From: Candidatus Multivorans sp.
GTDB taxonomy: Bacteria; Acidobacteriota; Thermoanaerobaculia; Multivoradales; Multivoraceae
Direction of reading: 5' to 3'
Length of the DNA: 64,000 bases
NCBI GenBank assembly: GCA_965262355.1
Contig: OZ253534.1
Location: 3,234,232 to 3,298,231 of the forward strand
Translations under genes and position numbers: made by a program
Part shown: positions 1-64,000 of the stretch, piece after piece
How the letters are laid out: each line of letters starts with the position of its first letter
Numbering within the stretch: position 1 is the stretch's first letter
Notes under the pieces: generated by a model
The model's database searches: none
What the model was told of the DNA's origin: nothing
What the model saw: the letters and a program-made list of their open reading frames with translations, nothing else

Positions 1-1157
1 AACTGGCTTTCAACGAGCGCACGGAGCCGCGGCTCGGTTTCGTCTGGGATGTCGGCGGCCGCGGCAAGTGGAAGGTCTACGGCGGTGGGGCCTGGTCGCA
101 TGTCGACGCGTTCCGTTCGGTCGCGGGTCTGGCGGGTATCGACGGCGTGGCCGGCCTCGACGCCGGCGGCGAAACGTCCGGTTCGGGCCTCGATTTCGTC
201 CGCGCTGCCGTGGATCCCGATCTGCGGCCGGGGCTCGTGCGGGAGATGCAATTCGGTACCCGTTACCAGTTCCTGCCCGAGGTGGTCATCTCGGCGCGCC
301 TCGCCCGGCGCCGGCTGCGCGACGGCATCCGCCTCGTGCCCACACTCGTCGACGGAGAGGTCGTCTCGACCCTGCTGACGCCCGGGCTCGGCGCCGGCCG
401 CGCGCCCTGGGGCGAGGCCGCTGGCGAACTGCCGCGACTCGAGCAGGACTGGTGGGGCGCCGAGCTGAACGCGAACGTCGGTCTCGACCCGGCCTGGCGC
501 GTTCATTTCACCTACCTTTGGAGCCGGTTGACGGGCAACCACGAGGCCGGCGGCCTCGGACTTCAGGCCCTCAGTGGAATGGACGTTCATCCGGGAGTGG
601 CCGCGCTCGACCTCTGCTCGTCGCCGGTACCCTGCGACGTCTTCGACCTGACCGGTGAGAGCCGGCGCCTCGACGCCGACCGCGAGCACCAGTTCTCCGG
701 CTGGCTCGTGCTGTCTCCCGGCGACCGGTTGATGCTGGCCCTGGTCTACCGCTTCCGCACCGGCGGGGCCTACGTGCCGCGGACGATGGCAGTACGCGTC
801 GACGAGGCGAACCGCATCCTCAGCACCGGACTCGCGCCGTTGCCTGCGGGACCGGACACGCCGATCAAGAGTTCCGCCCTCAAGCGCGCGGACCTCTCCC
901 TGACCTACCGCATCCCGCTGCGCTCCGACGACCGGCGCCTGTCCCTGTTCGCCGAGGCCCTCAACGTCTTCGACCAGGACGCCGCTTCACTGCTGTGGCC
1001 GCTCGTCTACTTCGATCCGGTACTGGTCGGCGTCGGCCAGCACGACCTGCTTGCCGCGGCCGCCGCGCAACAGGCGAGACCGGACCTTCGCGAGGCCCGG
1101 CCGGCGGCGTTCCAGGACAGCCGGCGGGTAAGGGCCGGGGTGAGGCTCCAGTTCTGA
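1..1157 (+). CDS. Outer-membrane beta-barrel protein (TonB-dependent-receptor-like), C-terminal part; 5' end lies outside the window
   Basis: Frame 3 is open from nt 3 (LAFNERTEPRLGFVWDVGGRGKWKVYGGGAWSH...) and runs into track ORF 147..1157. It ends ...RRVRAGVRLQF, a terminal aromatic residue typical of OM beta-barrels. Confidence 0.5.
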   Translation, partial: LAFNERTEPRLGFVWDVGGRGKWKVYGGGAWSHVDAFRSVAGLAGIDGVAGLDAGGETSGSGLDFVRAAVDPDLRPGLVREMQFGTRYQFLPEVVISARLARRRLRDGIRLVPTLVDGEVVSTLLTPGLGAGRAPWGEAAGELPRLEQDWWGAELNANVGLDPAWRVHFTYLWSRLTGNHEAGGLGLQALSGMDVHPGVAALDLCSSPVPCDVFDLTGESRRLDADREHQFSGWLVLSPGDRLMLALVYRFRTGGAYVPRTMAVRVDEANRILSTGLAPLPAGPDTPIKSSALKRADLSLTYRIPLRSDDRRLSLFAEALNVFDQDAASLLWPLVYFDPVLVGVGQHDLLAAAAAQQARPDLREARPAAFQDSRRVRAGVRLQF

Positions 1158-1226
1158 TGCCGGCGAGCGGGACGCCGGCTGGTCTAGGCTACGTGCGGAG
1201 CACCCGTACAGAGGAAGGACACACCG

Positions 1227-1559
1227 ATGAAAGCGAAGGACCGTCTCGTTGCGGCCATGGTGGACGCCATCGTTGCCGAAGTCGATCCGGAACGGGTGAT
1301 CCTGTTCGGCTCGCGGGCGCGAGGGGAGGAGGGGCAGAAGTCGGACGTGGATCTCGTCGTGATCGAGGCCGAGCCGTTCGGCGAGAGCAGGAGTCGGCAC
1401 GCGGAAATGGTGCGCATCGATGTCGCGCTCGCGAAGTTCAGGGTGCCCGCGGATGTCCTCGTCTACAGCGAAGACGAGGTCGAGTACTGGCGCGATTCGA
1501 TCAACCACGTGCTGGCGCGTGCACTGCGGGAGGGGCGAGCCCTCTATGAGCGACCCTAA
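1227..1559 (+). CDS. Minimal nucleotidyltransferase (MNT / NTP_transf_2) antitoxin-like protein
   Basis: 110 aa. RVILFGSRARGEEGQKSDVDLVVI matches the G-S...D-x-D nucleotidyltransferase motif. 14-nt overlap with the downstream HEPN ORF. Confidence 0.8.
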   Translation: MKAKDRLVAAMVDAIVAEVDPERVILFGSRARGEEGQKSDVDLVVIEAEPFGESRSRHAEMVRIDVALAKFRVPADVLVYSEDEVEYWRDSINHVLARALREGRALYERP

Positions 1560-1941
1560 GTGCGCTCGCGTGCTGATTGAGGCGGCCGAGCGCGACCTCT
1601 CGGCGCTTCACGGGATGATCGATGAGGAAGTGTTCGCCGACGAGGTGATCGGTTTCCACGCACAGCAGGCGGTCGAGAAGCTGCTCAAGGCATGGCTCGC
1701 GCTCCAGGGTGAGGAGTATCCGATCACGCACAACCTCGCCCAACTGCTCGACGCCCTACAGGCGCATGAGATGGAGGCCGTGGGCTATCGGGACCTGATT
1801 GCCCTCAATCCGTATGCGGTTCGGCTCCGCTATGTGGGGCAGGAGCCCGAGACGCCGGGAGTCGATCGTGCAGCGGTCGTTGGGCGCATCGAGTCGCTCA
1901 TGGAGCGGGTGCAGTGGCAACTGAATCGCTCGCTCCAGTAG
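1546..1941 (+). CDS. HEPN-domain protein (toxin-like partner of MNT)
   Basis: ATG at 1546 inside track ORF 1420..1941. 131-aa helical protein with ...EEYPITHNLAQLL... resembling the HEPN TH[DN]L core. Classic MNT-HEPN order and overlap. Confidence 0.7.
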   Translation: MSDPKCARVLIEAAERDLSALHGMIDEEVFADEVIGFHAQQAVEKLLKAWLALQGEEYPITHNLAQLLDALQAHEMEAVGYRDLIALNPYAVRLRYVGQEPETPGVDRAAVVGRIESLMERVQWQLNRSLQ

Positions 1942-2462
1942 AGCCTGGCGCCAAGGTCATCATCATCGCCGGGCCCAACGGGGCCGGGAAGACCACGTTT
2001 GCCTTGGAGTACCTGCCCTATGAACCGGCGTGTCCGATCTTCGTCAACGCCGACCTCATTGCGGCGGGGCTGGCACCGCTCCAGCCGGCGGCGGCGCTCT
2101 TCCGGGCGGGCCGCCTGATGTTGCAGGAGATCGACGACCATGCGAGCCACGGGCGGAGCTTCGCGTTCGAGACGACCCTCGCTGGTCTGGGCTATGTACG
2201 GAGGGTCCGGCAGTGGCGGCGGGACGGCTATGCCGTCAAGCTGATCTACCTCCCCTTGGCCACACCGGAGGAGGCGGTCCGGCGCGTCAAGCAGCGGGTG
2301 AAGCAGGGCGGCCACGGCATTCCTGAGGATGTGATCCGCCGACGGTTCGCCCGGAGCCGGAGGAACTTCCAGACCGTGTATCGGGGTATCGTCGATCTTT
2401 GGCAGGTTCTCGACCGACGAGGTCACGATCTCGTCGTTGTGGAGGAGGGGGACAACCGATGA
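1914..2462 (+). CDS. P-loop kinase/ATPase of the zeta-toxin / COG4185 type
   Basis: 182 aa. Walker A AGPNGAGKTT near the N-terminus. GTG start overlaps the HEPN ORF by 28 nt. Confidence 0.6.
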   Translation: MATESLAPVEPGAKVIIIAGPNGAGKTTFALEYLPYEPACPIFVNADLIAAGLAPLQPAAALFRAGRLMLQEIDDHASHGRSFAFETTLAGLGYVRRVRQWRRDGYAVKLIYLPLATPEEAVRRVKQRVKQGGHGIPEDVIRRRFARSRRNFQTVYRGIVDLWQVLDRRGHDLVVVEEGDNR

Positions 2463-2695
2463 AAGCGCGGAAGCGACAACTCCCAGTCTCAAGACTTGAC
2501 GATCCCGACATGCAGGCGGCACCCGCGGCCATGGAGCGAGCCGTCAGGCGCGCCCACCGAGTCGCACATCAGCACGGAACTGGCGTTCTCGTTGTGGAGA
2601 ACGGCAGGATGGTGGAGATCGAGCCGGATCCCGATGCCGCGCCAGTCGAGGCACACTCCCCCAGCCGGCAACACTGGCGCGACGGGAAACCGTAG
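2459..2695 (+). CDS. Small hypothetical protein translationally coupled to the P-loop kinase gene
   Basis: ATG at 2459 overlaps the upstream stop (ATGA). 78 aa (MKARKRQLPVSRLDDPDMQAAPAAMERAVRRAHRVAHQHGTGVLVVENGRMVEIEPDP...). No motif recognised. Confidence 0.35.
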   Translation: MKARKRQLPVSRLDDPDMQAAPAAMERAVRRAHRVAHQHGTGVLVVENGRMVEIEPDPDAAPVEAHSPSRQHWRDGKP

Positions 2696-2874
2696 CGCCG
2701 ATGAGGGCCTGGATTCGCAGAAGATGAGCTTCAACACCGAGAAAAAGCACGAGGAAGAGAGGCTGGCGTTGGCAGAGAAGGCGGCCGAGTGCAGGGAGTA
2801 CGCAGAGCGAGTAGGAGAGGACTACTGCCACCGTCACGTACTCGTGATGCTGCTGGCCGTGGCCGCGTTCGCCA

Positions 2875-3795
2875 ATGTATGCGGCGCTCGGCACGGCGCA
2901 GGAAGAACCCGCGAACGTTGCAGAGCTGCGCACGGCAACAGCAAGGGGAGATTCGGAAGGGGAAGCGCTGCTTGGGATCCTGTATGCCACTGGAAGCGGC
3001 GTTCAACAGAACGTGGCCGAAGCTGTGCGGTGGCTGAGTCGAGCAGCCGAGGATGGGCATGCGGTAGCCGTTGCCTTGATCGGAGCCAGCGTCTCCCTTG
3101 ACGACGTCTTCAAGTACACACCCGAGCAGCTTCGCCGCGCCGCTGAGAAAGCGAAGGAAGCGGGGAACAACGAAGCGGTTGAATACTACGAAAAGCGGGC
3201 TGAGCGGGCCGAGGCGAGCTTGGAGATCGTCCAGTTCCTGCGCCGTGCCGTAGAACAAGGCAACGCAACCGCGCAGGCCCTGTTGGGGCGCATCGGCATG
3301 CTGCGGAAGGACGATGAAGCCGATGATGATGAGGCCGAGAAGTGGATACGCCGCGCCGCGGAACAGGGTGATGCGTGGGGCAGCTACTACCTCGGCCTGA
3401 TGTACTACAAGGGACTGGGTGTCGAGGAGAAGACCCAGGAGGCGATTCGGTTGTGGAAACAAGCCGCTGACGGCGGCCTCAGTAGAGGCGCTGCCGAGAT
3501 CGGACTCGTCTACTTGCGCGGAATCGACGTAGAGCAGGATGAGGAGGAGGCGACACGCTGGTATCGCCGGGCTTCAGAACTGGACTATCTGGACACGAAC
3601 ATCCAGGGCACACATGAAGCTGCTTGTCCCGGTGCCGGGCAAGGCGAAGTGGGTTTGTCTGTCGGCTCGATGGAGCAGCTCTTCGCTAACGTCGAACTGG
3701 CTGATGCTGCCGAAGTTGCTCGGATACGTCTAGATGCTGAGGAGGGGAACGTCGATGCCCAGTTCATGATGGGGATGGTGGCGGGAGACAAAACG
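2875..3795 (+). pseudogene. Sel1-repeat (SLR/TPR-like) protein, 5' part, interrupted by the IS21-family element
   Basis: Repeated Sel1 units (GEALLGILYATGSGVQQNVAEAVRWLSRAAEDGH; WGSYYLGLMYYKGLGVEEKTQEAIRLWKQAADGG; ...). The reading frame is broken after ...MMGMVAGDKT at 3795 by the IS terminus. Confidence 0.8.
3789..3795. repeat. Target-site duplication (CAAAACG), left copy
   Basis: Identical 7-mer directly abuts both IS21 termini (3789-3795 and 6376-6382). Confidence 0.8.
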
Positions 3796-3896
3796 TGTTG
3801 GCAACGCTCGGAAAGTGAGCCACCCACCGTTTGGAAAGTGAGCCACCTCGGCCGTGTTGAGTGTACGCGAGTTTTCTCTCGTCGGTCCCCTTGAGT

Positions 3897-4011
3897 CAGT
3901 AGCAGTAGCGGCTGCGGTAGCTGTGGGAAACCGGTCTGCCGGTTTTCCAAGGCGGTGCGGGAAACGGTCTGCCGTTTTCCGCGGCGCCGGCAGCTTCCGC
4001 AGCCGGCCGCC
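3897..4011 (+). repeat. Structured ~115-nt repeat, copy D1 (inside the IS21 element, between the IR and the istB stop)
   Basis: About 89% identical by hand count to 31706-31822. An outer stem GGCTGCGGTAGCTG / CAGCTTCCGCAGCC encloses two tandem hairpins GGGAAACCGG-tctg-CCGGTTTTCC and GGGAAACGG-tctg-CCGTTTTCC. Confidence 0.75.
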
Positions 4012-4071
4012 GTTGCGGTCCGCTCCGCGGCGGCGCCGCGGCGGTCCGGTTGCGGGTGGTGGGGTCCGTAT

Positions 4072-4824
4072 TCACGAGGGGCTTCTCCGCAGCCGTGTCC
4101 GATAGGAGGAGCCCTTGGTGGCGAGGATGTGGGCGTGGTGGGAGAGGCGGTCGAGCAGAGCCGTGGTGAGCTTCTCGTCGCCGAATACGCGGACCCACTC
4201 GGAGAAGGCGAGGTTGGAGGTGACGATGGTCGAGCGTCGCTCGTAGCGGTCGGCGAAGACGTTGAAGAGCAGTTCGCCGCCGGCGCGGTCGAATGGCACG
4301 AAGCCGAGCTCGTCGCAGATCAGGAGATCGACCCGCTGAAGCCACTGCTGCAGGCGCCCCAGCTCCCGCTGATCGCGGGCTTCGATCAGGTCGCGGACGA
4401 GGTCGGAGGCCTTGCGGAACCAGACCCGGCGGCGGCGCTTCGCGGCCTCGATGCCCAGCGCGATGGCGAGATGCGTCTTGCCGGTGCCGATGGGTCCGAC
4501 CAGGACGACATCGTCTCCACGGTCGATGTAGTCGCAGGCCGCCAGCTCGCGCAGCTTCGGTTTGGACACTCCCTGTAGCGCCTGGAAGTCGATCTGCTCG
4601 AGCGTCTTGTGGTCGGGGAAGCGGGCCGCGCGCAGCCGGCGCTGGACGGTGCGGGCCTCACGGTCCCGGATCTCGGCCTCGAGCAGTTGCCACAGGTAGT
4701 CCTCGTAGTCCCACTGTGCGTCCTGGGCCTGACGCGCCCGCTGCTCGTAGTCGCGCAGCACGGAGGGCATCTTGAGCGTCTTGAGGCCCTCGGCGATGAC
4801 GGCTCTGCGCACCGCCCGGCTCAC
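4072..4824 (-). CDS. istB: IS21-family transposition helper ATPase IstB
   Basis: 250 aa. Walker A VLVGPIGTGKTHLAIALG. 4-nt overlap with istA. Typical IstB size. Confidence 0.9.
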   Translation of the reverse strand: MSRAVRRAVIAEGLKTLKMPSVLRDYEQRARQAQDAQWDYEDYLWQLLEAEIRDREARTVQRRLRAARFPDHKTLEQIDFQALQGVSKPKLRELAACDYIDRGDDVVLVGPIGTGKTHLAIALGIEAAKRRRRVWFRKASDLVRDLIEARDQRELGRLQQWLQRVDLLICDELGFVPFDRAGGELLFNVFADRYERRSTIVTSNLAFSEWVRVFGDEKLTTALLDRLSHHAHILATKGSSYRTRLRRSPS

Positions 4825-6263
4825 GATGCCGCCTCCTGAAGCAGCACGTCGAAGTCAGCGGCACGAGCGCTCTCGACCTCGTGGCGGCGGAGCGGCTCCG
4901 GCACCTCGATCCTGGAGGCCGGACTCCGCGGAGCGAGTCCCAGCAGGTCGAAGCGACCGGCGGTCAGGGCCTCCTCGAGTGCGGCGGCTACCTCCTCGCT
5001 GCCGTGGTCTGTGACCACGCTCAACAGCTTGGCGAAGAGCCGCGCCGTCTCCAGCGCGCCGTGCCGCAACTCCAGCATTCTCCACAGCTTGCGATAGGCC
5101 GGGCCGAGCTCTGCGAGCAGCTCCGGGGCCACCTGGCGCACCGCCTGAGGTTTCCGGGACAGCTCCTCGAAGTAGTGCGCGTAGCGCACCAGGCGCTGTC
5201 CCGGCCGCACCAGAGCGCAGCGGTACTCCGCGTCGCGACAGGAGAAGACGATGTCGCCCGTACCGACGCGGGCATGGACCTGGAGGCTCTTCCACCGCGA
5301 GGGAACCGAGTAGATCGCACCACCCAACTGCACCGTCGCCTGGCGCGACACCCGCACGATCCTGAGCTTCCTTGCCTCGAACACGGTCGGCGGCAGCTCG
5401 CGCAGAGCCGCCTGCTCCTCCTGCCACCGCGCACGGTTGCCGGGTGCCGCGTCGACCGAAGCCAGCACGCCCCGTGCGATCTCCTCCAGAGTGCGCCCTT
5501 GAGGCACCGGACTCATGTGCGCCAGACGGATTCCCTTGCCCCGCGACTCCACACTGCCCTTGTCGTGCCCCTCGCCGGGGCGGGCGAAGCACGGCTCGAA
5601 CAGGTAGTGGCTCACCAGTGCCTGGAATCGATCCGTCAACTGACGCTTGGCGCCCACCCGGCGCCGCACGGCCGCACTCAGATTGTCGTAGACCAGCCGC
5701 AGCGGCACGCCGCCCAGGTGTGCGAACGCCCGCACGTGGCCATCGAGAAACGCCACCTGGTCGCAGCGGTCGTACAGCCACACGAACGAACGGCCTGAGT
5801 ACGGCAGGTGCAGCAGGAACTTCCACACCCGGTGAGCCACACCGTCCTCCTCCACCGTCACCTCGAAGAAGTCCACCTGGCCACACTCGCCGGCACGGTG
5901 CACCAGCGGAATGAACGTCTCCTGCCGCTGACGCTTCCACTCCCGAACGTAGCTGCGAACCGTCGTGATCCCGACCTCGTAGCCATCCTCCAGCAACTGC
6001 CGATGCAGACGCGTACCCGTCAGCCGCTGCTTCGCCGTCGTCCGGCGAGACCACGTCCTCAGCAGCTCCTCCAGACGAGGCGCCATCCGCTCCGTCACCA
6101 GCCGCCGCCGCGGCCTGCTCTCCACCCGCCGCGGCGCGCTCTGATCCAGGTACTTGCGCACCGTGTTGCGGCTCACGCCGTGCTCCCGAGCCACCGAGCG
6201 TTGGCTCCGACCCTCCACCAGCACCTGGTGCCGAATAACATGTACCTGATCCATCCTCAGCAA
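4821..6263 (-). CDS. istA: IS21-family transposase IstA
   Basis: 480 aa. N-terminal HTH (RSQRSVAREHGVSRNTVRKYL) followed by an integrase-core-like region. Gene order istA-istB. Confidence 0.9.
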   Translation of the reverse strand: MLRMDQVHVIRHQVLVEGRSQRSVAREHGVSRNTVRKYLDQSAPRRVESRPRRRLVTERMAPRLEELLRTWSRRTTAKQRLTGTRLHRQLLEDGYEVGITTVRSYVREWKRQRQETFIPLVHRAGECGQVDFFEVTVEEDGVAHRVWKFLLHLPYSGRSFVWLYDRCDQVAFLDGHVRAFAHLGGVPLRLVYDNLSAAVRRRVGAKRQLTDRFQALVSHYLFEPCFARPGEGHDKGSVESRGKGIRLAHMSPVPQGRTLEEIARGVLASVDAAPGNRARWQEEQAALRELPPTVFEARKLRIVRVSRQATVQLGGAIYSVPSRWKSLQVHARVGTGDIVFSCRDAEYRCALVRPGQRLVRYAHYFEELSRKPQAVRQVAPELLAELGPAYRKLWRMLELRHGALETARLFAKLLSVVTDHGSEEVAAALEEALTAGRFDLLGLAPRSPASRIEVPEPLRRHEVESARAADFDVLLQEAAS

Positions 6264-6375
6264 GTCCTTCCTCCGATCGCGTTGGTCTACTGAACAAGAC
6301 CAAGTTACCGGCCAAGGGCCGAGGGTGGATCACTTTCCGAGCGTTGGGTGGCTCAGTTTCCGAGCGATGCCTCCA

Positions 6376-6382
6376 CAAAACG
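6376..6382. repeat. Target-site duplication (CAAAACG), right copy
   Basis: See the left copy. Removing 3796-6382 joins ...GDKT to PEEMAAATRWF... in frame. Confidence 0.8.
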
Positions 6383-7237
6383 CCCGAAGAGATGGCCGCG
6401 GCGACACGTTGGTTTCGTCTAGCCGCTGAACAGGGTCACGTCCTTGCTCAATGGCTCCTCGGAGCCGCCTATGGACCAGGGGAGGGTGGGGCGATTGACA
6501 GTGCTGAGTCTGTGCGGTGGTTTCGTTGTGCAGAATCGCAGTTGAGAGCGGCTGCCGAGCGCTCGAATCCTGACGCGCAGTACTCCCTTGGCTTTACCTA
6601 TGAGAACGGGCAAGGCGTGCTCAAGAATGTCCTTGAGGCCGAGCGCTGGTACCTCATGGCAGCGAGGCAGGGGCATGTCTATGCCCAAGCCAAGTTGGGG
6701 AACATTTACGAAACAGGCAGAATACGGGACGGAATCTCGAAGAACCTGACCGCCGCAGCGGAATGGCACCTCCGGGCTTCCAAGCAGGGAGACTCCACTT
6801 CGCAGCGCTATCTCGGACGCATGTATCTCCTCGGTCGCGGCGTTGAGGAAGACCACTTTGAGGCTGTGCGATGGTTGCGGATGGCTGCTGACCAAGGTAA
6901 CGATTTTGCGCGAAACGACCTAAATGGCATCCAGATTTGGCGTTGCTTCAAGGCCTACGACAGCGAAAAGGCGACATTGTTCAAGTTGTCGCGGTTTGAG
7001 AGCCCTCCCTCCCTTAGAGAACGCGGTCAGGTGATGGTGCGTACGGTGACGCACTCCGCCAAATCTCAAATCAATGGACTCAACCTCAGATGGGACTTCG
7101 GTCCCGACGGCGACGATAGCTACGGCTACGCCTTCGTCATTGAGCCTGATGGCACTGGCCTCTACTACGACTTCTCAGGCTCTACGGACGGTACTGCGAA
7201 ACCAAGGCAGGTTTTCGACTGCGAACTGTCGCCTTGA
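6383..7237 (+). pseudogene. Sel1-repeat protein, 3' part (continuation of 2875..3795)
   Basis: Sel1 units continue (AAATRWFRLAAEQGHVLAQWLLGAAY; AERWYLMAARQGHVYAQAKLGNIY; AVRWLRMAADQGNDFARNDL) and are followed by a ~110-aa non-Sel1 C-terminal region. The frame matches the 5' part once the IS plus one TSD copy is removed. Confidence 0.8.
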
Positions 7238-7374
7238 CTCTCACCGACGAAACCGACGAAGAGTCCGTACAACACACTGCGAGTCGAAGCGCTCCTGGCG
7301 AGGCTGAGGAGAGTAGCCTGCGCTCGAGACGAGTCCATTCCTCTGGCAGGGGCTGCATGGGAGATCAGTCTGCC

Positions 7375-7761
7375 CTACCACGAGATCCGCACCGGATACT
7401 GAGAAATCAGACGGTCCGGCGTCAGGAGCGTCATGCCGTGCTCGATCGCCTGGCAGATCAGCAGGCGGTCGAAGGGGTCCTTGTGGAGGGGCGGGAGACG
7501 TCGTAGCTGCAGAGCGCTCGCTTCATCAAAGGGGAGGCTCTCAAAGCCGTGGCGCCTGCGCTGTTCGGGCACGAAGAGCTGAGGGTCCTGTGGCAGCGGC
7601 AATCGGCCGAGGCCGTGTTTCACGGCGATTTCCCAAGCCGATGATGCGCTGAGATATACGGTGTACGCTGGGTCGGACACGGATCTTCGGACGGTCGCCG
7701 GCAGCCTGCGGTGATCCAGGCACCACCAGAGGAAGGTGCAGGTGTCGAGTAGCAGCTTCAC
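7375..7761 (-). CDS. vapC: PIN-domain ribonuclease toxin (VapC-like)
   Basis: VKLLLDTCTFLWW... N-terminus with the conserved Asp; ...HKDPFDRLLICQAIEHGMTLLTPD C-terminal PIN signature. GTG at 7761 overlaps the antitoxin stop (GTGA). The track ORF extends to 7857, but that part overlaps the antitoxin gene. Confidence 0.7.
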   Translation of the reverse strand: MKLLLDTCTFLWWCLDHRRLPATVRRSVSDPAYTVYLSASSAWEIAVKHGLGRLPLPQDPQLFVPEQRRRHGFESLPFDEASALQLRRLPPLHKDPFDRLLICQAIEHGMTLLTPDRLISQYPVRISW

Positions 7762-8015
7762 TCGTCGGGGAAGACCGGTCCGTTCTCGAAGGCTTCGATG
7801 AAGTCGTCCGGCAGCGGATCGAAGAACGACTCCGGGATCGTGAACTGTCCGCGGCACAGTCCAATGGGTCGGGGCTTCTTGCGCTCCCGCGGCAGCGGCC
7901 GGATCTCGGCGACCGGCTTGTTGCGACGGCAGAGGATGATCGTCTCGCCTTCCTTGAGTTCGGCGATGTGGTGGGACAGGTGAGTCTTCGCTTCGTGCAT
8001 GTTGAGGCGCTTCAT
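7758..8015 (-). CDS. Phd/YefM-family antitoxin
   Basis: 85 aa. MKRLNMHEAKTHLSHHIAELKEGETIILCRRNKPVAEIRPL resembles prevent-host-death family antitoxins. Immediately upstream of, and overlapping, the PIN gene. Confidence 0.7.
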   Translation of the reverse strand: MKRLNMHEAKTHLSHHIAELKEGETIILCRRNKPVAEIRPLPRERKKPRPIGLCRGQFTIPESFFDPLPDDFIEAFENGPVFPDE

Positions 8016-8028
8016 GACCAGAAACTTA

Positions 8029-8052
8029 GTTCACTTTCCGAGTCGTTGTCAA
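8029..8052 (+). repeat. Solo IS21-like terminal-repeat remnant
   Basis: TTCACTTTCCGAGTCGTTGTCAAC matches the reverse complement of the IS21 left terminus (CTCACTTTCCGAG-CGTTGCCAAC) at 21 of 23 aligned positions with one 1-nt indel. Confidence 0.4.
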
Positions 8053-8120
8053 CGGGGAAGATGACCGTGGAACCTCAGACCCCCTATGCGGAGGGAGAGC
8101 GAGGCCCTGCGATGCCGTGC

Positions 8121-10688
8121 CTACACCAGCTCGCTCAACCGCCGGAGGGCCGCCAGCAGATCCGGCTGTTCGGTCAGCACGCCGCGCAGCGGGTCGGTCT
8201 TCAGCTTCTTGAGCCGTTCCGGCACCGACCGGATGTTGTGGTCACGCAGGTCGAGGCCGGGCTTGACCTCGGACCAGCGGAGCGGCGTCGACACGGGCGC
8301 GGCCGGTAGCGGGCGGACGCTGAAGGGGGCGACCAGGAGGCGGCCGCGGCCGTTCTGGACGAAGTCGATGTAGACCTTGCCGTGGCGGCGTTCGGGGTTG
8401 CGGGTGATCGTGGCGATGTCGGGCAACTGGCGGCAGATGATCTGGGCGATGAGTTGGCCGAGGCTGCGGGACTGTTCGAAGGTGCAGGCGCCGCCGAGCG
8501 GCAGGAGGACGTGAAGGCCGCTCGAGCCGCTGGTCTTGACGAAGCTGGGCAGTTTGATCTTCCGGCACAGGCGGCGGATGGCGAGGGCGATCTCGATCAC
8601 GTCCTCGAACGGGGCCTCCTTGGGGTCGAGATCGAGGATGCACCAGTCGGGCTGGCCGAGCTGGTGCAGCCGGCTGGACCACACGTGGAGGACGATCGCG
8701 CCCAGGTTGGCGACGTAGATCAGGCTCTCCCGGTCCTGGCAGACGAAGTACTCGACCTCCTTGTCCGTTCGGGGACTGGTCAGTTTGACCCTCTGCAGCC
8801 AGTCCGGCGCGAAGTCGGGGGCGTTCTTCTGGAAGAACGACTTGCCGTCGATGCCGTCCGGGTAGCGGGTCATCACCAGCGGTCGGTCGGTGAGGTAGGG
8901 CTGCATCGCGTCGGCGATGGCGGCGTAGAAGTCGATCAGGTCGCCCTTGGTATAGCCCTCGACCGGCCAGAAGACCTTGGAGGTGTTGGTCACGTCGACG
9001 CGCCGCTCGGGCGGCGCCGGCGGGGTTGCCCCGGGGGCTCGCGGCCCGGCGCGGCGCACGCAGTCCTCGATGGGCTTGTCGTCGCGTAGGCGCAGGAAGA
9101 CCGGGTGCCGGAGCATGCCGTGGGGCGTCCACTCCTTGTAGCGGACCTCGCAGATCAGCTCGGGGTCCGGTTCGATCCAGGTCTGGTCTTCGATCCGGCC
9201 GCCCATCAGGTCTCCGGCGGTCAGCTCGTCGCCCGCGGGAGACCGGCACGGCGGCGCCTCGAGCTGGGCCTGTGTGAGCCGCTCGGTCAGTTCGCTGAGC
9301 GCGGCGTCGCTGAAGCCGGTGCCGACTCGTCCGGCGTAGACGAGCCCGGCGGCCTCAGCATCCCACACCGCCAGGTGGAGCGAGCCGAAACCGACCCGGC
9401 TGCCCTTGGGCGGCGACATGCCGACGATCGCGAAGTCGGCGGTCCGTTCGGTTCGCAGCTTGACCCAGGAAGACGAGCGGCGGCCGACGTAGCGGGAGTC
9501 GCCGTCCTTGGCCATCGCGCCCTCGAGACCCATGGCCGCCACCTGCTCGAAGAACGCCTCGCCCTGTTCCTCGATGTGGTCCGAGTAGCGGAGCGGCCCG
9601 GCCGGGGGCAGGACCTTCGCCAGCAGAGCCTTCCGCTCCACGAGGGGCAGCGCCCGCAGGTCCGACCCCTCGAAGGCGACGAGATCGAAGGCGAACAGGG
9701 TCGCGGGCCGGCGCACGGCGGCCTGGTCGATGTCGACCGGGCGGCTGAGCAGCGCCCGCGTCTGCAGCCTGGCGAAGCTCGGCCTGCCGCCTGAGTCGAG
9801 CGCGACGACCTCGCCGTCCAGCACCAGGGACTGCACCGGCAGGGCCCGCAGGGCGCGGGTCAGTTCGGGGTAGAGCGCGGTCACGTCGCCGCCGTTCCGG
9901 TAGCGCAGGAAGACGCTGCCGCCGTCCTTGGCCGCCACCAGCCGGTAGCCGTCGTACTTCAGTTCGTAGATCCAGCCGGGGCGCGAGAAGGGCCGGTCGC
10001 CGGTGACCGCGAGCATCAGCGGCAAAGACCGCGGATCGACCCGGCGGCTGCTTGCCGCCGAGTCGGCGACGTCGGCGCGGACCTCCTCGATCCGCTCGCA
10101 ACCATCGCGCAGTTCCTCGACGGTCAGGCCCGAGAGAACGGACTGGGGCGGCAGGTCATCGCCATCGCCGTTGCCGCTCTCCGGCCGCGCGGCGGCGTCG
10201 GGCTTCTTCATCAGCAGCCACTGGTTCCCGTCGTCCTGCTGGCGCCGGCCGCCAGTGCGGAACAGGGTCCAGACGCCGCGCAGCTTGTAGCCGTGCAGCT
10301 CGAACAGGAGCTTGCCGGCTTCCATGCCGGCGACCGGATCCTCGAGCGGCCTCCAGCGGCCGCTGTCCCAGACGATCATCGCGCCGGCGCCGTAGTTGCC
10401 GGCGGGAATCGATCCCTCGAAGTCGGCGTACTCCAGCGGGTGGTCCTCGGTGGCCACCGCCAGACGCTTGACCTCCGGGTCGAGGCTGGGGCCGCGCGGC
10501 ACGGCCCACGACTTGAGGGCGCCTTCGAGTTCCAGGCGCAGGTCGAAGTGGACCCGGCGGGCCGCGTGCTTCTGGACCACGAAGCGGCCGCCGCCCGTGC
10601 CCGTCGCAGGACCGAAGGGTTCGGGCGTCGCCTCGCTCGATCGCTTGCGGCGGTAGGCCTCGAGATTGCCGCTCGGCATCCGCAGCAT
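8121..10688 (-). CDS. ligD: ATP-dependent DNA ligase D (phosphoesterase-ligase-polymerase fusion), NHEJ
   Basis: 855 aa. N-terminal FVVQKHAARRVHFDLRLE (3'-phosphoesterase module), ligase adenylation motif ELKYDGYR, C-terminal primase-polymerase-like region. Divergent from ku. Confidence 0.9.
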   Translation of the reverse strand: MLRMPSGNLEAYRRKRSSEATPEPFGPATGTGGGRFVVQKHAARRVHFDLRLELEGALKSWAVPRGPSLDPEVKRLAVATEDHPLEYADFEGSIPAGNYGAGAMIVWDSGRWRPLEDPVAGMEAGKLLFELHGYKLRGVWTLFRTGGRRQQDDGNQWLLMKKPDAAARPESGNGDGDDLPPQSVLSGLTVEELRDGCERIEEVRADVADSAASSRRVDPRSLPLMLAVTGDRPFSRPGWIYELKYDGYRLVAAKDGGSVFLRYRNGGDVTALYPELTRALRALPVQSLVLDGEVVALDSGGRPSFARLQTRALLSRPVDIDQAAVRRPATLFAFDLVAFEGSDLRALPLVERKALLAKVLPPAGPLRYSDHIEEQGEAFFEQVAAMGLEGAMAKDGDSRYVGRRSSSWVKLRTERTADFAIVGMSPPKGSRVGFGSLHLAVWDAEAAGLVYAGRVGTGFSDAALSELTERLTQAQLEAPPCRSPAGDELTAGDLMGGRIEDQTWIEPDPELICEVRYKEWTPHGMLRHPVFLRLRDDKPIEDCVRRAGPRAPGATPPAPPERRVDVTNTSKVFWPVEGYTKGDLIDFYAAIADAMQPYLTDRPLVMTRYPDGIDGKSFFQKNAPDFAPDWLQRVKLTSPRTDKEVEYFVCQDRESLIYVANLGAIVLHVWSSRLHQLGQPDWCILDLDPKEAPFEDVIEIALAIRRLCRKIKLPSFVKTSGSSGLHVLLPLGGACTFEQSRSLGQLIAQIICRQLPDIATITRNPERRHGKVYIDFVQNGRGRLLVAPFSVRPLPAAPVSTPLRWSEVKPGLDLRDHNIRSVPERLKKLKTDPLRGVLTEQPDLLAALRRLSELV

Positions 10689-10850
10689 TCTCCCAGAAGC
10701 GGGCCCGGGTTCCGCGGGGAGACCCGCGCTAGCCGTGTCAACGGAGCTAGCAGCGTGCGCGGCAGGAAGTTCGGCGTACCCTACCTTGTGCGACGCACGC
10801 TCATTGCGGAAGAACCGCCGAACCGGCCACGGTGCTATGATTCGCCGCCT

Positions 10851-11798
10851 ATGCCTGCTCGTTCCGTTGGCGCCGGCACCGTCTCGTTCGGTCTGGTTTC
10901 GATTCCCGTCCGGCTCTACTCGACGTCGGAGACCTCAGGCGGGGTCCGCTTCAACATGCTCGACGCGAGGGACAACACGCGGGTCAAGCAGCAGTTGGTC
11001 AACCCCCGGACCGGCGAGCTCGTGGACCGGAAGGAGACGATCAAGGGCTACGAGTTCGGCAAGGGGCAGTACGTCACCTTCAGCAACGAGGAGATCAGGG
11101 ATCTGCAGGAGAAGGCCTCGCCGGCGATCGAGATCACCGAGTTCGTGCCGCTTAAGGAGGTCGAGCCGATCTACTTCGAGAAGTCGTACTACCTGGGACC
11201 GGAGAAGGGCGGCGAACGCGCCTACCGGCTGCTCAGCGAGGCGATGCGAACAACGGGCCGCTCGGCGCTGGCCAAGCACGCCGCGCGCGGCAAGCAGTAC
11301 CTGGTCATGCTGCGGCCCTACGGTTCGGGTCTGCTGATGCAGCAACTGAAGTACGAGGACGAACTGAAGTCCTTCGACGACGTGCCCCTGGGCGAAGAAA
11401 CCGAACTCAAGCCGGGCGAACTCGAACTCGCGGTGCAGTTGATCGAGCAGATCGCAGCCGACGATTTCAGGCCGGACCAGTACACGGACGAGGTGCGCAA
11501 GCGGCTGTGGGACGCGATCCAGAGCAAGATCGATGGCCGCGAAGTCGCCGAGGACGAGACGGAGGCGCCGCAGGCGCAGATCATCGACCTGATGGAGGCG
11601 CTCAAGGCGAGCCTGTCGAAGAACGGCGACGCCGAGGCGGGCGATACCGCGGGCGACCGCAAGCCGAAGGCCAGTTCCCGCAAGGCCGGCGGCGCCGCCA
11701 AGTCGGCGAAGAAGACAACCGCTGATGGCAAGACCACAAAGAAGAAGCGCGCGCCCCGGGCGAAGGCGGAACCGGAGCGCAGGGCCGCGGTGGGTTGA
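10851..11798 (+). CDS. ku: Ku DNA end-binding protein
   Basis: ATG at 10851 in track ORF 10293..11798. MPARSVGAGTVSFGLVSIPVRLYSTSE... is the canonical bacterial Ku N-terminus. Lys-rich C-terminal tail. Confidence 0.9.
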   Translation: MPARSVGAGTVSFGLVSIPVRLYSTSETSGGVRFNMLDARDNTRVKQQLVNPRTGELVDRKETIKGYEFGKGQYVTFSNEEIRDLQEKASPAIEITEFVPLKEVEPIYFEKSYYLGPEKGGERAYRLLSEAMRTTGRSALAKHAARGKQYLVMLRPYGSGLLMQQLKYEDELKSFDDVPLGEETELKPGELELAVQLIEQIAADDFRPDQYTDEVRKRLWDAIQSKIDGREVAEDETEAPQAQIIDLMEALKASLSKNGDAEAGDTAGDRKPKASSRKAGGAAKSAKKTTADGKTTKKKRAPRAKAEPERRAAVG

Positions 11799-11992
11799 CG
11801 TGAGCCATCGTCAGTGAGCCCTCCCTGCGAGGGCGCCAGTGCGGCTACCGCCGCGTCTATTCAACTGACTGGATCCGCGTACGCACGCGGGCAGGGAGCG
11901 GCTAAGGTAGCGCTTCGTTTCAGTCGTCCGCTGGCGGCCGACCGGCCGCCGGTGAGCAGGACCAGCCAGTAGTCAACACAGGAGTCTCCAAG

Positions 11993-12520
11993 ATCGCACC
12001 CCCAACACGAGAGCCGCGCATCAACCACCGAATCCGGAAAAGCCCGGTACGGCTCATCGATCAGGACGGTACCCAGGTGGGTGTCGTCGACTTGGATCAG
12101 GCCAGGACGCGCGCTCAGTCAGCGCAACTCGATCTCGTCGAAGTGGGTCCCAACGCGGACCCGCCCGTTGTCCGTATCCTGGACTGGGGCAAGGTCAAGT
12201 TCGAACGCGACAAGAAGAACAAGGAGTCGCGGCGCAAGGCGGCGACGATCGATCTGAAGGAGGTCAAGTACCGGCCGACGATCGACCCGCACGACTACCA
12301 GATCAAGACCGACCGGGCGCTGCGCTTCCTGCGCGAAGGCAAGAAGGTCAAGGTGACGATCTTCTTCCGCTACCGGCAACTCCGCCGGCCCGAACTCGGT
12401 GTCGCCATCCTGGACAAGGTGAGCGCGGCGATCGACGGAGTCGGCGAGGTCGAGACCCGCTCCGGACTTGAGGGCCGTCAGATGACGATGATCCTCAACC
12501 CGGCGCCGCAGGAGAACTGA
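11993..12520 (+). CDS. infC: Translation initiation factor IF-3
   Basis: ...REPRINHRIRKSPVRLIDQDGTQVGVVDLDQARTRAQSAQLDLVEV...KVKFERDKK... The conserved N-terminus lies upstream of the track start (GTG 12077). An in-frame ATC at 11993 sits 8 nt after GGAG (11981-11984). The exact start is not proven. Confidence 0.8.
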   Translation: MAPPTREPRINHRIRKSPVRLIDQDGTQVGVVDLDQARTRAQSAQLDLVEVGPNADPPVVRILDWGKVKFERDKKNKESRRKAATIDLKEVKYRPTIDPHDYQIKTDRALRFLREGKKVKVTIFFRYRQLRRPELGVAILDKVSAAIDGVGEVETRSGLEGRQMTMILNPAPQEN

Positions 12521-12553
12521 GGCCGAATCGGGGGCGCCGCGCGAGCGGCAGGC

Positions 12554-13138
12554 TTGAACATGCGGATCCCGGTAGCCATCTTCGCGGTGCTGGTCGCCCT
12601 CTGCGCCGTGGTCCTGGTCCTGGCGCTGTTGGAGGAGCCGGCGGACAGCCGCGGCATCGACCATCCCGAGTACCAGACGATGCGCCAGGGCGGCAGCACC
12701 GACCGCCACGACTCGATCCTGTTCTGGGGCTGGCTCTACGGCACGCTGTCGATTGTCCTGTTCGTCGGTCTGATGGCGCTGGGGCTGCGGCGGGGCGGCA
12801 AGCTGCCGGCGGGCAGCGGTCCCGCGCTGCTGGCCGGCCTGGTGCTGTTTGCGTTTGTTTTCGCGATGCTCGTTCTGAGTTACCGCGCCTACGTCGCGCC
12901 CGGCGCGGAGCGGACGTTGTTCTGGTCGTTTCCCCGTCCGTCGGCTTGGATGCTCTATGCGCTGTGGCCTGTGCCGGCCGTGTTCGCGGTGCTCTACATG
13001 CGCTACTTCGATCGCTGGGTGTTGAGCGACGAGGACTTGGCCGGGTTCGAACGGTTGGTGGCCCGCTCCCGGCGCGACCGTGAATCGGCTGAAGGCGACG
13101 ATCCGGCGCGGGCGGATGGCGCCGGAGGGGACCTCTGA
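12554..13138 (+). CDS. Hypothetical integral membrane protein coupled to the symporter gene
   Basis: 194 aa with about four hydrophobic segments. Its stop overlaps the symporter ATG (TGATG). Confidence 0.5.
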   Translation: MNMRIPVAIFAVLVALCAVVLVLALLEEPADSRGIDHPEYQTMRQGGSTDRHDSILFWGWLYGTLSIVLFVGLMALGLRRGGKLPAGSGPALLAGLVLFAFVFAMLVLSYRAYVAPGAERTLFWSFPRPSAWMLYALWPVPAVFAVLYMRYFDRWVLSDEDLAGFERLVARSRRDRESAEGDDPARADGAGGDL

Positions 13139-14619
13139 TGGACGGCGGCAACGTGGTCATTCTGGCCTGCATCGGGGTCTACCTCGTCGTCTGCATCGGG
13201 GTCGGGCTGTGGGCGCTGCGGCGGACGAAGTCGACCAGGGACTTCTTCATGGCCGGCCGGGACCTGGGAATCATCGTCACCGCCCTTGCCGTGTTCTCGA
13301 GCACACTCTCGGGATTCGGCTTCGTGGGCGGGCCCGGCCTCGTCTACCGGATGGGCATGAGTTCGCTGTGGATGGTGGTCTGCGCCTCGGTCGGGTACGT
13401 GATCGCATTCTTCCTCCTCGGCAAGCGCCTGCGCCTGTTCGCCGAGCTACGGGACTCGATCTCGCTTCCCGACGTCGTCGCGGCTCGCTACCGGAGCGAG
13501 TGGAGCCGGCTACTGACTGCTCTCGCCATCCTGCTCGGGGTGATGGGCTATCTGGCGACCCAGATTCTGGCGATGGCCACAGTTCTTCAGGACATTCTGA
13601 GGAGCACGCTGGGAAGCGGTATCAGCATCGAGGCCTGCGTCGCCCTTTCGTGTGCGGTGCTGGTGTTCTACTGCGTCACCGGCGGCATCATCGCTTCGGT
13701 CTACACCGACCTGATCCAGGGCTTCGTGATGATGTTCGCCGCGGTGCTCGTTCTGCTGGCCGCGATCGTAGCGATCGATGGCGGCTTCGCCGGGATGAGC
13801 GAGGCGATCATGGCCGACGATCCGGAGGCGATGTCGCCCTGGGGCGCGGCGGGAATGATGAACTCGCTGTCCTGGTACTTCGTATTTGGCCTTGGCCTCG
13901 CCGGTCAGCCGCACATCATCACGAAGATGATGATGAGCCGGCGCGTGAAAGACGCTCGCAGCATCCTGCCGATATCGCTCGGGGCGTACGTGGTCTCGGC
14001 CCTGCTCTGGATCAGCATCGGCCTGGTCATGCGTGCCCTGGTGCTTCAGGGCGCCCACCCGGAGATCCCGGGCGCCGACGCCGCGGCGCCGCAGTTCCTG
14101 CAGGCCTTCGCTCATCCGCTTCTTGCGGGCATCGTCTTCGCCGGACTCTTCGCCGCGATCATGTCGACGGCGGATGGCTTCCTGAACATCGGCGCCGCCG
14201 CCGTGGTCCACGACATCCCCAAGTTCATCTGGGGTCACTCGGTGAAGAACGAGCTGTTCTGGGCCCGCACCTGGACGCTGATCATTGCGGTCGCCGCGTC
14301 GCTGTTCGCGCTCTACAGCGGCGAGGGCCTGGTCGCCCTGCTCGGCGCCTTCGGCTGGGGCACGTTCGCCGCCGCACTGGTGCCGGCAGTGGCCATCGGT
14401 TTCAACTGGAAACGGGCGACCGCCACCGCCGCCAACGTCGCCATCCTCTCCAGCCTGGTGATCAACTTCTCGATTCAGGTATTCGGGCTACGTGTGCCCT
14501 TCGGCATCGACGGCGGCGCCCTCTCGCTTCTCGTCTCCCTGACCCTCTTCTTCGGCATCTCCCTGCTGTCCAAACCGCCGCAGATCGACCCCGACATCGC
14601 GGCGGTCATGGACATGTGA
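13138..14619 (+). CDS. Sodium:solute symporter (SSS) family transporter
   Basis: 493 aa, polytopic. Sequence pattern typical of the PutP/PanF-type SSS family (FFMAGRDLG..., ...TADGFLNIGAAA...). Confidence 0.8.
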   Translation: MDGGNVVILACIGVYLVVCIGVGLWALRRTKSTRDFFMAGRDLGIIVTALAVFSSTLSGFGFVGGPGLVYRMGMSSLWMVVCASVGYVIAFFLLGKRLRLFAELRDSISLPDVVAARYRSEWSRLLTALAILLGVMGYLATQILAMATVLQDILRSTLGSGISIEACVALSCAVLVFYCVTGGIIASVYTDLIQGFVMMFAAVLVLLAAIVAIDGGFAGMSEAIMADDPEAMSPWGAAGMMNSLSWYFVFGLGLAGQPHIITKMMMSRRVKDARSILPISLGAYVVSALLWISIGLVMRALVLQGAHPEIPGADAAAPQFLQAFAHPLLAGIVFAGLFAAIMSTADGFLNIGAAAVVHDIPKFIWGHSVKNELFWARTWTLIIAVAASLFALYSGEGLVALLGAFGWGTFAAALVPAVAIGFNWKRATATAANVAILSSLVINFSIQVFGLRVPFGIDGGALSLLVSLTLFFGISLLSKPPQIDPDIAAVMDM

Positions 14620-14634
14620 CCGCGCCGGCGCCGG

Positions 14635-15798
<1,164 letters not shown>

Positions 15799-15900
15799 TC
15801 AGACGCTACCATCAGTAGTGGCGCCGGGTCGTGTGGTCGACGTGAAGGCGTAAACGAGGAGGAAAGAGATCTGAAGTAGAACCCTAAGGGAGGGAAAAAC

Positions 15901-16506
15901 ATGCGCAAACTGCTCATGGAGTTGATCGGCACGATGTTCCTGATGATGGCAGTGGCCTTCTCGGGCAACAATCCCATCGCCGTCGGACTGATGTTGGCGA
16001 TGATGGTCTACAGCGGCAGACACCTGTCTGGCGCTCATTACAACCCGGCAGTGAGCGTAGCCGCCTGGATGCGAGGCAAGATGGAGGCGGCGGATGCCCT
16101 CAAGCACATGGTGGCGCAACTCGTTGGCGCCGGTTTGGGCTGGTGCGTCTTCCGGCTCGTCACGGGCGACGGTTTCGCGCTGATGCCGGTCGCGGAGCAT
16201 GAACTCTGGCACGGTATGCTGGTCGAGGCGCTCTTCACGTTCGCGCTCGCCACTGTCGTCCTGAATGTTCGCTCGGACAACTCCGCTCACGGCTTGGCGA
16301 TCGGCTTCGCGCTCGCGGCTGTGGTGTACTCCGGCGCTGGCGTTTCGGGCGGCGCCTTCAACCCGGCTGTCGGGATCGGGCCGCAGATCATGGGAGCGAT
16401 CTCAGGCGGCGGCTTCGATGCCTCCACGCTGGCGCTCTACGGGGTCGGCCCGTTGGTTGGCGGTGGTTTGGCGGCCGTCGTCCACAAGTTCCTTAACGCC
16501 GACTGA
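15901..16506 (+). CDS. MIP-family channel (aquaporin-like)
   Basis: 201 aa. Two NPA boxes (SGAHYNPAVS and GGAFNPAVG). Confidence 0.8.
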   Translation: MRKLLMELIGTMFLMMAVAFSGNNPIAVGLMLAMMVYSGRHLSGAHYNPAVSVAAWMRGKMEAADALKHMVAQLVGAGLGWCVFRLVTGDGFALMPVAEHELWHGMLVEALFTFALATVVLNVRSDNSAHGLAIGFALAAVVYSGAGVSGGAFNPAVGIGPQIMGAISGGGFDASTLALYGVGPLVGGGLAAVVHKFLNAD

Positions 16507-16633
16507 GACTGACGGCAGTGGCCGCGGGTCTTCTGACCCGCGGGGGACTTGGCGCCGCGAAGCGGCGACCATTGTCCGGTGTCGGAATCCGCGCGTGCCC
16601 CCGGCTTCGGCTCGCCGACCGGGGCACGTAGCG

Positions 16634-18334
16634 GTGCGTCTGCTGCTGCTCGGCGCGGCGGTTGTGTGCGCGCAGGGGGCCTTTCCCGGTCTTGCTGCGC
16701 CGGTCCGGGCGCAAGCGATCGATGCGTCGATCGATGTACTGGACTACCGCTTCGAGCTGGCGCTCTCCGATACCAGCGACGAGATCGACGGCCGGGCGAC
16801 GATCGCCTTCCGCGTCCTGCGGGCGGTCTCCGAGGTCCAGTTCGATCTTGATGATCCCGACGGAGAGGCTGGCGGCGAGGCCGGTGGCGTCGACGCGCCC
16901 GGCGACGGAGTGCGGCCGGCGGGCGGCATGGTCGTGTCCGCGGTGGCGCTGGCCGAACCGGCTGGGACGACCTCCGGGGCCGAGCCTCCTCTGTCGTTCC
17001 GGCAGGAGAATGATCGTCTCCATGTCGGCCTGGGCCGCGAAGCCGGGGCCGGCCAGGTGCTGCGCATCGAGGTCGGTTACCACGGCGTGCCCGCCGACGG
17101 CCTGACCATCGGCGTCAACCGGCACGGCGACCGGACCTTCTTCGCCGACAATTGGCCGAACCGGGCCCACCATTGGCTGCCGGTGGTCGACCACCCGTCG
17201 GACAAGGCGCTGGTCTCCTTCGCGGTCACTGCCCCGGCGCACTACCAGGTCGTCGCTACCGGCGCGTTCGTTACGGCCATCGACTTGGGAGGCGGCCGGC
17301 GGCTGACCGAGTGGCGCAGCCGCGCGCCGGTCGCGACCAAGGTCATGGCGATCGGCGCCGCGCGCTTCGTCCGCCACCGGCAGGCGGTGGTGGACGGCGT
17401 GCCGATCGAGACCTGGGTCTACCCGCAGGACCGCGACGTCGGTCTGCGGGCGTTCGCGCCCGCCGCTCGGGTGGTGGGCACGTTCGAGCGGCGGCTGGGC
17501 GACTATCCCTACGCCAAGCTCGCCAACGTGCAGACGACGACCCGCTGGGGCGGCCTGGAGAACGCGGGCAACGTGTTCTACGACGAGGATGCGATCGACC
17601 GGGAGGACGGGATCGAGGGCCTGATCGCCCACGAAATCGCCCACCAGTGGTTCGGCGACTCCGTGACCGAGAGCGACTGGCCGCACGTGTGGCTCAGCGA
17701 GGGCTTTGCGACCTACCTCACCGCCTGCTACCTGGACTGGACCTACGGCCGCGACCGATTCCGGGAGCAGATGGACGCGGCGCGCGAGCGGGTCCTCAAG
17801 TACCTGGAACAGGCGCCGGACTCGGTCATCGTGCCGGAGGCGGTGCCCGATCCGCGGCGTCTCCTCAGCCCGAACGTCTACCAGAAGGCCGCGTGGGTGC
17901 TGCACATGCTTCGCGGCGAGATCGGCGACGGCACGTTCTGGAGGGGCATGCGGACCTACTACCAGCGGTTCCGCGACCGCAACGCCTCCACCGCCGACTT
18001 CGCTGCCGTCATCGAGGAGGTGTCCGGCCGCCGGCTCGACTGGTTCTTCGACCAGTGGCTTCGCCGGCCCGGCGTGCCGGAACTGGAGATCGAGTGGAGC
18101 TACGACGCCGCGGCGTCGGCGGTCCGCTTGCAGGTGCGGCAGCTCGGACCGACGATCTACCGGCTGCCGCTGGACGTGGAGGCAGTACTCGCCGATGGCA
18201 GCTCGGTGCGCGGACGGATCGATGTCGAAGGTGAACGGACGAGCGCGACGTTGACCCCGCCGGAACGGCCGGCGCGCCTCCGGATCGACCCGGACGGCTG
18301 GCTGCTGATGTGGTACAAGCTTGAGGACAAGTAA
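16634..18334 (+). CDS. M1-family zinc aminopeptidase, secreted
   Basis: HEIAHQWFGD (HExxH) plus WLSEGFATY (second Glu ligand). The upstream part of track ORF 16265.. overlaps the aquaporin gene. An in-frame GTG at 16634 gives a signal-peptide-like start (RLLLLGAAVVCAQGA). The start is uncertain. Confidence 0.8.
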   Translation: MRLLLLGAAVVCAQGAFPGLAAPVRAQAIDASIDVLDYRFELALSDTSDEIDGRATIAFRVLRAVSEVQFDLDDPDGEAGGEAGGVDAPGDGVRPAGGMVVSAVALAEPAGTTSGAEPPLSFRQENDRLHVGLGREAGAGQVLRIEVGYHGVPADGLTIGVNRHGDRTFFADNWPNRAHHWLPVVDHPSDKALVSFAVTAPAHYQVVATGAFVTAIDLGGGRRLTEWRSRAPVATKVMAIGAARFVRHRQAVVDGVPIETWVYPQDRDVGLRAFAPAARVVGTFERRLGDYPYAKLANVQTTTRWGGLENAGNVFYDEDAIDREDGIEGLIAHEIAHQWFGDSVTESDWPHVWLSEGFATYLTACYLDWTYGRDRFREQMDAARERVLKYLEQAPDSVIVPEAVPDPRRLLSPNVYQKAAWVLHMLRGEIGDGTFWRGMRTYYQRFRDRNASTADFAAVIEEVSGRRLDWFFDQWLRRPGVPELEIEWSYDAAASAVRLQVRQLGPTIYRLPLDVEAVLADGSSVRGRIDVEGERTSATLTPPERPARLRIDPDGWLLMWYKLEDK

Positions 18335-18379
18335 CCGGCCGGCGGCGTGAGTTCGCCTCAGCCGAACAGGAGCTTTCCG

Positions 18380-19486
18380 ATGAAGAAGACGACTCGCCTG
18401 CTGGCCTTCGCCGTTGCCCTTCTCCTCCCGCTTCCACTGGGCGCCGCCGCGCAGGAGAGCGGAGAGGTGCTGAGGAACGCGGACATCATCACCCTGACCG
18501 AGGCCGGGCTGCCGACGGGGATTATCGTCTCGAAGATCCAGACCACGAGGACCGATTTCGACATGTCCGTGCAGGGGCTGGTCGCGTTGTCGAAGGCCGG
18601 CGTGGACGAGGCGGTGCTGGAGGCGATGACTCACGCAGCCTCCGGCGGCGTCCGGGCAGAGGCGCCCCGGCGGGCCGGGGGAGCACCCGGAGCAGGCCGC
18701 ACCGCCAGCGGGGCGGATGCTCAGGCGGCGTCTGTCGCGTCGCGTCAGCCGGGGGAGACGTTCCGGGACCCTCTGAGCTCGGGCGGCGTGGGTCCTGAGA
18801 TGGTCGTGATTCCGGCGGGGAGTTTCCAGATGGGCTGCGTGTCGGGTGTGGATTGCTTTGACGGCGAGCAGCCGGTTCACCAGGTGACGATTCCTCAGGC
18901 GTTGGCGGTCGGGAAGTACGAGGTGACGTTCGAGGAGTACGACCGTTTCACCATGCCGACAGGCCGGGTGGACGACGAGGGCTGGGGCCGCGGCCGCCGT
19001 CCGGTGATCAACGTGTCGTGGCAGGACGCAAAGGACTACGTGCGTTGGTTGTCCCAGGAGACGGGTGAGAGCTACCGTTTGCTGAGCGAGTCGGAGTGGG
19101 AGTACGCGGCTCGCGCTGGTACGGGCACGGCGTACAGTTGGGGGAACGAGATCGGCTCGGGCCGTGCGAACTGTTATGGTTGCGGGAGTCAGTGGGACAA
19201 TTCGCAGACGGCGCCGGTGGGTTCGTTCTCGGCGAATGGCTTCGGCCTTCACGACATGCACGGGAACGTTTTTGAGTGGGTGGAGGACTGCAGGAACGAG
19301 AGCCACAACGGTGCGCCGTCGAACGGGCGCGCGTGGCTTGGCGGGGATTGCTCCCGTCGCGTTTTGCGCGGTGGTTCCTGGATCGACATACCGAGGAACC
19401 TCCGCTCCGCGCTCCGCTTCAGGAACACCACCGGTCTCCGCTTCAACATCATCGGTCTTCGTGTAGCCCGGACGCTCACTCCTTGA
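18380..19486 (+). CDS. DGR target protein: secreted FGE/sulfatase-modifying-factor (C-type-lectin fold) domain protein with C-terminal variable region
   Basis: ATG at 18380 after AGGAG. Signal peptide MKKTTRLLAFAVALLLPLPLGAAAQ. FGE-sulfatase-family signatures (PVINVSWQDAKDYVRWL, SESEWEYAARAG, LHDMHGNVFEWVED, RVLRGGSW). The last 40 codons but two form the VR. Confidence 0.85.
   Translation: MKKTTRLLAFAVALLLPLPLGAAAQESGEVLRNADIITLTEAGLPTGIIVSKIQTTRTDFDMSVQGLVALSKAGVDEAVLEAMTHAASGGVRAEAPRRAGGAPGAGRTASGADAQAASVASRQPGETFRDPLSSGGVGPEMVVIPAGSFQMGCVSGVDCFDGEQPVHQVTIPQALAVGKYEVTFEEYDRFTMPTGRVDDEGWGRGRRPVINVSWQDAKDYVRWLSQETGESYRLLSESEWEYAARAGTGTAYSWGNEIGSGRANCYGCGSQWDNSQTAPVGSFSANGFGLHDMHGNVFEWVEDCRNESHNGAPSNGRAWLGGDCSRRVLRGGSWIDIPRNLRSALRFRNTTGLRFNIIGLRVARTLTP
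19358..19477 (+). repeat. DGR variable region (VR)
   Basis: Gap-free 120-nt alignment with TR 21051-21170. 19 mismatches, 13 of them at TR adenines. Confidence 0.85.
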
Positions 19487-19516
19487 GTCCTTACCTCCTT
19501 ACCTCCTTGGGGGGTT

Positions 19517-19541
19517 CCAAGGGGGGCTGTGCCCCCCTTGG
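19517..19541 (+). promoter_or_regulatory. GC-rich hairpin 3' of VR (DGR homing-associated stem-loop candidate)
   Basis: CCAAGGGGGG-ctgtg-CCCCCCTTGG: perfect 10-bp stem with a 5-nt loop, 40 nt downstream of the VR end. Confidence 0.6.
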
Positions 19542-19583
19542 TCCGTTGCGTAGTCACTGAGTGGACTTGAGGGAACTATCGTC

Positions 19584-19994
19584 ATGATGCTTGACGACGA
19601 GTCGAACGAGAACCGCGCCACGCCTGCGAACAGCGCCCGGATGACGGGAGCGGCATTGGAGTCCCACTACCGGTTCATCCTGTGGTTGGTGCCCGCGGTC
19701 GAGCGCTTCCCCCGGAGCCGCAAGTTCCTGCTCGGCGACCGGATCCAGACCACCGCACTCGATGTCCTGGAACGCCTCATCGAGGCGACCTATACCCGCC
19801 GCCGGTCCGGCCACCTCGCCGGCGCCAACCTGGGCTTGGAGAAGCTCCGCTTCATGTTCCGCCTGGCCTGGGATCTGCGCGTCCTCGACCGCCGCCGCTA
19901 CGAGTACGCCGCCCGCAGCATCGACGAGACGGGGCGCAAGGTCGGCGCCTGGCGAAAGGTGCACCGTGCCCGGGAAAGCACGGGAACTGTTTGA
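19584..19994 (+). CDS. avd: DGR accessory variability determinant (Avd; four-helix-bundle protein)
   Basis: ...HYRFILWLVPAVERFPRSRKFLLGDRIQTTALDVLERLIEATY... is typical of the Avd / 23S rRNA-IVS four-helix-bundle family. Located between target and RT. An internal ATG at 19641 is an alternative start. Confidence 0.8.
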   Translation: MMLDDESNENRATPANSARMTGAALESHYRFILWLVPAVERFPRSRKFLLGDRIQTTALDVLERLIEATYTRRRSGHLAGANLGLEKLRFMFRLAWDLRVLDRRRYEYAARSIDETGRKVGAWRKVHRARESTGTV

Positions 19995-21159
19995 CCGCAT
20001 CGCCTCGTTCGAGGCGCTGCACGCCGCAACCCTGCGCGCCGCCAGGGCGAAGCGCGGGAAACCCGGCGTGGCGGCGTTCCTCGCCAATTTGGAGCGGGAA
20101 GTGCTGCGGCTCGAACGGGAGCTGCAGAGCGGTACCTACCGCCCTGGGCGCTACACAAAGATCGAGATCTTCGACCCGAAACACCGGATCGTATCGGCGG
20201 CCCCGTTTCGCGACCGCGTGGTTCACCACGCCTTCTGTGCGGTCTGCGAGCCCGTCTTCGAGCGCGGCTTCATCCACGACAGCTACGCGAACCGGGTCGG
20301 CAAGGGCACGCACCTGGCAGTTGCGCGCTACGAAAAGTTCCGCGACCGGTTCCGCTACGTTTTTCGCTGCGACATCTTCCGCTACTTCCACACCATCGAC
20401 CACGAGATCCTGAAGCGGGACCTGCGCCGCCGGCTGGCCTGCGAGCGCACTCTCGACCTTGCCGACCGCATCATCGACGGCTCGAACCCGCAGGAGCCGG
20501 TGTACCAGCTCTTTCCGGGCGACGATCTCCTGACGCCGCTCGAGCGCCGTCGCGGGCTTCCGATCGGTAACCTGACCAGCCAGTTCTTCTCGAACCTTTA
20601 CCTCGACGGCATGGACCACTTCATCAAGGAGGTGCTGCGGGCGAAGGGCTACCTGCGCTACGTGGATGACTTCGTGCTGTTTCACGACGACCGCGAACGG
20701 CTCGAAGAGTGGCGCGACCGGCTGGCGCGCTTCCTGGAGGGAAGGAGGTTGCGGCTTCACCCGCGCAAGACGTTGATCCAACCAACCGCCGAAACGGCGA
20801 CGTTCCTCGGCTTCGTTGTGCTGTCCGGCGGCCGGCGGCGCCTGCCGGAGGACAACGTGCGCCGCTTCCGCAACCGGCTACGCGGCTTGCGCGATCGCTG
20901 GCGGCACGGAACCGCGACGCGGGAAGAAGTCGAGCGGCGGGTGCAGTCCTGGATCGCGCACGCCGAACACGCGGACACTTGGCGCTTGCGCCACTCGATC
21001 TTTCGCGCCGGGTGGTTTGACCCGGTGCGGGGGCCTGGCTCTCCCCCCGACGCGTTTTGCGCGGTGGTTCCTGGAACAACAATTCTAGGAACCTCCGCTC
21101 CGCGAACCGCAACAGGAACACCACCGGTAACCGCAACAACAACAACGGTTTCCGTGTAG
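19966..21159 (+). CDS. DGR reverse transcriptase
   Basis: In track ORF 19762..21159. A GTG at 19966 overlaps the avd stop. RT motifs: RPGRYTKIEIFDPKHRIVSAAPFRDRVVHHA, LPIGNLTSQFFSNLYL (DGR-type motif 4), YLRYVDDFVLF (YxDD). The ORF runs 109 nt into TR before its stop. Confidence 0.85.
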   Translation: MPGKARELFDRIASFEALHAATLRAARAKRGKPGVAAFLANLEREVLRLERELQSGTYRPGRYTKIEIFDPKHRIVSAAPFRDRVVHHAFCAVCEPVFERGFIHDSYANRVGKGTHLAVARYEKFRDRFRYVFRCDIFRYFHTIDHEILKRDLRRRLACERTLDLADRIIDGSNPQEPVYQLFPGDDLLTPLERRRGLPIGNLTSQFFSNLYLDGMDHFIKEVLRAKGYLRYVDDFVLFHDDRERLEEWRDRLARFLEGRRLRLHPRKTLIQPTAETATFLGFVVLSGGRRRLPEDNVRRFRNRLRGLRDRWRHGTATREEVERRVQSWIAHAEHADTWRLRHSIFRAGWFDPVRGPGSPPDAFCAVVPGTTILGTSAPRTATGTPPVTATTTTVSV

Positions 21160-21170
21160 CCCGCACGCTC
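21051..21170 (+). repeat. DGR template repeat (TR)
   Basis: Read in the VR frame it gives RVLRGGSWNNNSRNLRSANRNRNTTGNRNNNNGFRVARTL (eleven AAC codons plus one AAT). It has 30 adenines, 13 of which differ in VR. Confidence 0.85.
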
Positions 21171-21361
21171 GACAGCCGGAACCGGCGACGCCACGGCGCC
21201 GCCGAGAGCGCAGTGAGCGTCCAGGGAGGGTCATGATGAAACCCGGTGCGCCGCCCCTCTTGCTTCGCGCTGCGGAGGAGGGGCGGCGCCGACCGGGATT
21301 GCTGCGACAGGCAGTACCGTTTCTGGTCCTGGACGGTCTCGGCGGTACGATCGGAGGCGCC

Positions 21362-22027
21362 ATGGAATGCGGCGAGCCTTCGGCGGCACAGGACTTCGAG
21401 CGGGCGTGTGCCGGTGAGGCCTTCGGCACGGTCCTCGCCGATCCGCCGTGGCAATTCCTGAACCGGACCGGCAAGGTGGCGCCCGAGCACCGGCGGCTGA
21501 GCCGCTACCCGACGCTGACGCAGGCGGAGATCGAGGCAATCCCGGTGGCTTCGGCCTGCGCCGACGCCGCCCACCTCTATCTCTGGGTGCCCAATGCTCT
21601 GCTGCAGTCGGGTCTGGACGTGATGGAGCACTGGGGATTCACGTACAAGACGAACCTGGTCTGGCACAAGGTGCGCAAAGATGGCGGTCCGGACGGCCGT
21701 GGGGTCGGTTTCTACTTCCGGAACACGACGGAGCTCGTGCTGTTCGGGGTGCGGGGCAAACTGCGCACGCTTCCGCCAGGCAGGCGGCAGGTGAACATCA
21801 TCCGCTCGCGCAAGAGGGAGCACTCCCGCAAGCCGGACGAGCTCTACGAGATCATCGAAGCGTGCAGTCCCGGCCCCTACCTGGAGCTGTTCGCCCGCGG
21901 ACGCCGGTCGGAACGCTGGACCGCCTGGGGCGACCAGAGTGCGTCGTACGAGCCGGACTGGCCTACCTACGCGAATGCCAGCGGTGGAGCTCCTGCTCCA
22001 CAGCGGCCAGGATCGCGTCCAGCATGA
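21362..22027 (+). CDS. MT-A70-family N6-adenine methyltransferase
   Basis: FGTVLADPPWQF (DPPW catalytic motif), ...HLYLWVPNALL..., ...NTTELVLFGVRG..., ...HSRKPDELYEII... ATG at 21362 follows GGAGG. The track ORF starts at 21233. Confidence 0.8.
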   Translation: MECGEPSAAQDFERACAGEAFGTVLADPPWQFLNRTGKVAPEHRRLSRYPTLTQAEIEAIPVASACADAAHLYLWVPNALLQSGLDVMEHWGFTYKTNLVWHKVRKDGGPDGRGVGFYFRNTTELVLFGVRGKLRTLPPGRRQVNIIRSRKREHSRKPDELYEIIEACSPGPYLELFARGRRSERWTAWGDQSASYEPDWPTYANASGGAPAPQRPGSRPA

Positions 22028-22742
22028 AGGCGATGAAGCGCGTGCTTTCGCCATCCGCTGAGCTGAGTTCGATCGCCTCGTAGTACTGGCTCTGGCGGTC
22101 GCGGACGACGCTTTCCACCGGCACGTGGGCGAACAGCGGCTTCCAGCGAGTGAGGATCAGGGTCTGCCAGAGGCGGCCCAGGCGGCCGTTGCCGTCCTCG
22201 AAGGGGTGGATGAACTCGAACTCGTAGTGGAACACGGAACTGGCGATGAGCGGATGTTCATCCGAATCCCGCAGCCAGCCGAGAAGGTCGGCCATCAGCC
22301 CCGGCACGCGGCTGGCCGGCGGACCGATGTGGTGGACGCCGTCGGGACCGATTACGCCCACCGCGCCGGCGCGGTACCGGCCCGGCGCCTCCACCAGCCC
22401 GGTCATCAGGATCTCGTGGGCCGTCAGCAGGTCGGCCTCGCTCGACGGCGCCCAGCGATCGAGGAGGTCGTAGGCTGCAATCGCGTTCCGCACCTCCTGG
22501 ATGTCCTTCGGTGGCGCCACGACCCGCTTGCCGTCGAGGATCGCAGAGACTTGCTCCTCCGACAGCACGTTGCCTTCGATCGCCACGGAACCGTGCACCG
22601 TGCGAACGCGGGCCTCACGCCGCAACCGCAGGTCCAGCCCCAGACCGGCGGCCTCGCTTCGACCGACCGCTTCGCCGACCTGCTCCACCTGGGACAGGAT
22701 TGCGGACGTGATCGAGAAAGGCGGAGGCGCCACTGCGCTCAT
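21963..22742 (-). CDS. Fic-family protein (AMPylase-type) with N-terminal inhibitory-helix-like motif
   Basis: Fic motif HPFEDGNGRLGR. Upstream SVAIEGN fits (S/T)xxxE(G/N). ATG at 22742 chosen inside track ORF 21963..22853. The 3' end overlaps the MT-A70 gene by 65 nt (convergent). Confidence 0.8.
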   Translation of the reverse strand: MSAVAPPPFSITSAILSQVEQVGEAVGRSEAAGLGLDLRLRREARVRTVHGSVAIEGNVLSEEQVSAILDGKRVVAPPKDIQEVRNAIAAYDLLDRWAPSSEADLLTAHEILMTGLVEAPGRYRAGAVGVIGPDGVHHIGPPASRVPGLMADLLGWLRDSDEHPLIASSVFHYEFEFIHPFEDGNGRLGRLWQTLILTRWKPLFAHVPVESVVRDRQSQYYEAIELSSADGESTRFIAFMLDAILAAVEQELHRWHSRR

Positions 22743-22839
22743 GACCCGAACTTTGGCACAGCACCCGCCGCGCACGAGATCCAAGCGCCGATCAATACCC
22801 GGCCCCGATACGATCCGGTGGACCGATGGAGGAAGACCC

Positions 22840-23136
22840 ATGTGCAGAAACATCCGCGTCCTCTACAACTTCGAGCCGCCCGCCAACAGTGAGGAAGTAC
22901 GCGCGGCGGCGCTCCAGTACGTGCGCAAGGTCAGCGGTTCGACCAAACCGTCACGCGCCAACGCGGCTGCCTTCGAGCAAGCTGTGGATGCCGTCGCGGA
23001 GGCGACCGCACGGCTGCTCGAGGAACTGACCACCACCGCGCCGGCGCGCGACCGCGAAGCCGAGGCGGAGAAGGCCCGTGAGCGCTGGCAGCAGCGCCAA
23101 GAGCGGATGGCGGCGGCGGGGTCCGGCCAAGGCTGA
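22840..23136 (+). CDS. DUF2277-family small protein
   Basis: ATG at 22840 after GGAGG. MCRNIRVLYNFEPPANSEEVRAAALQYVRKVSG... matches my memory of the conserved DUF2277 N-terminus. Confidence 0.6.
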   Translation: MCRNIRVLYNFEPPANSEEVRAAALQYVRKVSGSTKPSRANAAAFEQAVDAVAEATARLLEELTTTAPARDREAEAEKARERWQQRQERMAAAGSGQG

Positions 23137-23337
23137 CTGACCGTGATCAGGCTCAGAAACGGGCCAAGCCTACCCGGTTGCGAGCTTCCTGACTTGGAGA
23201 TCCGGCCTTGGGCTGCCACTATTGACTCCAACTTGGCGCCAGCCCGCCGGGTGACCACCGACCCGAGGTCGTTTGCCGGACATGCGACAAGAGACTCTGC
23301 TCGCTCCGAGGCTCCACAACAGAAGGGATGTTCCACC

Positions 23338-23583
23338 ATGAGATCTGGTTCAAGAGACAGCGGTCCTCACGAGAAGCACAAGCCCGGAAGCAACGAAGCG
23401 CCTGTGCCCGAGACCCGTGGCGAGACCGAAACCGGGGCTATTCTCGGCGTCTTTCGGGAGCTGAGCCTGGACGACTCCGAAGTCAGGGACAAGATGAAAC
23501 GCTTGGCAGAGGGATGGGACACCGAATTGGCAGCCGCGGAGCCGGAGTTGATGATCCGGCGTGACACAGCGACGAATGGCTGA
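23338..23583 (+). CDS. Hypothetical small acidic protein upstream of the SDH-type protease
   Basis: 81 aa from an internal ATG of track ORF 23143..23583. It ends 28 nt before the protease ATG. No motif recognised and coding status is uncertain. Confidence 0.3.
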   Translation: MRSGSRDSGPHEKHKPGSNEAPVPETRGETETGAILGVFRELSLDDSEVRDKMKRLAEGWDTELAAAEPELMIRRDTATNG

Positions 23584-23611
23584 AGAACGATTTTAAGGGG
23601 AGTGACTGAGA

Positions 23612-24589
23612 ATGCCGAATTGGAGCCAGATCCTGGGTGAGATCGGGACGGCCGGGAGCGTTCACGACGTAGTTCGTCGACGCTATTTGAGAGCACTTGG
23701 TAAGCTGACTGGGCGTAACGTCATCGTCTACTATTCAGGTTGGCTTCAGAACCCCCGAATTCCGGGAGTCGTCATCAGTGATGAAGACAAGAACGGATTC
23801 ATGACCGTGATTCATGAGATGGATCGGAAGCGCGGGCTTGATCTTTTGCTGCATACGCCTGGCGGAGAGACGGCGGCAACGGAGTCTCTAGTCGACTACT
23901 TGAGGGCGTCTTTCGGCAGGGACATACGTGCGGTCGTTCCGCAGCTCGCGATGTCCGGGGGAACGATGATCGCTTGCGCTTGTAAGGAAGTGCTGATGGG
24001 AAAGCACTCGAGTCTCGGACCCATTGATCCACAGTTCGCCGGAATTCCGGCTCATGGCGTCGTTGAAGAGTTCGATAGGGCCAGGAAGGAGATTGAGGAG
24101 AACCGCTCCAGCATTCCTTTGTGGCAGCCGATCATCGCGAAGTACAGTCCGACACTCATTGGAGAGTGTGAGAAGGCGATCGCGTGGTCGAACGAGATGA
24201 CAAGAGAGTGGCTTCGCACAGGAATGTTCTATGAGGCCGAGGCGGCTGACGAGACGATAGGGAAGATCCTCGAGGAGTTGGGAGATCATGCCCTAACGAA
24301 GTCGCACGCGCGGCACCTTTCGATCGAGCGCTGTCGGGAGATGGGCCTCAAGGTCGCTGCGCTGGAGGACGACCAGGAGCTGCAGGAGGCTGTGTTGTCC
24401 GTGCATCATGCATGTATGCTGACGTTCTCAGCGACGCCTGCGGTGAAACTCATCGAGAATGACCGCGGAGTCGCCTTCATCAAGGTGGTTCAGCAGGTTG
24501 TGGTTTCGGGTCAGCCCGCATCAAAGGGCGGTGTCGATCAGGCGCCGGTTGAGGAGGCTGGCGGCGACCGGGCGGGGCGGCTTGCCTAA
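23612..24589 (+). CDS. SDH-family (serine dehydrogenase proteinase) ClpP/crotonase-fold serine protease
   Basis: 325 aa. ...NVIVYYSGWLQ..., LLLHTPGGETAATESLVDYLR, PQLAMSGGTMIACACKEVLMGKHSSLGPIDPQ are typical of the S49-like SDH family. Preceded by AAGGGGAG. Confidence 0.7.
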   Translation: MPNWSQILGEIGTAGSVHDVVRRRYLRALGKLTGRNVIVYYSGWLQNPRIPGVVISDEDKNGFMTVIHEMDRKRGLDLLLHTPGGETAATESLVDYLRASFGRDIRAVVPQLAMSGGTMIACACKEVLMGKHSSLGPIDPQFAGIPAHGVVEEFDRARKEIEENRSSIPLWQPIIAKYSPTLIGECEKAIAWSNEMTREWLRTGMFYEAEAADETIGKILEELGDHALTKSHARHLSIERCREMGLKVAALEDDQELQEAVLSVHHACMLTFSATPAVKLIENDRGVAFIKVVQQVVVSGQPASKGGVDQAPVEEAGGDRAGRLA

Positions 24590-24665
24590 AGAGGGCAACC
24601 GCTGGTGTGTGACGCGTTCGTCGCAGTGCATCAGCTCCTTCCTAGCCAGATCAGCCTGAACAACT

Positions 24666-24720
24666 CAGGCCCGCCGCTTCGCGGCATAGCGCTCGATGCC
24701 GGCCAGAACGCCGCCGCACC
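24666..24720 (+). repeat. REP-like element family A, degenerate copy A1
   Basis: CAGGCCCGCCGCTTCGCGGCATAGCGCTCGATGCCGGCCAGAACGCCGCCGCACC lies between convergent genes. It aligns with 31601-31656 and the reverse complement of 59474-59535. Confidence 0.6.
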
Positions 24721-24726
24721 AAGCAG

Positions 24727-26007
24727 CTAGCCCGCCGACTCCGCCCGCATCACCGTGTCGTAGTAGTCGATGACGCGGCGCACGTAGGCGCGCTTCTCGA
24801 GGTAGCTGCCGGGGTAGAAGCTGCGCTTGAAGCCGTAGATGATCACGTTGCGGAGGTCGTCCAGAGACAGGTTGAAGGCCTTGCAGGCGGAGGCGATCTC
24901 GTTGGTCACCGTGGTTCGCGACATGAGCCGGTTGTCGGTGCAGAGGGTGACGGAGAGCCGGTCCTTGACCATCCGTCCGAAGGGGTGGTCGGCGAACTTG
25001 CGTAGGTGCTGGATGCTCTGCAGGTTCGAAGTGATGCAGACCTCGAGGGTGATGCGCCGGTCGCTGATGTACTGCGTCAGGTTGCGGATGTAGCGCTCGG
25101 GATCCTTCGCCGCCGTCGAGTTCGGGTTGTCGCGGCGTAGCCGGTCCGCGTCGTAGAGGTGCGTACCGTGGCCGATCCGGTCGGCCCCGAGCAGTGTGAT
25201 GGCCTGGTAGATGCTCTCCGGCCCGTAGGCCTCGCCGGCGTGGACTGTCTTCATCAGGAAGTTCTGCTGCGCGAACAGGTAGGCGTCGCGATGGAGCGAA
25301 GCCGGATTGCCGGCTTCGGCGCCAGCCAGATCGAAAGCCACGATCGGCAGTCCGAGGCGGTCGCGCGCCTCGACCACCGCTCGGGCCAGCGACAGCGACG
25401 CCGCGGCGTGGACCTCCGGCCGTGTGAACCCCTGGAGGGCCGCGTAGAGCCCGCGGTAGTAGCGACTGTGGCCGGGCCCGAACATCCGCAGCGCGCAGGC
25501 GATGATGCCGTAGCGAAAGGGCGGTTGGGCGCCGCTCTTGACGCCGTCGGTGGCCTCATGTTCCTTTCGCACGCGATCCAGACCGCGATCGACCGCCGCC
25601 AGGACGCCGGCCGTGTCCAGGTCGGGGCCGGTGTGAAGCTGGGGCGCCAGCCGGACCTCGACGTAGCACACGCCCTCGGCCAGATTGTCGGCGCCGAGTT
25701 CGTACGCCGCTCGCTCGAGCGCCTCCGCGGTGCACAGCGCCGGCGAGGTGTAGGAGAAGGCGCGGAGGTAGTCCTCCAGGTCGTCGTAGGTCTCCTTGAA
25801 GACGAGTTCCAGCAGGCCTTCCGGGGTCTGGGAAGGAAGCTCCAGGCCGGCGTCGCGCGCCAGCTCGATCAGCGTGTCGAGCCGGAGGGAGCCGTCGAGG
25901 TGGACGTGGACGTCGGTCTTCGGCAGCCTGCCGATCAGGTCGGCAGGGGGGACGGGTCCGTTCGGGTCAGTATGATTCGCAGTCTGCATAGCGCAGTGTA
26001 CAGGCAC
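24727..26007 (-). CDS. add: Adenosine deaminase family protein
   Basis: 426 aa. KTDVHVHLDGSLR (metal-binding HxH), TVHAGEA, GHGTHL, TDNRLMS are adenosine/AMP deaminase family signatures. Confidence 0.8.
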   Translation of the reverse strand: MPVHCAMQTANHTDPNGPVPPADLIGRLPKTDVHVHLDGSLRLDTLIELARDAGLELPSQTPEGLLELVFKETYDDLEDYLRAFSYTSPALCTAEALERAAYELGADNLAEGVCYVEVRLAPQLHTGPDLDTAGVLAAVDRGLDRVRKEHEATDGVKSGAQPPFRYGIIACALRMFGPGHSRYYRGLYAALQGFTRPEVHAAASLSLARAVVEARDRLGLPIVAFDLAGAEAGNPASLHRDAYLFAQQNFLMKTVHAGEAYGPESIYQAITLLGADRIGHGTHLYDADRLRRDNPNSTAAKDPERYIRNLTQYISDRRITLEVCITSNLQSIQHLRKFADHPFGRMVKDRLSVTLCTDNRLMSRTTVTNEIASACKAFNLSLDDLRNVIIYGFKRSFYPGSYLEKRAYVRRVIDYYDTVMRAESAG

Positions 26008-26042
26008 CTGTGGATTGGCGACTCTTGTCAGGGAGCGAGACG

Positions 26043-26120
26043 ATGACGACGACCAGACGTTCCTTTCTTGGTGGCATCGGCGGTCTCGGAGCGGCCGCCG
26101 GGCTCGGCACGGTCGGCTGA
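26043..26120 (+). other. Tat signal-peptide-like mini-ORF, out of frame with the downstream MBL hydrolase
   Basis: ATG 26043 after GGGAG. MTTTRRSFLGGIGGLGAAAGLGTVG then TGA at 26118. The MBL frame (+1 relative) is open across it. Confidence 0.5.
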
Positions 26121-27039
26121 TTCGCTACCAAGCCACGTGACCTCCCTCGAAGACCGCCGACTCGGCGCCGTGACCATCCTGTTCGGCGAAGGCTCCGGCA
26201 AGTACCCCGACAACAACGCCCTGCTGGTGGAAGGCGCCGGGTCGACGATGCTGATCGACCCGTCGCTCGGAGTTCGAGCCCGCGGCCGGAGCGCCCTGCC
26301 CGCCATCGACATCGTCCTGCTCAGTCACTGCCACGAGGACCATACCGCGGCGCTGCCGCTGTTCCCGGACGCGCCGGTCCACGTCCACGAGGAGGACCTG
26401 TGCGGCCTCCTCGACTTCGACGGCTTTCTGGACATCTTCGGCGTCGAACCGGAGCGTCGCGAGGAGTACGGCCGGCACCTGCAGGCCACGTTCTTCTACG
26501 AGCCGCGGCCGGACGCCGTCCCTTTCCGCGACGGCGACCTGTTCGACCTCGGAGGTGGCGTGTCGCTGCGGGTGATCCACACCCCGGGCCATACCCGGGG
26601 CCACTGCTGCTTCCTGATCGAGCCCGACGGCATCCTGTTCCTGGCCGACATCGACCTGACCGGCTTCGGCCCGTACTACGGCGACGACTGGTCGGATCTT
26701 GCCGCCTTCGAGCGGTCGCTCGACCTGGTGCGCGGCATCGAGGCGGCGCACTACGTCACCGGCCACCACATCGGTCTGCTCGAAGACAGGTCCGCCTACC
26801 TCGGCCGCCTCGAGCGCTACGGCGATCGGATCCGCGACCGCGAACGACGGCTGCTCGAGTACCTGGAGCAGCCGCGGACGATCGACAGGATTGTCGATCA
26901 CCGCTTCGTCTACCGGCCGCACGACAAGGGCGAGGGAATCGCGAAAGTCGAGCGACGGAGTGTGGAGCTTCACCTGGACCGGCTGCAGCAGGGCGGACGG
27001 GTCGAGCGCATCGGAGAGACGTATCAGGCGCTGCGTTAG
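26068..27039 (+). CDS. MBL-fold metallo-hydrolase (possibly frameshifted at its 5' end)
   Basis: LLSHCHEDHTAAL (HxHxDH), ...VIHTPGHTRGH..., ...YVTGHH... The track start is a TTG with no convincing RBS. Confidence 0.7.
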   Translation: MVASAVSERPPGSARSADSLPSHVTSLEDRRLGAVTILFGEGSGKYPDNNALLVEGAGSTMLIDPSLGVRARGRSALPAIDIVLLSHCHEDHTAALPLFPDAPVHVHEEDLCGLLDFDGFLDIFGVEPERREEYGRHLQATFFYEPRPDAVPFRDGDLFDLGGGVSLRVIHTPGHTRGHCCFLIEPDGILFLADIDLTGFGPYYGDDWSDLAAFERSLDLVRGIEAAHYVTGHHIGLLEDRSAYLGRLERYGDRIRDRERRLLEYLEQPRTIDRIVDHRFVYRPHDKGEGIAKVERRSVELHLDRLQQGGRVERIGETYQALR

Positions 27040-27062
27040 CGTGACGGCGAAGCCCTCGCCGG

Positions 27063-27710
27063 TTGGCGGCGGGTCTATACTGCCGGTCAGGTTCCTTGCC
27101 GGCTCCTGTCGGAGTCGGTCTACGCTGGAACAGGAGGTTTGGATTGTCCGTCAAGACATTGGCCCCGGCCTGGGGCTGGGTTGTCGTTCTGGTTGCGGCG
27201 CTGCTCGCCGTTGCCTTGCCCGCGATCGCGGACGATGCGGAGTCGGTCGACCATCTCCTCGAGCCCGACACGATCCACCCGGCGACCGCGGACCAGTTCC
27301 GGGCGGTGCTGGAACACCACCGGGGCAAGGTGGTGATCGTCAACTACTGGGCCACCTGGTGCATCCCCTGCCTGCAGGAACTGCCGGAACTCGACCTGCT
27401 GCAGGAGCGCTACGGCGACCGCGGCCTGAAGGTGATTGCCGTCTCGTTGGACGATCCGGAGAAGCTCGAGGACCGGGTGCGGCCGTTCTTCGCCAAGCGG
27501 GCGCCGGGCCTGGTTTCCTACCTGGCCAGCGCCGCCGACAACTCGGTGGACTTCGTGACGTCCTTCGATCCCGAGTGGCCGGGAGCTCTTCCGACCACGA
27601 TGTTCTTCGACCGTAGCGGTGAGCTGAACAACATCCATCTCGGACGGATGCTCTACGCCGAGTTCGAGGAAGCGGTGCTGGAGTTGCTCGAGGCCGACGG
27701 GGGCTCCTGA
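27063..27710 (+). CDS. TlpA/ResA-like thiol:disulfide oxidoreductase (thioredoxin fold)
   Basis: VVIVNYWATWCIPCLQELPEL (WCxxC) preceded by a membrane anchor/signal (WGWVVVLVAALLAVALPAIA). The start is uncertain. Confidence 0.75.
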   Translation: MAAGLYCRSGSLPAPVGVGLRWNRRFGLSVKTLAPAWGWVVVLVAALLAVALPAIADDAESVDHLLEPDTIHPATADQFRAVLEHHRGKVVIVNYWATWCIPCLQELPELDLLQERYGDRGLKVIAVSLDDPEKLEDRVRPFFAKRAPGLVSYLASAADNSVDFVTSFDPEWPGALPTTMFFDRSGELNNIHLGRMLYAEFEEAVLELLEADGGS

Positions 27711-27791
27711 CCCAGAGCCCGGAAGCTGCCGGCTGCTTCCCGGTGTTACTGGTCTTGTGCGTCGAAACAGTGGCGCTTGGGAGGGGCCCGA

Positions 27792-28904
27792 ATGTCAGAT
27801 CCGGTCTTCGAGCACTTCGACTTCGCCGACGAGTACGGCCCGGAGAAGGTCGTCACCGTCTACGAGCCCCGCTGCGGTCTGCAGGGGATCGTGGTGATCG
27901 ACAACAGCTCCGCCGGCCCCACGATGGGCGGCATCCGCATGGCGGCCGACGTCTCCGTCGAGGAGGTATGCCGGTTGGCGCGGGCCATGACCTGGAAGAA
28001 CGCGATGGCTCGCTTGCGGCACGGCGGCGGCAAGGCGGGTATCCGCGCCGCTCCGCGCACGCCGAACCGGGAGGCCCTGGTGCGGCAGTTCGGCCGTGCG
28101 ATCCGGCAGTTGGCGGACTACATTCCGGCCCCTGACATGGGCACGGACGAGACCGCGATGGCCTGGATTCGCGATGAGGGCGGCCAGTCGGTCGGCCTGT
28201 CCAAGGCGCTGGGCGGGATCCCTCTCGACGAGGTCGGTTCCACGGGTTTCGGCCTGGCGATCGCCGCCGAGGTGGTCGAGGAGGCGGGCGTTGTCGCACT
28301 CGAAGGCGCCACGGTCGGGGTCCAGGGTTTCGGCAACGTCGGTCGGCCGGCGGCCCGCTTCCTGGCCGAGCGGGGCGCGCGGCTGGTCGCGGTCACCGAT
28401 CTCGACGGCACGATCCATGACCCCGACGGCATCGACATCGACGAACTCGTGGCAACGATGGATGCGACCGGCGGCGTGACCGCCTACCCGCGGGGCCGCC
28501 GGGTGGAGGGCGACGCCTTCCTGGACCTGGAGGTCGACTTCTTCGTGCCGGCAGCTCGTCCGGACGTGATCGACAGCGGCAACGCCGGCCGCGTAGGCTG
28601 CAAGGTCGTGCTCCAGGGAGCGAACATCCCGGTTACGCTGGCCGGCGAGCGGATTCTTCACGACCGTGGCGTCCTCTCGATTCCCGACTTCGTGGCCAAC
28701 GCCGGCGGCATCATCTGCGGCGCCGTCGAGTACGCGGGCGGCTCGGAGAGGCAGGCATTCGAGAGGATCGAGGACACGGTGCGCGAGAACACCCGCGAAG
28801 TGCTGGCGCTGGCGCGGGCCGAGGGACGGTTGCCACGCGAGGCGGCGATGAGCATCGCCCAGCGACGCGTCTCGGAAGTGATGGCCTACCGGCGAGCCGA
28901 CTGA
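27792..28904 (+). CDS. Glu/Leu/Phe/Val dehydrogenase family protein
   Basis: ATG at 27792 (MSDPVFEHF...). GPTMGGIRM and TWKNAMARLRHGGGKAGI match the catalytic-Lys region. Rossmann GFGNVG. Confidence 0.8.
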   Translation: MSDPVFEHFDFADEYGPEKVVTVYEPRCGLQGIVVIDNSSAGPTMGGIRMAADVSVEEVCRLARAMTWKNAMARLRHGGGKAGIRAAPRTPNREALVRQFGRAIRQLADYIPAPDMGTDETAMAWIRDEGGQSVGLSKALGGIPLDEVGSTGFGLAIAAEVVEEAGVVALEGATVGVQGFGNVGRPAARFLAERGARLVAVTDLDGTIHDPDGIDIDELVATMDATGGVTAYPRGRRVEGDAFLDLEVDFFVPAARPDVIDSGNAGRVGCKVVLQGANIPVTLAGERILHDRGVLSIPDFVANAGGIICGAVEYAGGSERQAFERIEDTVRENTREVLALARAEGRLPREAAMSIAQRRVSEVMAYRRAD

Positions 28905-28926
28905 CCCGCGCGGGAGTCGAGAACGA

Positions 28927-29856
28927 ATGAGGCCCCACAACGCGCTCGCCGAACCGGCAGTCGACCGGCGTTCCGAGCGGCGCGGCGACGCCGAGTGGCT
29001 TGCGGGGCGTCTCGCCGACCCCGAGAGCCTGCTGACTGTCGTGTGGCGGGAGCGCAGTCTGGTCATCGATGCCCGTGGCGATCGCGCGCCGGCGCCGGGG
29101 ACGGTGCCTGTGACCGCGGCGTCGGCCCTCGTCGAGCAGACGGAGGAACTCGTCTACCTGGGCGACGCGGCCGGCCGGAGCTACTTCTCGATCGACCTTT
29201 CCGACCGGGACGATCCGCTCTCGGGAGCGTTGCGCGGCGCTGGTCGGCTGGTCGAGCTACGCCAGGTCGGTTCCGCGATGAGCGGTCCGGACGGCAACCT
29301 GCTTGCCTACGCCCGGGCTATGGCCACCTGGCATCGGCGGCACCGCTTCTGCGGCCAGTGCGGCGGGGCGACGTCAAGCCGGAATGCCGGTCACCTGCGC
29401 GTCTGCACCGGCTGCGGCGCCGAGCACTTCCCTCGCACGGACCCCGCCGTGATCATGCTGGTGCATACGTCAAGCGGCGGCGACGACGCGTGCCTGCTCG
29501 GCCGCCAGGCCGCCTGGCCGCCCGGGATGTTCTCGGCCCTGGCTGGCTTCGTCGAACCTGGTGAGAGCCTGGAGAGCGCCGTGGCGCGCGAGGTCCAGGA
29601 GGAGACCGGCATCGCCGTCGACATCGTGAAGTACCACTCCTCCCAACCGTGGCCCTTCCCGACCTCGATCATGCTGGGCTTCTACGCCACGTCCCCCGGC
29701 GGCGACGTGCAGGTCGACACCGAAGAACTCGAGCACGCGGTCTGGGTGAGCCGCTCCGACCTCGAATACGCTCTCCGAGCCCGCGAACTGCGGTTGCCGC
29801 CGCCCTTCTCGATCGCCCGGCGCCTGATCGACGACTGGCTTCGCGGAGAGCGCTGA
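28927..29856 (+). CDS. nudC: NAD(+) diphosphatase (NADH pyrophosphatase)
   Basis: Zn ribbon CGQCGGATSSRNAGHLRVCTGCG followed by the Nudix box GFVEPGESLESAVAREVQEETGI. Confidence 0.8.
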   Translation: MRPHNALAEPAVDRRSERRGDAEWLAGRLADPESLLTVVWRERSLVIDARGDRAPAPGTVPVTAASALVEQTEELVYLGDAAGRSYFSIDLSDRDDPLSGALRGAGRLVELRQVGSAMSGPDGNLLAYARAMATWHRRHRFCGQCGGATSSRNAGHLRVCTGCGAEHFPRTDPAVIMLVHTSSGGDDACLLGRQAAWPPGMFSALAGFVEPGESLESAVAREVQEETGIAVDIVKYHSSQPWPFPTSIMLGFYATSPGGDVQVDTEELEHAVWVSRSDLEYALRARELRLPPPFSIARRLIDDWLRGER

Positions 29857-29903
29857 GTTCGGAGAGCCCGTTTCTCGCTGCCCTCGCGTAGCATTGTCCG
29901 CCC

Positions 29904-30950
29904 ATGACCCTCGACTCCACGAACGGCGCCGCCGGCAGCCAGCCGATCGACCGCCTCGGACGGCCGATCCGCGATCTGCGCATCTCCGTCATCGACCGCT
30001 GCAACTTCCGTTGCACGTTCTGCATGCCGGCCGACCGGGAGTACAAGTTCCTGCCCAGGCAGCAGTTGATGACCTTCGAGGAGATCGAACGCCTGGTACG
30101 GCTGTTCGTCGAGCTCGGCGTCCGCAAGATCAGGCTGACCGGAGGCGAGCCCCTGCTGCGGCGGGACATCGAGGACCTGGTCCGGATCCTGGCCGCTGTG
30201 CCGGGAATCGAGGACCTCGCCCTGACCACCAACGGCGCCCTGCTCGGCGCCAAGGCGCAGGCGCTTGCCGACGCCGGCCTCAACCGGGTCACGGTCAGCG
30301 TCGAGTCGCTGCAGGACGATGTCTTCGGCCGCGTCAACGGTCTCGGTCACCCCGTACAGCAAGTGCTCGACGGTATCGACGCCGCGGCCGACGCCGGTCT
30401 CGGCCCGATCAAGATCAACACGGTCGTCATGCAGGGCACCAACGAGGACGAGGTCGCCGACATCGCGGGCTACTTCAAGGAACGCGGCCACGTCGTGCGC
30501 TTCATCGAGTTCATGGACGTCGGCACCGTCAATGACTGGAGCCTCGGCCGGGTGGTTACGGCCGCCGAGATCACCGGCCGGATCGCCGAGCGCTGGGCCT
30601 TCGAACCGCTCGACCGCGCCCAGCCGAGCGACGTCGCCGAGCGCTTCCGTTACCTCGACGACGGCGTCGAGTTCGGCGTCATCTCCTCGATCAGCCGCCC
30701 CTTCTGCGGCGACTGCGCCCGCGCCCGCCTCTCCTCCGACGGCCGCCTCTACACCTGCCTGTTCGCCGACACCGGCCCCTCGATCCGCGATCGCCTCCGC
30801 GCCGGCGTGACGGACGAGGAACTCCTCGCCTTCCTCGCCGGTCACTGGCGTCAGCGCGAGGACCGCTACTCCGAGATCCGCGCCGAACGCCTGCGCGCGG
30901 GTTTGCGGACGCCGGCGGAGCGGGTCGAGATGTTCCGCATCGGCGGCTGA
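29904..30950 (+). CDS. moaA: GTP 3',8-cyclase (molybdenum cofactor biosynthesis protein A)
   Basis: LRISVIDRCNFRCTFCMP (radical SAM CxxxCxxC), C-terminal FCGDCARARLSSDGRLYTCLF cluster. Confidence 0.9.
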   Translation: MTLDSTNGAAGSQPIDRLGRPIRDLRISVIDRCNFRCTFCMPADREYKFLPRQQLMTFEEIERLVRLFVELGVRKIRLTGGEPLLRRDIEDLVRILAAVPGIEDLALTTNGALLGAKAQALADAGLNRVTVSVESLQDDVFGRVNGLGHPVQQVLDGIDAAADAGLGPIKINTVVMQGTNEDEVADIAGYFKERGHVVRFIEFMDVGTVNDWSLGRVVTAAEITGRIAERWAFEPLDRAQPSDVAERFRYLDDGVEFGVISSISRPFCGDCARARLSSDGRLYTCLFADTGPSIRDRLRAGVTDEELLAFLAGHWRQREDRYSEIRAERLRAGLRTPAERVEMFRIGG

Positions 30951-31045
30951 GTCGCGGCTGAGTCGCGGCTGTGGCGGCTGTGGCGCGGTGGCGGCGCGGC
31001 TGCGTCGCGTCGTCGGTTGCACTCGCCTGCACGCCGTTTGATCAG

Positions 31046-31559
31046 ATGAACGCGGAGTGGCGGCCCCTGGTTGTGGGTCTTCGAAACGGTCACCGCTTCA
31101 AGAGCAGTACGCCCGAAGTGGAGAGTACGATCGCGAGTTGGCATCAGGAGGCGCGCGACATCTGCCTGATACTGAGCCGAAGCATGGGGGAGCGAGTCGA
31201 GCTTCGCCTCTCGTGGAAGCACAAAGCGGAGTCCTCTGTGTCACCGAGGGTGATGCCGGGGTTCTCCCGGATTGCGGACACGTGATCGACGCCGGCACGG
31301 ATTGGGGTTACCCGATCCCGAAGTCGAGTCCGGGCCGGAGGAAGGTTCTGCTTTGGAGTAGGCGACCCTGGACACCTGTCTTCGACCGTCGGCAGACGGA
31401 ACTGCCTGGCGGCACATCGCGCACTCCGAGGATCTGATCCTCCACCAGCCGAGGCCAAAGCCGAAAGGGGTTCGGTGCGTTGGGATCTTCCCGGACGGGT
31501 TGGACGGGACGAAGCTCTCGGATCACATCGGCGTCTGGGTCGACCTCAAGAAGACCTGA
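31046..31559 (+). pseudogene. Degraded endonuclease/exonuclease/phosphatase (EEP)-family gene remnant
   Basis: The C-terminal piece in frame 3 (...DGTAWRHIAHSEDLILHQ...GTKLSDHIGVWVDLKKT*) resembles the EEP SDH-x-P/G-V terminus. Upstream pieces lie in frames 2 and 1 and are separated by stops (31359, 31435). Weak call. Confidence 0.3.
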
Positions 31560-31600
31560 CTACCGGCCTATGCCGGCGTGAGGTCGCTTACCACCAACTC

Positions 31601-31656
31601 GGGCTCGCCGCTTCGCGGCATCGCCCGGATGCCGGCCAGAAGGCCGGCGCACCTGT
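31601..31656 (+). repeat. REP-like element family A, copy A2
   Basis: GGGCTCGCCGCTTCGCGGCATCGCCCGGATGCCGGCCAGAAGGCCGGCGCACCTGTAC contains the hairpin GCCGGCC-agaa-GGCCGGC. Confidence 0.65.
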
Positions 31657-31705
31657 ACCTTTCACGGGTGGATTCTGGTGGGTCGTTGAGAGAGTTGGAA
31701 TGGAC

Positions 31706-31822
31706 CAGTAGCCGCCGTGGCTGCGGTAGCTGTGGGAAACCGGCTTGCCGGTTTTCCAAGGTCCGGCGGAAAACGGTCTGCCGTTTTCCGCGGGGCCGGC
31801 AGCTTCCGCAGCCGAGACCGCC
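31706..31822 (+). repeat. Structured ~115-nt repeat, copy D2 (immediately 5' of the IS110 element)
   Basis: Aligns with 3897-4011 (12 mismatches in the first 109 nt by hand count) and has the same three-stem architecture. Confidence 0.75.
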
Positions 31823-32053
31823 GGTCGGTTTCGTCTCTGGTCTGCCGGAGTCACTGAAGGAAAGTCGGCAAGCAGCCAGGAGCGACCACCGGCGCACTGT
31901 GCTTCGAGCACCTAGCTGGGACCTGTGCCCTGGCTGCTTCGCCGCGTTGGACGCCCAGTGGAGAGTCAGTGCCTTAGAGCACCAGTACAGGTACGGGCAG
32001 GCAACGCGGCATGCCGACCAGACAACACTACCGCAAGGGAGAAGGAGGACGAG
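31823..32053 (+). ncRNA. Candidate IS110 bridge-RNA-encoding 5' non-coding end
   Basis: The position upstream of the recombinase is as in IS110-subgroup elements. Long-range pairing CGGCAAGCAGCCAGG (31866-31880) with CCTGGCTGCTT-c-GCCG (31929-31944). No covariation evidence is available. Confidence 0.3.
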
Positions 32054-33307
32054 ATGATCAGGACGTGGTTCGCCGGCGTGGACTGGGGGTCCGAGACCCA
32101 CCATGTGTGTTTGCTGGGTCGGGACGGCAAAGTGAGGGGGGAGCGGGCGTTCGACCACAGCGGCAAGGGACTTGCCGCTATGGCGGACTGGCTCCTTGGA
32201 CATACACGACCGACGCCTCCGGGCGAGATCGGCATCGCCATCGAGGTGCCGCACGGACCGGTCGTCGAGTGCCTCCTGGAGCGAGGCTTCGCCGTGTATT
32301 CCATCAACCCCAAGCAGCTCGACCGCTTCAGGGACCGCTTCTCCGTCGCCGGCGCCAAGGATGACCGCCGCGATGCACGGGTGCTCGCCGCCGCGCTTCG
32401 CACCGACCCTGAGTGCCTGAACCGCGTGCAACCATCCGATGCCGCCACCGTCATGCTGCGCGAGGTGTCCCGCGCCCGCAAGCAGTTGGTCGACCAGAAA
32501 AACCGCCTGGGGAACCAGGTCCGCGACCAGATCTGGCGCTACTGCCCGCAGTTTCTCGCCGTGGTCAAGAACGAGGTGTCGGCGCCCTTCGCGCTGGCCT
32601 TGTGGCGACTGGCGCCGACCCCCGACAAGGCTCGACGGGTGCGCGAAGCCACGCTCGCCAAGCTGCTCAAGGAACACCGCATCCGGCGCCTGACTGCCGC
32701 CCAACTGCGCGATCAACTGCGGGCCGAGCCGATCGCCGTTTCCCCGGACGCCGTAAAGGCCGCCGTCGAACACATAGGAATCCTCCGGCCGGTGCTCGAC
32801 ACCGTCTGCCGCCAACTCGCCGACGCCGAAAGGCGGCTGGAGCGGATGACCCGCAAACTCGAAACCGCGATCTCTCCGGAAGACGACGAAGACACGCCCA
32901 AGCCAAGCGACGCCGCCATCCTCAGGTCGCTGCCCGGACTCGGCATGGTCGGCCTCGCCACCCTGCTCTCCGAGGCCGATCAAAGCCTGGCCCGCAGAGA
33001 CTACGGGGCACTGCGTTGCCTCTGCGGAGTGGCGCCGGTGACCGTCAAGTCCGGCAAGAAGCTCATCGTCATGCGACGACTCGCCGCCAACGAACACCTC
33101 AGCGATGCCGCCTATCACTGGGGACGAGTCGCCATCCAGCATGACCCGATCAGCCGCGCCAAGTACGACGCCATGAAAGCCCAGGGGAAAACGCACGGAC
33201 GCGCCATCAGACAGCTCGTCGACCGACTCCTCGGCGTCGCGTGCGCCATGCTACGAGACCGCACTCTCTTCGACCCCAACAAGCGATGCCATGCCCAGGT
33301 CGCATGA
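32054..33307 (+). CDS. IS110-family (DEDD) transposase/recombinase
   Basis: ATG at 32054 after GAAGGAGG. MIRTWFAGVDWGSETHHVCLL... (DEDD_Tnp_IS110 N-terminus). C-terminal ...LRSLPGLGMVGLATLLSE... (Transposase_20-like HhH). Confidence 0.9.
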   Translation: MIRTWFAGVDWGSETHHVCLLGRDGKVRGERAFDHSGKGLAAMADWLLGHTRPTPPGEIGIAIEVPHGPVVECLLERGFAVYSINPKQLDRFRDRFSVAGAKDDRRDARVLAAALRTDPECLNRVQPSDAATVMLREVSRARKQLVDQKNRLGNQVRDQIWRYCPQFLAVVKNEVSAPFALALWRLAPTPDKARRVREATLAKLLKEHRIRRLTAAQLRDQLRAEPIAVSPDAVKAAVEHIGILRPVLDTVCRQLADAERRLERMTRKLETAISPEDDEDTPKPSDAAILRSLPGLGMVGLATLLSEADQSLARRDYGALRCLCGVAPVTVKSGKKLIVMRRLAANEHLSDAAYHWGRVAIQHDPISRAKYDAMKAQGKTHGRAIRQLVDRLLGVACAMLRDRTLFDPNKRCHAQVA

Positions 33308-33500
33308 CCTACCTGACCCACAGCAGCCTCCCCAAGACCACTTGCTAAAGGGTGGAGAGTCCCAGTGGTCCCCCCTGAGCCCCGACCAGGCAGGCGGGTG
33401 TAACCGCCGCACCGCTGCGCGCCGCTCCGCGCCGCGCCGCTTACGGGGCTCGATTCGGTACAGTGAGGGTCATGACCTGCCGCATGAACGGGGCGGTCGC

Positions 33501-34544
33501 GTGAGTACCCGGCCGCTGTTGGCGGCGGCTGAGGGAGAGCGGGACCGCAAGGCAGAGCACATCCGGCTGGCGCTTGATCGGCGCATGCAAGTGGAGCGGA
33601 GCTACTTCGACGACTACCGGTTCGAGCATCGGGCGCTGCCCGAGATCGACTTCGACGACGTGCGGATCGGCACGGTGTTCCTGGGGCGGGAGCTCCGGGC
33701 GCCGCTGCTCATTTCGTGCATGACCGGGGGCACGGGGGTTGCGGAGCAGATCAACCGGCGTCTGGCGGAGGCGGCCGAGGCGGAGCGCGTTGCTCTGGGA
33801 GTCGGGTCGCAGCGCAAGGCGATCGACGATCCGGAGACGGCGGCGACGTTCCGGGTTCGGGAGTTCGCGCCCAACGTGCCGGTTCTGGCCAACCTGGGCG
33901 CGGTGCAACTGAACTACGGCTACGGCGTCGACGAGTGTCGCGTCGCGGTCGACATGGTCGAAGCGGATGCCCTGGTGCTGCATCTGAACGCGCTGCAGGA
34001 GGCGCTGCAGCCGGAGGGGCAACTCAACTTCCGGGGCCTGCTGCCGAAGATCGCCCGCGTCGTTGAGGCGCTCGATGTGCCGGTCATCGTCAAGGAGATC
34101 GGTTGCGGCATCTCGGCGGCCGTGGGCCGGCAACTCGCCAACGTCGGCGTGCGGATTCTCGACACGGCGGGAGTGGGCGGCACGAGTTGGGCGCGGATCG
34201 AGGCGGCGCGGGCGGACGAGGTGGCTCTCGGCGAGCACTTCGCCGACTGGGGGCTGCCGACGCCGGAGTCGATCAGCCAGTTGGCGCAGGTGCCCGGGGT
34301 GCAGGTGATCGGCAGCGGCGGCATCCGGTCGGGCATCGACGCGGCGAAGGCGCTGGCTCTCGGCGCCGACATTGCCGGCATGGCCTTCCCGTTCCTGGAG
34401 GCTGCGAACGCCTCGACCGCCGCGGTCGTGGACCAGATCGAACGAACAGCCTTTGAGCTGCGCATCTCCATGTTCTGCACCGGGGCTGTGGACGTCGCGG
34501 CACTACGCCGGGCGCCCCTGCTGCGGGGGAGTGGCGATGGCTGA
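33501..34544 (+). CDS. fni: Type 2 isopentenyl-diphosphate delta-isomerase (FMN-dependent)
   Basis: RKAEHIRLAL..., ...APLLISCMTGGT..., VIVKEIGCGIS, GSGGIRSGIDAAKALALGAD. GTG at 33501 chosen within track ORF 33291..34544. The start is uncertain. Confidence 0.85.
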   Translation: MSTRPLLAAAEGERDRKAEHIRLALDRRMQVERSYFDDYRFEHRALPEIDFDDVRIGTVFLGRELRAPLLISCMTGGTGVAEQINRRLAEAAEAERVALGVGSQRKAIDDPETAATFRVREFAPNVPVLANLGAVQLNYGYGVDECRVAVDMVEADALVLHLNALQEALQPEGQLNFRGLLPKIARVVEALDVPVIVKEIGCGISAAVGRQLANVGVRILDTAGVGGTSWARIEAARADEVALGEHFADWGLPTPESISQLAQVPGVQVIGSGGIRSGIDAAKALALGADIAGMAFPFLEAANASTAAVVDQIERTAFELRISMFCTGAVDVAALRRAPLLRGSGDG

Positions 34545-35796
34545 TCGACTGAGTCCTGAACTCGAGGCGGCGGCAGCCGAGATGGCCGGCGCCGAACGCG
34601 GCTTCCACCGCCCGCCGCCGGGGCTCGACGCGGCGGGAAGGGCCGCGGTCCGGCGTCGCGCGCTGGACCTCGCGAGCGGCAGCGGGCCGCTGACCGCCAT
34701 CGGCAGCTACACCCTGGACGACGAACGCGCGTCCAGCCAGCACTGCGAGAACTTCATCGGCGCCGCACAGGTGCCGATGGGCGTCGCCGGGCCGGTGCTG
34801 GTGCGGGGCAGCGAGATCGACGGCACGGTCAGCGTGCCGATGGCGACCACCGAGGGCGCCCTGCTCGCGAGCGTGAACCGCGGCTGCCGCGCGATCACGG
34901 CTGCCGGGGGCGCCACCGTTTTCGTGGAGGACGTGGGCATGACCCGGGCGCCGGTCTTCCGCACCACGGGGATCAAGGCGACCAGGCGGCTGATTGAGTG
35001 GCTGGAAGCGAACGAGGAGAGAATCCGCGCCAAGGCCCAGCAGACGAGCCGCTACCTGGAACTCCTGGACATCCGCCCGTCGGTCGTCGGCAGCACGGTG
35101 TTCCTCCGGTTCCGTTTCGCCACCGGCGACGCGATGGGCATGAACATGGTGACGATCGCCTGCGACCGCGTGGTGTCCGAGCTGATCGAACCGGAGACCG
35201 GCGTCCAGTGCGTCGCACTGTCCGGGAACTACTGCGTCGACAAGAAGCCGTCGGCCGTCAACTACCAACTCGGGCGCGGCAAGCGGATCCACGCCGAAGT
35301 GGTGCTCGACGAGTTGACCCTGCGCAAGGTGCTGAAGTCGGAGGCAAGGGCGCTCCAGGAGGTGGCCTACCGCAAGAACCTCCTCGGTTCGGTGGCGGCC
35401 GGCGCTCTCGCTTTCAACGCCCAGTTCGCCAACGTGCTCGCGGGGGTGTTCGTGGCCTGCGGCCAGGACGTCGCCCACGTGGTCGAGGGTGCGATGGGCG
35501 TTGCTTCGTTCGAGGCTCGCGACGACGGTTCGGTCTACGCCTCGGTCTACATGCCGGATGTTCCCCTGGCGGCGATCGGCGGCGGGACCGGTCTGGACAC
35601 CCAGCGGGAAGCGCTTGAGGTGATGGGCGTGCGGCTCGATCCGGACCGGCCGGGCGCGGCGGTGCGGCGGTTGGCCGAGATCGTCGGCGCGGTCGTTCTG
35701 GCCGGCGAGCTGTCGTTGACCGCGGCGTTCACCTCGCGCGACCTGGCACGGGCGCACGAGCGGTTGGCCCGCTCGGGTCCGGCGAACGGGGACTGA
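34537..35796 (+). CDS. hmgA: Hydroxymethylglutaryl-CoA reductase (class I-like)
   Basis: ATG at 34537 overlaps the fni stop. ENFIGAAQVPMGVAGPVLVRG, VPMATTEGALLASVNRGCRA, DAMGMNMVT. Confidence 0.85.
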   Translation: MADRLSPELEAAAAEMAGAERGFHRPPPGLDAAGRAAVRRRALDLASGSGPLTAIGSYTLDDERASSQHCENFIGAAQVPMGVAGPVLVRGSEIDGTVSVPMATTEGALLASVNRGCRAITAAGGATVFVEDVGMTRAPVFRTTGIKATRRLIEWLEANEERIRAKAQQTSRYLELLDIRPSVVGSTVFLRFRFATGDAMGMNMVTIACDRVVSELIEPETGVQCVALSGNYCVDKKPSAVNYQLGRGKRIHAEVVLDELTLRKVLKSEARALQEVAYRKNLLGSVAAGALAFNAQFANVLAGVFVACGQDVAHVVEGAMGVASFEARDDGSVYASVYMPDVPLAAIGGGTGLDTQREALEVMGVRLDPDRPGAAVRRLAEIVGAVVLAGELSLTAAFTSRDLARAHERLARSGPANGD

Positions 35797-35805
35797 TCGC
35801 CGGCC

Positions 35806-37029
35806 ATGGCCGACGCCGGATCGGTGCGGCTGAGCGTGCCCGGGAAGGTGATCCTCCTGGGCGAGCACGCTGCCGTGTACGGCAGGCCGGCGGTGGTCGC
35901 GGCGGTCGATCGCCGGCTGGAAGTGGAGGCGCGTCTGGGGCCAGCGGGTAGCGGGTTGGAGCGCGGCCGGGTGTATCTCGACCTTCCCGACATCGATGTC
36001 CTGGAGGAGCGTACGTGGAGGGAGGTGGAGGAGTTCACCGATGACGCGCGTCGGCGCTGGCGCGCGTACAAGACCGGCAACGAGCCCTTCCGATCGGATC
36101 GTGAACGCTCTGCCCTGGTCCGCATCGCGGTTGGGGAGGCGCTGGCGTCGCTGGCGCCGGCGGCGTCAGCGCGATTGCGGGAGCGGTCGCTCGAACTGCG
36201 GCTGCGGTCGGCGATTCCGGTCGGCGCCGGGTTGGGCAGTTCGGCTGCGGCCGCGGTGGGCGTGGTCGCTGCCGTGCGGGCGGTGGCCGGTGGCTTCAGC
36301 CAGCCGGAGCCGGATGCCGGCCAGAAGGCCGGCGCACCCAGTGCGGAGCCGGATGCCGGCCAGAAGGCCGGCGCACCCAGTGCGGAGCGGGGTGCACTCA
36401 GTGAGGTGTTGCTTCCCGGCGTAGGCGACGAACTTGCGGCGATCGAGTCCGCGGCGCTCGAGGTCGAGCGGCGGCAGCATGGGTTCCCGTCGGGCATCGA
36501 CAGCGGCACCGTGCTGCGCGGCGGCGTCCTCCTCGTGCGGCGCGAGGGAGGGGAGCTGCGCTTCGACGACCTGCCGCGGCCGGGGTGGCTTCGCCGTGAC
36601 ATCGCGATCGTCGACAGTGGCGTACCGGAACAGACCACGGGCGCTGTCGTGGCGAGTGTGCGCCTGCGCTACGAGCGGGATCCCGATCGGGTGTCGGCTG
36701 TGTTCGATCGCATGGAGACGGCGGTCGATGAGTTCCGGGCGGCGCTCGCCTCCGGCGGCAAGCAACGGGCGGAGGCGGCGATAACCGCGGCGCACTACGC
36801 TCTCGTCGACCTCGGCGTCGTGCCGCCGGGGGTGGCCTGGCGGATCGGTCGGGTCGAGATGGCGGACGGCGCTGCCAAGGTCTCGGGCGCCGGGGCGCTC
36901 GAGGGGGAGTCGGCTGGAGCGCTGGTCTGCATGCTCGGGCGACGGGATCCGGGTGCGGTCGAAGGCTTGTCGGATCTCGCGCCGGTCGATGCGCCCATCG
37001 GCGCCGAGGGCCTGCGGTTCGAGGACTGA
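35806..37029 (+). CDS. mvk: Mevalonate kinase (GHMP family) carrying an in-frame repeat insertion
   Basis: VPGKVILLGEHAAVYGRPAVVAAVD, GHMP motif IPVGAGLGSSAAAAVGVV, HGFPSGIDSG. 407 aa including a 26-aa tandem repeat insert. Confidence 0.85.
   Translation: MADAGSVRLSVPGKVILLGEHAAVYGRPAVVAAVDRRLEVEARLGPAGSGLERGRVYLDLPDIDVLEERTWREVEEFTDDARRRWRAYKTGNEPFRSDRERSALVRIAVGEALASLAPAASARLRERSLELRLRSAIPVGAGLGSSAAAAVGVVAAVRAVAGGFSQPEPDAGQKAGAPSAEPDAGQKAGAPSAERGALSEVLLPGVGDELAAIESAALEVERRQHGFPSGIDSGTVLRGGVLLVRREGGELRFDDLPRPGWLRRDIAIVDSGVPEQTTGAVVASVRLRYERDPDRVSAVFDRMETAVDEFRAALASGGKQRAEAAITAAHYALVDLGVVPPGVAWRIGRVEMADGAAKVSGAGALEGESAGALVCMLGRRDPGAVEGLSDLAPVDAPIGAEGLRFED
36307..36384 (+). repeat. REP-like family A, two tandem 39-nt units in frame inside mvk (copy A3)
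   Basis: GAGCCGGATGCCGGCCAGAAGGCCGGCGCACCCAGTGCG occurs twice, identical, encoding EPDAGQKAGAPSA x2. Same core as the intergenic copies A2 and A5. Confidence 0.85.
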
Positions 37030-37037
37030 TCGAGGAC

Positions 37038-37062
37038 GCCGGCGCACCCAGTGGATGCCGGC
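37038..37062 (+). repeat. REP-like family A, partial/rearranged copy A4
   Basis: GCCGGCGCACCCAGTGGATGCCGGC in the mvk-mvaD spacer shares the GGCGCACCCAGTG and GATGCCGGC blocks. Confidence 0.45.
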
Positions 37063-37082
37063 TATAGGCTCGGCAGCACATC

Positions 37083-38147
37083 ATGGAGTCCACCTTCGAA
37101 CCGACGCGCGAGCCGGGACCGGTGACCGCGGAGGCGCCGTCGAACATCGCCTTCATCAAGTACTGGGGCGCCCGCGATCTCGAAGGCGATTCTGAGGGTC
37201 CCGTGCCGTTCAACCGGTCGCTGTCGATGACCCTCGACACGTGCCGTTCCATCTGTTCGGCGTCGCCGCTCACGGCCGGCAGGGAGGACGAAATCTGGTG
37301 GTTGGACAACCCCGCCGTTGACCGCCCGGGCGCGCTCGCCCCGCCGCCCCCGGCCTTCGTCGAGCGCACGAAGCGGCACCTCGAGCGGCTGCGCGAATGG
37401 TCCCGGCACACGACCGCGCCGTACGCAGGCGGGTTCCGCATCGCGACGTACAACACCTTCCCGACGGCTGCGGGAATCGCCTCGTCGGCCTCCGGTTTCA
37501 CGGCCTTGACACTCGCCGCAGCGACCTGCATGGGCTTCGACCTGACGCCGCGAACGCTCTCGGAGTTGTCGCGGAGCAGCGGTTCGGGTTCGGCCGCGCG
37601 GTCCGCCTGGGGCGGCTACGTGGAGTGGCCGGATGCCGACGGCAACGCGGGGGTTCAGATCCTGGACGAGCGGGCCTGGGAACTCTGCGACCTGGTCGCC
37701 GTCGTGGAGACCGGGCCGAAGCACGTGTCGTCGCGGGACGGCCACCGGCGGGCCGAGAGCAGTCCGTACTTCGCGCCGCGTCTGGCCGCGCTCGACGGGA
37801 GACTGGATCGCGTGCGCGCCGCGCTGCGCGGCCGCGACTTCGAGGCGCTCGGCGACGCGGTCGAGGAGGAGGGGATCGATCTGCACCTGATCGCGATGTC
37901 CTCCCGGCCGCCGGTCTACTACTGGTCCCCGGGGACGATCGAGGTGCTGGCGGCGGTCCGTGGGCTGCGGGCCGATGGCGTGGCCGCCTACGGCACGATG
38001 GACGCCGGCGCGAACGTCCACGTGATCTGCCAGCCGGCCGATGCGCCGCAGGTGGCGGACCGGCTGGAGGCCCTCGGCAGCGTCCAGTACGTCCTGCACG
38101 ACCGCACCGGGGGCCCGCCGGTGTGGCGGAGCGGCGCCGAACTCTGA
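37083..38147 (+). CDS. mvaD: Diphosphomevalonate-decarboxylase-family protein (possibly phosphomevalonate decarboxylase)
   Basis: APSNIAFIKYWGARD, NRSLSMTL, TFPTAAGIASSASGFTALTLA (GHMP motif). Confidence 0.8.
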   Translation: MESTFEPTREPGPVTAEAPSNIAFIKYWGARDLEGDSEGPVPFNRSLSMTLDTCRSICSASPLTAGREDEIWWLDNPAVDRPGALAPPPPAFVERTKRHLERLREWSRHTTAPYAGGFRIATYNTFPTAAGIASSASGFTALTLAAATCMGFDLTPRTLSELSRSSGSGSAARSAWGGYVEWPDADGNAGVQILDERAWELCDLVAVVETGPKHVSSRDGHRRAESSPYFAPRLAALDGRLDRVRAALRGRDFEALGDAVEEEGIDLHLIAMSSRPPVYYWSPGTIEVLAAVRGLRADGVAAYGTMDAGANVHVICQPADAPQVADRLEALGSVQYVLHDRTGGPPVWRSGAEL

Positions 38148-38149
38148 TC

Positions 38150-39037
38150 ATGGCTGCCGGCTCGCAAGCAGAAGAGAGCGATGCGCGTGGCCCGTTGAGC
38201 GTGACGCTGGTCAAGCTCGGCGGCAGCCTGATCACCGACAAGACCAAGCCGCGCACGGTCGAGCGGGAGCACTTGGGTCGGCTGGCGGCCGAGATCGCCG
38301 CCGGGTGGTCGGGCGGCAGCCTGATCGTCGGCCACGGCAGTGGCTCCTTCGGTCACCCGGAGGCGCGGGCGGCCGGCCTGGTCGGAGGCGCGGGCGGCCG
38401 GCGGCTCGACTCGCCGGCGGACCGGATGGGCATCGCCCGCACGCAATCCGCGGCGCAGGCTCTGCACCGAATGATCGTCTCGAGTCTGATCGAGGCCGGG
38501 GTGCCCGCGTACTCCCAACCGCCGTCCGGCTTTCTGGTAGCGGACGGCGGAAAACCGCACGGCGATCCCCCCGCGCCCCTGGCCGAAGCTCTGCGATTGG
38601 GCCTGGTGCCGGTGACCATGGGTGACGTGGCGATCGACCGCCGGCGGGGAGCGGCGATCGTCTCGACCGAGACGGTGTTCGAGTTCCTGGCCGGCGCGCT
38701 GCCTGCGCTCGGGATCGAGGTGCGGCGCGCCTTGTGGCTGGGTGTTGTGGCGGGCGTCCTGGATGACGGGGGACGGCTGATTCCGCGCATCGACGCGACC
38801 AACATCGAGGCCGCTTCGGCGGCCGCCGGCGGTTCGGCGGCGGTCGACGTGACCGGCGGCATGGAGCACCGCCTGGTCACCGCATGGCGTTTGGCCCGGG
38901 GCGGCGTGGAGTCGCTGATTCTCGACGGCCGCGAGCCGGGCCTGCTGGAATCCGTGCTCCGGCATCCGGGACGGGCGGCGGAAGTCGCCGGTACACTCGT
39001 CAGTTCCAGCGAACGACCCTGGAGATCGCCTACGTAG
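38150..39037 (+). CDS. ipk: Isopentenyl phosphate kinase (amino-acid-kinase fold)
   Basis: ATG at 38150 in track ORF 37397..39037. VKLGGSLITDKTKP and IVGHGSGSFGHP match the IPK signature blocks. Confidence 0.7.
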   Translation: MAAGSQAEESDARGPLSVTLVKLGGSLITDKTKPRTVEREHLGRLAAEIAAGWSGGSLIVGHGSGSFGHPEARAAGLVGGAGGRRLDSPADRMGIARTQSAAQALHRMIVSSLIEAGVPAYSQPPSGFLVADGGKPHGDPPAPLAEALRLGLVPVTMGDVAIDRRRGAAIVSTETVFEFLAGALPALGIEVRRALWLGVVAGVLDDGGRLIPRIDATNIEAASAAAGGSAAVDVTGGMEHRLVTAWRLARGGVESLILDGREPGLLESVLRHPGRAAEVAGTLVSSSERPWRSPT

Positions 39038-39075
39038 GCACGCGCGGCCGCCACGCCACGCGCCGTTCCGACATC

Positions 39076-39756
39076 ATGAACATGCGCGCGAGCAGCACAG
39101 TCGAGGACTACCTGAAGTGCATCTTCCGGGCCGAGCAGGAGGCGCGGCAGAGCGGGCAGGACCTCGTGCCCATGGGCCGGATCGCGGCTCTCCTGGAGGT
39201 GGCGCCGGCTTCGGTTACCGCGATGATGAAGACCCTGGCCGAGTCCGGTCTGGTCGCCTACGAGCCCTACAGCGGTGTGCGGCTGGAACCCGCGGGCCGC
39301 AAGCTGGCGGCGCACGTGCTCAGGCGGCACCGGCTGGTCGAGCTGTTTCTGGTCAACAAGATGGGGTTCGACTGGAGCGAGGTTCACTCCGAAGCCGAAC
39401 TGCTCGAGCACGCGGTTTCCGAACGGATGATCGAGCGGATGGACGAGATGCTGGGCCATCCGTCCGTCGACCCGCACGGCGATCCGATCCCCAGGGCAGA
39501 CGGCCACATCGAGATCGTGGATCATCCCAGCCTTCTGAAGTGCGCGCTGAACTGCACGGTCGAGGTCGTGCGGGTCACCGATCAGGACGCCGAGTTCCTG
39601 CGCTTCGCCGAGCGCGAGGGTCTGACGCCGGGGAAGTCGGTCGAGGTGGCGGCGCGGGACGAGACCGCGGGCAGCGTCGCGGTGATCTCCGGGACGCGAC
39701 AGCTCAGCCTGGGCTTCCCGGCCGCCTCCAAGGTGCTGGTGCGAGAGGCGCCGTGA
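39076..39756 (+). CDS. DtxR/MntR-family metal-dependent transcriptional regulator
   Basis: ATG at 39076. STVEDYLKCIF..., ...RRHRLVELFL..., ...EAELLEHAVSERMIERMDEMLGHPSVDPHGDPIP, C-terminal FeoA/SH3-like domain. Confidence 0.8.
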   Translation: MNMRASSTVEDYLKCIFRAEQEARQSGQDLVPMGRIAALLEVAPASVTAMMKTLAESGLVAYEPYSGVRLEPAGRKLAAHVLRRHRLVELFLVNKMGFDWSEVHSEAELLEHAVSERMIERMDEMLGHPSVDPHGDPIPRADGHIEIVDHPSLLKCALNCTVEVVRVTDQDAEFLRFAEREGLTPGKSVEVAARDETAGSVAVISGTRQLSLGFPAASKVLVREAP

Positions 39757-39787
39757 AGGTCGGTCACCTGCGGCCCTGTCTCTGGCG

Positions 39788-40320
39788 CTAGGCCGCCGTC
39801 TCGCCGCCGGTCGGGGTGACCACGAACAGCGGATCGCCCCGGTCGACGGTCTGACCGACCTCGACCAGGAGCTTGTCCAGGCGGCCATCGATCTCCGACT
39901 GGATCTCGTTCTCCATCTTCATCGCCTCGAGCACGAGGACACCCTGGCCGGAGGCCACTTCCTCGCCTTCGCCGGCGAGCACCGCGGTCACGCGGCCGGG
40001 CATGTAGGCGGCGGCCTCGAACACGCCGTCCTCGGGCTGCTGTGCGGCGGCGACGAAGTCTCGCGACCGCGGGTCCATCACCCGCAGTTCGGCGCCGTCG
40101 ACGACGTAGACGCCCTTGCCGAGCGCGCGCACGCTCGCGGTCGTCTGGCGTCCGTTGACGATCACGCTCAGCATGTCCGGCCGGCCCACCGTCGCGGCGT
40201 CGACCCGGTACTCGCGGCCGTCGATGGCGATGGTCCAGTTGCCGTCCGCTTCGGCCTGGGCGTCGACCTGGACTTCACGGTCCGCGCTGGCGACGATCAG
40301 TTCCAGGTCGTACCCCTCCG
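39788..40320 (-). pseudogene. Acyl-CoA carboxylase alpha subunit, BT-linker plus biotinyl (BCCP) domain segment, out of frame with the biotin carboxylase segment
   Basis: ...YDLELIVASADREVQVD...IDGREYRVDA... (BT-like) and VLVLEAMKMENEI (biotinylation MKM motif). No canonical start codon near its 5' end. The upper coordinate is approximate. Confidence 0.6.
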
Positions 40321-41841
40321 GCTGTCGCGGCGCGCGGCGAGTTGCCAGTTGGACCCTGCGGCGACGCCGGAAGGCGTGGCCGCGGCGCCGTTCGCGTGGT
40401 TGCGTCCGAGGTGGGCGAGGACCGCCGCCAGCACCGGCAGGTCGTTTTCCAGCGCGTCGCCGCTCGCGGTGGGCGCCCGCAGGTCGCCGTTCTCCAGCTT
40501 GCGGTCGAGCATCGAGATGTCCATGTTGCCGGCGAGGAAGTCCTCGTCTTCGAGCAGCAGCTCGAACAGGGCCAGGTTGGTCTGGATGCCCTCGACCCGG
40601 GTCTCGGCCAGGGCCCGCCGCAACCGCGCCAGGGCGTGGGGGCGGTCGCGGCCCCAGACGATCACCTTGGCGAGCATGGGGTCGTAGTGGATGGTGACCT
40701 CGGCGCCCTCGTAGACGCCGCAGTCGTTGCGGACCCCCGGACCTTCGGGCAGGCGGAGCAGCTCGATCCTCCCGGGCGACGGAGCGAAGCCGCGGAACGG
40801 ATCCTCCGCGTAGAGGCGGACCTCGACCGCATGGCCGTGGGGTTCGATGCCGCTGCGAAGCGCCTCCGGCAGCGCCTCGCCGGCGGCAATGTCCAGTTGC
40901 GCGTCCACGATGTCGATGCCCGTGACCGCTTCGGTCACCGGGTGCTCGACCTGGATTCTGGTGTTCATCTCGAGAAAGTAGAACTCGCCGTCGGGGTCGA
41001 GAAGGAACTCGACCGTGCCGGCGCCGACGTAGTTCACGGTTTCGGCGGCGCGCACCGCGGCCGCGCCCATGCGCCGGCGCAGGTCCGGGTCCACCGCCGG
41101 CGACGGCGCTTCCTCGACGACCTTCTGGTGGCGTCGTTGAAGCGAGCACTCCCGTTCCCCGAGCGAGACGACCCGTCCGTGCCGGTCGCCCAGGATCTGG
41201 ATCTCGACGTGGCGTGGACGTTTCACGAAGCGCTCGATGTAGACGGAGGCGTCGTTGAAACTGGCGCCGGCTTCGGAAGAGGCGCCCCGGAACGCGGCCT
41301 CGAGTTCCTCCTCCGCGCGCACCAGGCGCATGCCCTTGCCGCCGCCTCCGGCCGAGGCCTTGAGCATCACCGGATAGCCGATCTCCCTGGCGGCGGCTCG
41401 GGCCGCGGCGGCGTCGGCCAGGGGCTCGGTACCGCCCGGCACGATAGGAACGCCGGCCGCCGTCATCAGGCGCCGGCTCTCGATCTTCGACCCCATGGCC
41501 GCGATCGCCTGCGAGGACGGGCCGATGAAGGTCACGCCGCGCTCCTCGCAGCGGCGGGCGAAGTCGGCGTTCTCGGACAGGAAGCCGTAGCCGGGGTGGA
41601 TCGCGTCGGCGCCGATGTCCGTGGCCAGGTCGACGATTCTTCGGGCCAGCAGATAGCTCTCGCTGGACGGCGCCGGACCGATGCAGTGGGCCTCGTCGGC
41701 CATCTGGGTCGCCAGGCCGTCTCGATCCGCCTCGGAGTAGACGGCGACGGAGACGATGCCGCGCTCCCGCAGCGCCCGGATGATGCGCACCGCGATCTCG
41801 CCGCGGTTTGCGACCAGTACCTTGTGCAACCCGTTCGTCAT
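40297..41841 (-). CDS. Biotin carboxylase domain of acetyl/propionyl-CoA carboxylase alpha subunit
   Basis: MTNGLHKVLVANRGEIAVRIIRALRE..., GYPVMLKASAGGGGKGMR, EMNTRIQVEHPVTE. The ORF stops at 40297, just where fused alpha subunits continue into BT/BCCP. Confidence 0.85.
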   Translation of the reverse strand: MTNGLHKVLVANRGEIAVRIIRALRERGIVSVAVYSEADRDGLATQMADEAHCIGPAPSSESYLLARRIVDLATDIGADAIHPGYGFLSENADFARRCEERGVTFIGPSSQAIAAMGSKIESRRLMTAAGVPIVPGGTEPLADAAAARAAAREIGYPVMLKASAGGGGKGMRLVRAEEELEAAFRGASSEAGASFNDASVYIERFVKRPRHVEIQILGDRHGRVVSLGERECSLQRRHQKVVEEAPSPAVDPDLRRRMGAAAVRAAETVNYVGAGTVEFLLDPDGEFYFLEMNTRIQVEHPVTEAVTGIDIVDAQLDIAAGEALPEALRSGIEPHGHAVEVRLYAEDPFRGFAPSPGRIELLRLPEGPGVRNDCGVYEGAEVTIHYDPMLAKVIVWGRDRPHALARLRRALAETRVEGIQTNLALFELLLEDEDFLAGNMDISMLDRKLENGDLRAPTASGDALENDLPVLAAVLAHLGRNHANGAAATPSGVAAGSNWQLAARRDSRRGTTWN

Positions 41842-41905
41842 GCCAGGAGGCGAATCCTAGCTGCGAAAGCCCTGAAGCCCCTCTCATGTGTGGGAGTTAT
41901 AGTGT

Positions 41906-43297
41906 TTGGTCCAACCTGGAGGAGAGGCGATGAACATGGAAGGAAGTCTCGGGCAGGACGGCGGCGGCGGCGAGAAGTGGGGTCCTCCGGTGACCAGGAA
42001 ATCCCTGATGCGAGGCGGTCTGGCGGCGCTGCTGGTGGCGCCGTGGACGGCATCGTCTCTCGGCGCTGGAGGCGGTCAGGAATCGGGCAATGAAGGCGCC
42101 GAGGCGTCGGGCCGGACCCAGGGTTCGGGCGCTACCGACGACGAGATCGTCCTCGGTGTGTCCGCCGCCTTCTCGGGTCCGTCGAGGGGTCTGGGCGCCG
42201 AGCTCTACCGGGGCGCCACCGCCTACTTCAACCATGTGAACGACAACGGCGGCATCGAAGGCCGCAGGATCAGCGTGAAGCTGTACGACGACGGGTATCA
42301 GCCGGATCCGTGCGTCCAGAACACGATGCGACTCATGTTGGAGGACAAGGTGTTCCTTCTGTTCGGCTATGTGGGAACGCCGACCGTGACCCGCGTGCTG
42401 CCGATCCTCAAGAAGTTCCAGAACGAGAGCATCTTCCTGTTCTTCCCCTTCACCGGCGCCCAGCCGCAGCGTGAGCCTCCCTATGGCGATTTCGCCTTCA
42501 ACCTGCGGGCTTCGTACAACCAGGAAACGGCCGGTCTCGTCGACAATCTCGTCGCCATCGGCAAGCGGCGGATCGCGGTCTTCTACCAGATCGACGCCTA
42601 CGGACGCAGCGGCTGGGCGGGTGTCCGGGCGGCCCTGGCGAAGCACGGCGAGAAACTCGCCGGCGAAGCCACCTACAGCCGGGGCGAGAAGTTCACCGGC
42701 AGCATGAGGAAGCAGGTGGAGATCCTGCAGGGCGTCTCGCCGGACGCGGTGATCTGTATCGGGGCCTACGCGGCCTGCGCCGCCTTCGCGCGCGACGCGG
42801 TGGATCTGGGACTGAACGTTCCGATCGCCAACCTGTCCTTCGTGGGCAGCGAGAACCTCCTCAAGCTCCTGACCGAGGGCCGCGACGACGGCGAGCGGTA
42901 CACCCGGCTGCTGATCAACTCCCAGGTCGTGCCGAGCTACGAGGACACGTCGATTCCCGCGGTCAGGGAGTACCGCGAGTTGATGGCCCGGTATGACCCC
43001 CAGGTTCCGCAGGAACTGGTCCAGGAGGAGTACACCCCCTTTGCGCACAGCTTCGGCAGTCTCGAGGGATTCCTGAACGCCAAGCTCCTGGCGGAGATCC
43101 TCCGGCGGCTCGGTCCGAGCCCTGATCGGGCTGGACTGGGGGAAGCCGTGTTCTCCGTCCGCGACTTCGATCTCGGGATCAGCGAGCGGGTGTCGTTCGG
43201 ACCCGATCGGCGCCAGGGCCTTCAGAGCGTTTACCACACCGTCGTGGAAGACGGTCGATTCGTGCCCCTGGACGACTGGGGCGCCAGGTTCGCCTGA
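41906..43297 (+). CDS. LivJ-type (Peripla_BP_6) periplasmic substrate-binding protein
   Basis: DDEIVLGVSAAFSGPSRGLGAELYRGATAYFNHVNDNGGIEGRRISVKLYDDGYQPD is typical of branched-chain-amino-acid-type SBPs. Signal-like LMRGGLAALLVAPWTASSLGAG. The start is uncertain. Confidence 0.75.
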   Translation: MVQPGGEAMNMEGSLGQDGGGGEKWGPPVTRKSLMRGGLAALLVAPWTASSLGAGGGQESGNEGAEASGRTQGSGATDDEIVLGVSAAFSGPSRGLGAELYRGATAYFNHVNDNGGIEGRRISVKLYDDGYQPDPCVQNTMRLMLEDKVFLLFGYVGTPTVTRVLPILKKFQNESIFLFFPFTGAQPQREPPYGDFAFNLRASYNQETAGLVDNLVAIGKRRIAVFYQIDAYGRSGWAGVRAALAKHGEKLAGEATYSRGEKFTGSMRKQVEILQGVSPDAVICIGAYAACAAFARDAVDLGLNVPIANLSFVGSENLLKLLTEGRDDGERYTRLLINSQVVPSYEDTSIPAVREYRELMARYDPQVPQELVQEEYTPFAHSFGSLEGFLNAKLLAEILRRLGPSPDRAGLGEAVFSVRDFDLGISERVSFGPDRRQGLQSVYHTVVEDGRFVPLDDWGARFA

Positions 43298-43314
43298 GAT
43301 CGGTTTCTCCTGAG

Positions 43315-44064
43315 ATGAGAATCCACAGGCTGTTTCAGAAGACGAGGTTCGGCATCTTCGCCGTCTTCGGCCTGATCGTCCTGTCGACGTCCATTCTCTG
43401 CATCTACACCGTCGACACGGAACTGTCGGCGGAGTACGAAATCAACACGCGAAACATTGCCAAGACGGTCGCGGATTCGAGCGTCGGCATTCTTCTGAAC
43501 CGGGATCTGGCGACCCTGCAGTCGCTGGTCGATCAGTTCCTCGACGTCCAGGGCATCGAGTACATCTACATCACCAGCGAGTCGGGCGAGTTCCTGGCCC
43601 ACACGTTCGTGCCGGGGATCCCCGAGGAGATCCTCAAGAGCGACCACAGCAGCACCGAGCCGGTCGAACGGAGTCTGCCCGGGATGGGTGACTTCATCGA
43701 GGTCGGCAGCCCGATTCTGGCCGGAGTCGCCGGCACGGTTCATGTCGGCATGGACCTCGATGTCGTGGCGCTCAAGATCCAGCGGGCGATCGGACAGCAG
43801 GTCTACCTGATCTGCGTCATCCTCGTTCTCGGCGTGCTGGCCTCGGTCTGGCTGATCAATCTCGCGGCGAAGCCGCTTGGAGAACTCCTCGCCTACGCGG
43901 TGGAACTGGCCAAGGACGGCGAGAAGAAGGAACTTGCCGAGCGGGACATTCTCGGGCGCGACGACGAAGTGGGGCACTTGGCGCGCCTGTTTCTCCACGT
44001 CGGGAGGCAGGGGGCGGAACGGGGGACGCGGACAGCGGCTTCGGGCGTTCCGGGGCAGGAGTAG
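43315..44064 (+). CDS. Membrane sensor-like protein ending after a HAMP domain (no output domain)
   Basis: TM1 (FGIFAVFGLIVLSTSILCIY), ~150-aa loop, TM2 (VYLICVILVLGVLASVWLI), then a HAMP-like AAKPLGELLAYAVELAKDGE...RDDEVGHLARLF. Stop at 44064. Confidence 0.55.
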   Translation: MRIHRLFQKTRFGIFAVFGLIVLSTSILCIYTVDTELSAEYEINTRNIAKTVADSSVGILLNRDLATLQSLVDQFLDVQGIEYIYITSESGEFLAHTFVPGIPEEILKSDHSSTEPVERSLPGMGDFIEVGSPILAGVAGTVHVGMDLDVVALKIQRAIGQQVYLICVILVLGVLASVWLINLAAKPLGELLAYAVELAKDGEKKELAERDILGRDDEVGHLARLFLHVGRQGAERGTRTAASGVPGQE

Positions 44065-44073
44065 GCGGTCGGC

Positions 44074-45405
44074 GTGCGGGTACCGAGGACCGTCATCGCG
44101 CTGCTGTGCACGACGCTGCAGTTGTGCTTCGGGACGGTCTACGCCTGGAGCTTCTTCCAGACCATGCTGGTGCGGCAGGTCGGTTGGACCTTCTCGGAAA
44201 CGGCCTGGGCATTCAGCATCACGATCTTCTCGCTCGGGGTATCGGCGGCGTGGGCCGGCCGTATGCTGCCGCGGCTCGGGCCGAGGAAGCTGGCGGTGAT
44301 CGGCAGCGTCCTGTTCTCGGGCGGCTACGTCATCGCGGCGGTCGCCCTGCGGCTGGACATGCTGCCCCTCTTCTACCTCGGCTACGGGGTGATCGGCGGC
44401 GCCGGCATCGGGCTGGGCTACGTGACGCCGGTAGCGACCGTCGCGAAGTGGTTCCCGGACCACAAGGGACTCGCCACAGGGATCGTCGTCATGGGCTTCG
44501 GCGTCGGGGCCTTCCTGCTCAGCAAGGGTCTGGCGCCTCTGCTCGTCGTGCGCACGGGCGAAGATCTGGCTCAGGTCTTCCTCTGGCTGGGCATCATCTT
44601 CGCGTGCGTGCTGATTCCCTGCAGCCTGTTGCTGAGCGATCCGCCCGCTCCGGCGACGCTGCAGACCGTAGTCGCCGGGCCCTCGGGTGGGGCCGGGCTT
44701 CCAGGAGCGGAGGGGCCGCCGGACGACTCCACAGCGGTCAAGGCCTACCTCGGGTCTCAGCAGTTCGTGTTCATGTGGATCGTGTTCTTCTTCAACATCG
44801 CGGCCGGCATCACGGTGATCAGTTTCCAGTCCGAGTTGCTGCAGGAGGTCTGGGGACTCTCCGACCCGTCCCTCGAGCCGGCGACGCTTGCCGAGTACGG
44901 AGCGACGCTCATTGCGATCAGCTCGTTGTGCAACGGCGTAGGAAGGCTGTTCTGGGGCCTGCTGTCCGATCGCCTCGGTCGGGTCAAGGTGTTCCGCATC
45001 CTGCTCGCCAGCCAGATGGTGGTCTTCGGCTTCCTGATGACGGAGACCGATCCGCTGGTCTTCTCGGTGCTCGTCTGCTACGTCCTGCTCTGCTTCGGCG
45101 GCGGATTCGCCACCATGCCTCCCTTCGTCCTCGACGTGTTCGGGTCGAAGAAGATGTCCTCCATCTACGGCGCGGTGTTGACTGCCTGGGCGGCGGCTGG
45201 GCTCGTCGGGCCCGTGTACCTGGGCTACCTGAAGGACGTGTACCCGGATCGGGCCGTCATGTACTGCTTCCTGGTCGGAATCCTGATGCTGGGCGGCGGC
45301 TACCTGTTCTCCTACCTGCTGACCGACAACCGGATTCGTCTGGGGCGCCCGACTCTCGAAGGGACGCTTCGCGAGTACGGGATTCCGGTTCCCGGCGAGC
45401 GATAG
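44074..45405 (+). CDS. MFS transporter, oxalate/formate antiporter (OFA)-like family
   Basis: 443 aa. N-terminus LCFGTVYAWSFFQ... is typical of OFA-family MFS. About 12 TM segments. Confidence 0.75.
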   Translation: MRVPRTVIALLCTTLQLCFGTVYAWSFFQTMLVRQVGWTFSETAWAFSITIFSLGVSAAWAGRMLPRLGPRKLAVIGSVLFSGGYVIAAVALRLDMLPLFYLGYGVIGGAGIGLGYVTPVATVAKWFPDHKGLATGIVVMGFGVGAFLLSKGLAPLLVVRTGEDLAQVFLWLGIIFACVLIPCSLLLSDPPAPATLQTVVAGPSGGAGLPGAEGPPDDSTAVKAYLGSQQFVFMWIVFFFNIAAGITVISFQSELLQEVWGLSDPSLEPATLAEYGATLIAISSLCNGVGRLFWGLLSDRLGRVKVFRILLASQMVVFGFLMTETDPLVFSVLVCYVLLCFGGGFATMPPFVLDVFGSKKMSSIYGAVLTAWAAAGLVGPVYLGYLKDVYPDRAVMYCFLVGILMLGGGYLFSYLLTDNRIRLGRPTLEGTLREYGIPVPGER

Positions 45406-45455
45406 GAAATGGGTAGACGGCAGGCCGGTTTCGCCTGGACGGCTCGCCTGGTTGC

Positions 45456-46337
45456 TTGATGTTCGCGACCATCCTTCGATCGCTCCGGCCTGCCCAGTGG
45501 AGCAAGAACGTCTTCGTTCTGGCGCCGGCGGCGTTCGCCGGCGGCCTGACGGTCCCTGGCACGATCGCGGCGGCCGTGGTCGCACTGGCCGCGTTCTGCG
45601 CCGCGGCCAGCGCCGTGTACCTGTTCAACGATCTGCGTGATCGGGAGCTGGACCGGCGCCATCCGAGGAAGAGACTGCGGCCGGTGGCATCGGGCGCCCT
45701 GGGCGCGGCGCCGGCTTCGGTGGTCAGCGCGGTGCTGGCGGCGGTCGCCCTGGGCGCGGCGTGGACCTTGAACACCCGCACGGTCCAGCTCGTGGCCGCC
45801 TACCTTGTGGTCAACCTCTGCTACAGCCTGTGGTTGAAGCGGATCGTGATCGTCGACGTGATGGTGCTGTCGAGCGGCTTCGTGATCCGGGTGCTGGCCG
45901 GCGCCGCCGCGGTCGGGGCCGCCGTCTCCGCCTGGCTCGTGCTCTGCACCGTCTTTCTGGCGCTCTTCCTGGGCTTCTCCAAGCGCCGGCACGAACTGGT
46001 GCTTCTCGTCGGTGAGGCGGGTGAGCAGCGGTCGGTGCTGAATCAGTACAGCCCGACCTTCCTCGATCAGATGATGAACGTGGTGACCGCCTCGACGCTG
46101 CTCTCCTACGCCCTCTACACCACGGCCGACGAGACGGTCGCCCGATTCGGCGCCTACAGCCTGGTCTGGACCGTTCCCTTCGTGCTGTTCGGCATCTTCC
46201 GCTACCTGTACCTGATCCACCAGGCCGAGAACCCGAAGCAGCGGAATCCGACCGAGCTACTGCTGTTCGATCCCCCGTTCCTGATCAACATGGGGCTCTA
46301 CGGCCTCGCCGTTGTCCTGATCGTGTACGTCAGCTAG
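45456..46337 (+). CDS. UbiA-family prenyltransferase, decaprenyl-phosphate phosphoribosyltransferase-like
   Basis: LRPAQWSKNVFVLAPAAFAG and YLFNDLRDRELDRRHPRKRLRPVASG (NDxxD-type motif) resemble the DPPR synthase subgroup. Confidence 0.75.
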   Translation: MMFATILRSLRPAQWSKNVFVLAPAAFAGGLTVPGTIAAAVVALAAFCAAASAVYLFNDLRDRELDRRHPRKRLRPVASGALGAAPASVVSAVLAAVALGAAWTLNTRTVQLVAAYLVVNLCYSLWLKRIVIVDVMVLSSGFVIRVLAGAAAVGAAVSAWLVLCTVFLALFLGFSKRRHELVLLVGEAGEQRSVLNQYSPTFLDQMMNVVTASTLLSYALYTTADETVARFGAYSLVWTVPFVLFGIFRYLYLIHQAENPKQRNPTELLLFDPPFLINMGLYGLAVVLIVYVS

Positions 46338-46414
46338 CGCGGCAGAACGCTCTGACCTGGGAAGCCGGGCATCCGGCGCGCAGCGCCGGCCTCCGGGAGT
46401 TCTGCCGCGCTAGC
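46333..46414 (+). repeat. Long palindromic REP-like element family B, copy B1
   Basis: GCTAGCGCGGCAGAAC...GTTCTGCCGCGCTAGC (inverted termini) overlaps the TAG stop of the UbiA gene. It is homologous to the reverse complement of 56051-56146 apart from an ~11-nt indel. Confidence 0.7.
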
Positions 46415-46471
46415 GCCGGCGCCGCCAATGCGTCTCAGCTTCCGCTCAGGATCGCTTTCTACAGTCGCGGG

Positions 46472-47221
46472 ATGATCGATGGTTCAAGCTACACCGCTCT
46501 CGCTCAACCGGAACTCGGACCTTGTCAGTCAAGGGCTGTTTCGCTGGTCATTCCCGCTTTCGACGAGGAAGAGTCCATCGGCAAAGCCGTCCAGGAGGCC
46601 TTGGCTGCGCTGTCACGCCTGGCGGACCGGTTCGAGGTCCTGGTGGTCGACGACGGAAGTCGGGACGCGACTGCCTCGCGGGTTACGGAAGAGTTCGGTG
46701 GTCTCGCCTCCGTACGCTTGCTGCGTCACCGACGCAACCGCGGCTACGGAGCGGCGCTTCGCACAGGGTTCTCCGCCGCGCGCTTCGCACTCGTCGCCTT
46801 TACCGACGCAGACCGGCAGTTTCACATGGACGACCTGGGCCTGCTGCTCGGGGCCCTCGGCGGCCACGATGTCGCCTGTGGCTACCGTTTGAACCGCAAG
46901 GACCACTGGCTCCGACTGCTGTACTCGAAGACCTACAACAGGGTCGTTCGCGGCCTCCTGGGGCTGGCCGTCCGCGATTGCGACTGTGCCCTCAAGGTGT
47001 TCAGGCGTGGGGCTCTCGACGGCATCACGATTCGAACCAACGGGTTCGTCGTCAACGCCGAACTCCTGGCCCGGCTCTCGAGCCGGGGCGCGTCGATCGT
47101 CGAGGTCGGCGTTCGGCACCGCCCTCGACTCAATGGTCTGAGCACCGTGTCGCCGCTACATGCTCTGCCGGTTCTTGCCGAGCTCCTGAGATTCTGGTGG
47201 TCGGAGCATCTGTTTTCCTAG
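46472..47221 (+). CDS. Family 2 glycosyltransferase (polyprenyl-phosphate sugar synthase-like)
   Basis: VSLVIPAFDEEESI..., VLVVDDGSRDAT, ...NRGYGAALRTG..., TDADRQ. Confidence 0.8.
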   Translation: MIDGSSYTALAQPELGPCQSRAVSLVIPAFDEEESIGKAVQEALAALSRLADRFEVLVVDDGSRDATASRVTEEFGGLASVRLLRHRRNRGYGAALRTGFSAARFALVAFTDADRQFHMDDLGLLLGALGGHDVACGYRLNRKDHWLRLLYSKTYNRVVRGLLGLAVRDCDCALKVFRRGALDGITIRTNGFVVNAELLARLSSRGASIVEVGVRHRPRLNGLSTVSPLHALPVLAELLRFWWSEHLFS

Positions 47222-48730
47222 ACTAGCGGCGCTTCCCGCGCACGAGAACAGCGTCAGTTCAGCGGAGATCGGCTCGTCGCTGCAGGCGAGCTCAGCCGAA
47301 GCGAAGAAGCTCTCAGCCACTTGCGTGTGCTTGATGTCGACCAGAAAGCGGGCTCGGCCTTCGCATTGATGCAGCAGCCCACTCAGCTCCTCCGCCAGGA
47401 CGCGAGGCGGTTCAAAGTAAGGGTACGGCTCCGGCCAGAGCGTGTGCCAAGTGGATCGCGAGTAGCCGTACAGGCTCAGGCCGTGAACCTTCGTTCCAAG
47501 CACGTCGATGCACTCATTCGCATTCACGCCGGCGCGATGCAGCGACTGCGCGAGTGCACGAGTATCCCGCTTGTAGGGAACGTAGGCAGTTACACCCTTC
47601 ACGAGGACCAGGACCATGGCCGCGACCAACACCCGGGCGCCCCACCGAATGTTCGCTCTCGAGCGTGCCTGCGAGATGGTGAGCATGACGAGATAGGGCG
47701 CTACCGGAAGGATGTAGAGGGGCAGCTTCGACTTCGCCACGCTGAAGACCACCAGGGGCAGAACGGTAGACAACACCAGGTAGCGATGCAGAGGGTCGCG
47801 CCACATGCTGCCGAGTTGTTGCCGCCTCGCCTTCGATCGCCACAGACCGAACCAGGTCAAGCACCACGGGAGGCTGCCGAAGACCAGGACCGGGCCGTAG
47901 ACAGTGATGCCTGCCCACCAGTGAGGGTTGCGACCGTAGCTGTCCTCCCACAGCCGACCGGCGACCTGATTGTCGAAGAAGTAGTCCGCCGCGCCCGGGA
48001 TATCTCTCGACATGCCGGCGTACCACGAGAGACCGATCGTCGTGCCGAGGAGCGCTGCCGCCCACAGCTCCGGCCGCGACAGGAACCGGCGAGGTCCCGG
48101 CTGCCAGAACCCGTAGGCGACCATCGGGGCCACGAGCACCAAGGCGGCGGCGCCCTTGGTGAGTAAGGCAAGACCAATCGAGAAACCCAGCAGAAGTGCC
48201 CAGCGCCATCGCTCGCCCGAGCGCTGAGACTCGTGCCACTTCCAGTACGACCAGGAGGCTGCGGTGGTCCAAAGGACCAGAAGCGTGTCGGGAGTCAGCG
48301 CATTCGCCGCGACGCCGGGAAGGATAGTTGTCACGTACGCAGCGCCCGCGAGTCGGCCGACCCGTTTCCCCCAGGCTGCTCCGGCCCAGGCTGCCACCAG
48401 GTAGGCAGTGGCTGTCAGAGCCAGCGAGTTCCCGATTCGAGCGCCCCACTCATTGACGCCGAGGAGGCTGAATCCTGCCGCGACGGACCAGTAGATGGCC
48501 GGAGGCTTGTCGAGATAGACGAGGCCTTGCAGCCGGGGCACGAACCAGTCGCCAGTGCGGACCATGGCGAGAGCGGCGTCGGCATAGCGCCCTTCGTCAG
48601 CTTCGAAGAGTCCCCGTGAGCCCTGAAACGCGAGGGAGATCCCGAGAATGACGAGCCCGTAGAGCAGGAGGTCGAGTCGAGCGCGCGCTGGGCGCTGTAG
48701 GCGCGCGAAAGTACGGACCCGATCTTCCAA
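47156..48730 (-). CDS. ArnT/PMT-like (GT39/GT83) polyprenyl-phosphate-dependent glycosyltransferase
   Basis: 524 aa, polytopic. LFEADEGRYADAALAMVRTGDWFVPRLQGLVYLDKPP is the characteristic first-loop motif. Confidence 0.8.
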   Translation of the reverse strand: MEDRVRTFARLQRPARARLDLLLYGLVILGISLAFQGSRGLFEADEGRYADAALAMVRTGDWFVPRLQGLVYLDKPPAIYWSVAAGFSLLGVNEWGARIGNSLALTATAYLVAAWAGAAWGKRVGRLAGAAYVTTILPGVAANALTPDTLLVLWTTAASWSYWKWHESQRSGERWRWALLLGFSIGLALLTKGAAALVLVAPMVAYGFWQPGPRRFLSRPELWAAALLGTTIGLSWYAGMSRDIPGAADYFFDNQVAGRLWEDSYGRNPHWWAGITVYGPVLVFGSLPWCLTWFGLWRSKARRQQLGSMWRDPLHRYLVLSTVLPLVVFSVAKSKLPLYILPVAPYLVMLTISQARSRANIRWGARVLVAAMVLVLVKGVTAYVPYKRDTRALAQSLHRAGVNANECIDVLGTKVHGLSLYGYSRSTWHTLWPEPYPYFEPPRVLAEELSGLLHQCEGRARFLVDIKHTQVAESFFASAELACSDEPISAELTLFSCAGSAASLGKQMLRPPESQELGKNRQSM

Positions 48731-48738
48731 TGACGACC

Positions 48739-50208
48739 TCAGCGCAGTTTGGACAGTGTGATCTGGACCAGACTGTCGGGCTGGAGGCGAGCCTCGATCT
48801 CGAATCCGAGAAGATCGGAGAATGCCTGCACGATGGCGAGCCCCAAGCCGACGTTGCGGCCGCCGGAGCGCGCCGAATCCTTGCGCCAGAAGCGGTCGAA
48901 CATGACCGCCAAGTCGTCGTCATCCAGGCCGGCTGCGTAGTTCGAAACGGTCAGGGACGAGCGTCCGCCGGATTCGTCGAGCCGGACAGTAACTGCCGTT
49001 CCCGGCCGGCTATGGTCGACGGCGTTCGAGAGCAGGTTCGAGAGCACCACGCGGAACATCTCCCGATCGGTTTCGACTACCGCGCCGGGCTGAACCTGGT
49101 TCTGGAACGTCAGGCTCTTCTCTTGAGCCCGTTCTTCGAGAGGTCTCCAGGTCTCGGAAACGATGCTCGAGACGACGACCCGGCCTACGCGCACATCCTG
49201 GCTTCCCTCGTCGTAGCGGGCCAGTGCCAGAAGCTGGACCACGATGCTCTCCAACTGAAGACCGATCGCCAAGGCGTTGGCGAAGAACCTGCGCGTGGCT
49301 GCCGAGTCCTCCGGCCAGCGGGATCCGACCTCGCACAAGTTCCGGAGTTCGGCAATCGGCGTCTTCAGCTCGTGGGCAATATCGCTCGTCAACTGTCGCT
49401 CGCGGTCAAAGGCGTTCTGTAGACGCGTCAAGAGTTGGTTGAGTTGCTCCACAACAGGTGCAAGCTCTCGCGACGGCAACGCCAGGGTCACCCGCCGGTC
49501 GAGCGACTTTGCGTCGAAGCCTTGAACCTGACCAGCCAGGTCGTCGAGCGGACGCAGGCCGACCTTCAGGGAAGCCACGATGAGCGCCGCGAGCGTAGAG
49601 AGAAGCAGTGCCGTGAAGCCGACGAGAGACCAACGGAGCCGCGAGGTCTGCCCGTCGAGAGTTCCACGCTCACGGGCCACGAGAACGGTCGCCGTGCGCC
49701 TCTCTTCTCCCAGGCTCACCTCGGTGGAGTCGAGGCTGGGGTCGTCGCCGGGAGGTAGTTCGTCATCGGATTCGTCATCGATCTGTGGCACGAAGTCGAT
49801 CCGGACCAGGCGACCCCGTCTTCCGTCGGGTAGGCGTGTATCGGCGAACCGCGTTGCCGCTGCCAGATCGGGACCTCGGAGCAGGGAACTGCCGGATCGC
49901 TCTTCATCGATCTCAAACGAGGCCGATCGCGCGAGGAGCGTCTCGCCATCGAGCCACAGTTCGAAGTAGTAGGGGTCTGTACGGGACTTGAACTCGGGCA
50001 TGAACTCGTCTGCGAACTCGAACTCGACCTCGCCCTCATCCTCCTCTGTCAGGGTCGCCAGGGCCCGCGCCCTCGACTCGAGGGCGCGGTCGAACTCCCC
50101 CTCCAGCCAGCGCGCGATTGTGCCTTCGAGGACAAGTCCCGCGGAAACGATGAGCAGGCCGGCGCCGCCGAGGAGCCAGATCACCAGATAGGTCCGAATC
50201 GAGCGCAC
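48739..50208 (-). CDS. Two-component sensor histidine kinase
   Basis: Two TMs, HAMP, H-box SDIAHELKTPIAELR, G-box GLGLAIVQAF. Confidence 0.85.
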   Translation of the reverse strand: MRSIRTYLVIWLLGGAGLLIVSAGLVLEGTIARWLEGEFDRALESRARALATLTEEDEGEVEFEFADEFMPEFKSRTDPYYFELWLDGETLLARSASFEIDEERSGSSLLRGPDLAAATRFADTRLPDGRRGRLVRIDFVPQIDDESDDELPPGDDPSLDSTEVSLGEERRTATVLVARERGTLDGQTSRLRWSLVGFTALLLSTLAALIVASLKVGLRPLDDLAGQVQGFDAKSLDRRVTLALPSRELAPVVEQLNQLLTRLQNAFDRERQLTSDIAHELKTPIAELRNLCEVGSRWPEDSAATRRFFANALAIGLQLESIVVQLLALARYDEGSQDVRVGRVVVSSIVSETWRPLEERAQEKSLTFQNQVQPGAVVETDREMFRVVLSNLLSNAVDHSRPGTAVTVRLDESGGRSSLTVSNYAAGLDDDDLAVMFDRFWRKDSARSGGRNVGLGLAIVQAFSDLLGFEIEARLQPDSLVQITLSKLR

Positions 50209-50894
50209 TACGCCATGCCTTCTGCTTCGGTCCCGATCAGATAGCCGAATCCACGCCGGGTCTCGACGATCGACGGTTCGTCGCCGCGACGGATCTTCTT
50301 TCTCAGGCTGGAGACGAGAACCTCGACGGCGTTGTGCGATACATCCCTGTCGCTTCGGTAGAGTTGTTCGAGTAGCTGATCGCAGGAGAACACTCGCCCG
50401 CGCCGATGCGCAAGAAACTCGAGCAGCGCGTACTCACTGGGCGTGAGGGGAATGGACTCGCCTTCGCGACAAACGCGCCGGCCGGCAGTATCGATCTCCA
50501 GAGGGCCGACGCGAAGTCTTGGATTCTTCGCCCGGTAGCGTCTCCGCACCAGGGCCTGGAGGCGCGCACAGAGTTCGTCGAACGAGAAGGGCTTGACGAG
50601 ATAGTCGTCCGCTCCCATCTCCAGGCCCGTGACGCGATCTTCCACGCTGCTCTTGGCTGACAGGATCAGGATGTGGGTGTCCTGGCCGCCTTTTCGAAGG
50701 CGGCCAAGGACTTCCAGTCCTGACAGGAAGGGAAGCATCAGGTCGAGCACGATCGCGTCATAGTCGTAGGTCTCGGCGAAGGCAAGGCCTGTCTTGCCGT
50801 CGGTCGCCAGGTCGACGGCGTAGCCGGCCTTCGTGAGGCCGCGACCCAGGGAATAGAGGAGCCTCTCAGAGTCCTCAATTATCAGAACCTTCAT
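50208..50894 (-). CDS. OmpR-family response regulator
   Basis: MKVLIIEDS...VLDLMLP...SAKS...DDYLVKPF receiver domain plus a winged-helix C-terminus. Confidence 0.9.
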   Translation of the reverse strand: MKVLIIEDSERLLYSLGRGLTKAGYAVDLATDGKTGLAFAETYDYDAIVLDLMLPFLSGLEVLGRLRKGGQDTHILILSAKSSVEDRVTGLEMGADDYLVKPFSFDELCARLQALVRRRYRAKNPRLRVGPLEIDTAGRRVCREGESIPLTPSEYALLEFLAHRRGRVFSCDQLLEQLYRSDRDVSHNAVEVLVSSLRKKIRRGDEPSIVETRRGFGYLIGTEAEGMA

Positions 50895-51010
50895 GACTGC
50901 GCCCCTACCTGGTCGAGAGTAGCCCAGCCAAGGTGGACTTCACGCTCTCTCGACTGTGCCGCATCAACCTGAGTGAAGGCTGAGGTAGGTGTCGGAGTCA
51001 GAGTTCGACC

Positions 51011-51114
51011 AGCGCAATCCGACCGAGCTACTGCTGTTCGATGTCCCGTTCCTGGTCAGCATGGGGTTCTACAGCCAGGCCGTGGTCCTGATCGTCTACC
51101 TGCGACCGGCGTAG
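51011..51114 (+). pseudogene. Relic of the 3' end of a second UbiA-family (DPPR-synthase-like) gene
   Basis: QRNPTELLLFDVPFLVSMGFYSQAVVLIVYLRPA* versus QRNPTELLLFDPPFLINMGLYGLAVVLIVYVS* at 46240-46337. 74 of 84 nt identical by hand count. In-frame TAG at 50986 upstream. Confidence 0.7.
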
Positions 51115-52089
51115 CAACGCCAGCACCCAGGGCAGCGCCAGCAGGCCCACGATGACCGCGAACCAGAGAGTCGCCGCGCGGACGATGACGGTCGAGGCCA
51201 TGGCGGCGTCGAGAGCGACTCCCTGGCGTTCCAGCAGGAGGACCAGCGAGGCCTCGGCGGCCAGAAGGCCTCCGGGGAGCATGGACAGGGCGCCGGCCAG
51301 GCTGGATGCGGAGTAGTCGAAAACCGAGGCGAGCACCGGGACGGCCGGTTCGTAGTGGCGGACCACCAGCGCGCAGCCGACTCCCTCGGCTGCCCAGGCA
51401 GTGGTGGAGAGGGTCAGGCCGGCGAGCAGCGCTCGTGGCTCGACGAGCCGGTTGAACGCCTTGTGGATGTCGATCAATACGGCCGCGCGTCCGGCCCCTA
51501 GCCGTGTCTTCGCCAGCATCGGAATGAGGCGGCCTGCGAGCGGGCGGTAGACCACCGCGACCACGGCGACGGCCGCGACAAGAACGATCGGCGCCACGAC
51601 CGAACGCTGGCCGCCGAAGACCAGAACCGAGGATGCCAGCAGCAGCAACACGGCGAGCACGTCCAGGAGCCGTTCGGTGACCACCACCGCCACCACCGGG
51701 CGGGCCCGGCCGCCGCCTAACTCATGGACCAGCCAGGCCTTCGCCAGGTCTCCGGCCTTGCCCGGCGTGAGTGCCAGCAGGAAGCCGGTGAGGAAGATCG
51801 CCAGGCTGCGACCGAGCGGGAGACGGACCTCGAGGCGGTGGAGGTAGTACTGCCAGCGCAGGAAGCGCAGACCGTAGTTGACGGCGGACAGGAGCAGCAC
51901 GAGCGCCAGTACGCCGCCGTCGAAGCCTCCGATGAGATCGCGGATCTGCTCGAAGTCGCCCACCAATCCGAGCGCCGCGAAGGTCACGGTGCCGAGCAGG
52001 AGGAGGACGAGCAGGCCCCTTCCTATGCCTCTGAACGGCTGGGTCGGGTCGGCGGCGCGGTGGAAAGGGAGCGGCACGGGAGGCGGCAT
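51028..52089 (-). CDS. Flippase-like / lysylphosphatidylglycerol-synthase TM-region (UPF0104) family membrane protein
   Basis: ATG at 52089 within track ORF 51028..52287. ...VNYGLRFLRWQYYL...FLLALTPGKAGDLAKAW... is typical of the family. Confidence 0.65.
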   Translation of the reverse strand: MPPPVPLPFHRAADPTQPFRGIGRGLLVLLLLGTVTFAALGLVGDFEQIRDLIGGFDGGVLALVLLLSAVNYGLRFLRWQYYLHRLEVRLPLGRSLAIFLTGFLLALTPGKAGDLAKAWLVHELGGGRARPVVAVVVTERLLDVLAVLLLLASSVLVFGGQRSVVAPIVLVAAVAVVAVVYRPLAGRLIPMLAKTRLGAGRAAVLIDIHKAFNRLVEPRALLAGLTLSTTAWAAEGVGCALVVRHYEPAVPVLASVFDYSASSLAGALSMLPGGLLAAEASLVLLLERQGVALDAAMASTVIVRAATLWFAVIVGLLALPWVLALLRRSQVDDQDHGLAVEPHADQERDIEQQ

Positions 52090-52159
52090 GGACGGTAGCA
52101 GCTTCACAGCCGTACAGAGATGTAGGCCGCGGTGGGTGCGGTCCGGCGCGGAGCCATGC

Positions 52160-52292
52160 CATCCGTGCGTCCGATGACGGTCGCACGGACTGGGTCGCGT
52201 GTGGCGCGAAACGCGCCACACGGGTGTCATCCGTGCGCCCGATGACGGGCCCACGGACTGGGTCGCTTGTGGCGCGAAACGCGCCACAAGGG
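52160..52292. repeat. Tandem ~68-bp duplication, each unit with a GTGGCGCG-aaa-CGCGCCAC hairpin
   Basis: CATCCGTGCG(T/C)CCGATGACGG...CACGGACTGGGTCGC(G/T)TGTGGCGCGAAACGCGCCACA occurs twice (52160-52227, 52228-52292) in the divergent intergenic region. Confidence 0.75.
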
Positions 52293-52308
52293 TTGCTAAG
52301 GTGATTCA

Positions 52309-53805
52309 TTGATGTCGAACAGTGCGAAACTGAGCGCGCGGCGCCCCGTGGCGTCCCGGATCGCGCTCTACGGAGCACTGCTCGTCGTTGCGGCCGCCTC
52401 TGCCGTGTTCCTGCAGCGCACGCCGGCGCCGGTCTTCGACACGGCTTGGTCGGGGGTCGACTACGAGGCGAACGAGGATGTCCGGCGGCTGCAGGCCCTG
52501 GTCCGGATCGACACGACGCCTGATGTGGGCCGGGAGATCGACGCCGCTCGCTACCTGGCCGGGATCCTGGAGGACGCCGGTCTGCCGGTGGAGATCGAGG
52601 AGCATCCGGGCGCGAAGGCGAACCTGTGGGCGATCCTCGAGGGTGAAACCGAGGAGGCGCTGGTCCTCCACAACCACCTCGATGTCGATCCGATACGCCG
52701 CCCCGAGGACTGGGTCGTGCCGCCGTTCGAGGGCCGCATCGAGCCGCCGTGGATCATCGGGCGGGGCGTCTTCGACATGAAGAGCGTCACCGTTGCCCAG
52801 CTCGGCGCGGTGCTGGCGGCGAAGGAGCGGATGGACAGGAACGGCTGGCGTCCAAAGCACTCGCTGATCTTCCTCGCGACCAGCAGCGAGGAGACCGGCA
52901 GCGACCTGGGTACCCGCCACATCCTCGCCACCCGGCCGGAACTGACCCGCCGGTTCTGGGCCGTGCTCACCGAGGGCGGGGTGCTGGAGGCGCCCTGGGC
53001 GGGTGAGGTCAAGTACTGGGGCACGTCATTCGCCCAGAAGCAGTTCCTGGAGGTGACCGCGACCAGTGCGTCGGCGGAGCGGCTGGAGCGGCTCCGCGCG
53101 ATTCTGCTCGAGGCGCTGCGCACGGCGCCGCCGACCGCCCTGGTGCCGGAGGCGAAGGCGTTCGCTGCCGCCTACGGACCGTCGCGCCAGCATCCGGACT
53201 ACCGGGCCGCCCTGGCCGAGCCCGAGCGCGTGCTGAGCGAGCCCGAGCTGTTCGAGCGCCTGCCGGATCTGCTCAAGTCGTTGTTCCGCAACGAGGCGCA
53301 CCCGTTCGCGGTCGAAGCGTCTCCCGCGGGCGGCTACCGGTTGCGGATCGTGCTCCACGTCCTGCCCGGTCTCGACGCCGACGTCGCGGCGGCCGAGCTG
53401 CTGCCAGGCCGGCGCCTGGACGGCATCGACATCCGGATTCACGAGCGCCGCGGAGCGGTGCGGGGAAGTCCCCTCGACCACCCCGCGTACGTTCAGTTGA
53501 TCGATTCGCTGCTTCGGCGAACCGGCGTCGAGCCTGGCCGTGTCGGGCCCTACCTGCTCACCCGGTACGCCAACGACGCCCGGTTCTTCCGGCGCTACGG
53601 CATTGCCGCCTACGGGTTCACTCCATTCCTGCTTCTCTCGGTCGACACGATGACCGTGGCGGGTCCGAACGAGAAGATCGCCCTGCCTGCCTTCGTCGAG
53701 GGCGCGGAGTTGTATCGCCAGGTCGTGCTCGACCTGCTCGATGCGGCGCCGCGGCCGGACAGTTTCGCCGCTCGGGCCGCGGAGTCGCGGGAGGCGTCCC
53801 CGTGA
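52309..53805 (+). CDS. M20-family metallopeptidase (ArgE/DapE/CPG2-like), secreted or membrane-anchored
   Basis: ALVLHNHLDVDP, GRGVFDMKS, ...SSEETGS... N-terminal hydrophobic segment. Confidence 0.75.
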   Translation: MMSNSAKLSARRPVASRIALYGALLVVAAASAVFLQRTPAPVFDTAWSGVDYEANEDVRRLQALVRIDTTPDVGREIDAARYLAGILEDAGLPVEIEEHPGAKANLWAILEGETEEALVLHNHLDVDPIRRPEDWVVPPFEGRIEPPWIIGRGVFDMKSVTVAQLGAVLAAKERMDRNGWRPKHSLIFLATSSEETGSDLGTRHILATRPELTRRFWAVLTEGGVLEAPWAGEVKYWGTSFAQKQFLEVTATSASAERLERLRAILLEALRTAPPTALVPEAKAFAAAYGPSRQHPDYRAALAEPERVLSEPELFERLPDLLKSLFRNEAHPFAVEASPAGGYRLRIVLHVLPGLDADVAAAELLPGRRLDGIDIRIHERRGAVRGSPLDHPAYVQLIDSLLRRTGVEPGRVGPYLLTRYANDARFFRRYGIAAYGFTPFLLLSVDTMTVAGPNEKIALPAFVEGAELYRQVVLDLLDAAPRPDSFAARAAESREASP

Positions 53806-55265
53806 TGGCAGGGAGCGTCCGGCAAGGATTGCGGTTCGGTCTGGCGACAGCCGCGCTGTTTGTGGCGGCGCCGGTACTGGCCGGCGCCGGCCCCGTTGCC
53901 TGGCTACAAGAGTACGTCTCCTTCGATACGAGCAACCCGCCCGGCGGCGAGGGGCCGGCCGTCCGGTACCTGGCTACGCTGATCGAAAGGGGCGATCCTG
54001 GCGGGGAGATCGAGGTTCGGGTTCTCCTGAGCCCCAATGGACGCCCGAACCTCTACGCGCGATTGCCGGCGAACGCGGTGGATGCGCCAGGCCGCAGCCT
54101 GGTTCTGCTGCACCACCTCGATGTCGTGCCGGCGGGCGGAGGCTGGACCCGACCGCCATTCGGCGGTGAGCTGCAGCGCGGGCGGATCTGGGGCCGCGGC
54201 GCGCTGGACGCGAAGAGCCTCGGCGTTGCTCACCTGAACGCCATGCTCGATCTCCTGGGGAGCGCCCGCCCGCGGCGCCGCGACCTGGTCCTGGTCGCCA
54301 GCGCGGACGAGGAAGCGGGCGGCGAAGACGGCGTCGCCTGGCTGCTCGAAGAGCACGGCGAGCTGTTCGGCGACGCCGAGGCGGTGCTGAACGAGGCGGG
54401 CGTCAACCGGATGGCTGGCGACCGACTGCTGTGGTGGGGAATCGAGACGGCTCAGAAACAGGTGCTCTGGCTGCGGGTCACTGCCGCCGGCCGGGGCGGC
54501 CACGGCTCGGGGTTCAACCCCGCGAGCCCCACCCATAGACTGCTGCGGGCTCTGAACCGGGTCCTCGACCTGGAGCATCCCTGGCGGGTTACCGCTGCGT
54601 CCCACCAGGCCTACCGCGCGCTGGCCGGGTACCGTCCGGGCGAGTTCGCCGAGGTCTTTGATCAGCCGATGGAGGTGGTTCAGGCCGAACTTGACCGCCG
54701 CGTGCGCGCCGGGGGGCTGGACCGGATTCTCCTGCCGGGCATGTCGGCGAGCTTTCGCGACACGGTTCAGATCACCCGGCTCGACAACGGCGCCGGGCCG
54801 GTGAACGTGGCGCCGGGCGAGGCCACCGCGCTGATCGACGCGCGTCTGCTGCCGGACACCGACGTCGAGGGGTTCCGCCGACGGGTGGAGACGGTGCTTG
54901 GCAGCGGCATCCATGTCGAGGAGCTGCTGCGCTCCGGCGGCAGTCCGGTGTCGAGTACGAGCAGCGACGTCTACCGGACCTTGGAGCGGGTTCTCGGCGT
55001 GCGCGCCCCGGTGGCGCCGACGATGATTGCCGGCGCCACGGACTCCCGCTTCTTCCGCCGCCGCGGCGTGGACGCCTACGGCTTCTCGCCCTTCACGCTC
55101 TCCGCCGACGATGCGGGCGGCATCCACGGCGCCGACGAGCGGATACCGGTCGAGGGCTTCCTCCGCGGCTGCGAGATGATGAAGCGGGTCGTCGCCGCCC
55201 TCGTCCTTGCGGAGGTCGACTCCGTGCCGCCTGCCACCGGCGGCGCCGGCCGCAGGGAGCCATGA
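53802..55265 (+). CDS. M20-family metallopeptidase, tandem paralogue
   Basis: LVLLHHLDVVPA, WGRGALDAKS, ADEEAGGEDG, GATDSRFF. 4-nt overlap with the upstream gene. Confidence 0.75.
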   Translation: MMAGSVRQGLRFGLATAALFVAAPVLAGAGPVAWLQEYVSFDTSNPPGGEGPAVRYLATLIERGDPGGEIEVRVLLSPNGRPNLYARLPANAVDAPGRSLVLLHHLDVVPAGGGWTRPPFGGELQRGRIWGRGALDAKSLGVAHLNAMLDLLGSARPRRRDLVLVASADEEAGGEDGVAWLLEEHGELFGDAEAVLNEAGVNRMAGDRLLWWGIETAQKQVLWLRVTAAGRGGHGSGFNPASPTHRLLRALNRVLDLEHPWRVTAASHQAYRALAGYRPGEFAEVFDQPMEVVQAELDRRVRAGGLDRILLPGMSASFRDTVQITRLDNGAGPVNVAPGEATALIDARLLPDTDVEGFRRRVETVLGSGIHVEELLRSGGSPVSSTSSDVYRTLERVLGVRAPVAPTMIAGATDSRFFRRRGVDAYGFSPFTLSADDAGGIHGADERIPVEGFLRGCEMMKRVVAALVLAEVDSVPPATGGAGRREP

Positions 55266-56053
55266 TGCTCGAAGAGGACCCGGCCCTGGCCATCTTCGGC
55301 GCGACGTACTCGGCGGTGATCGGCCTGTGTGTCGGCAGTTTTCTGAACGTCGTCGCCCACCGCCTGCCGCGCGGCGAGTCGGTGGTCCGGCCCCGCTCCC
55401 GCTGCCCGAGCTGCGGCGGCAGGATTGCCGGCCGGGACAACCTGCCGGTCCTGAGCTTCGTGCTGCTCGGGGGCCGCTGCCGCATGTGCAGCGGGCGGAT
55501 ATCGTGGCGCTACCCGGTCGTCGAGGCCACCTCAGGGCTCCTCTGGCTCATCTCCTGGCTCACCTTCGGACCGACTGTGGACGGTCTGGCGGCGGCCGTC
55601 TTCTCGAGCCTCCTGCTGGCCCTCGCGGTGATCGACGCCGCCCACTTCCTGCTCCCCGATCGACTGACGTACCTGACTTTGGGCCTCGGTCTGGCGGCGT
55701 CCTTCGGAGTCAGTTGGACGACGCCGCTCGGGTCGGCGCTCGGCGCCGCCGCCGGCGCGGCGGCGCTGCTCCTCCTGATCGGCGCCTGGTACTTGCTTCG
55801 CCGCGTCCGCGGCATGGGCCTGGGTGACGTCAAGATGCTCGCCGGGGTGGGCGCCTTCCTCGGCCCTTACGGGATGTTGCTCACGCTCTTCCTGGCCTGC
55901 CTTTTCGGCGCGGTCTTCGGGCTTCTGCTCATCGTCCGCGGGCGTTTGGGTTGGGGTTCACGCCTGCCGTTCGGGGTCTTTCTGTCGATCGGTGCGGCCG
56001 TGTCGCTGTTCTTCGGTCCGCGATTGATCGCCGCCTACGCGTCGCTGCTTTAG
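55262..56053 (+). CDS. pilD: Type IV prepilin peptidase (A24 family)
   Basis: SFLNVVAHRLP, CPSCGGRIAGRDNLPVLSF...GRCRMCSGRISWRYPVVE (Zn-finger-like), GLGDVKMLAGVGAFLG. Confidence 0.9.
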   Translation: MMLEEDPALAIFGATYSAVIGLCVGSFLNVVAHRLPRGESVVRPRSRCPSCGGRIAGRDNLPVLSFVLLGGRCRMCSGRISWRYPVVEATSGLLWLISWLTFGPTVDGLAAAVFSSLLLALAVIDAAHFLLPDRLTYLTLGLGLAASFGVSWTTPLGSALGAAAGAAALLLLIGAWYLLRRVRGMGLGDVKMLAGVGAFLGPYGMLLTLFLACLFGAVFGLLLIVRGRLGWGSRLPFGVFLSIGAAVSLFFGPRLIAAYASLL

Positions 56054-56146
56054 CGCAGCGCGGTAGAACTCCCGGAGACCGGCGCTTCGCGCCGGATGCG
56101 GGCAGGATGCCCGCGTTCCCAGGTCGGATCGTTCTACCGCGCTAGC
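56051..56146 (-). repeat. Long palindromic REP-like element family B, copy B2
   Basis: TAGCGCAGCGCGGTAGAAC...GTTCTACCGCGCTAGC starts at the pilD TAG stop. The interior contains GGATGCGGGCAGGATGCCCGC. Confidence 0.7.
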
Positions 56147-56197
56147 TCTAGCGCGGCGCGCGCCAAGTCCGGCGCCCCCATTTCCGTCTTGATCGGT

Positions 56198-56644
56198 ATG
56201 GAGAGTTCATGCCGTCCCGTTTCCAACCGGCTGACGTGGGCCGGCTTCACCCTGGTCGAGGTGCTGGTCTCCTGCGCCTTGCTGGGCCTGGCCGCCGCGA
56301 CTGTGTTGTCGCTTCTGGTTCGATCAGGTCTGAACAACCTCGAAGCGCGTCGAGCCGATGCCCTGGTCGCCATGGCGCGCTCTGCCCTGGACGACCTCGG
56401 GAACGCGGACAACGTCGAGCAGGTCTGGTGTTCCTCGATCTCGGCCTGGCGGGATGACTGCGGTGCGGAGGCGCCGGGGTTCCGGCTCTCGATGCATGCG
56501 GTGCCGGTTCAGGTGCCGGCCGTTGCCGGCGAGTCCGTGGAAGTGGAGGAGGTGACGGTCGAAGTGACCGCCCTGCAGGCGGGCCGAGCCGTCGGGGAGA
56601 GGACGATCCGCCTCGTCACGTTCCGCACGGCGGGGGTCCGGTGA
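56198..56644 (+). CDS. Prepilin-type N-terminal cleavage/methylation domain protein (minor pilin/pseudopilin)
   Basis: ATG at 56198. ...WAGFTLVEVLVSCALLGLAAA is the G/FTLxE prepilin motif. Confidence 0.75.
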   Translation: MESSCRPVSNRLTWAGFTLVEVLVSCALLGLAAATVLSLLVRSGLNNLEARRADALVAMARSALDDLGNADNVEQVWCSSISAWRDDCGAEAPGFRLSMHAVPVQVPAVAGESVEVEEVTVEVTALQAGRAVGERTIRLVTFRTAGVR

Positions 56645-57669
56645 AGGTCGACCGGCGCTGCTGTGTGTCCGTCGGGCGACCGGACTCCGGGGCCAGCCTG
56701 ATCGAGACGCTGGTCGCGTTCGGTCTGACCGTGGCGGTTTCCGCGGCCGCCCTCTTCCTGTTCGTTCTTCATCAGAGGCTGGCCCAGGCTCAACTCGAGG
56801 CGGCGTCGCTCCAGCAGGCGCAGCAGGCAGTCCACCGCGAACTGCGGCGGACACTGCGCGGCGCCGGCCGGGGCGGCCTGGCCCACCAGTTGCCCGGGCA
56901 GGCGCCGCGTCCCGAACTCGCGGTCGAAGTCGAGAAGCAGGTGAGCGCGGGTCACGCCGTCGGCGCCAGGACGGCGGCCGAGGGAACCGACGTGCTGGTG
57001 GTCCGTGGCGTGATCAACGGTCCGCTCTACTGGGTCGACGAGTACCGATTCGACCCGGCCGCGAGGCGCGGCTGGGTTCAAGTGCGCGCGCGGACCGCAT
57101 ACGGCTCTGCCCAATCCCTCGAGATGCTCCGAGAGGCCGGTGACGCCGGCGACGATGCCCTGCTCCTGGTCTCCGGTGACGCCCCTGGGGTTCACGCCGT
57201 GGTCCCGATCGTCGACGTGGCCTTGAGCGGCCGGGGCCGGGACCGCACCTTGCGGGTCGAGTTCCATGCCGATGCCTCGCGGGGTCCGTTCGCGGCCGGC
57301 TTTCTTTCGATGTCGAGCGGCGGGAGCTGGCCGGCCGGCTACATGAGCAGGGTCGACCGGGTCGGTGTGCTCGAAGAGTGGCGGTTCTACATCCGACCGC
57401 CGGATCCGGACTCCCTGCGGGGATCGCAACTGGCGATGGCCCGCCTCTATCCCGGTACGGGGATCGCGTGGCGCCGTCGGAGCGCGAACCTGACCCAGGT
57501 GATCGCGGACGGCATTGCCGATCTGAAGGTCGCGGTCGAGGAGAGGGGGGAAGGCGGTGGATGGAGCGTCAGCGTAGTCAGTACCGCTCAGGGCGGAGAA
57601 CCGGCCGCGGCGGCTCTGCGGGTGCAACGGACGGCTTCAACCGCGGTTCGGATGAGGAACCTGCAGTGA
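56641..57669 (+). CDS. PilW-like minor pilin (prepilin-type N-terminal domain)
   Basis: ...SGASLIETLVAFGLTVAVSAAALFL prepilin-like motif. 342 aa. 4-nt overlaps on both sides. Confidence 0.6.
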   Translation: MKVDRRCCVSVGRPDSGASLIETLVAFGLTVAVSAAALFLFVLHQRLAQAQLEAASLQQAQQAVHRELRRTLRGAGRGGLAHQLPGQAPRPELAVEVEKQVSAGHAVGARTAAEGTDVLVVRGVINGPLYWVDEYRFDPAARRGWVQVRARTAYGSAQSLEMLREAGDAGDDALLLVSGDAPGVHAVVPIVDVALSGRGRDRTLRVEFHADASRGPFAAGFLSMSSGGSWPAGYMSRVDRVGVLEEWRFYIRPPDPDSLRGSQLAMARLYPGTGIAWRRRSANLTQVIADGIADLKVAVEERGEGGGWSVSVVSTAQGGEPAAAALRVQRTASTAVRMRNLQ

Positions 57670-59471
57670 GCTTGGATCCTGGCAAGCCGCCCGCTGGGGT
57701 GCGGGGAAGTTCCACCCTGCTTGTCACCCTGATCCTCCTGCTCCTGACAGGCTCCTGCCTGGCTCTGCTGATGGCAACCCAGACGCAGATGCTGATCGCT
57801 TCCGGGCAGAAGTTGCAGGCGCGCCTGCTTGCCGCCGCGGAAGGCGGCCTGCAGCTCGCCGTAGCGCGGGGGGTCGCCGGCGCCGCCGATCCCTACACGC
57901 GTACCCTGGGCGTCGGGGCGCCGGGCGCCGAGATCATGGTCGAAGTCACAGGCGTTGTGCAGGTGGCAGACGGCACATGCCACCTTTGCATGGCCAACCT
58001 GGACGGCGCGTTGGGCGCCCTTGGCGGTCTGCGCCGGGTCAGTCACGTTGCCGCAGCCGCCGCCACGGCGCCCAGCCGTCTGGATGGTCTGCCGCCGCCC
58101 AGACGGGATCTGACCGCGGTGGTCGACCTGATGCCGTGGCCGAGCCGTGCGAGCGGTGAGTGGGACCTCGCGGGAACTGCAAGGGCGGCACGGGGCCTGA
58201 TCCGGGATGCCGCCCTGAGCGAGATCGGCGCCTACGACGAAGATGCCCCGTTGACGGTCGCGAGGGTCACCGATCCGGAGGCCGACACGCCGCGGACGGT
58301 CGCGGTCGGAGGACTCGGCCGGGCCGGCCACCTTCTCTACGCCTTTGAACTGTCGCCGGAGGTCCGACCCCTGTGGCGCTTCGCCGACGGCGCGGACGGG
58401 GATGGCAACGGCGTAGCCGACCTCGGCTACACGGTGTCCAAGCCGGCGATCGTGCCGCTGCGGCTCGGCGCCGCCGTCCGCCCGGTCGCGGTGTTCGGAG
58501 GCGGCTTCGACCCTGAGGGCTCCGGCGAGGTGGGGAACTGGCTGTACTTCGTGGGGATCGACAGCGGGCAGGTGCTGTACAAGCGGTCGCTCGATGCGCC
58601 GGTCACCGCCGCGCCGGCGGCCGTGGACACCAGGGGCGACGGACTGGCCGACCGGATCTACGTGGGAACGACCGCGGGCAGTCTTTACCGCGTCGACGTG
58701 TCGCCCCCGGTCGAACTCGAGGGTGGCCGCGTTCCGGCTGGCGCCTGGAGTCCGCGGCGGGTGTTCGACACCGGCGGCCTGCCGATCCACCATCCGCCAG
58801 CGGCGATCCCGGTGCCGGCGCTTGGCGCTCACGCTCTTGCCCTTGGGGCCGGCGGCGGCGCCGACCCCGAGGCCGGGTCCGAAGAAGCGTTGGCCGGCCG
58901 GTTCTTCCTGTTCGTGGAGCGCGGCGCCGGCGGTCCCGGTTCAGCGGACGAACTCCCCCGTCTCGATCCGGAGAGTCCGCCCCGGAGGGTCGATCGGTTG
59001 GCGCCGGCGCTGGCGCCGGGGGAGCAGGGGTGGTCGCTGGCCCTGGGCGACGGGGAGCGTCCGGCGTCGGCGCCGCTGGCCGCCGCCGGGCTGCTCACCT
59101 TCTTCACCCTGCGCCCGACCGGGCCGGACGGCGGAGAGATCCGCAGGTACGCTCTGCGGCTTGGCTCCGGCGACGCCGCGGCCGCCGGACCCCGTTCGCA
59201 ACTCGTCGATCGCAACGCCGCGTGGCCGTCTCCCGCCCTCGGGGCGCCGACTCGGATCGAGGTCGACCATCCGGGGAGTCTGGCCGCTCCGCTCCTTCAG
59301 GCTGACGAAATCGCGATCATCGAGGGGCTCCGGGACCTCTCGCCGGAGCGTTGCCAGTTCGACGGCAGCCGCATCCGGCTGACCGGGTCCGGCCCGGACG
59401 GCTCAGAGGTACGGCTGGCGGTCCTTCCGGTATGCCGGATCGACGTGGACTGGGCCGAAGGCCGTCCCTGA
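57666..59471 (+). CDS. PilX-like N-terminus fused to a PilY1-like beta-propeller region (pilus tip/assembly protein candidate)
   Basis: GTG at 57666 (GTGA overlap). RGSSTLLVTLILLLLTGSCLALL (PilX_N-like). ...VDTRGDGLADRIYVGTTAGSLYRVDV... resembles the PilY1 propeller/Ca-site region. Confidence 0.45.
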   Translation: MSLDPGKPPAGVRGSSTLLVTLILLLLTGSCLALLMATQTQMLIASGQKLQARLLAAAEGGLQLAVARGVAGAADPYTRTLGVGAPGAEIMVEVTGVVQVADGTCHLCMANLDGALGALGGLRRVSHVAAAAATAPSRLDGLPPPRRDLTAVVDLMPWPSRASGEWDLAGTARAARGLIRDAALSEIGAYDEDAPLTVARVTDPEADTPRTVAVGGLGRAGHLLYAFELSPEVRPLWRFADGADGDGNGVADLGYTVSKPAIVPLRLGAAVRPVAVFGGGFDPEGSGEVGNWLYFVGIDSGQVLYKRSLDAPVTAAPAAVDTRGDGLADRIYVGTTAGSLYRVDVSPPVELEGGRVPAGAWSPRRVFDTGGLPIHHPPAAIPVPALGAHALALGAGGGADPEAGSEEALAGRFFLFVERGAGGPGSADELPRLDPESPPRRVDRLAPALAPGEQGWSLALGDGERPASAPLAAAGLLTFFTLRPTGPDGGEIRRYALRLGSGDAAAAGPRSQLVDRNAAWPSPALGAPTRIEVDHPGSLAAPLLQADEIAIIEGLRDLSPERCQFDGSRIRLTGSGPDGSEVRLAVLPVCRIDVDWAEGRP

Positions 59472-59473
59472 AA

Positions 59474-59535
59474 CACTGGGTGCGCCGGCCTTCCGGCCGG
59501 CATCAGGTGCGCTGCCGCGAAGCGGCGCGCACGAG
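59474..59535 (-). repeat. REP-like element family A, copy A5 (inverted orientation)
   Basis: The reverse complement reads CTCGTGCGCGCCGCTTCGCGGCAGCGCACCTGATGCCGGCCGGAAGGCCGGCGCACCCAGTG. Located between convergent genes. Confidence 0.7.
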
Positions 59536-59568
59536 CTTCCTGGGCGGAATCTTCTGCGGGCCAGACTC

Positions 59569-60915
59569 CTACAGCCGATGTTTGAGAGCCCGTTCGACCG
59601 CCCCGGCCAGCGCCTCGTCGTCGGCTGGATCCACGGTCCGCAGATCGAGGATGAGGCGTCCGCCGCGCTGGTATCCGACCACGGGCGGCTCGCCGGTCCG
59701 AAGCCGGCCGGCGGCCTCCGCGGGGGCGTCCAGCGCGAGCACCCAACCTTCGATCGCCTCATCCGGCGCGGCGCCGCCGCCCAGGTAGGCGTCACCCCGG
59801 ACGGCCTGGCCTCCCAGTCTCGCCGCCATCTGTTCGACCCGGCGGCGGGATTCCCCGGTCTCGTCCCAGAGCGCCTCGATCGGCATCGGCTGTGTTGCCA
59901 GGTGGCGCCGGAGCACGGCGTCGAGTGCGGTGAGGACCAGCCGTCCCGGTCGGAGCGCGCGGTAGAGCGGCGACTTCCGGAGTTGGTCGACGAACGGTCG
60001 CCGACCCACGATCAGTCCGGCCTGCGGTCCCCCGAGGACCTTGTCGCCGCTGCCGCAGACCAGATCGCAGCCGGCTTCGATCAGATCCCGGAAGCTCTGG
60101 TGCCGTCTCAGCACCGGCACCGTGTGCGACCCGATGACGCCGCTGCCCTCGTCGACCAGAAGGGGCAGGTCGTGACGGTGCGCGAAGTCGGCGAGCTCGG
60201 CTGCCGGAACCTCCTCCGCAAAGCCCCGGATGCGGAAGTTGCTCGAGAACACCTTGAGGACCAGGGACGTGGCCGGGCGCACGGCCCGCTCGTAGTCGGC
60301 GAGCCGGGTGCGGTTCGTGGTGCCGACCTCGACCAGCCGGGCGCCGCTCGTCTCGAGGATGTCGGGAATCCGGAACGAACCTCCGATCTCGACGAGTTCG
60401 CTCCGGGACAGAAGGACTTCGCGGCCGGAAGCCAGGGTCGAGAGCGCCAGCACCAGGGCGGCCGCGTTGTTGTTGACGACCAGGGCCGCCTCGGCGCCGG
60501 TCAGGGTCTGCAGGAGGCTCTCGACGCGGAGACTGCGGTCCGTGCGACGTCCGGTCGCGAGGTCCATCTCCAGGTCGCAGTAGGCGTCGAGCCGAGTCTT
60601 CAGGCCGTCCACGACGGATCGAGGAAGGGGCGCCCGGCCCAGATTGGTATGCAGGAAGATGCCCGTTGCGTTCAGCACCCGGCGGAGCGGAGGCGCCTCC
60701 GCTTCCAGAGCGGCGCGAACGCGGTCGGGGATCCGGCGGATGAGGTCGTTCAGGTCGTCGTCGCCGATCCCGGCTCGGATTTCGCCGCGAAGCGCGTCGA
60801 GAACTCTGGCTGCTTGGACCCTCGTCGCTTGCCTTCCGTATAATCCTGTGAGTTCGGCAAGCGGGCTCTCCTGCAGTAGATGTCCTACTGCAGGTAGTCG
60901 TCGCAGTTGACTCAC
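59569..60915 (-). CDS. selA: L-seryl-tRNA(Sec) selenium transferase
   Basis: MSQLRRLPAVGHLLQ..., NATGIFLHTNLGRAPL, CGSGDKVLGGPQAGLIVGR (PLP-Lys region). Confidence 0.85.
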   Translation of the reverse strand: MSQLRRLPAVGHLLQESPLAELTGLYGRQATRVQAARVLDALRGEIRAGIGDDDLNDLIRRIPDRVRAALEAEAPPLRRVLNATGIFLHTNLGRAPLPRSVVDGLKTRLDAYCDLEMDLATGRRTDRSLRVESLLQTLTGAEAALVVNNNAAALVLALSTLASGREVLLSRSELVEIGGSFRIPDILETSGARLVEVGTTNRTRLADYERAVRPATSLVLKVFSSNFRIRGFAEEVPAAELADFAHRHDLPLLVDEGSGVIGSHTVPVLRRHQSFRDLIEAGCDLVCGSGDKVLGGPQAGLIVGRRPFVDQLRKSPLYRALRPGRLVLTALDAVLRRHLATQPMPIEALWDETGESRRRVEQMAARLGGQAVRGDAYLGGGAAPDEAIEGWVLALDAPAEAAGRLRTGEPPVVGYQRGGRLILDLRTVDPADDEALAGAVERALKHRL

Positions 60916-60957
60916 GTCTCGCTGATCCTATTCCTCGCAGCCACCGCGCGGAGAGCC

Positions 60958-62190
60958 ATGAACGCCAAGCAATCACTCTTCAGAGCACTCTCGAGAGCGC
61001 TGGTGCTCACCCCCTGCCTGCTTCTGCTTGGCGCGGCGGTGCCGTTCGGCTTCGATGCCCCGCTCGTGGCCCAGGTCGCGGGCGCTGCCGCGAACGCGGA
61101 TCCGAACCTGAAGCGGGCGATAGCCGAGCAGCGGAAGCTGGTGGAGAGCCAGAGCCGCCCCGCCGACCGCGCGACGGCCCTGAACGATCTCGCCAATCTG
61201 CTGGAGCTCCGGGGCGATGTCGCGGCGGCTTTCGAGCACTACCGTGCCGCAATCGCCGCGGACGGAACCTGGGCGCCCGCGCACTACAACCTGGCCCTGC
61301 TCGCCTACACGACCGGCGACACGGAGTTGGCGTCGAGCCATCTTCGGGAAGCGATCGAGCTGGAGCCGGGAAACGCCTGGGCGCACTACCAGCTCGGCCG
61401 GATCGCCGACGATTCGGGTGAAGCCGAGAAGGCGGTGCAGCACTACGTACGCGCCGTAAGCCTGGACTCGCACCTGGCCTTCGGCGACGTCAATCCCCAC
61501 TTCGCAGTGAACCGGTATGCCACCGAGATTCTGCTCCGGGCGGACCGAACGCGCGCCAAGGCTCTACCACCGAGGGCGTACTCGCAGCCGGGCCGGATCA
61601 GCGGCCTGCTCGTGCCGGCGCGCCTCGAAGAGGCTGCGCCGCGACTCGACGAAATCGCGGAATCTCAGGAAGACGAGGTTGCGGAATCTCAGGAAGACGA
61701 GCCCGCGAAGGTTGAACATGGCGAGGCCGTGAAGTCGGTGGAGGTGGATCCGGACCGGCTCGGCCGGGCGAACCGGTCGTCGGTTCCGGCGGGCATCGAT
61801 GCGGATCTGTTCGGTACGCCGACCACCCTGTCGGTCACGTATGACACGCCCGCCACCGCGAGTGTGCCGGACGAGCCGGCGGAACCTGCGGTCGAACGGG
61901 CGACCGAGAGGGCGCCCCGGGTCTTCACCCGGGACGACCTTCGCCGCCGCACGCTTGCGGGAAGTGTGGCCGGGGCGCCCGCGGGCAGGCAGCCGTCGTC
62001 GAGCCCGGCTTCCGGGAGGCGCGGTGGAATCCAGGTGGGGACACCGGTTGGTCCGGGCGGCAGGCAGCCGGCGTCCGGTTCTTCGTCCGGGACCTTCGGC
62101 GGTTCCCGCGGGGGGCGCTTCGAGCCGACCATTCGCAGCAGCGCTCAGCTTGAAACGAGCATTCGCCGCGTCGCGGTACCGGCGCCCTAG
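60958..62190 (+). CDS. Secreted TPR-repeat protein with a low-complexity C-terminal half
   Basis: ATG at 60958 gives a signal-like MNAKQSLFRALSRALVLTPCLLLLGAAVP. TPR units (ALNDLANLLELRGDVAAAFEHYRAAIAAD; AHYNLALLAYTTGDTELASSHLREAIELEP; AHYQLGRIADDSGEAEKAVQHYVRAVSLD). Confidence 0.7.
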   Translation: MNAKQSLFRALSRALVLTPCLLLLGAAVPFGFDAPLVAQVAGAAANADPNLKRAIAEQRKLVESQSRPADRATALNDLANLLELRGDVAAAFEHYRAAIAADGTWAPAHYNLALLAYTTGDTELASSHLREAIELEPGNAWAHYQLGRIADDSGEAEKAVQHYVRAVSLDSHLAFGDVNPHFAVNRYATEILLRADRTRAKALPPRAYSQPGRISGLLVPARLEEAAPRLDEIAESQEDEVAESQEDEPAKVEHGEAVKSVEVDPDRLGRANRSSVPAGIDADLFGTPTTLSVTYDTPATASVPDEPAEPAVERATERAPRVFTRDDLRRRTLAGSVAGAPAGRQPSSSPASGRRGGIQVGTPVGPGGRQPASGSSSGTFGGSRGGRFEPTIRSSAQLETSIRRVAVPAP

Positions 62191-62251
62191 CGAACTGGAC
62201 ACGTTCCATGCGCGGCAGCGCCGCGTGCACGCGGCGACTACTCCTGGTGTT

Positions 62252-63700
62252 CTAGACGACCGGACCGAGCTGCAGTCCGGTCAGCAGCAGCGTCGGCGCG
62301 CCCACCGCTCCGGGCAGCGGCAGGAACCGGAGATCGTCGCCGACGGCGCGGATTCCGCGGAACAACTGGCGGATCGAACCTCTGAGCCGCGCCCTCGGGA
62401 TGGCGCCGTGAATGCGGCCGTGTTCCACCACGAAGCCGGTCGTGTCGATCTCGAAGGTTGACTCCCGGCCGTTGTCCGAGAGTGCGAAGGTGGCGTGGCG
62501 ACGGCCGCCCGGAGCGCAGTCCAGCAGATAGCAGCCGCGTCGGATTCCACTCCGGATCGCATCTGCGGACTCCGGGCCGCGGGCGATGTAGAGGTGGGAG
62601 TGGCTGATCTCGGGCGGCGCCCGCCAGCCCGACCGGCGCCGACAGCCGGCGGCGGAGAAGCCCGACCAACCGTCATCTTCCCAGGTCAGCAGAGGCTCGC
62701 CGGGTTCTCCGTCCTTCACCAGCGCCACCGCCCGCGTGGGCACGCCCTCGTCGTCGATCGGGGTGCTGATCCAGCCGGTTTCGAGGGCGCCGTCGTCGAG
62801 GATTTGCAGGTCCGGCGGCCCCAGCGAGTGCCCTGAAGAGAGACGCTGAAGCGTCTCCCAGCCTTCGCGGCCCCTGAACAGGGGGCCGAGCAGAGCCAGC
62901 AGGCTGGAGGCGAGGGCGGGCGACACCGCTATCTCGTTGGAAGGCAGAGCCGGTACGGGCGCCGCGGTCGCGAGTGTCAGCCGGTCGGCGACCTCGGCGG
63001 CGATTGTCCGGGTATCGAAGCTCGTCAGATCGGCGGCCGCGCGATAGAGGCTGCAGGATCCGCGAGCACCGATCCGTTCGACGGCGAACTCCATCTCGAC
63101 CGTCGCGAGGCGCAGCGAGGTCCGCCCGGTGACTCCGCCGCTGTTTGCGAGTACGGACGCGCTGACGCCGTCGGCCAGTCTCGCCCGGATCAGGCGGCTG
63201 CCCGGAAGTTCGTTGCGGGTTCGCTCCAGGATGCCGCGGATCAGGTCTCGGCCGAGAGCTTCCGAGTCGTTGTCCGGCACATCCTTCTTGCCGGGGTTGG
63301 GCAGCGACGCCTTTCGCGTGCCTCGTGGCGGCAGTCGGAGCGAACCCGGCCTCAGGGAATGACGATTCAATCGGCCCCAGCCGCCGGGAGCAGGCAGCGC
63401 GCCGGACTCGGCAACGAAGAGCGCCCCGCTCGCGCCCCCGGCGCGCAGGGCCCACCCTCTCTCTTCCACGTTGCTCACGTGAAAGCGCCAGTCCTCGGGA
63501 GCGGACGGCGATGCGCTACTGGGCCGCCAGGGGTCGATCTCGATCCGCAGGCTGCCACCCGCCTTGACGTAGAACTCGGCGCTCGATGCGCCGGTGCGTT
63601 CCGTCACCGCGGTCAGCGCGGTCCCGAGGGCCCGAATGGTCGGTAGCCGGAGTGGCTTCAAGCCAAACCCTCCAGGCGCACGGACGGGCTGCGGGCCCAT
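62252..63700 (-). CDS. TldD/PmbA-family metalloprotease-like protein
   Basis: The C-terminal ...GFVVEHGRIHGAIPRARLRGSIRQLFRGIRAVGDDLRF...GAPTLLLTGLQLG is typical of PmbA_TldD. The start is uncertain (ATG 63700 or 63733). Confidence 0.65.
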   Translation of the reverse strand: MGPQPVRAPGGFGLKPLRLPTIRALGTALTAVTERTGASSAEFYVKAGGSLRIEIDPWRPSSASPSAPEDWRFHVSNVEERGWALRAGGASGALFVAESGALPAPGGWGRLNRHSLRPGSLRLPPRGTRKASLPNPGKKDVPDNDSEALGRDLIRGILERTRNELPGSRLIRARLADGVSASVLANSGGVTGRTSLRLATVEMEFAVERIGARGSCSLYRAAADLTSFDTRTIAAEVADRLTLATAAPVPALPSNEIAVSPALASSLLALLGPLFRGREGWETLQRLSSGHSLGPPDLQILDDGALETGWISTPIDDEGVPTRAVALVKDGEPGEPLLTWEDDGWSGFSAAGCRRRSGWRAPPEISHSHLYIARGPESADAIRSGIRRGCYLLDCAPGGRRHATFALSDNGRESTFEIDTTGFVVEHGRIHGAIPRARLRGSIRQLFRGIRAVGDDLRFLPLPGAVGAPTLLLTGLQLGPVV

Positions 63701-64000
63701 ACCGGCAGGAGAGCTCCGTCCTTCACGCACCATCCGGCGCCGGCGGCCAGCGGGCGGTCCCCGACCGCTGTCACGGCAGCGAGGAGGTCGACCGTGTGCG
63801 ACCGGATCTCCACCGGTCCCACGAAGTCGACGGGACCGCTGGCGCCGATCCTCCGGGCGCAGGGCGCCCGCAGCACACAGCCGCCATCGAACGGGTTCAA
63901 CGTGCCGCTCTCGAACTCGCCGATGTAGAGGCCGCCGGCGGCTTCGCGGAACAGGTCCGCTTCGGGCAGATCGCTGGGAAGCAACTCCAGGTGCGTCGTG
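63658..64000 (-). CDS. TldD/PmbA-family protein, C-terminal part (5' end outside the window)
   Basis: ...GGLYIGEFESGTLNPFDGG...VGPVEIRSHTVDLLAAVTAVGDRP...CVKDGALLPV...SVRLEGL resembles the family C-terminus. The frame is open to the window edge. Confidence 0.6.
   Translation of the reverse strand, partial: TTHLELLPSDLPEADLFREAAGGLYIGEFESGTLNPFDGGCVLRAPCARRIGASGPVDFVGPVEIRSHTVDLLAAVTAVGDRPLAAGAGWCVKDGALLPVWARSPSVRLEGLA

Follow-up and report, generated by a model that had tools for sequence, protein, structure and literature searches.

A conserved, strand-specific three-way junction inside IS110, IS21 and other transposase families, mainly in Acidobacteriota

Background

Stable RNAs near the ends of insertion sequences (ISs)—RNA-OUT of IS10, the 5′ stem-loop of IS200, and RNA-C of IS30—control read-in or antisense transcripts, and IS-encoded structured RNAs such as bridge RNAs and omega RNAs have recently proved to be functional machines. 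The published bridge-RNA consensus consists of a 5′ stem-loop followed by a target-binding and a donor-binding loop (PMC11208160). The ssr9 RNA of ISPpu9 is carried by a REP-targeting IS110-family element; it follows the gene, is equipped with a promoter and A′/B′ boxes of its own, and is confined to a few strains of Pseudomonas putida (Pares-Guillen et al. 2025, PMC12288879). Finally, the Breaker-lab surveys describe MRSC and REP/BIME-type repeats, which are multi-copy, covarying, GC-rich, and associated with transposases, and whose nature as RNA or DNA is open (PMC11109978).

Here, we describe a module that shares features with each of these systems and differs from all of them. It occurs twice in the window, by which we mean the whole 64,000-nt stretch of DNA analysed: copy A lies within an IS21-family element and copy B within an IS110-family element. 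Copy B resembles the bridge RNA of IS621 (Durrant et al. 2024, PMC11208160) in that it occupies the non-coding left end of an IS110 element, where two guide loops follow directly on the same strand; however, it is a 95-nt three-way junction that has no guide loops and precedes the small 5′ hairpin, and it is missing in a close relative while being present in ISs with DDE transposases and on plasmids. As with ssr9, it is an optional RNA-type module on a REP-targeting IS110-family element, and the MITEs of another genome (G034) recall MITEPpu9 in being stand-alone copies produced by recombination at alternative ends (PMC12288879), but the present module sits in a putative 5′ leader, lacks end boxes of its own, and extends over several IS families and phyla. 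The traits listed above for MRSC and REP/BIME-type repeats apply to it as well, except that in this genome it is not dispersed extragenically but lies inside ISs at a fixed position and polarity; MRSC-65-2, moreover, is one long stem rather than a three-way junction. RNA-OUT of IS10, the IS200 stem-loop, and RNA-C of IS30 are family-specific sequences, whereas the module is one homologous cassette found with at least five transposase families.

No family in Rfam 15 matched the module, either in a scan of the window, where none reached its gathering threshold, or for seven divergent members, none of which gave a match at E ≤ 0.1, and literature searches found no earlier description of it. The module is thus a covarying structure absent from Rfam 15 and from the published papers searched. 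The best sub-threshold match, at 31667–31815, was to the Pseudomonas sRNA P4 (RF01681; 22 bits against a gathering threshold of 37, E 0.005), probably a chance likeness of GC-rich multi-hairpin folds.

Results

Anatomy of the module

The two copies and their helices are as follows:

3897–4011, plus strand: module copy A, in the IS21 element (fold, z = −6.5; 22 copies in IS21 elements and fragments)
3910–3923 with 3991–4004, plus strand: outer stem P1 of copy A
3925–3948, plus strand: hairpin P2 of copy A
3951–3988, plus strand: hairpin P3 of copy A
31706–31822, plus strand: module copy B, in the IS110 element (fold; 17 identical copies in the genome; pair counts)
31706–31718, plus strand: GTAG/CGY tract of copy B
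31719–31732 with 31800–31813, plus strand: outer stem P1 of copy B, 14 bp with one U-U mismatch
31734–31757, plus strand: hairpin P2 of copy B
31760–31797, plus strand: hairpin P3 of copy B

The cores align without gaps and are 89% identical over 109 nt, in agreement with the coordinates and the 12 mismatches given in a preliminary description of this DNA, and homology between the copies ends abruptly at either side of the fold. Minimum free energy (MFE) folding recovers the arrangement proposed there, in which a 14-bp outer stem with one mismatch (P1) surrounds two mutually similar hairpins (P2 and P3), giving a three-way junction of about 95 nt. Predicted energies are −79 kcal/mol for copy B (z = −6.2) and −77.8 for copy A (z = −6.5), and 0 of 200 dinucleotide shuffles folded as well as the module copies. 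Every helix contains a GGGA/UUCC step with a G-U wobble, and the consensus over members can be written cGnCGnCGgg-cUGUGGgagCUG-U-GGgaaacgc..gcguuuUCC-AA-g..GnGGgaancgc..gcgnuUUCC..-Gg-CaGcuUCCAcaG. Loops vary among members in both size and sequence and include UNCG- or CUUG-type loops, while P1 holds conserved CTG triplets. Between the two copies, the change from GGGAAACGG to GGAAAACGG turns a G-U pair into an A-U pair, as the earlier remark on improved pairing had it.

Covariation and folding strand

Compensatory change is abundant in two sets of sequences. Among 41 family- and order-level members, 96.4% of cells are paired and 31 of the 40 pairs have changed on both sides, with a covariation score of 0.394 against 0.05–0.07 for slid-partner controls on the same 41 sequences; 62 independent metagenome sequences give 95.6% paired cells, 30 of 40 pairs changed on both sides, and a score of 0.469 against 0.04–0.10, these pair counts being somewhat inflated by the fitting of the alignments to the covariance model and the slid controls being drawn from the same alignments. 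One genome (G181) is represented by a single row (L078) in the alignments A3 and A4 and in the tree described below, and two loci of another (L094 and L118 of G233) are only listed; none of the conclusions depends on these two genomes alone.

Paired cells also carry information about strand. G-U or U-G combinations fill 139 cells compared with 3 for A-C or C-A, and 33 compared with 3 once the three conserved wobble columns are left out; the folding strand is therefore fixed. In addition, the sense strand is the more stable of the two in each of 41 copies, with a mean advantage of 14.2 kcal/mol. In IS21, IS3, IS256, and IS481 contexts, this strand is antisense to the transposase gene. Together, these data support a conserved, strand-specific folded element with strong covariation. 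A small structured RNA had been among the suggestions of the preliminary description: the conserved fold and its strand bear that suggestion out in part, while transcription is weakly hinted at by the RNA-library contigs described below.

Copies in this genome and distribution

The complete 5.44-Mb genome holds 39 module copies, which are not parts of one long duplication. Seventeen, all identical, are of type B, each inside a 1.71-kb IS110-family element, and the other 22 belong to type A (7 of them variants or fragments, the remaining 15 identical), each inside a 2.58-kb IS21 element or its fragments; 0 of the 39 are free copies outside these elements. A free MITE or a REP/BIME repeat is accordingly rejected for this genome, whose own REP unit is a different sequence. 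The module is optional: two other IS110-type genes of this genome (at C1 1801041 and 4501067), about 16 rve-type genes, and a second IS21 lineage (C1 2006911, IstB 38% identical) are all without it.

In the genus, 23 of 41 species have a BLAST match to the module, as do three further genera of the family, and it is 87–92% identical beside IS110 recombinases that are only 53–75% identical and beside IstA proteins with identities as low as 61%; where the recombinases of IS110 elements share only 53–56% identity, it is still about 90% identical. Searches with the covariance model gave matches in 59 of 151 genomes of the order (35 of 63 genera and 11 of 12 families), in 24 of 151 genomes of the phylum Acidobacteriota, and in 2 of 151 and 3 of 151 genomes of samples around an Actinomycetota and a Dehalococcoidia metagenome-assembled genome (MAG), respectively. 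The matches outside the phylum are genuine and include low-GC versions. A scan of metagenomes for the exact core placed the module on at least 120 contigs, and sponge MAGs are among the relatives of the source genome. No blastn match to the module was found in a plasmid collection, and no exact core in viral contigs.

The IS110 element, its target, and its bridge RNA

The features of the IS110 element and its target are listed here in order of position:

31601–31653, plus strand: left part of the REP-like target unit (hairpin GCCGGCC-AGAA-GGCCGGC, then GCA-CC)
31654–33362, plus strand: IS110-family element of ~1.71 kb (17 copies, >99.4% identical; copy comparison, empty sites, DEDD_Tnp_IS110 and Transposase_20 domains)
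31654–31705, plus strand: left-end leader, with CCTGTACC as the donor end
31824–31869, plus strand: small hairpin between module and guide loops (MFE fold)
31870–31939, plus strand: bridge-RNA target-binding loop (fold; its strings match the target known from empty sites)
31941–32010, plus strand: bridge-RNA donor-binding loop (fold; conserved across relatives)
32054–33307, plus strand: IS110-family DEDD recombinase gene (ATG at 32054, GGAGGA just upstream)
33363–33385: right part of the REP-like target unit (CAGT..., after 33362)

Comparing the 17 copies with empty (uninterrupted) target sites fixed the left boundary at 31652–31654, with the core dinucleotide CC at 31652–31653 and again at 33361–33362, and the element reads CC-TGTACC (from 31654) ... 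GGAGAGT-CC. The module had been placed at the IS110 junction in the preliminary description; this boundary instead puts copy B 52 nt inside the element, within a 400-nt non-coding left end (31654–32053). The same empty sites dispose of the idea that the module is a preferred IS110 target, given that the junctions lie in ...GGCGCA-CC-CAGT... and the true target is a REP-like unit, ...GGCCGGCGCA-CC-CAGT..., unlike the module in sequence. This unit has about 30 occurrences under a strict pattern and is the specific insertion target of this IS110. It consists of the GCCGGCC-AGAA-GGCCGGC hairpin followed by GCACCCAGT and often lies within a longer palindromic element with CTAGGAGCTTGCGCGGCAGAA termini; tandem units occur near 36309–36390 of the window (genome 3270540–3270620).

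Downstream of copy B, the left end has the published bridge-RNA layout (PMC11208160), and both guide units take the form of stem, internal loop, and stem. In the target loop, CCGGCGCAC at 31889 equals the left flank of the target and is followed by a distal hairpin, GTGCU-UCG-AGCAC, and then by CUAGCUGGG, which includes CUGGG and is complementary to the right flank, CCCAG; in the donor loop, GTGGAGAGTC (at 31958) is identical to the right-end tip, and GTACAGG at 31985 complements the left-end start, CCTGTAC. By analogy with the published consensus, the hairpin at 31824–31869 is likely the equivalent of the bridge-RNA 5′ stem-loop. The module itself has no internal guide loops and no matches to target or donor. 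The earlier statement that it matches no IS110 end feature thus needs qualifying, given that copy B occupies the non-coding left end, immediately before the bridge-RNA loops. In the leader that precedes it, TACCTT (31656–31661) could possibly act as the −10 element of a promoter formed at the circle junction, with TTGCTA of the right end as its partner; a consensus promoter scan was negative.

A relative with a 59% identical recombinase (loci L207 and L217) retains the left-end start and both loops but has no module, with only about 45 nt between the element end and the first loop. The module is therefore an insert in the bridge-RNA 5′ leader that the IS110 architecture can do without, and it is not conserved with the recombinase lineage. 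We also rejected the module as a set of guide loops, the guide strings being downstream of it at 31889, 31958, and 31985 and the loops of this relative being intact in its absence. In the same two loci (G046 contig 3, ~1250–1500), the donor loop is conserved, the strings of the target loop differ (GGGTCCC and CTGAAAAGG), and the element has another flank, which is a natural case of bridge-RNA retargeting within one clade.

Contigs from four sponge metatranscriptome runs cover 31641–31929, 31737–31894, 31796–31990, and parts between. Module and guide loops are thus joined on single RNA-library contigs, a weak hint of transcription given that these contigs do not show strand or ends and may derive from DNA; they stop at 31990, short of the recombinase coding sequence, and absence from contigs is uninformative. 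In one run (X3), a contig corresponding to 31769–31878 has 101 different letters in place of 108 nt, from the second hairpin through the small 5′ hairpin, and is a variant left end of a related strain. The arrangement as a whole is best explained, from sequence and predicted fold, if the IS110 transcript for bridge RNA and transposase has copy B as its 5′ leader domain, outside the guide loops.

The IS21 element

Copy A lies in the following element:

3796–6375, minus strand: IS21-family element of 2,580 bp (TG...CA ends; 17 full copies plus deleted copies and fragments)
6263–4821, minus strand: istA
4824–4072, minus strand: istB
3809–3848, plus strand: right-end terminal direct repeats, GGAAAGTGAGCCACC twice (occurring also in IS21 relatives)

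It sits between the istB stop (4072) and the terminal repeats (3809–3848) and folds on the strand opposite istB. The module was rejected as the terminal repeats themselves, the sites of IstA, being internal to the GGAAAGTGAGCCACC repeats and present at one end only. The element is flanked by a 7-bp target duplication, CAAAACG, at 3789–3795 and 6376–6382, which is intact and therefore indicates a recent insertion. The interrupted gene encodes Sel1 repeats (window 2875–7237), with Sel1 domains on both sides, in open reading frames at 2875–3894 and 6344–7237. All IS21 copies with IstB at least 82% identical carry the module, the lineage without it is only 38–39% identical, and no clean pair of presence and absence was found for IS21. 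A CU-rich tract (CCUCC-like, or GGAGG on the transposase strand) often lies 15–45 nt upstream of P1 in IS3- and IS21-type contexts, for example at 3871–3896 of the window and at loci L072, L077, L084, and L089.

Position and polarity across IS families

Where element termini could be fixed by copy pairs, the module lies 40, 43, 52–54, 101, or 156 nt inside, with its 5′ side outward. Across genomes, it is found in sense upstream of IS110 and IS256 genes, and on the opposite strand just past the stop codon of IstB, IS3-type, IS481, HTH-type, and some IS110-type genes, as well as of one traG-type and one repA gene; distances past stop codons, traG and repA included, are 0–115 nt. One solo module (L070) lies between convergent host genes, 63 nt downstream of a host gene and in sense. 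Other apparent solo copies (L035, L038, L046, L048, and L051) are really truncated IS110 left ends or breaks at contig ends, and the ‘integrase’ context of L080 is actually an IS21 right end.

Among 43 independent metagenome copies with a recognisable transposase gene within 700 nt, 40 obey the same polarity: 37 are in the 3′-antisense arrangement (10 with IS3, 10 with IS256, 8 with IS481, 7 with IS21, and 2 with IS110) and 3 in the 5′-sense arrangement, with the remaining 3, at 400–700 nt, breaking the rule. Apart from these 3 of 43, the module always lies a few tens of nucleotides inside an element end with its 5′ side endward.

Exchange between families and derived MITEs

In a maximum-likelihood tree of 41 modules, branching does not track IS family, and the IS21 label changes at least four times on well-supported branches. 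One clade (support 99/98) unites IS3, IS21, and IS110-type modules and another (93/89) unites those of IS256 and IS3, while a 98/99 branch separates the modules of this bacterial family, from both IS110 and IS21, from the IS21 modules of other families. At locus L083, the IstB C-terminus is 83% identical to that in the window, yet the module belongs to a different subtype.

Genome G034 contains at least 12 units of ~175 bp that run from the IS110 left end to ...GGCAGCTT-CC-C(A/G)GT. They are bounded by CC-TGTACC ... CTT-CC-CAGT inside the REP target, the right half of which follows, and they end within the 3′ strand of P1, at the pseudo right end GCAGCTT-CC; one copy instead has the true right-end tip, GAGTCC-CAGTG. 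At the thresholds used, this genome gave no match to either transposase. The units are MITEs of IS110 origin, formed with a cryptic end that lies within the module. In the IS21 copy, by contrast, homology begins at the module and not at the IS110 end, so that this copy is not a MITE insertion. The earlier suggestion of a MITE- or REP-type element consequently fails in this genome, with 39 of 39 copies inside IS110 or IS21, and holds in part elsewhere, in these MITEs and in variants that cross families.

Promoter, terminator, and other scans

No sigma-70 consensus promoter was found, nor any terminator-like site at either module of the window on either strand. In the order-wide alignment, no U-tract follows P1 in any lineage, and a canonical intrinsic terminator was rejected on this basis, the GC-rich fold notwithstanding. 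No conserved promoter occurs at a fixed distance upstream of the module; a weak enrichment of TAT, 15–30 nt upstream, is seen in roughly one context in three, and several of these contexts are related. The folding strand shows no bias with respect to chromosomal replication (6/17 and 8/19). We also rejected a mimic of CRISPR repeats, as in RNA anti-CRISPRs, on the grounds that the host repeat, ..CCGGGGCG-TTCG-CGCCCCGG..ATTGAAGC, is unlike the module arms. The array from which this repeat comes (genome C1 ~4,160,340) has at least 60 repeats with CCGGGGCG-TTCG-CGCCCCGG that end in ATTGAAGC.

Discussion

From its identity and anatomy, we consider it highly probable that the module is a discrete, portable, strand-specific three-way junction carried as an optional accessory by mobile elements, mainly in Acidobacteriota. 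As to mechanism, we tentatively propose a cis-acting RNA that serves as a boundary or leader module. Such a module would act as RNA on transcripts that start at or cross the element boundary inward, might give them a very stable structured 5′ domain, with effects on stability or processing, and could in this way uncouple the interior of the element from outside transcription. The lack of a promoter at a fixed distance fits an element acting on incoming or end-initiated transcripts. Several observations sit poorly with this proposal: in IS3, IS21, IS256, and IS481, inward RNA would be antisense to the transposase gene, and an IS would have no obvious reason to stabilise it; if the module blocks read-in, the IS110 layout needs read-through, so one mechanism may not suit both contexts; the polarity is broken by 3 of 43 copies; and other ISs of the same genome manage without the module. 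The IS110 layout argues against an efficient terminator and the antisense layout in ISs with DDE transposases against a simple stabiliser, and these opposed arrangements leave us with only modest confidence in the mechanism. Taken whole, the combination of a portable element with a boundary or leader function is plausible but falls a little short of probable.

It is instead conceivable, if unlikely, that the module is a selfish or neutral passenger—a palindromic unit that spreads among co-resident elements by recombination or IS110-type mobilisation, does nothing for its carrier, and persists only where an IS tolerates extra DNA, either past the last stop codon, ahead of the terminal repeat, or within a 5′ leader. 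Its absence from the IS110 relative, the second IS21 lineage, and other ISs of this genome would be expected of a passenger, as would the crossing of variants between IS families and the IS110-derived MITEs of G034 with their pseudo right end inside P1, and ISPpu9/MITEPpu9 offer a precedent for an RNA-gene module riding an IS110 element (PMC12288879). A passenger, however, accounts poorly for strong purifying selection on the fold and on specific wobble pairs over three phyla, for a module ~90% identical between IS110 elements whose recombinases are 53–56% identical, and for inward polarity in 40 of 43 copies, which insertion at tolerated sites alone would not predict; nor did the IS21 copy, which does not start at an IS110 end, arrive as a MITE.

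Three further readings concern what the structure itself might do. A unidirectional terminator or insulator against RNA polymerase entering from flanking genes, which would keep the transposase gene free of antisense transcription at 3′ ends and guard against unscheduled activation at 5′ ends, would explain the inward polarity at both kinds of end, the location 0–115 nt past stop codons including those of traG and repA, and the solo copy that lies in sense between convergent genes, 63 nt past a host gene, and it would need a very stable fold and no promoter of its own; we nevertheless regard it as distinctly unlikely, because the U-tract is missing in all lineages, because in IS110, with the likely junction promoter on one side of it and the bridge RNA on the other, it would silence an element that has 17 near-identical copies, and because RNA-library contigs read through the module. 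We think it very unlikely that the device is one of single-stranded DNA, offering ssi-like priming or protein loading during copy-out-paste-in transposition or on transferred plasmid strands. The carriers are mostly families with replicated circular intermediates (IS3, IS21, IS256, and IS481), together with the plasmid repA and traG contexts, and strand specificity, the three-hairpin architecture, the conserved CTG triplets of P1, and independence from a promoter would all fit. IS110 carriers, on the other hand, move by recombination without replication, the folding strand is unbiased relative to chromosomal replication, both the conserved G-U wobbles and loops of the UNCG or CUUG type would be more usual in RNA, and the module is present on RNA-library contigs. 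That the module is the bridge RNA proper, or the IS110 insertion target of the earlier junction idea, is extremely improbable: its location speaks for the former, bridge RNAs being encoded in the left end of IS110, but guide loops and guide matches are lacking, the relative with intact loops lacks the module, and IS3, IS21, IS256, and IS481, which carry it, have no bridge recombinase; the actual target is the REP unit.

Returning to the boundary or leader proposal, we note that across a whole IS110 clade the leaders of natural bridge RNAs appear, on this evidence, to have the module as their 5′ domain, and that in five IS families it recurs with the same polarity at a fixed place. Should it stabilise, process, or insulate transcripts, it would be a reusable boundary part traded among mobile elements and could matter for bridge-recombinase engineering through RNA stability or expression. 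Further-reaching, and in our view doubtful, is the idea of a new class of portable accessory device, in which one homologous RNA or single-stranded DNA cassette, moved horizontally among at least five transposase families, plasmids, conjugative elements, and at least three phyla, would engage host machinery that is itself conserved (such as an RNase, the priming apparatus, or RNA polymerase through pausing or processive antitermination) to control boundary crossing, and would in IS110 be an unrecognised functional domain of natural bridge RNAs. Were the module a passenger only, it would be a clear case of a structured repeat parasitising transposons, with MITE formation through a cryptic IS110 end in the fold.

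One copy in this genome (C1 2107011–2107103), in an IS21 fragment, lacks the segment between the hairpins and retains a single hybrid hairpin, which looks like the outcome of recombination between the repeated GGGAAAC/GTTTTCC arms.
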